DNA of 46,750 nucleotides from Octopus sinensis (GCF_006345805.1 NW_021831931.1:1-46750); one strand, 5' to 3'; shown: positions 1 to 46,750, counted from the stretch's first letter. Notes: generated by a model from the letters alone, not told the origin. Translations and numbers: made by a program.

Positions 1-169
1 GACTGCGCAAGAATTCAACATATTGAGAGTGTGGGAAAAAAAGGTACTCAATGTTTTTAGAAACAAACATACAAACATACAAACATACATACACCCACAT
101 ATACACATTTTTAGTAACATTTGTACAATGATTGTTTTATATATATATATATATATTATATATATATAT

Positions 170-484
<315 letters not shown>

Positions 485-498
485 TATATATATATATA

Positions 499-703
499 CT
501 TTATTTAAAAGTAGCAGAAAAGTAGCAGAAATAATACAAAAGCTATTAGTTAGAGTTTCACGTTCCCGTTCGTCGGACGAACGAAATCGTGAAACTCTGA
601 GTAACAGCTTTTGTTATATTTCTGCTGCTTTTAAATAAAGCATATTACTCTACCTCTGGTGCTCTTTATTCCACCTTGTTTCACATTTATGTGCTTACTC
701 CGG
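499..703. mobile_element. Penelope-like pLTR module (family B): inverted partial copy plus full copy, with two back-to-back hammerhead remnants
   Basis: Inverted arms 499-574 / 576-640 centred on 575; minus strand CCGACGA-ACG(GGAA)CGT-GAAA; plus strand ACG(AAAT)CGT-GAAA-CTCTGAG-TA-ACAG; (TA)n on both sides; the 3' part recurs at 8065-8205. Confidence 0.7.
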
Positions 704-1206
704 TATATGTATATATATATATATAGACGTACACGTATGATATATGTATTTAAGCATAAGCACCTGAACAGTTAAAACACACGTACGTTAAGATTGCCAC
801 CCATCAGTGTAAATGTATAACTAGGCATAAATGTTTACAATCGTATTCATAAAGTAGCATTTATATGGAGTTTCGTCACTTAGTGTATATGAAGAGGATA
901 TACAGAAGCACGCACACATGCACACTCGCACACACAAAGCTATCATAGTCTCTCTCTCTCTCTCCCTCACTCTCTCTCTCTCGCGCGCGCGCTCACCTTT
1001 TCTCTTCCGTCCTCTCTTCCTTTCTCTCTCTTTGGCTTTCTATGGTTTTCCGTGTGTTACACACAAGCACGCATTTCTAAACCGCATAAGAACATCCAAA
1101 TTCATTAATGCTCTTATGCAGAGGAATACGCACAGAAAAAGCACACGGATACGTATAAATATATAATACACACATACATACACACACACACATACACATA
1201 CATAAA

Positions 1207-1237
<31 letters not shown>

Positions 1238-1417
1238 CACACACACATACATATGCATTTACATATATAAGGTATATAATATATATATCATATATATAAT
1301 ATATCAAATATATAAACACAGGTGTATATATATTTACAGTCACACACACATACATGAATAGATACATACCATATATATATATATACATATATATATGTAT
1401 ATATATACATATATATG

Positions 1418-1465
<48 letters not shown>

Positions 1466-1620
1466 TATATAAACACACACACACATATATATATATGTAT
1501 ATATGTAACATGAATAATATATAAATATATGTAATATATATATATATGCATGTATATATATTTCTATATATGCATGTGTGCATCTATGCATGTGTATGGC
1601 ATTATATATCTATATATATT

Positions 1621-1658
<38 letters not shown>

Positions 1659-2249
1659 TGTATGTATGTACACACACACATACATTGATCGAAGGCAAGT
1701 TAAGATGCCAAATAGAAGAGAAAAAAAATTCAGCAAGCGTAGCCTGAAGAATATTTAGTAAATAAAGATGAAGTTGATATTTGTAGTGGATCGAAAAACC
1801 TAACATTCGGGTTGAATTCTATGATTTGCAGATAACATGGTGTATCTTCTGATCTGAGAGACTGAACGCTTGCATGGCTTCTTGAAGTTTCCCAATGGTA
1901 TGTTAAAGCAGAGTAGATAAGACATTCTTGCATATGCATATGCGTGTGAGAATGCATTTACACAGACACATAGACGCACACACGCGCGTAGACAAACATG
2001 GAGACACACAAAAACACATACTCACACATATATATGTATGTATGTATGGACATATGTATATATGTATATATGCTGGTATGTATGTATTTGTGTATTCATG
2101 TATATACACACCCATAAATTTACACACAGACGCATTGCATATAATTTTGAACGTGTCTGAGTGCATGTGCGTATGTGAATGCGCATATGTATATATGTGT
2201 AAGGGCATATATGCATATACGCACATACATATATATGTATGTATTCTTA

Positions 2250-2285
<36 letters not shown>

Positions 2286-2750
2286 TACATGTGTGTGTGT
2301 GTGTGTGTGTGTGACTGTGTCCATTTATAGATTTATATGTATGTTTATATATATTTATATATACGTATATATATATATACTTATATATATATATATATTT
2401 ATAAAGTATCTGGATATATATATATATATATGTACATACGTACAGGCTCACATACATACGTGCCAATATATACATGCAAATACTGAGAATGTGTAACAGT
2501 TCATACTCAATATACGATGTTATACATACATACATACACACACATGCTGACAAGCATACATGCTCAACATGCACAAACACACACTCATAAAAACCGCACG
2601 TATGCACACACACACATGTATAGATATATGTGTATGCATGTGTATATATGTGCGTGTGTAAAACACAGAAATATATATCTAAATGTGGCAGTGTCGTGCG
2701 CAACAAGGCAGCCCATTGAATCAGGGACATATAACCAGCATGTATATGTG

Positions 2751-2793
<43 letters not shown>

Positions 2794-2835
2794 CATATAT
2801 GTACATCTCTCTATTTACATATGTATGCGTGTATG

Positions 2836-2903
<68 letters not shown>

Positions 2904-3173
2904 AATATGCACGCCTCATACGCATACATGAAGTATGTGAACATGTCTCTGTGTGTGATAATAAGACTGACGTTAATTCAATAGAAGACGCCTTAGACAC
3001 TTTGAACAGTTTAATCAATATCTCACTCACTTATGACCTCAACGAGTATTAGAGAATATTGCATATATATCTTCGAACCCATACATGTGTTGTGCGTTAC
3101 TCTGTCTTTCTGTCAAGATACATATCGGTACATACATACATACATGTACTACCTGTCTCTCTCTATATTTATC

Positions 3174-3313
<140 letters not shown>

Positions 3314-3538
3314 ATACATATATATATATAGATAGATATACAATGTATGTGCTTGCGTTTCGCGCTGGTGTTCATCTCAGTCAAGAGCAATAATACTCCT
3401 GTTAAGTACAGTGAAAGAAACTAAATTTTTGCTTGCTTGCTTGCTTTCGTCGCTACTTGGTTATTCTCGTTGTCGTGCTTCCACCATCAACAGATGAATG
3501 AGGACGAGAAATGACGATTGGTGACTCACGCAATACTA

Positions 3539-3539
3539 A

Positions 3540-3611
<72 letters not shown>

Positions 3612-3638
3612 CTATATATATATATATATATATATATA
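3539..3638. repeat. (TCTA)n followed by (TA)n microsatellite
   Basis: Direct inspection. Confidence 0.95.
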
Positions 3639-3977
3639 CTAATTAATTAAGGGTTCAGCAACGATTTGCCTCACTACATACCGAATTTAGAAATAGCAGT
3701 CAAAACGTTATGGCTATTCTTTCTACTTAAAAGGGCGATCCCAGTAAAACCAAAGCACTTAAAAACAAACGACGTAGGCAAAAGAGAAAAGTAGAAAGAA
3801 TAGCCAAAACTTTTTTGACTGCTATTTCTAAATTCGGTATGTGGTAAGGCAAATCGTTGCTGAACCCTTAATTAATTAGTATTACTTAAACCTTCCTTGA
3901 ATGGGTCTTTTACATGCCGAACTCTACTTGGTGAAATTAATGATTATTTCTAAATTAATTAATATCACCCTATATTA

Positions 3978-3980
<3 letters not shown>
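3639..3980. mobile_element. Fold-back repeat with ~90 bp inverted arms plus a unique 3' extension; probable pLTR module (family G)
   Basis: Arms 3639-3728 and 3789-3879 are ~95% complementary; the extension 3880-3980 recurs at ~44575-44695; (TA)n on both sides. Confidence 0.65.
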
Positions 3981-4012
<32 letters not shown>

Positions 4013-4059
4013 TCACACACATATTAAATTGAATTTAACTTAATTTAGCGCTAATCTTT

Positions 4060-4260
4060 AGCGTGTCGTTGAAAATATTTAGTGCTCTTTCTTGAAGCTC
4101 ACCACGTTTAGAGTTCAAATTCCACCGAGGTCAACCTTACGGTTCCCTATAATCATCTGAGGGTCGATGAAATACATACTAGCTGAGCACTGGGGTCTAT
4201 GTAAATCAAATGACCTTAGTATGAACGGAATATTTACTCCTGGTGTATTAGAATTTATGC
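4060..4260 (+). mobile_element. Degenerate SINE family 2
   Basis: GAGTTCAAATTCCACCGAGGTCAAC...GGGTCGATGAAATA...GCACTGGGGTC matches the family 2 body. Confidence 0.6.
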
Positions 4261-4422
4261 TGCTTCCTAATATGTTGTCCCTAGTAAAAATTATACGTCA
4301 CTCATATTCAGGAGGTTCTTTATGGGTTCTTCTTAGCGAAATCATTCTAGTAAGTCAGTAATTTATGATATACACCTCTATCTAATATGATACAACATAA
4401 ATCATTAATCCATGTTGCATAG

Positions 4423-4567
4423 TATAAGGTTGTCCCAAAAGTTCGTAGAAAGTCTTGGAAAATAATGGTCTTTATTTTGAGGAATAATTTTTGTTGTTTT
4501 TGTTAGTACTTGGCGAGTAAAAATTCAATTTTCGCAAGTGTTTACGAACTTTTGGGACAGCCTAATA
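4423..4567. mobile_element. Tc1/mariner-type MITE, ~145 bp
   Basis: Terminal inverted repeats TATAAGGTTGTCCCAAAAGTTCGTA versus reverse complement TATTAGGCTGTCCCAAAAGTTCGTA; TA at both ends. Confidence 0.8.
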
Positions 4568-4874
4568 TTTAATAGAGCTGTATTTTTTAATGTTGTTTAA
4601 ATACCTGTAACCACCCACACCGAATTAGATTATATTATGCAAATTACCTTAGTCATAAATTCGTTCTACTCCTTTTTGCATAAATCTAAGTCCTTTGATT
4701 ACTGGAGGTAAGGTGGAACAATTGTCATGCTAAAGATGGATGGCTCTTGAGTCAGATACACACGCCTACGACTCTTCTTTTTATCTCAAATAATAAACCC
4801 GGTATGTTGTTCATCATCGGTCTGCTTGTTCATTCGTGAAAGGGATTTGAGCAGTAACACCGACCTAATGATTG

Positions 4875-4997
4875 CTAATAATTCTTTCTATTAGAGGCAG
4901 AAAGCCTGAAATTTTGGGGAAGAAGTGCCGGTCCGTGACACCCACTCCAGTGCTCAACTGATATTTATTTCATCGACCCTGAAAGAATGAAAGGATT
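4875..4997 (-). mobile_element. Partial degenerate SINE family 2
   Basis: CATCGACCCTGAAAGAATGAAAGG is the reverse complement of the conserved central box. Confidence 0.55.
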
Positions 4998-5160
4998 TTT
5001 TAAATATGCTAAGCCATTGGTTTTAATTGATTAATATCAATTTCTACCCTTATTATTTAATTTTTTATATAGTTAGATAGATAGATATATACATATATAT
5101 TGTATATAGAATATATATATATACATATATATATACCACACATGTGTATAATATATATAT

Positions 5161-5192
<32 letters not shown>

Positions 5193-6304
5193 AATCACAT
5201 GTATATATACATATACATGTGTGTATGCATGTAAGTGTATCTGTGTGTCTTTATGTATAGCTAGATACAGATACAAATATACACGCATATATATTGATAG
5301 TTATTTTATATATCTATATGTGGGTTTAGATATACACCCACATATAGTGTGGGCACTCGTTTGTCAATAGACACGTGTTCATATATATATATATATATAT
5401 ATATATGTAAAATCATATTTTTATCTATCTTTGTGTCTCTATCTATCTATTTATCTCTCTATTTCCCCTCCTCTCTCTCTCCTCTCTCACTCTCTTTCTA
5501 TATATATTCGCACAAAATGACTACTATGATGAGATATAGAATCTCAACTTGTTTCAAATTATGCAACTTCTCCTGCAAATGACACCTGAGCTATCACTTT
5601 AAACATAATCACAATACAGCGACACCATTACAACATCATACTAAAATATCATCTCTTTTGTGTCTGATTGAAACTAAGAATAAATTATTTACTTATGTCC
5701 CAAAATAATCACAGATCCAACAGCTTTTATTGGCCGCAGCTTGATACTGGTTCTCCAATATCCACAACATTAAATTTACGCATGCTGACCGCTGGTTTAT
5801 GTTTTTCTCATCCATAACATTCAGCATCTAATTTGAGTGACTTTTCCTATAATAGGACAAAGATGTCGTAATCAACTCGCAGAAAAAATGAAAATAAATA
5901 ATTGAATAAATACGTGAATAAATATAAGAAACCAAAGAAAGAAAGAGAAAAGAATAACCATTAATCTATTCTATAACAGACAAGCAGCAATTAATAGAGA
6001 CTTTGGTGTAAGTACGCGACTGGATTCGCAATACATAGACGTCACCTTGCAAATATGTGGACGACAGCAAGGAGTAGAAGACGTAAGGAAATTAACAAAC
6101 AGCAAATACTAAACACTATTTTTAGAAAACTGAGAACAGATTTAAGACGCCATCCTGTAAGGTAATTATATAATAGTTGAAGAAATCATCTCACATTTTA
6201 TTTTCTCAAAGACAACAGGAGTCCGCTTATAAATGAATTAAAGTGAGGTGGATTTGTTCCATAATTGTCAAGAGAAAAACTAATTAATTTATGATTTTCA
6301 ACTG

Positions 6305-6708
6305 TTTTACTCTCTTTTACTTGTTTCAGTCATTTGACTGCGGCCATGCTGGAGCACCGCCTTTAATCGAGCAACTCGATCCCGGGACTTATTCTTTTGT
6401 AAGCCCAGTACTTATTCTATCGGTCACCTGTGCCGAAACGCTAAGTAACGGGGACATAAACACACCAGCATCGGTTGTCAAGCAATGCTAGGGGGACAAA
6501 CACAAACACACACACACTCATATATATATATACATATATACGACGGGCTTCTTTCAGTTTCCGTCTACCAAATCCACTCACAAGGCTTTGGTCGGCCCGA
6601 GGCTATAGTAGAAGACACTTGCCCAAGGTGCCACGCAGTGGGACTGAACCCGGAGCAAGCAATGTGGTTGGTAAACAAGCTACTTACCACACAGCCTCTC
6701 CTGCGCCT
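6305..6708 (-). mobile_element. SINE family 1, full length
   Basis: Minus-strand tRNA-like head (GGCTGTGTGG A-box-like, GGTTCAGTCCC B-box-like), central (CA)/(TA) tract, tail GGCGGTGCTCCAGCATGGCCGCAGTCAAATGACTGAAACAAGTAAAAG. Confidence 0.9.
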
Positions 6709-6911
6709 AACATTGAACTGTGTGTATCGTAATGAAATTTTTTATGGTTTAAGTCAGTACGAAAAAGGCAACATCCCATCATATGTCTAATGTGGCTACG
6801 AGACATGTGAAAACGGGGTCTGTGGAGAAACAGCAAATCGCAGGGCAGAGATGAAAATTTGTGTTGTGAAGACAGAAATATTGGTCCTTTCAAGAGAGAA
6901 TCTCCAATGTA

Positions 6912-7147
6912 TTACTCTCTTTTACTCTTTTACTTGTTTCAGTCATTTGACTGTGGCCATGCTGGAGCACCGCCTTTAGTCGGGCAAAACGACCCCAGGA
7001 CTTATTCTTTGTAAGCCTAGCACTTATTCTATCTGTCCCTTATGCTGCACCGTTAAGTTACGGGGACGTAAACACACCAACATCTGTTGTCAAGCTATGT
7101 TGGGGAGACAAACACAGGCACACAAGCATATACACACACACACGTAC

Positions 7148-7178
<31 letters not shown>

Positions 7179-7180
7179 CA

Positions 7181-7215
<35 letters not shown>

Positions 7216-7377
7216 GCGACGAGCTTCTTTCAGTTTCCATCTACCAAATCCACTCACAGGTTTTGGTTGGCCCGAGGCTATAGTAGAAGACACTTGTCCA
7301 AGGTGCCAAGCTGTGGGACTGAACCCGGAACCATGTGGTTCGTAAGCAAGCTATACCACACAGCCACTCCGACGCTT
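6912..7377 (-). mobile_element. SINE family 1, full length, central (CATA)n expanded
   Basis: Collinear with the 6305-6708 copy. Confidence 0.9.
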
Positions 7378-7432
7378 ATGCAATATTCTGCATATTACTG
7401 CAACATCATTGACAGACATGGAGAAGTTTAAG

Positions 7433-7985
7433 TATTGGGTTGGCACAGTCCCACAATATGCACAACATCATTTTACGGGGATGAAGATCTGGTTTCACGC
7501 GCGGTGTCGCTCGTTTACAAGATCTAAGCCATCCTTATGATGTTTCATATTAATATTCAGGCACCATTTTTCGTAGCCAGTAACGATTCGGTAAAGAAAT
7601 CGTTGCTTGTGTCTATGAGTTGAGCGGTGACGAGCAAGCAAACCAGCGGAGATTGCGGCTCGTTGATTTTTGTTGCTGTCACTTAAAACATGCGGGACCC
7701 ATGCTCCATACTTCTGAACCTTTCCCATCGAGTGAAGATGCTTCTCTGTAGCAGTGTGGGAGCATTCCATTTTCTCTGCCTGTTCCCTTGTCGTTTGACG
7801 AGAATTTTCGTGCGAAAGTTGGTTTAATCACTCTTCATCGAACTCAACTGAACGGCCAGAACGAGGTGCGTTTTTGAGGTCAAAATATCTATTTTTGAAA
7901 TTGGCATACCAATCACGAGCGGTTCTTTCAGGTATGGCACCCTCTCTATACACGGCACAAATGTCGCGAGCAGATTTTGCATCCT

Positions 7986-7986
<1 letters not shown>
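7433..7986 (-). pseudogene. Mariner transposase fragment (HTH to first catalytic Asp region), internally deleted
   Basis: Translates to ARDICAVYREGAIPERTARDWYANFK..APRSGR, WVPHVL (mariner WVPHEL motif), IVTGYEKW (TGDEKW motif) and HPRKMMLCILWD; stop and frameshift present. Confidence 0.9.
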
Positions 7987-8056
<70 letters not shown>

Positions 8057-8064
8057 GTATATAT

Positions 8065-8202
8065 ACTTTATTAAAAAGTTGAACATATCACAAAAGCTTT
8101 CTCAGTTGTGATATTTTTGCTGCTTTTTAATAAGGCATATTACTCCACCTCTGGTATTCGAGTACTATTTATTCCAGCTTTTCGCATTTATGTGTTTACT
8201 CT

Positions 8203-8205
<3 letters not shown>
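8065..8205 (+). mobile_element. Collapsed family B pLTR module, hammerhead deleted
   Basis: Matches 499-530 and 610-703; short fold-back ATATCACAA/TTGTGATAT; (TA)n on both sides. Confidence 0.7.
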
Positions 8206-8258
<53 letters not shown>

Positions 8259-8420
8259 TTTATTCCGAAAAAACTTTTCCTCTCCCGAAATGCAATTCGT
8301 AAAAGTTTGCCATTCATCCGGATATAGTATATATAAACTCACCCATGTGCTTCGTTCATGTTGATCAGTTAGCTGATCGGCTTAAGCGAGGCAGGGTCGT
8401 TGTTTATTTATAGTATATTC

Positions 8421-8468
8421 AGGCCTGCTGATGATTACGTAAGTATGAAATCACTGTGATACAGGTCT
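8421..8468 (+). ncRNA. Type I hammerhead ribozyme, array copy 1 (predicted cleavage after 8461)
   Basis: AGGCCTG-CTGATGA-T-TAC(GTAA)GTA-T-GAAA-TCAC(T)GTGA-TA|CAGGTCT; 7 bp stem I with one G.U, canonical core, AUA cleavage triplet. Confidence 0.85.
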
Positions 8469-8901
8469 ATATATTTTTAAATGTCTTTCTTTGAAAAATT
8501 GCATTCGGTGGGATTAGTAATATTTTTGGTAGAAATGACTGATTGTCCCTCTTAGCGTATGGCGTGTATGTAGAATGCCTCCTGGCATGTATGTATAATG
8601 CCCTCTATATATAAATTAATATGTTCAATAAGAAATAATTATTTTCGAAATTTTTTCTCTTATGAGGTTTTTACGCTATCTACCTGACAATTTCTTGTTA
8701 AGTTTTCCTTATTAAGTAGTTGTCCTTAATTGCTAAATTTTTATTCCGAAAAAACTTTTCCTCTCCCGAAATGCAATTCGTAAAAGTTTGCCATTCATCC
8801 GGATATAGTATATATAAACTCACCCATGTGCTTCGTTCATGTTGATCAGTTAGCTGATCGGCTTAAGCGAGGCAGGGTCGTTGTTTATTTATAGTATATT
8901 C

Positions 8902-8949
8902 AGGCCTGCTGATGATTACGTAAGTATGAAATCACTGTGATACAGGTCT
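8902..8949 (+). ncRNA. Type I hammerhead ribozyme, array copy 2 (cleavage after 8942)
   Basis: Identical 48 nt to copy 1. Confidence 0.85.
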
Positions 8950-9384
8950 ATATATTTTTAAATGTCTTTCTTTGAAAAATTGCATTCGGTGGGATTAGTA
9001 ATATTTTTGGTAGAAATAGAATGACTGATTGTCCCTCTTAGCGTATGGCGTGTATGTAGAATGCCTCCTGGCATGTATGTATAATGCCCTCTATATATAA
9101 ATTAATATGTTCAATAAGAAATAATTATTTTCGAAATTGTTTCTCTTATGAGGTTTTTACGCTATCTACCTGACAATTTCTTGTTAAGTTTCCTTATTAA
9201 GTAGTTGTCCTTATTGCTAAATTTTTATTCCGAAAAAACTTTTCCTCTCCGAAATGCAATTCGTAAAAGTTTGCCATTCATCCGGATATAGTATATATAA
9301 ACTCACCCATGTGCTTCGTTCATGTTGATCAGTTAGCTGATCGGCTTAAGCGAGGCAGGGTCGTTGTTTATTTATAGTATATTC

Positions 9385-9432
9385 AGGCCTGCTGATGATT
9401 ACGTAAGTATGAAATCACTGTGATACAGGTCT
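9385..9432 (+). ncRNA. Type I hammerhead ribozyme, array copy 3 (cleavage after 9425)
   Basis: Identical 48 nt to copy 1. Confidence 0.85.
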
Positions 9433-9857
9433 ATATTTTTAAATGTCTTTTTTGAAAAATTGCATTCGGTGGGATTAGTAATATTTTTGGTAGAAATGAC
9501 TGATGATTGTCCCTCTTAGCGTATGGCGTGTGTAGTAGAATGCCTCCTGGTGTATGTATTAATGCCTCTATATATAAATTAATATGTTCAATAAGAAATA
9601 ATATTTTCGAAATTTTTCTCTTATGAGGTTTTACGCTATCTACCTGACAATTTCTTGTTAAGTTTCCTTATTAAGTAGTTGTCCTAATTGCTAAATTTTT
9701 ATTCCGAAAAAACTTTTCCTCTCCCGAAATGCAATTCGTAAAAGTTTGCCATTCATCCGGATATAGTATATATAAACTCACCCATGTGCTTCGTTCATGT
9801 TGATCAGTTAGTGATCGGCTTAAGCGAGGCAGGGTCGTGTTTATTTATAGTATATTC

Positions 9858-9905
9858 AGGCCTGCTGATGATTACGTAAGTATGAAATCACTGTGATACA
9901 GGTCT
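9858..9905 (+). ncRNA. Type I hammerhead ribozyme, array copy 4 (cleavage after 9898)
   Basis: Identical 48 nt to copy 1. Confidence 0.85.
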
Positions 9906-10336
9906 ATATATTTTTAAATGTCTTTCTTTGAAAAATTGCATTCGGTGGGATTAGTAATATTTTTGGTAGAAATGACTGATTGTCCCTCTTAGCGTATGGC
10001 GTGTATGTAGAATGCCTCCTGGCATGTATGTATAATGCCCTCTATATATAAATTAAATGTTCAATAAGAAATAATTATTTTCGAAATTTTTCTTTATGAG
10101 GTTTTTACGCTATCTACCTGACAATTTCTTGTTAAGTTTTCCTTATTAAGTAGTTGTCCTTAATTGCTAAATTTTTATTCCGAAAAAACTTTTCTCTCCC
10201 GAAATGCAATTCGTAAAAGTTTGCCATTCATCCGGATATAGTATATATAAACTCACCCATGTGCTTCGTTCATGTTGATCAGTTAGCTGATCGGCGCTTA
10301 AGCGAGGCAAGGTCGTTGTTTATTTATAGTATATTC

Positions 10337-10384
10337 AGGCCTGCTGATGATTACGTAAGTATGAAATCACTGTGATACAGGTCT
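10337..10384 (+). ncRNA. Type I hammerhead ribozyme, array copy 5 (cleavage after 10377)
   Basis: Identical 48 nt to copy 1. Confidence 0.85.
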
Positions 10385-10531
10385 ATATATTTTTAAATGT
10401 CTTTCTTTGAAAAATTGCATTCGGTGGGATTAGTAATATTTTGTAGAAATGAGAAAACTGATTGTCCCTCTTAGCGTATGGCGTGTATGTAGAATGCCTC
10501 CTGGCATGTATGTATAATGCCCTCTATATAT

Positions 10532-10564
<33 letters not shown>

Positions 10565-10598
10565 TATATATACATACATACATACATACATACATACA

Positions 10599-10630
<32 letters not shown>

Positions 10631-11569
10631 CACACACAAACACACACATATATATATATACAATTTGCGTGAATAAAATTTCAATCGATATTTGTTCCAC
10701 CACAAGTTAAAAGACACTTCCTTACTTCTTTGTTTCCCACGCCGTCGGAACTATCATGTCTGATGGTTTTCCCGTATGGTACCTTTAACGAATGATACTA
10801 TTTTACACAAACTGCGATATGAAATAAATACGTAGCAATATTATTATTATTAGAATTACTGAATCATTTGTAGCTGTTGATAAGATACTATAAACTGAAC
10901 AGTCACCAGCTGAGATCCTATCAATAGCCATATACCATGTCATTGACAAACAACTTCATCCCCTCTCCTAAATACCACAATGAATTGCCGGCACTTTACA
11001 GTAAGCATTTGTAGTATTGAAGAAGTAAAGAGATTCTCGTGTGCTTGAAGCTATGGGCTACCATATTCCTGTGGTTAAAGCGTCGGGGAAGGGTGAGTTC
11101 CGCTATGTTGACTTTCCTACTTTCCTACAATGAAAGAAGATATGTTGAATGGTTCTGACCTCTGCTCAATGAAACATGTGATTTATTGCAACCACCTGCA
11201 TGTTAAATCAATAAGCGCATCGTTAAACGAGAATAGGCGCCATCTTGTACGTAAGTGTCTCTAGTAATAAAGAAGAGTCACTAGCGTGTTAGTAGACTGA
11301 TCAGAAAATATGGAAACTGGCGCCATATCGGAACCGAATGGAAGAAAGCAACAGCTGCTATCTCGTAGCGAGAGGCAAGAAGCATGTGTTTAGTAATGAC
11401 CACGCACTGCTTCTTACCATATTCCTGTTCAATTCTTCTATCCTGTCGTCTCTATCATTGTTCGACTTTGTCTTCTTATCTTTTCGTTCATTTCCTTCCT
11501 CAGAGGCTTCATCTTGTTCCATTTATATTCACACACTTTTGACATTTTTAAACAATGTAATCGCGGTGG

Positions 11570-11930
11570 TTAAAACGAGTAAAGAAAAGAAAGCGAAAGG
11601 CATATACACAAAAGAATTGAAAGAATGAATATAAATGAAGGAAATAAAGATAAAAAAGGAAAGAGAGAATAAAGCAGAAAATTGGAATAGAAATGAGAAA
11701 AATGCGAGAACAGTAAGGAAAGAAAGAGGCATGATATAAGGCGAAGAAAAGAAAAGGAAAAGGAGCAGAAAATATAATGAAAGAGTCAAATAATGAAAGA
11801 TAAATATAAAGAAATAAAGAAACGAGGAAGAAAAGACAAAAATTCAAAGATATACGGTATAAAGAGAAACAGAAACAGAAAGACGAAAAGGAAAACAAAG
11901 CAAAGGATAAAGTTATAGTAAAAAGAAGAC
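11570..11930. repeat. Purine-rich (A/G) low-complexity tract
   Basis: Direct inspection. Confidence 0.8.
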
Positions 11931-24261: not shown

Positions 24262-24396
24262 ATAGGGGAGAATTCACAAAACACATAAGACGAAGACAGG
24301 TGGTGTAGACAACAAACAGACGTATTAGTATAACACTCGGGAAGTGAAAAAGTCTTTAACATTTCGAGCCTATGTTCTTCCACAGAAAGAAACAGG

Positions 24397-24410
<14 letters not shown>
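24262..24410 (-). mobile_element. pLTR module, family C, with hammerhead-like motif at 24354-24389
   Basis: Minus strand CTTT-CTGTGGA-A-GAAC(ATAG)GCTC-GAAA-TG-TT|AAAG; homologous to 35360-35510. Confidence 0.6.
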
Positions 24411-24472
<62 letters not shown>

Positions 24473-25069
24473 ATAGAAATAGTTTTATTGAAGTTGAAAA
24501 TATTTACAAACCATTACTCCGAGTTTTACATTTCTGTTCATTAGACCGTATTGATGCTTTAGGACCATATATGGATTATAAGTACTGAAATGGCAATCAT
24601 TCAGCATGTAAATAGTTAAATGCGAATGGTCAGTCAGGTTGTCGTCCCAATTACAAAATTAGTGGACTGTGTTGGATAACCCGAAAAAAATCTTAAAATA
24701 TTCGAGTTAAATAACTTCGAATAAAATGAAGTGCTGTGTCTTAAGAAAAAAAGTATAGTCAATTATAAGCTCATTAGGAAACGTAAATGATGTGAATTGA
24801 CACTTATAAGCAAATGGGAGTAAACAAACGAATAATTTATAATTGTCTTTTTATTAGTCTAAGTTACTTTCACTATTTGAGAGACGTTTGAAAGATCGTC
24901 ATACCGATTAAGGCTATTGAATCTGAAACGTGTGTCCAGGAACGTGACTGCGCTCTTATCTCCAAATAATAAACTTGTTCTTATTGTTAAGGGCCCTTGA
25001 CTCTTTTCAATTGGAGTTCGTGTTATAGAGGGAGTTGATAAATAATGAAAATAATCTATACTCATTTAC

Positions 25070-25660
25070 TTGTTTCATATTTCTTTATTGCCCACAATGG
25101 GCTAAACGTAGAGGGGGACAAACAAGGACAGACAAAGGGATTAAGTCGATTACATGGACCCCAGTTCGTAACTGGTACTTAATTTATCGACCTCGAATGA
25201 TTGAAAGGCAAAGTCGACCTCGGAGGAATTTGAACTCAGAACGTAACGGTAGACGAAATACCTTTTTCTTTACTACCCACAAGGGGCTAAACACAGAGGG
25301 GACAAACGAGGACAGACAAACGGATTAAGTCGATTATATCGACCCCAGTGCGTAACTGGTAGTTATTTAATCGACCCCGAAAGGATGAAAGGCAAAGACA
25401 ACCTCGGCGGAATTTGAACTCGGAACGTAACGGCAGACGAAATACCTCTTTCTTTACTACCCACAAGGGGCTAAACATAGAGGGGACAAACAAGGACAGA
25501 CATAGGTATTAAGTCGATTACATCGATCCCAGTGCGTAACTGGTACTTAATTTATCAACCACGAAAGGATGAAAGGCAAAGTCGACCTCGGCGGAATTTG
25601 AACTCAGAACGTAGTGGCAGACAAAATACGGCTACGCATTTCGCCCGGCGTGCTAACGTT
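25070..25660 (-). mobile_element. Head-to-tail trimer of SINE family 2
   Basis: ~183 bp units with junctions near 25260 and 25443; only the outermost unit has the CGCCCGGCGTGCTAACG head. Confidence 0.85.
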
Positions 25661-25661
25661 C

Positions 25662-25962
25662 CAGTCATTTAACTGTGGCCATGCTACAGCACCGCCTTTA
25701 TTCGAATCATTCACTCACTCACTCGTTCACTCACTCGCTTACTCACTCGCTCGCTCACTCACTAGCTCACGCACTCACTCACTCACTCACTCACGTGTTT
25801 AGATATACTACGGGTTTCCTCCTAGTTTCAATCTACCAAATTCATTCAGTAGGCATTGCTCGGCCCGGGGCTACAGAAGAAGATGCTTGCCCAAGGGGCA
25901 ACGCAGAGGGACCGAACCCAAAAGCACGTGGTTGAAAACCGAGCCTCTTAACCACGCAGTCA
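25662..25962 (-). mobile_element. Degenerate SINE family 1 with (CTCA)n in the centre
   Basis: Tail CAGTCATTTAACTGTGGCCATGC and head CTTGCCCAAGG...GAACCC. Confidence 0.65.
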
Positions 25963-26339
25963 TCCTTGTGCATGTGTTCTGTATTTTTGTTGGTTATAAT
26001 GGAAACAAATCAAACGGATTGATACAAAATGTGGTCGAAAATAACAGACAAATCAATATTTGTCATGGTGAGGAGAAACCTCATGAGAATATGTATAATA
26101 ACAGAGATTTCAGAGAATTCGAAACGGAAACAATTATTTGTATAAAGACTTTTGTGTAAGTCATTTTTTGAGACATGACAGGAGTGGGGGTAAAGCTTAT
26201 GTAAAAAAGTTATGTGGTCAAGGACAAAAGATCACACAACGATACGTTGAAAAGGATGAAGGAATCGGAGGAATACACGATGCCGAAATATCGTTCAACC
26301 AATTTCACACGATAACTATGGCGCTCTTCTATTTTTTAT

Positions 26340-26466
26340 TTATTTCTCTAACAACAACAACAACAACAACAACAACATTAACAACATTAACAACTACAAG
26401 TACAACAACAACAACAGCAACAACAACAATAATAATAATAATAATAATACTAATAATATAATAATG

Positions 26467-26499
<33 letters not shown>

Positions 26500-26507
26500 T
26501 AATAATG

Positions 26508-26563
<56 letters not shown>

Positions 26564-26590
26564 TATAATTATAATAATAAAAATAATAGC
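26340..26590. repeat. (ACA)n/(ATA)n microsatellite
   Basis: Direct inspection. Confidence 0.95.
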
Positions 26591-26788
26591 AAAAAAAGGA
26601 AGAGTGTCATTGTTATCAAATGAACGATATTTCGACATCTCGTGTGTCTTCCACAGGTTCAAAAAATAAGCATTTCAAGCTATTTCATTTTGGTAATATT
26701 TATAGGATTGAGGTTACTCCTCCAGGAGGTATACAAGCAAAAAAAAAAAGAAAAGAAAAAAAAAGGAAAGTACCTTAATAATAATAAT

Positions 26789-27805
26789 AGTTCGGTATGG
26801 CGCTGGAATCCTGAAATGGACAGAGGGGGAGCTAAAGCAAACTGACAGGAAGTCAAGAAAGCTCCTATTCATGCCTGGAGACATCACCTACGTGCTGACA
26901 CTAATCACCTTATACATGAAAGGATCAAATGGAGGAAGAGGATTGATAAGTGTGGAAGACAGCGTGCGTATCGAATTCGGGAGCTAAATGGGATTCCTAG
27001 TCCAAAGTAAGGGATCCTAGCTAGTGACAATTAGGAACGAGGGAGTATTGAAAGCAGAGAAAAATAGGAAAAACAAGGGAAAAAGTACAAAAGAATTACG
27101 CAAGAAGGGACTACACAATCAATTCCATGCAGCCGCAATAAAAGTTGCTAGAAAAACTAGGTGGAATTGGCTGATGAAAGGAACCCTAAAAAAAAAGAGA
27201 CCGAGCGCAAGACCAAGCAATGGCCACGAAATGGAGGGTCAACCTTTCTAAGGAGCAAGTGCCTCCGCTGTGCCGCATCTGTAATAGAGTGGTTGAAAGT
27301 ATTGCCAAAATCACAAACGAATGTCCTAGACTTGCCCAAAGCCACTACAAGCTGCGGTGACATGATTAGGTAGCGAAAGTGCTATATTGGAAACCGTGCG
27401 AAAAGTTGGGCTAGAGAGAGGCAAGACGTGGTATGAGCGCAAATCGCAGAGTAGTGGAGTCGGAGACTAGCAAAATCCTCTCGGATTTCCCACTCTAAAC
27501 AGATCAGGTGCTAGAGCATAACAGATTGGACACAGTGGTGGTCAACAACATACACCTCATGTGCTATATTGTTGATATTGCACGCTCCTCTGACCCACGC
27601 GAAAAATGTTGATAATTACAGCCCTCTTAAGTACGAAATAGCCCGGATACGGATAATGAAGAAGGTGAAGATAGTGCCAATTGTCGTTGGCTCCTCGGGA
27701 ATAGTATCAGAAGGTATCAAGAGGAATATCAAGGAAACTTGAATAGAGTGCCGGGTTATAAAAATGTTGCCTCCTTGGCACGGCCAGAACAATAAAGTAT
27801 TAGGT
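26789..27805 (+). pseudogene. R4/Dong-like (RLE-type) non-LTR retrotransposon, decayed C-terminal ORF
   Basis: Across frames: RYGAGILKWTEGELKQTDRKSRKLL, GGRGLISVED (RT thumb), LHNQF..WNWL, SKCLRC (zinc knuckle remnant), WYE, TDQVLEHNRLDTVVV..CYIVDIA (restriction-like endonuclease PD-D/ExK), KVKIVPIVVG. Confidence 0.85.
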
Positions 27806-27854
27806 AAGAAAATTACTATTTGTAAATCTCACAGCGCGAGATATTCAGCAACAG

Positions 27855-28075
27855 TACTTTGGAGTAAAGATTGTTTGCCAACATATAACATGGCGGTCCT
27901 GGTTCAGGACAAATATTGCCGTAATTTAGCCCCAGGAGACATCGTTTTCAGCTGGCTGTACGATTGTGTCATATAGCCAGTTCGAGACGATGTCTCGTGG
28001 GTCTAAATTACAGCAACGTTCATCCTAAACCAGGATTGCCATGTTATGTTAGCAAATAATCTTTACTCTAAAGTA
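27855..28075. mobile_element. Fully palindromic TA-flanked MITE (~221 bp)
   Basis: Arms 27855-27960 / 27972-28075, roughly 80% complementary; ends TA-CTTTGGAGTAAAGA and TCTTTACTCTAAAG-TA. Confidence 0.8.
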
Positions 28076-28099
28076 TTAGGTAGCTGAAAAGAAGAAATA

Positions 28100-28353
28100 G
28101 CATGGTACCGTACGCTTGCAAGACTCCAGGAGCTCCAACAAAACCTGTGATAAAAAGAAATAAACTCAGAAAATTTATAAATTTGCCCATTAAAATCGAA
28201 GAAATGTGGCATCTCAAGACAGTCACAATGTTTGTGATTGTAGATTGTAGAAGCACTTGCAAAAAAGGAACTGAAAATTATTTGAGAATGATCCCTGGCT
28301 TATCATCTATGCAAAACATCGTTTTCACATTGAGAAGAGCATTGTCACTGTGA
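28100..28353 (+). pseudogene. R4/Dong-like LINE extreme C-terminal fragment
   Basis: KFINLPIKIEEMWHLKTVTMFVIV..KKGTENYLRMIPG..LRRALSL*, typical of the post-RLE tail (KYKDLEIEIEKMW..VIVGALG). Confidence 0.7.
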
Positions 28354-28583
28354 AGTTTCTTTCATTTTCGTTTCCTTTTTTCTTTGTTTCTCTCCCCCTT
28401 TTTTCTATCACATAACTTGACTTTGTATATGAACCATCTGGTGAGGTTATTTTAATAGCCTGCTAAAGTATACAGTGAACTTCTTTGCCCTAGGTGTCAG
28501 GAAGACACACGGCAAGAATTGGAAGTAGAATTGATAAAAGAAAAATAAATAATTATGATAATAATAATTGTTGAGAGAAAAGC

Positions 28584-28935
28584 GGCGAGCTGGTAGAAAC
28601 GTTAGCACGCCTGGCGAAATGCTTAGCGGTATTTCGTCTACTGTTACGTTTAAATTCCGCCGAGGTCGACTTTGCCTTTCATCCTTTCGGGGTCGATAAA
28701 TTAAGTACCAGTTACGCACTGGAGTCGATATAACCGACTTAATCCGTCTGTCTGTCCTTGATTGTTTCCTCTGTGTTTAGTCCCTTGTGGGTAGTAATGA
28801 AATAGGTATTTCGTATGTTTTTACGTTCTGAGTTCGTCTGTTTTTACGTTCTGAGGTTTTAAAATTAAGTACCAGTTGCGTACTGGGGTCGATCTAATCG
28901 ACTGGCCCCATCACTCAAAATTTCGGACCTTGTAG
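28584..28935 (+). mobile_element. SINE family 2 plus a partial second tandem unit
   Basis: Full unit to ~28806, junction GAAATAGGTATTTCGT, deleted second unit with the alternative TGGCCCC tail. Confidence 0.85.
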
Positions 28936-29719
28936 AGTCGATCTTGCACCGGCAAACGGGGAGCTAACCGTTGGCAGAAAAGGAGCTACGAGGACATCCC
29001 TTCCAGACGGTCACCTATGCCGAGAAAAATATTGATGCATGCCATCCATTTGATTAAAGAAGATCAGAACCTAAAGTATCAAAGAATGCAACAATTAAAT
29101 AATTCATATTTTCTGTTTAACGTCCGTATTTTCTGAAACGGGGCGACGTTTTTGCAGCAAAATTATTTAAACTTCAAAGTGCATATATGAAATAGTATGT
29201 AACAAATGTGCTCCCCTGGGAAATACTTTAAATACTTCGTGTAACAATTCTTATGCTACATTAATCTCTATATTCATGCTTAATGTCGGGTTAAACCACA
29301 AGGCTTTGCAGGTCATAGTTCTACGAGATTTGGGAAAGTTTTCAGTGTACAAATAATGGACTAACTTAAGGAATTCGCTGCTCTGAATGGAATGTTTGTT
29401 GTCGGATGAGGCCATTTTAAAGATAGCCTCATCCACTGATAGCGAAAAGTTTAGGTTACTTATGATCTATGATATTAACAATGATACCTAGTTGGTTAAT
29501 TGGTTAATTGGTTTGTCCAGCTCTAAGATAATGTCCAAGAAATCTATTTAGGTTCTCTTCGTCGTTCACTTTACAAACGACAGTGAACTTTGCGTCTTTG
29601 TTTATATGTACTAGAAAATTTGGTGATTGCTTATGCAAAGAAAGCAAAATATATGCGCCTATGGCCATCCATAACTCGGTCCTATCATACGTACCAATGC
29701 ATGTATGCATGCATTTATG

Positions 29720-29772
<53 letters not shown>

Positions 29773-29776
<4 letters not shown>

Positions 29777-30054
29777 AATTGCAGCGTGGAAGGTGTTTGT
29801 AAGCCATTTAAGAAACACACAAAAGCCGTTCGATTCACTTCAACATTTAAGTTTAATTTGTCAAAATATTTTCGTCGCTAAAATCCGCGACCTGTTCACT
29901 GACAAAAATCCGTGCAGCACGGATTAAACTTAAATGTTGAAGTGAATCGAACGGCTTTTGTGTGTTTCTTAATGGCTTACAAACACCTTCCACGCTGCAA
30001 TTGTTTTCGTTTCAGCACACGATCTCAGATCAAATTACTTGCTATGCGAGTACA

Positions 30055-30057
<3 letters not shown>
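29773..30057. mobile_element. pLTR module, family D: near-perfect ~84 bp inverted arms plus 3' extension
   Basis: Arms 29773-29856 / 29923-30006 differ by one base indel; inner palindrome AATCCGTGC-A-GCACGGATT; (TA)n on both sides. Confidence 0.8.
29857..29906 (-). ncRNA. Type I hammerhead variant with G3:C8 core (family D; cleavage between 29864 and 29863)
   Basis: Minus strand TTTGTCA-GTGAACA-G-GTCGC(GGATTTTA)GCGAC-GAAA-ATAT-TT|TGACAAA. Confidence 0.7.
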
Positions 30058-30099
<42 letters not shown>

Positions 30100-31591
30100 T
30101 TATGCATTTCGCCACAGGTACACATACGTATATGTATAACTGTATAAGTGCATTTATGTATGTGGGTGTTTATGCGCGTGTGTATGTGTGTGTGTGTGTG
30201 TGTGTGCATGGTGTGTGTGCGCGTGCATCTGCGACTGCGCTCGTGTGTTTCAAACCTACGTGTTCCTCGAATTTTTAGAGTGTAGCACATTATGCAATTT
30301 TTTTTATCAACGCGATAAAATTGTTTCAGATCTCTCTAGTTTTTATAACTATACTCAACGACTTACGCTGCAGTTTGATCTGATCTGATCTCTGTTAGCT
30401 AATTGTTGGTTGCATAAATTTTTATACATTAATTGCTGATTACACGAGTATTATCATTTATTGAGCTAATGACACCAACTCACTCTCTCTCTCTCTCTCT
30501 CTCTCTCTACAGCATATATTGATAATATTAATATTTTCATTACGTAATAAGTAGATCAAACAGATGTCAATAAATACCAGAATATTAATAATTTAAATCT
30601 ATATACTAAAGTTTCGGCTTCTTGTACAGAATACTATCTTCTTATTTGAAAACAATTTAATAATCATCTGTAAAATCTTATTCATGGTATAAAATTAGTA
30701 GGAGGCATATTGTTAAAAACAATAAACTGGCCTCGAAGATAAGCAGCAGATGCAGAAACCGTCGGAGGCTTCAGAAAATCAGCAAGATTTTCGCAATTCC
30801 TATAGTATCCAACAGTCTTTCGGAAAGTGGAATTATACGCTATCCACTAGTGTTGATATTCAGCTTGCATTGGAAACAAAAATAACCGAATAATATACAG
30901 ACAAGATGGAATCATAACAATGAATGTAAAAATTTACCGAACCACGTAAGATGTGTGGACATATGATGAAATAAATAGTTTCAAAACTAAAATACCATTG
31001 TATACCATACAAATATTATAATATTTCGCAACACGACAGAACAGTATGATTCGAAAAGCATTAAAATTCTGAGTTAATTGAACAAAATGTCCCAAGGGTA
31101 TCTAGTTATCTCTCTTGCACATGGATATAATATATAATATAACTTGACGTAATACAATGTAATATAATATAAATATACACAGAGAGAGTGAGAGAAAGAA
31201 AGAGAGAAGATATGCGTCCCTGCGTTGCGTCTATCTGAGTATACGGGATTTCGGCTAACGTACAATGAGATGACCGCGATAATAATAAGATACGGTCTGT
31301 CATTTCACCATTTCAGAAACACCGTTGATATTCAAGGATTCAAAAAAAATTACTGCATCAGAGTTGTTAACAATTTGGAAAACTATAATCATGACACTTA
31401 CATGTATACGTATGTGCAAACGTATACATGTGCCTCTGTATATATTTGTACGTATATAAATCAACCTTCACGTATATAAATCATTCTCTGTTATCAACCT
31501 CGACACAACCACAATCAACGCCAGCATTAATATAAAGCAGCTATTACTAAGCCACTAACTTGTTAATGGTTAACGACAACAGCAACAAAAT

Positions 31592-31622
<31 letters not shown>

Positions 31623-31626
31623 CATA

Positions 31627-31842
31627 TAAAGTTAATCCAAACAAGAAAGCACAAAAAACACAACAACGTGAGGACGTGGAACAAATATAGTATTATTGGA
31701 CGCTCAGGAAAGAAGGAAAGAAGGAAAGAAGGAGGGTTTAACGTTTCGAGCGGAGCTCTTCGTCGGAAACATAGGAGAAGGAAAGATCCTGAGAAGGGAA
31801 GACAGAGGGAAAAAAATCGCCAACGGTACACACGAGGTCACA
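31627..31842 (-). mobile_element. Penelope-like pLTR module, family A, copy 3
   Basis: Reverse complement of the 19671-19874 type. Confidence 0.8.
31736..31770 (-). ncRNA. Minimal hammerhead, family A
   Basis: Identical in reverse complement to 19740-19774. Confidence 0.7.
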
Positions 31843-31846
31843 TTTT

Positions 31847-31984
31847 GACAGGCTTCTTTCAGTTTCCATCTACCAAACCCACTCACAAGGCTTTGGTCGG
31901 ACCGAGGCTATAGTAGAAGACACTTGCCCAAGGTGCCATGCAGTGGTACTGAACCCGAAACCATGTGGTTGGTAAGCAAGCTAC
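31847..31984 (-). mobile_element. SINE family 1 5' half, directly abutting pLTR-A
   Basis: GGCTTCTTTCAGTTTCCATCTACC...GAACCC...GGTAAGCAAGCTAC. Confidence 0.85.
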
Positions 31985-32099
31985 TGCTGTTTACTTATAA
32001 TTCAAGGTGTTTGGAAAGAAGCCATGAAGCTTTACAGTGAAGACAACAAATTATAATAGAAAAGAAGTTAAGCCCTGAAGAAGTTACGTCATTAAAAAT

Positions 32100-32700
32100 T
32101 CGGACCTTAGCTTTTCAGAGGTTTATTGTAATCATTAAGATGCAGCAACTCTTGGAGTGCATGGGTCATGCATGAGACTCGGTGTAATTTGCCGATAATA
32201 CCTAATTAAAAAGTCCGAAATTTTGTATGACAATTTCCAGGAAAAGGAGGGTGAAAGTTCTAAGGGAAACATTTCCCAGTTAGTAAAGGTTGCTTTGGGT
32301 ATACTTAAGAAGAGTTTCAATTTGCACAACATACAAACGGTTGGTGAAGCTTCTGAAAAAAATGATTGCAAAACGGGGTTATACACCATAATAAGTGCAC
32401 AATATTGAGAAAACTGTATGTTTTTGGAAGTTCCTGTATTATTTCTTGAGAACAAAATTAACACCATGAATTAAAGCTTTCAAAAATCGTCTTGCTCCTC
32501 TTCTCGGGGGGAAATACCACTGGTGATATGAAATTAAAGCATCTAATCGTGTGATCACTCCGAGAATCCAAGAGCTTTCATATGTTACGCAAAGTTCATT
32601 TTACCTATGATTTGGAGTACTAATAAGGAAGCATGGACAACTGTCATCTGAAACAGTGATTTACAAATGATTTTCTTCTGCTGAAGAAAAGTAGTGCCAG
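32100..32700 (+). pseudogene. Tigger/pogo-family transposase remnant
   Basis: LYDNFQEKEGESSKG..KKSFNLHNIQTVGEAS (end of CENP-B-type HTH) and KAFKNRLAPLLGGNTTGDMKLK (DDE_1 KxRxTxLLxxNAxGxxKLK motif); many stops and frameshifts. Confidence 0.8.
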
Positions 32701-33059
32701 ACATATTATTTCTAACAAAGAAGTTTTTAAAGTAATGCAACATGAGGATTTACAACTTCTTTCATCACATATGGAACCAAATATTGCAAAACCCGGTGCT
32801 GATAATCCGCAACAAGAATAATATTAATGTGTGTCATTTTAATGGATTTGAATGGTTTAGTCGAGTAACTCGGCACCCGTACTTATTTTTTAACTTCGGT
32901 ACATATTCTAGGGGACACTGTTGCCAAATTTTTAAATTACAGGGATTTAAACAAACCATCAGTGGATATAACTCAGACACACAGGCACACACACACACAT
33001 ATACATATACATACACACATCGGTATGTATATATATACGGCGAATTTTCATGCTGTTTC

Positions 33060-33210
33060 ATTCTAGAAAATTCACTCACAGTGCATTTGCCGGCCCGGAC
33101 CTATCGTAAAAGCCCCTGGCCGAGGTTCTGTTTAGTAGAACTAAACTCGAAAGTATGTGGCTGCAAAGCGACCTTCTCAGTTATACAATCATGTCTGCAC
33201 TGCGCCTATA
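33060..33210 (-). mobile_element. Degenerate SINE family 1 5' part
   Basis: GCCGGCCCGGACCTAT...CCCCTGGCCGAGG...GAACT...CTGCGCCT. Confidence 0.5.
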
Positions 33211-33303
33211 TAAATAAGATACTTGTTTATAATTTAGGCACAAAGTAACTAATTTTGCAGGGAGGGTATTAGTTGATACATACATACATAATACATATAT
33301 ATA

Positions 33304-33382
<79 letters not shown>

Positions 33383-33442
33383 ACATATATATATACATAC
33401 ATATATATATAATACATATTATATATATATATTATATATATA

Positions 33443-33483
<41 letters not shown>

Positions 33484-33722
33484 CGAGTGTATTTTTACCT
33501 TGTTAACAGTTAACACGGAAAAAATAAATAAATAGTTACCAGGGCAGCAAAAATCATTTTTTGCTAAAATGTCTTATTGACGAGTTTCGTTTTTTTCACT
33601 TTCCTGAGGAGAAGATTGCATTGTTTATACCATTTATTCTTTTAAATAGCATCAGTGGAATTTTCGAAACATGTGTCGAAAGTAAAAATATTTGATTACA
33701 CCTGCGTTAACTCCATTTTTTA

Positions 33723-33772
<50 letters not shown>

Positions 33773-34584
33773 TGTATATATATATTTACATACATAGAAA
33801 ATGCCTTCGACTGTCTTACTTAAACAATTTGAATAAGCCATACGGTCTATAAAACATCGAAATCACTTCCAATTGAATTATTCTACATATGCTATACTTG
33901 TCTTCACACTAATGATGTACTTTGACGTCTTCGCTTGATTTGCCAGATTTTAACAAAATTTTCACGAAATCATACCGTTGCGTTTCTAAAATATGAATAC
34001 AACTAAGAAGCATAAGATAATTTAGTATTAGACCTATGATGCTATAAAAGGGGGTAGGGAAAGAAAAAGAAAAAGGTTTAGGCATTTCTAGAAAGCTTTT
34101 TTAATATACGACTGTTCAATCAGAGTAAAACTGCTACGTACAGAAATATGGCATTTATTTCTCATTTGGTTCATTCTTAATTCACCAATATCTCAGCAGA
34201 TAGATATTCTTTTGAAATTGAAAAATAATTTGATAAAAACTTAAAAAAACTGCCGTAACATCTTTTTTAAATTTCAAATTTCCTGTATTTGCTAGTTTTG
34301 AAAATATTTTTTACAACTCAGCAATTGAAATTATCGGACTTTTTTCTTGTATTCTTGTAAACAGACCAAAATTCCCTTTCCTCTCTGTAGTCATTACGGA
34401 TTTTAGGTTTGTATAAAATATTTCTCCGATAAACATAACACATTTCATTTTTGTCCTATTGATTATCGTGACGAAGTGTCGAGAAAACGTATAAATCCCA
34501 CGCACTTTTATCAGAAGACATTGTTTTCCGTTATTGTTTCGATATCTTATCTTTGAACTTTCATTTGTTTTATTCATTAGAGAT

Positions 34585-34765
34585 GGTCATGCTGGAGTAC
34601 TACGTTAGAAGGGATTTAGTTGAACGGCTCCACTCCAGGACTTACTTCTGAAAGTCTCGTATTTATTCTGTCGAAATACCAAGTTACGTGGACGTACACA
34701 AACCAACACCAGTTGTCAAGGGGTGAGAGGGGGGACCAAAAGAAATACACATACACGTACACACA
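34585..34765 (-). mobile_element. Degenerate SINE family 1 3' half
   Basis: GGTCATGCTGGAGTAC...CCAGGACTTAC...AAGTTACGTGGACGTA...GTTGTCAAG. Confidence 0.6.
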
Positions 34766-34802
34766 TACAACATACATATTTATACATACACACATACAAA
34801 CA

Positions 34803-35345
34803 TATATTATTATTTTTTACCCTTCTTTCTTCAAATTTTCTTCCGTTTCTCGCCCAGTGTTTTCAGTACACCTAGGGCAGAGAAGCTCATTTTATGCATT
34901 CCAGATTACACACGCAAATTCACAGGTAAATTATGTATTTAAAAAATTAATAAATAAATAAATTCATGAATGGATGTTGTTTTCACAGCGATAATGCTCT
35001 TCTCAGTACATGAGCCATTCCAGTTAACACGATTTTTTGCACTTCCTGTAGGGATGGTAAACCTGGTATCATTTTCAAATAGGTTTTGCTTTATATTTGT
35101 ACAAGTTGGCTCTAAGTCCCACCCAGAGACCTCAAGAGACAATAGGTTGGAAGTTCATGTTGTTATGCCTAGTGTGCCATATATTTGTGTTTTTTTTGGT
35201 GTTGTACTAGTGAATGTCTAAAAAAAAAACGAAAATTATGTTTGTTTTAAACCTTGAGATTACATAGAAAGTATTTTGCGGAGGATATGAGCAGTTGCCA
35301 TGAACACTATCTTTTGAATTTCAGCCAGCCACCATGATTGAGCGC
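34803..35345 (-). mobile_element. R4/Dong-like LINE 3' end with 3' UTR and (TAA)n tail
   Basis: Minus strand WLAEIQKIVFMATAHILRKILSM* followed by ~450 nt of UTR ending ...AAAAAATAATAAT. Confidence 0.75.
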
Positions 35346-35359
35346 TAGCCTCTAAAACC

Positions 35360-35508
35360 TTTTTTATTCTGTTTAATTTCGGTTCTGTTGAAGAAGAGCG
35401 TAGGCACGAAACATAAAAGACTTTCTCAATTTCCCGAGCGTTAAACTAATACACCTGTTTGTTGTTTATACGCCTGTCTTCGTTTTTTGTTTTTCTGTAG
35501 ATTCCAAC

Positions 35509-35510
<2 letters not shown>
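35360..35510 (+). mobile_element. pLTR module, family C, decayed hammerhead at 35383-35420
   Basis: TT-CTGTTGA-AGAAGAGC(GTAG)GCAC-GAAA-CATA-AAAG; ends at (TA)n. Confidence 0.55.
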
Positions 35511-35568
<58 letters not shown>

Positions 35569-36346
35569 TATATATATATACACGTATGTGTTTGTGTATG
35601 TTTGTGTGTCTGTGTGTCTGTGTGTCTTTGCATCTGAATTTGTTCTTCACCGCTTGAAAAGTGATGCTTATTTGTTTACGACCCTGTAACTTAGATATTC
35701 CGTAAAAAGACTGACAGATAGGTACCAGAGTTAAAATACTGAAGTCAATTTGTTCGACTTAAATTACAAAGAATTGCCGCTGTCTAATGACTGAAATAAG
35801 TAACAGTTAAATTCTTCAGTGTTTTCGTGTGTTTCTTCTCCTATGAATAACGTCTTAGTTTGAGCTTTCTTTGTTATGATGTTCCTAGAGACGCCAAAAC
35901 TATTACTCATTCGCAATGTCAGTCAAAAATGTCTTCCTTTTCGTTTCCAGCAACCTCTGTCTATTTTTCACATCCCTCAAAAATTCTCAGTAAACTGAAG
36001 ACAATGTTTGTTCCAAGCATCTTCCATATTTTTCTCTGTAACTGGTTTTTTTTTCCATTTAAAAAAAAAATTATTCTCTACTGAGAAAACAGCGCTTTTA
36101 GAATTCTTTTAGCCTAAAGTATATTTCATTTTATCAACTGAACAAATCGCATTGATGACGCAACGCTTTAAATATTGCAATAATGCCTCTGTCCATTGTT
36201 TGCGAAACTGCTGATATGTGGCCGCGTAAACATTACTCTAACCTTTCAAGGAACATATTGTAAACATTTTAGTTACGAACATGTATTATTTACGGTCTGT
36301 AGCGTCTGGCATTAAATTTTCGTCTTAATATATTTAACTTAAATAA

Positions 36347-46750: not shown

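What the first reader, a model, noticed from the sequence alone, without database searches (positions are those of the whole stretch)
8257..10535. Tandem ~480 bp array with a hammerhead ribozyme in every unit: candidate cephalopod retrozyme / self-cleaving satellite
Seen: five identical 48 nt type I hammerheads (CTGATGA core, GAAA, AUA cleavage triplet, 7 bp stem I AGGCCTG/CAGGTCT), with predicted cut sites at 8461, 8942, 9425, 9898 and 10377, i.e. monomers of 481, 483, 473 and 479 nt. Stem III ATCAC-T-GTGAT is a palindrome. Established: non-LTR retrozymes and ribozyme satellites (newt satellite 2, Schistosoma SMalpha, cricket pDo500) are head-to-tail repeats with one type I HHR per unit. Their transcripts self-cleave, often through dimeric HHRs formed by a palindromic stem III, and give monomeric linear and circular RNAs; Penelope-like elements are their proposed mobilisers. 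Inference: read-through transcription would be processed into ~480 nt monomers or circles. No coding capacity is evident. I do not know of a described octopus family with this unit. Caveat: stem II is weak (3 bp plus GUAA loop, U.U at 10.1/11.1).
Basis: partly seen in the sequence, partly recalled or inferred. Interest (0 to 1): 0.93.

Follow-up and report, generated by a model that had tools for sequence, protein, structure and literature searches.

The report
Hammerhead-ribozyme tandem repeat (animal retrozyme)
A 2.3-kb block of five head-to-tail ~480-bp repeats, each carrying a complete hammerhead self-cleaving RNA motif, looks like a new (probably octopod) member of the known animal "retrozyme" class of non-coding mobile repeats, so it is a good find but not a surprising one.

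Summary
A 481-bp tandem array lies at 8257-10535 (4.8 copies). It holds five identical 48-nt type I hammerhead (HHR) motifs, and the predicted cut sites give monomers of 481, 483, 473 and 479 nt.

The motif is far beyond chance: no equally good hit appeared in 140 Mb of shuffled sequence. A covariance model built only from four experimentally validated retrozyme HHRs (coral, mussel, two axolotl) ranks the five copies as the top hits in the window (16.9 bits, E~0.01).

The unconstrained minimum-energy fold of a two-unit transcript is exactly the classic double hammerhead. The circular monomer is unusually stable (z=-6.5).

The unit is non-coding and AT-rich, and (TA)n lies on both sides, a known target of Penelope-like elements.

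Weak points:
- Rfam's hammerhead models do not detect it, even at E<=10.
- Helix II starts with a U.U mismatch, though the active axolotl HHR_Amex2 has the same feature.
- The copies are near-identical, so there is no covariation.
- No other locus, RNA data or Penelope-like element could be examined.

Verdict: a new member of the non-LTR retrozyme class, of moderate interest. Octopod origin is plausible but unproven.

The parts
8257..10535 (+). Tandem array of 4.8 units of ~481 bp (33% GC): a partial head (8257-8461), four full monomers and a partial tail (10378-10535)
   Evidence: TRF; unit alignment
8421..8468 (+). Type I hammerhead copy 1; predicted cleavage after 8461
   Evidence: Exact 48-mer; descriptor; model R1, 16.9 bits
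8902..8949 (+). Type I hammerhead copy 2; predicted cleavage after 8942
9385..9432 (+). Type I hammerhead copy 3; predicted cleavage after 9425
9858..9905 (+). Type I hammerhead copy 4; predicted cleavage after 9898
10337..10384 (+). Type I hammerhead copy 5; predicted cleavage after 10377
8405..8483 (+). Extended helix I of copy 1. The 7-bp stem I is followed by a 2-nt UC bulge (8419-8420), then 7 more pairs (8412-8418 with 8469-8475) and a further 6 pairs. The bulge is a candidate 'loop 1' for contact with the GUAA loop 2
   Evidence: MFE folds; the tertiary contact is inference only
8462..8942 (+). Predicted excised monomer 1 (481 nt), with circle junction GUGAUA|CAGGUC. Monomers 2-4 are 8943-9425, 9426-9898 and 9899-10377
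   Evidence: Cut-site arithmetic; circular MFE -123.7 kcal/mol, z=-6.5
8205..8255 (.). (TA)25 microsatellite directly upstream of the array; possible insertion target
   Evidence: TRF; sequence
10526..10662 (.). (TA)n then (ATAC)n microsatellite directly downstream of the array; possible other half of the target
   Evidence: TRF; sequence

Best explanation
This is a non-LTR retrozyme: a non-coding, non-autonomous retroelement made of head-to-tail ~480-bp units, each with one type I hammerhead on the + strand.

Proposed mechanism:
1. Transcription through at least two units yields an RNA in which neighbouring hammerheads pair through their near-palindromic helix III (AUCAC-U-GUGAU). This forms a double hammerhead, in which each catalytic core cuts the other copy after A17 of the AUA triplet. 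A single hammerhead with a 4-bp/3-nt-loop helix III may also work, less well.
2. Cleavage releases ~480-nt linear monomers with 5'-OH and 2',3'-cyclic phosphate ends.
3. A host tRNA ligase (RtcB type) closes them into highly base-paired circles.
4. Circles or multimers are copied by the reverse transcriptase of an autonomous Penelope-like element and inserted as tandem copies, here into a (TA)n microsatellite.

Shown here: the array, the complete motif, the predicted folds, the lack of coding capacity and the (TA)n flanks. Inferred from the published family: transcription, cleavage, circularisation and mobilisation.
For: Array and motif:
- Array and five identical complete HHRs.
- All core residues are present: C3-A9, G12-A14, A15.1-U16.1, H17=A (sequence).
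- 0 equal-quality hits in 140 Mb of shuffles.

Comparison with validated ribozymes:
- Model R1 was built only from the coral, mussel and two axolotl HHRs whose cleavage was shown experimentally (sequences from the supplement of PMC7229834).
- R1 gives the five copies as the best hits in the window: full-length, 16.9 bits, E~0.014.
- Helix II has the same layout as the active axolotl HHR_Amex2/Ax353, namely U.U plus 3 bp.
- Stems I and III are longer than in all four validated ribozymes.
- All four validated ribozymes also have a palindromic helix III.

Predicted folds:
- Two motifs cofold into the double hammerhead at -28.3 kcal/mol, against 2 x -10.3 for separate motifs.
- The unconstrained MFE of transcript 8400-8975 is exactly the double hammerhead (-151.6). 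Two enforced single HHRs reach only -141.7.
- The circular monomer has MFE z=-6.5 and -5.1 on the plus strand and -4.3 and -3.3 on the minus strand. This matches the 'highly self-paired' circles of the family.

Other features:
- 33% GC and no ORF or protein hit.
- It meets the operational definition of an active non-LTR retrozyme in 10.64898/2026.07.22.740005: a TRF repeat, a type I HHR in at least 2 consecutive units, and HHR MFE below -5. Unit length and copy number lie inside the reported ranges.
- (TA)n lies on both sides, a preferred target of some Penelope-like elements.
- Penelope-like elements exist in Octopus vulgaris and in the giant squid.
Against: - Rfam release 15 gives no hammerhead match at gathering score or at E<=10 on 2.6 kb or on 101 nt.
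- Position 10.1/11.1 is U.U instead of the usual G-C, and helix II has only 3 pairs.
- As a lone 48-mer, the active fold (-8.3) is 2 kcal/mol less stable than an alternative that pairs core UGAU with AUCA.
- The copies differ almost only by small indels, so there is no covariation and only weak evidence of constraint: 0 of 35 differences fall in the HHRs, P~0.02.
- No second locus was found in the window, in viral or metagenome contigs, or among predicted proteins.
- No Penelope-like reverse transcriptase or GIY-YIG domain was seen among the ten transposon-like frames tested.
- About 6-7% of random sites in this window lie next to a (TA) run, so the flanks are only suggestive.
- R1's E-value is rough and modest.
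- There are no expression data.
Confidence: 0.75

Rival explanations
1. An ordinary young satellite or segmental tandem duplication that contains a hammerhead-like string by chance. No catalysis, and no RNA life cycle.
For: Five identical copies are one event. A looser descriptor gives 0.02 hits per Mb in shuffles, so extrapolation predicts a few motifs of the observed quality per multi-Gb genome. Rfam's hammerhead models do not score it. Helix II is weak.
Against: The chance motif would have to coincide with several independent features: a tandem array; a palindromic helix III that makes the double hammerhead the MFE of a dimer; a GNRA loop 2; a bulged, extended helix I; an unusually stable circular monomer; and the top rank with a model trained on validated retrozyme HHRs.
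Confidence: 0.12
2. A remnant of a Penelope-like element insertion: a run of its pseudo-LTR (pLTR) pieces, which carry hammerheads, left after loss of the coding part. It would not be an independently propagating retrozyme. The array may also have grown by DNA-level unequal exchange.
For: Penelope-like elements insert as partial tandems with HHRs in their pLTRs and often target (TA)n. Retrozymes appear to derive from pLTRs. The array does not begin or end at a cut site.
Against: There is no reverse transcriptase or endonuclease remnant next to the array, and none among the ten transposon-like frames tested. HHRs of Penelope-like elements are described as minimal variants, whereas this one has long helices I and III like the canonical retrozyme HHRs. 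The array holds 4.8 regular units.
Confidence: 0.08
3. The copy number, or the array itself, is an assembly artefact: a single unit or a dimer inflated by the assembler.
For: The differences between copies are mostly 1-5-nt indels of the kind long-read errors produce.
Against: The copies carry distinct differences and the array has unique junctions with both flanks. A collapsed or inflated repeat usually gives identical copies. This would not change what a unit is.
Confidence: 0.04
4. A C/D-box snoRNA-like gene, with UGAUGA as the C box and a terminal stem.
For: Weak Rfam matches to snoZ7 and similar families, at 14.3 bits against a gathering score of 43.
Against: There is no D box (CUGA) before the 3' stem strand. 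Only 34 nt lie between the stem strands. The score is far below threshold.
Confidence: 0.01

Closest known systems
Metazoan non-LTR retrozymes (Cervera & de la Pena 2020, PMC7229834): coral Amil224, mussel Mg353
   Same: Head-to-tail units of a few hundred bp, with one canonical type I HHR per unit, low GC, no ORF/LTR/PBS/PPT, a palindromic helix III and a predicted highly paired circular monomer.
   Different: The unit is 481 bp, against 150-450 bp in that paper. Helix II has U.U and only 3 pairs. Helix III is longer (4 pairs as a hairpin, 5+5 as a dimer) and has an odd-length palindrome, so the dimer helix carries a central U.U. There is no sequence similarity outside the core. No RNA data are available.
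Amphibian satellite 2 / axolotl retrozymes (HHR_Amex1, HHR_Amex2)
   Same: HHR_Amex2 has the same U.U at the base of helix II, a 3-bp helix II and cleavage after A17. Both axolotl motifs work much better as dimers formed through the palindromic helix III.
   Different: Amphibian helix III has 1-2 pairs plus a tetraloop, whereas here the hairpin form has 4 pairs. The units are 330-350 bp and more GC-rich than this one (sequences), with about 10^5 copies. The copy number here is unknown.
Hammerheads in pseudo-LTRs of Penelope-like elements
   Same: Type I topology, tandem arrangement, action as dimers, (TA)n targeting in some clades, and the proposed evolutionary source and mobiliser of retrozymes.
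   Different: Those HHRs are minimal variants inside a coding element. Here the HHR has canonical long helices and there is no ORF.
Schistosoma SMalpha and cricket pDo500 hammerhead repeats
   Same: Animal repeats with one type I HHR per unit that are transcribed and self-cleave (from established knowledge; not tested here).
   Different: No similarity was tested. SMalpha is SINE-like and dispersed.
Plant LTR retrozymes
   Same: Non-coding retroelements that spread through HHR-processed circular RNAs.
   Different: Those have type III HHRs inside LTRs, a PBS/PPT, 4-bp target-site duplications and high GC. None of these features is present here.

Membership tests
Hammerhead ribozyme, type I | Conserved catalytic core CUGANGA ... 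GAAA, an A15.1-U16.1 pair, and H17 not G | tested here: met
   CUGAUGA / GAAA / A-U / A17 in all five copies
Hammerhead ribozyme, type I | Three helices around the core, with helices II and III closed by loops and helix I open | tested here: met
   Stem I is 7 bp, stem II is 3 bp (+U.U) with a GUAA loop, and stem III is 4 bp as a hairpin or 5+5 bp as a dimer
Hammerhead ribozyme, type I | Match to the curated covariance model (Rfam Hammerhead_1 and related families) | tested here: not met
   No hammerhead match at gathering score or at E<=10, even on 101 nt
Hammerhead ribozyme, type I | Match to a model of experimentally validated animal type I HHRs | tested here: met
   Model R1 (coral, mussel, two axolotl) gives the five copies as top hits: full length, 16.9 bits, rough E~0.014. 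The significance is modest.
Hammerhead ribozyme, type I | Covariation supporting the helices | tested here: inconclusive
   The five copies are identical and no other locus was found
Hammerhead ribozyme, type I | Site-specific Mg2+-dependent self-cleavage | not testable with these tools
   Needs in vitro transcription
Non-LTR retrozyme | Tandem head-to-tail repeat with a type I HHR in at least two consecutive units, and HHR MFE below -5 kcal/mol (operational definition, 10.64898/2026.07.22.740005) | tested here: met
   TRF with their parameters; five consecutive HHRs; MFE -10.3
Non-LTR retrozyme | Non-coding, with no LTR/PBS/PPT, and low GC | tested here: met
   Longest frame is 54 aa and there are no protein hits; 33% GC. 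The absence of LTRs rests on the simple tandem structure. PBS and PPT were not searched for specifically.
Non-LTR retrozyme | Monomer predicted to form a stable, highly self-paired circle | tested here: met
   Circular MFE -123.7 kcal/mol, z=-6.5, 64% paired
Non-LTR retrozyme | Multiple dispersed loci in the genome (a mobile family) | not testable with these tools
   The source genome is not available. There is no other copy in the window.
Non-LTR retrozyme | Expressed as linear and circular monomer RNAs | not testable with these tools
   No RNA data
Non-LTR retrozyme | Co-occurrence with autonomous Penelope-like elements | tested here: inconclusive
   None seen among the ten transposon-like frames tested. 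The literature reports them in Octopus vulgaris and the giant squid, but the species of the window is not established.

The most novel reading that the evidence does not exclude
This would be an invertebrate (cephalopod) retrozyme family that Rfam-based annotation cannot see and whose hammerhead is built to act mainly as a double hammerhead. A 10-pair helix III would form between neighbouring units, a mode documented so far mainly for amphibian retrozymes. It would yield unusually large (~480 nt), heavily paired circular RNAs in a lineage known for extensive RNA editing of double-stranded RNA.
Probability: 0.3. Interest if true: 0.5.

Novelty: new member of a known kind. Interest (0 to 1): 0.38.

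Why it matters
If confirmed, it extends hammerhead retrozymes to cephalopods. The most detailed octopus repeat annotation found in the searched papers does not mention ribozymes or retrozymes.

It also shows that covariance-model annotation with Rfam can miss bona fide-looking type I hammerheads that have a U.U at 10.1/11.1 and a long palindromic helix III.

It would provide a compact test case (a 480-nt unit, with the double hammerhead as the predicted ground state of a dimer) for asking whether invertebrate retrozymes also use dimeric cleavage.

It does not open a new kind of biology. The class, its life cycle and its link to Penelope-like elements are already described.

Tried and rejected
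- Rfam at gathering score, and at E<=10 on three region sizes, gave no hammerhead. The only hits were microsatellite-driven miRNA matches and weak snoRNA matches.
- Exact-pattern scans of viral contigs and of metagenome contigs (two patterns) for the HHR found nothing.
- I tried to reach other genomic copies through predicted ORFs. An exact look-up of a unit ORF and a concatenated six-frame query of the unit against 5.8 billion proteins both found nothing.
- Exact look-ups of three other window ORFs, to name the source record, found nothing.
- The contigs carrying the best transposase and RT hits are ocean or environmental metagenome scaffolds and do not name the organism.
- Pfam scans of ten transposon-like frames found nothing significant, so no Penelope-like element was identified.
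- blastn of the unit against the rest of the window gave only low-complexity matches.
- Plain MAFFT misaligned the validated HHRs. I replaced that alignment with an N-padded structural alignment.
- The snoRNA reading was rejected because there is no D box.
- Intra-array conservation was judged too weak to use: P~0.02, and the differences may be read errors.

Full report
**1. Is it there?**

Yes. Tandem Repeats Finder reports a single array at 8257-10535 with period 481, 4.8 copies, 96% matches and 3% indels. The same array is returned with the parameters used by a published retrozyme-detection pipeline.

The 48-nt string AGGCCTGCTGATGATTACGTAAGTATGAAATCACTGTGATACAGGTCT occurs five times without a mismatch, at 8421, 8902, 9385, 9858 and 10337 on the + strand. 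It occurs nowhere else in the window. Counting from the motif start, the scissile bond follows 8461, 8942, 9425, 9898 and 10377. This gives four complete monomers of 481, 483, 473 and 479 nt, plus a 205-nt head and a 158-nt tail.

**2. Is the motif a hammerhead, and is it more than chance?**

Read as RNA, the motif has the following parts:
- Helix I: AGGCCUG/CAGGUCU, 7 pairs with one G.U.
- Core: C3-U-G-A-U-G-A9.
- Helix II: U.U, then U-A, A-U and C-G, closed by GUAA.
- G12-A-A, then the A15.1-U16.1 pair.
- Helix III: AUCAC-U-GUGAU.
- A17 followed by the cut.

Helix I continues after a 2-nt UC bulge for 7 more pairs.

A descriptor I wrote finds only these five sites at normal stringency on either strand. 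It requires the CUGANGA and GAAA core, a U at 16.1, H17 not G, and minimum helix lengths. In 1500 dinucleotide-preserving shuffles of the window (140 Mb of strand) there were 0 hits of the observed quality and 3 at a looser setting. The same descriptor recovers the published cleavage sites of four experimentally validated retrozyme ribozymes.

Two cautions apply. The five copies are one event. By extrapolation, a multi-Gb genome should contain a few chance motifs this good.

**3. The Rfam result**

No hammerhead family matches at gathering score, at E<=10 on 2.6 kb, or on a 101-nt slice. This is a real negative and is recorded as a membership feature not met.

To find out whether it reflects the sequence or the model, I took four retrozyme constructs from the supplement of Cervera & de la Pena 2020 whose cleavage was shown in vitro: coral Amil224, mussel Mg353 and axolotl Ax353 and Ax330. 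I aligned their hammerheads by structure and built a covariance model that contains nothing from this window.

With filters off, the five copies are the best hits in the window. They match the full length of the model, with the helices assigned as above, at 16.9 bits and a rough E of about 0.014. The significance is modest, but the test is independent.

Sequence comparison shows why the motif is unusual but not implausible. Ax353, which carries HHR_Amex2, has exactly the same helix II layout (CUGAUGA-U-GCC...GGC-U-GAAA), with a U.U at its base, and it also cleaves after an A17. It self-cleaves 22% in an hour as a monomer and much better as a dimer. All four validated ribozymes have a palindromic helix III. 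The present motif has longer helices I and III than any of them.

**4. Predicted behaviour**

As an isolated 48-mer, the active fold (-8.3 kcal/mol) loses to an alternative that pairs core UGAU with AUCA (-10.3).

Two motifs cofold into the classic double hammerhead, in which each core is completed by the helix III arm and cleavage site of the other copy. This fold reaches -28.3 kcal/mol, against -20.6 for two separate motifs.

More tellingly, the unconstrained minimum-energy structure of the natural two-unit transcript 8400-8975 (576 nt) is exactly this double hammerhead, with every core nucleotide unpaired. It reaches -151.6 kcal/mol, compared with -141.7 when two single hammerheads are enforced.

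The excised monomer, folded as a circle, reaches -123.7 kcal/mol, against -90.5 +/- 5.1 for shuffles. That is z=-6.5, and z=-5.1 for monomer 4. The minus strand is less extreme, at z=-4.3 and -3.3. Published retrozyme circles are described as stable and highly self-paired.

**5. What the unit is not**

The longest stop-to-stop frame in a dimer of the unit is 54 aa. A concatenated six-frame query found no relative among 5.8 billion predicted proteins. There is no second ribozyme on the minus strand. The rest of the window holds no other fragment of the unit. GC content is 33%, the same as the window.

**6. Copies and constraint**

The copies differ by about 35 events, 22 of them small indels. 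Many look like long-read errors. None falls in the five 48-mers, where 3.7 would be expected (P~0.02). One 2-nt loss lies in the extension of helix I.

This is too weak to claim selection. The array is either very young or homogenised, so it gives no covariation. Near-identical copies are what rolling-circle reverse transcription of one circle would produce, but that is inference.

**7. Context**

The array sits between (TA)25 at 8205-8255 and a (TA)n/(ATAC)n tract starting at 10526. It neither starts nor ends at a cut site.

(TA)n is a preferred target of Naiad elements and is thought to be one for Neptune elements; both are clades of Penelope-like elements. Target-site duplications cannot be read in such sites. 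However, perfect (TA) runs cover 5.6% of this window, and about 7.5% of random positions adjoin one. The flanks are therefore suggestive only.

Ten transposon-like frames gave no Pfam match, so no Penelope-like element is visible here.

**8. Organism**

The window is extremely rich in microsatellites and short interspersed repeats. A mariner fragment at 7498-7827(-) is 91% identical, over a short stretch, to an Octopus bimaculoides Mos1-type transposase. A reverse-transcriptase tail at 39817-40397(-) is 65% identical to an Argonauta hians protein. An octopod source is plausible but not proven. The best unnamed hits come from ocean metagenomes.

**9. Comparison with what is known**

By the operational definition of a 2026 preprint, this is an 'active non-LTR retrozyme'. 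That definition requires a TRF repeat, a type I HHR in at least two consecutive units, and an HHR MFE below -5 kcal/mol. Its 481-bp unit and 4.8 copies lie inside the reported ranges, which are 51-972 bp with most families at seven units or fewer. The unit is slightly longer than the 150-450 bp given in the 2020 paper.

Retrozymes are already documented in a mollusc, the mussel. The giant squid genome paper lists 235 Rfam Hammerhead_1 hits. Octopus vulgaris carries Penelope-like elements, but its detailed repeat annotation mentions no ribozyme or retrozyme. I found no paper describing an octopus retrozyme.

**10. Verdict**

This is a new member of a known kind, of moderate interest.

Its distinguishing points are:
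- It is invisible to Rfam.
- It has the U.U-based helix II otherwise seen in an amphibian family.
- Its helix III makes the double hammerhead the predicted ground state of a dimer.

What remains untested is everything that needs RNA or the rest of the genome: transcription, cleavage, circles, copy number and the mobilising element.

Noticed in passing
window 18214-18271 (-): A second, solitary hammerhead-like motif: AGUCG-CUGAUGA-long helix II-GAAA-UUGCGAU-C|CGGCU. It was picked up by my loose descriptor (0.034 expected per window) and is the next-best hit of model R1 (14.8 bits, E~0.06). It has an A.C at 10.1/11.1 and a 5-bp helix I. The local MFE does not adopt the hammerhead fold (z=0.09), and Rfam is silent. 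It is probably chance or a decayed relic.
   Followed up: partly
window 25080-25629 (+); related pieces near 12362-12526, 18908-19114, 28450-28776, 36337-37003: A 184-bp unit repeated 3 times in tandem (88% matches). It belongs to an interspersed, SINE-like family whose translated frame (…RNWYLIYRPRKDERQSRPRRNLN…) recurs at five or more other places on both strands. ARAGORN finds no tRNA-like gene in the window.
   Followed up: partly
window 6460-6729, 7087-7431, 19280-19465, 31849-32037, 42361-42693, 46145-46399 and others: A second interspersed repeat family, recognisable by the recurring frame …SRRHLPKVP.SGTEPGTMW…. It has at least six copies on both strands, often adjoining (ATAC)n/(CA)n/(TA)n microsatellites.
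   Followed up: no
window 7498-7827 (-): A fragment of a mariner/Mos1-type transposase. The best hits are 85% identical in ocean metagenome scaffolds, and it is 91% identical over a short stretch to an Octopus bimaculoides transposase. The fragment itself has no Pfam hit.
   Followed up: partly
window 39817-40397 (-), possibly also 26700-28350 (+): The C-terminal tail of a non-LTR (LINE) reverse transcriptase, 65% identical to an Argonauta hians protein with an RVT_1 domain. Frames at 26.7-28.4 kb look like another decayed LINE 3' part, but that reading is by eye only and is not confirmed by Pfam.
   Followed up: partly
window 18317-18804: An AT-rich tandem array with nested periods of 35, 59 and 94 bp (AAAATTTTC-type units). 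It lies immediately next to the solitary hammerhead-like motif.
   Followed up: no
window ~18100-18129: A perfect 13-bp inverted repeat with a 4-nt spacer (GTACCATCTGTCA-CTTT-TGACAGATGGTAC). It may be a transposon end or a hairpin signal.
   Followed up: no
whole window; e.g. 10591-10661 (-), 8182-8248 (+): Microsatellite density is very high: 106 TRF rows, and perfect (TA) runs of at least 6 units cover 5.6% of the window. These tracts produce spurious weak Rfam miRNA matches (mir-297, mir-466, mir-1277), all far below gathering score.
   Followed up: yes
window 8566-8606 (and the same place in each unit): Inside the unit there is an imperfect 18-nt direct duplication, TGTATGTAGAATGCCTCC / TGTATGTATAATGCCCTC. 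There are also two TATA-box-like strings (TATATAAA) per unit on the + strand, one about 90 nt upstream of the hammerhead. Whether either acts as a promoter is unknown.
   Followed up: no
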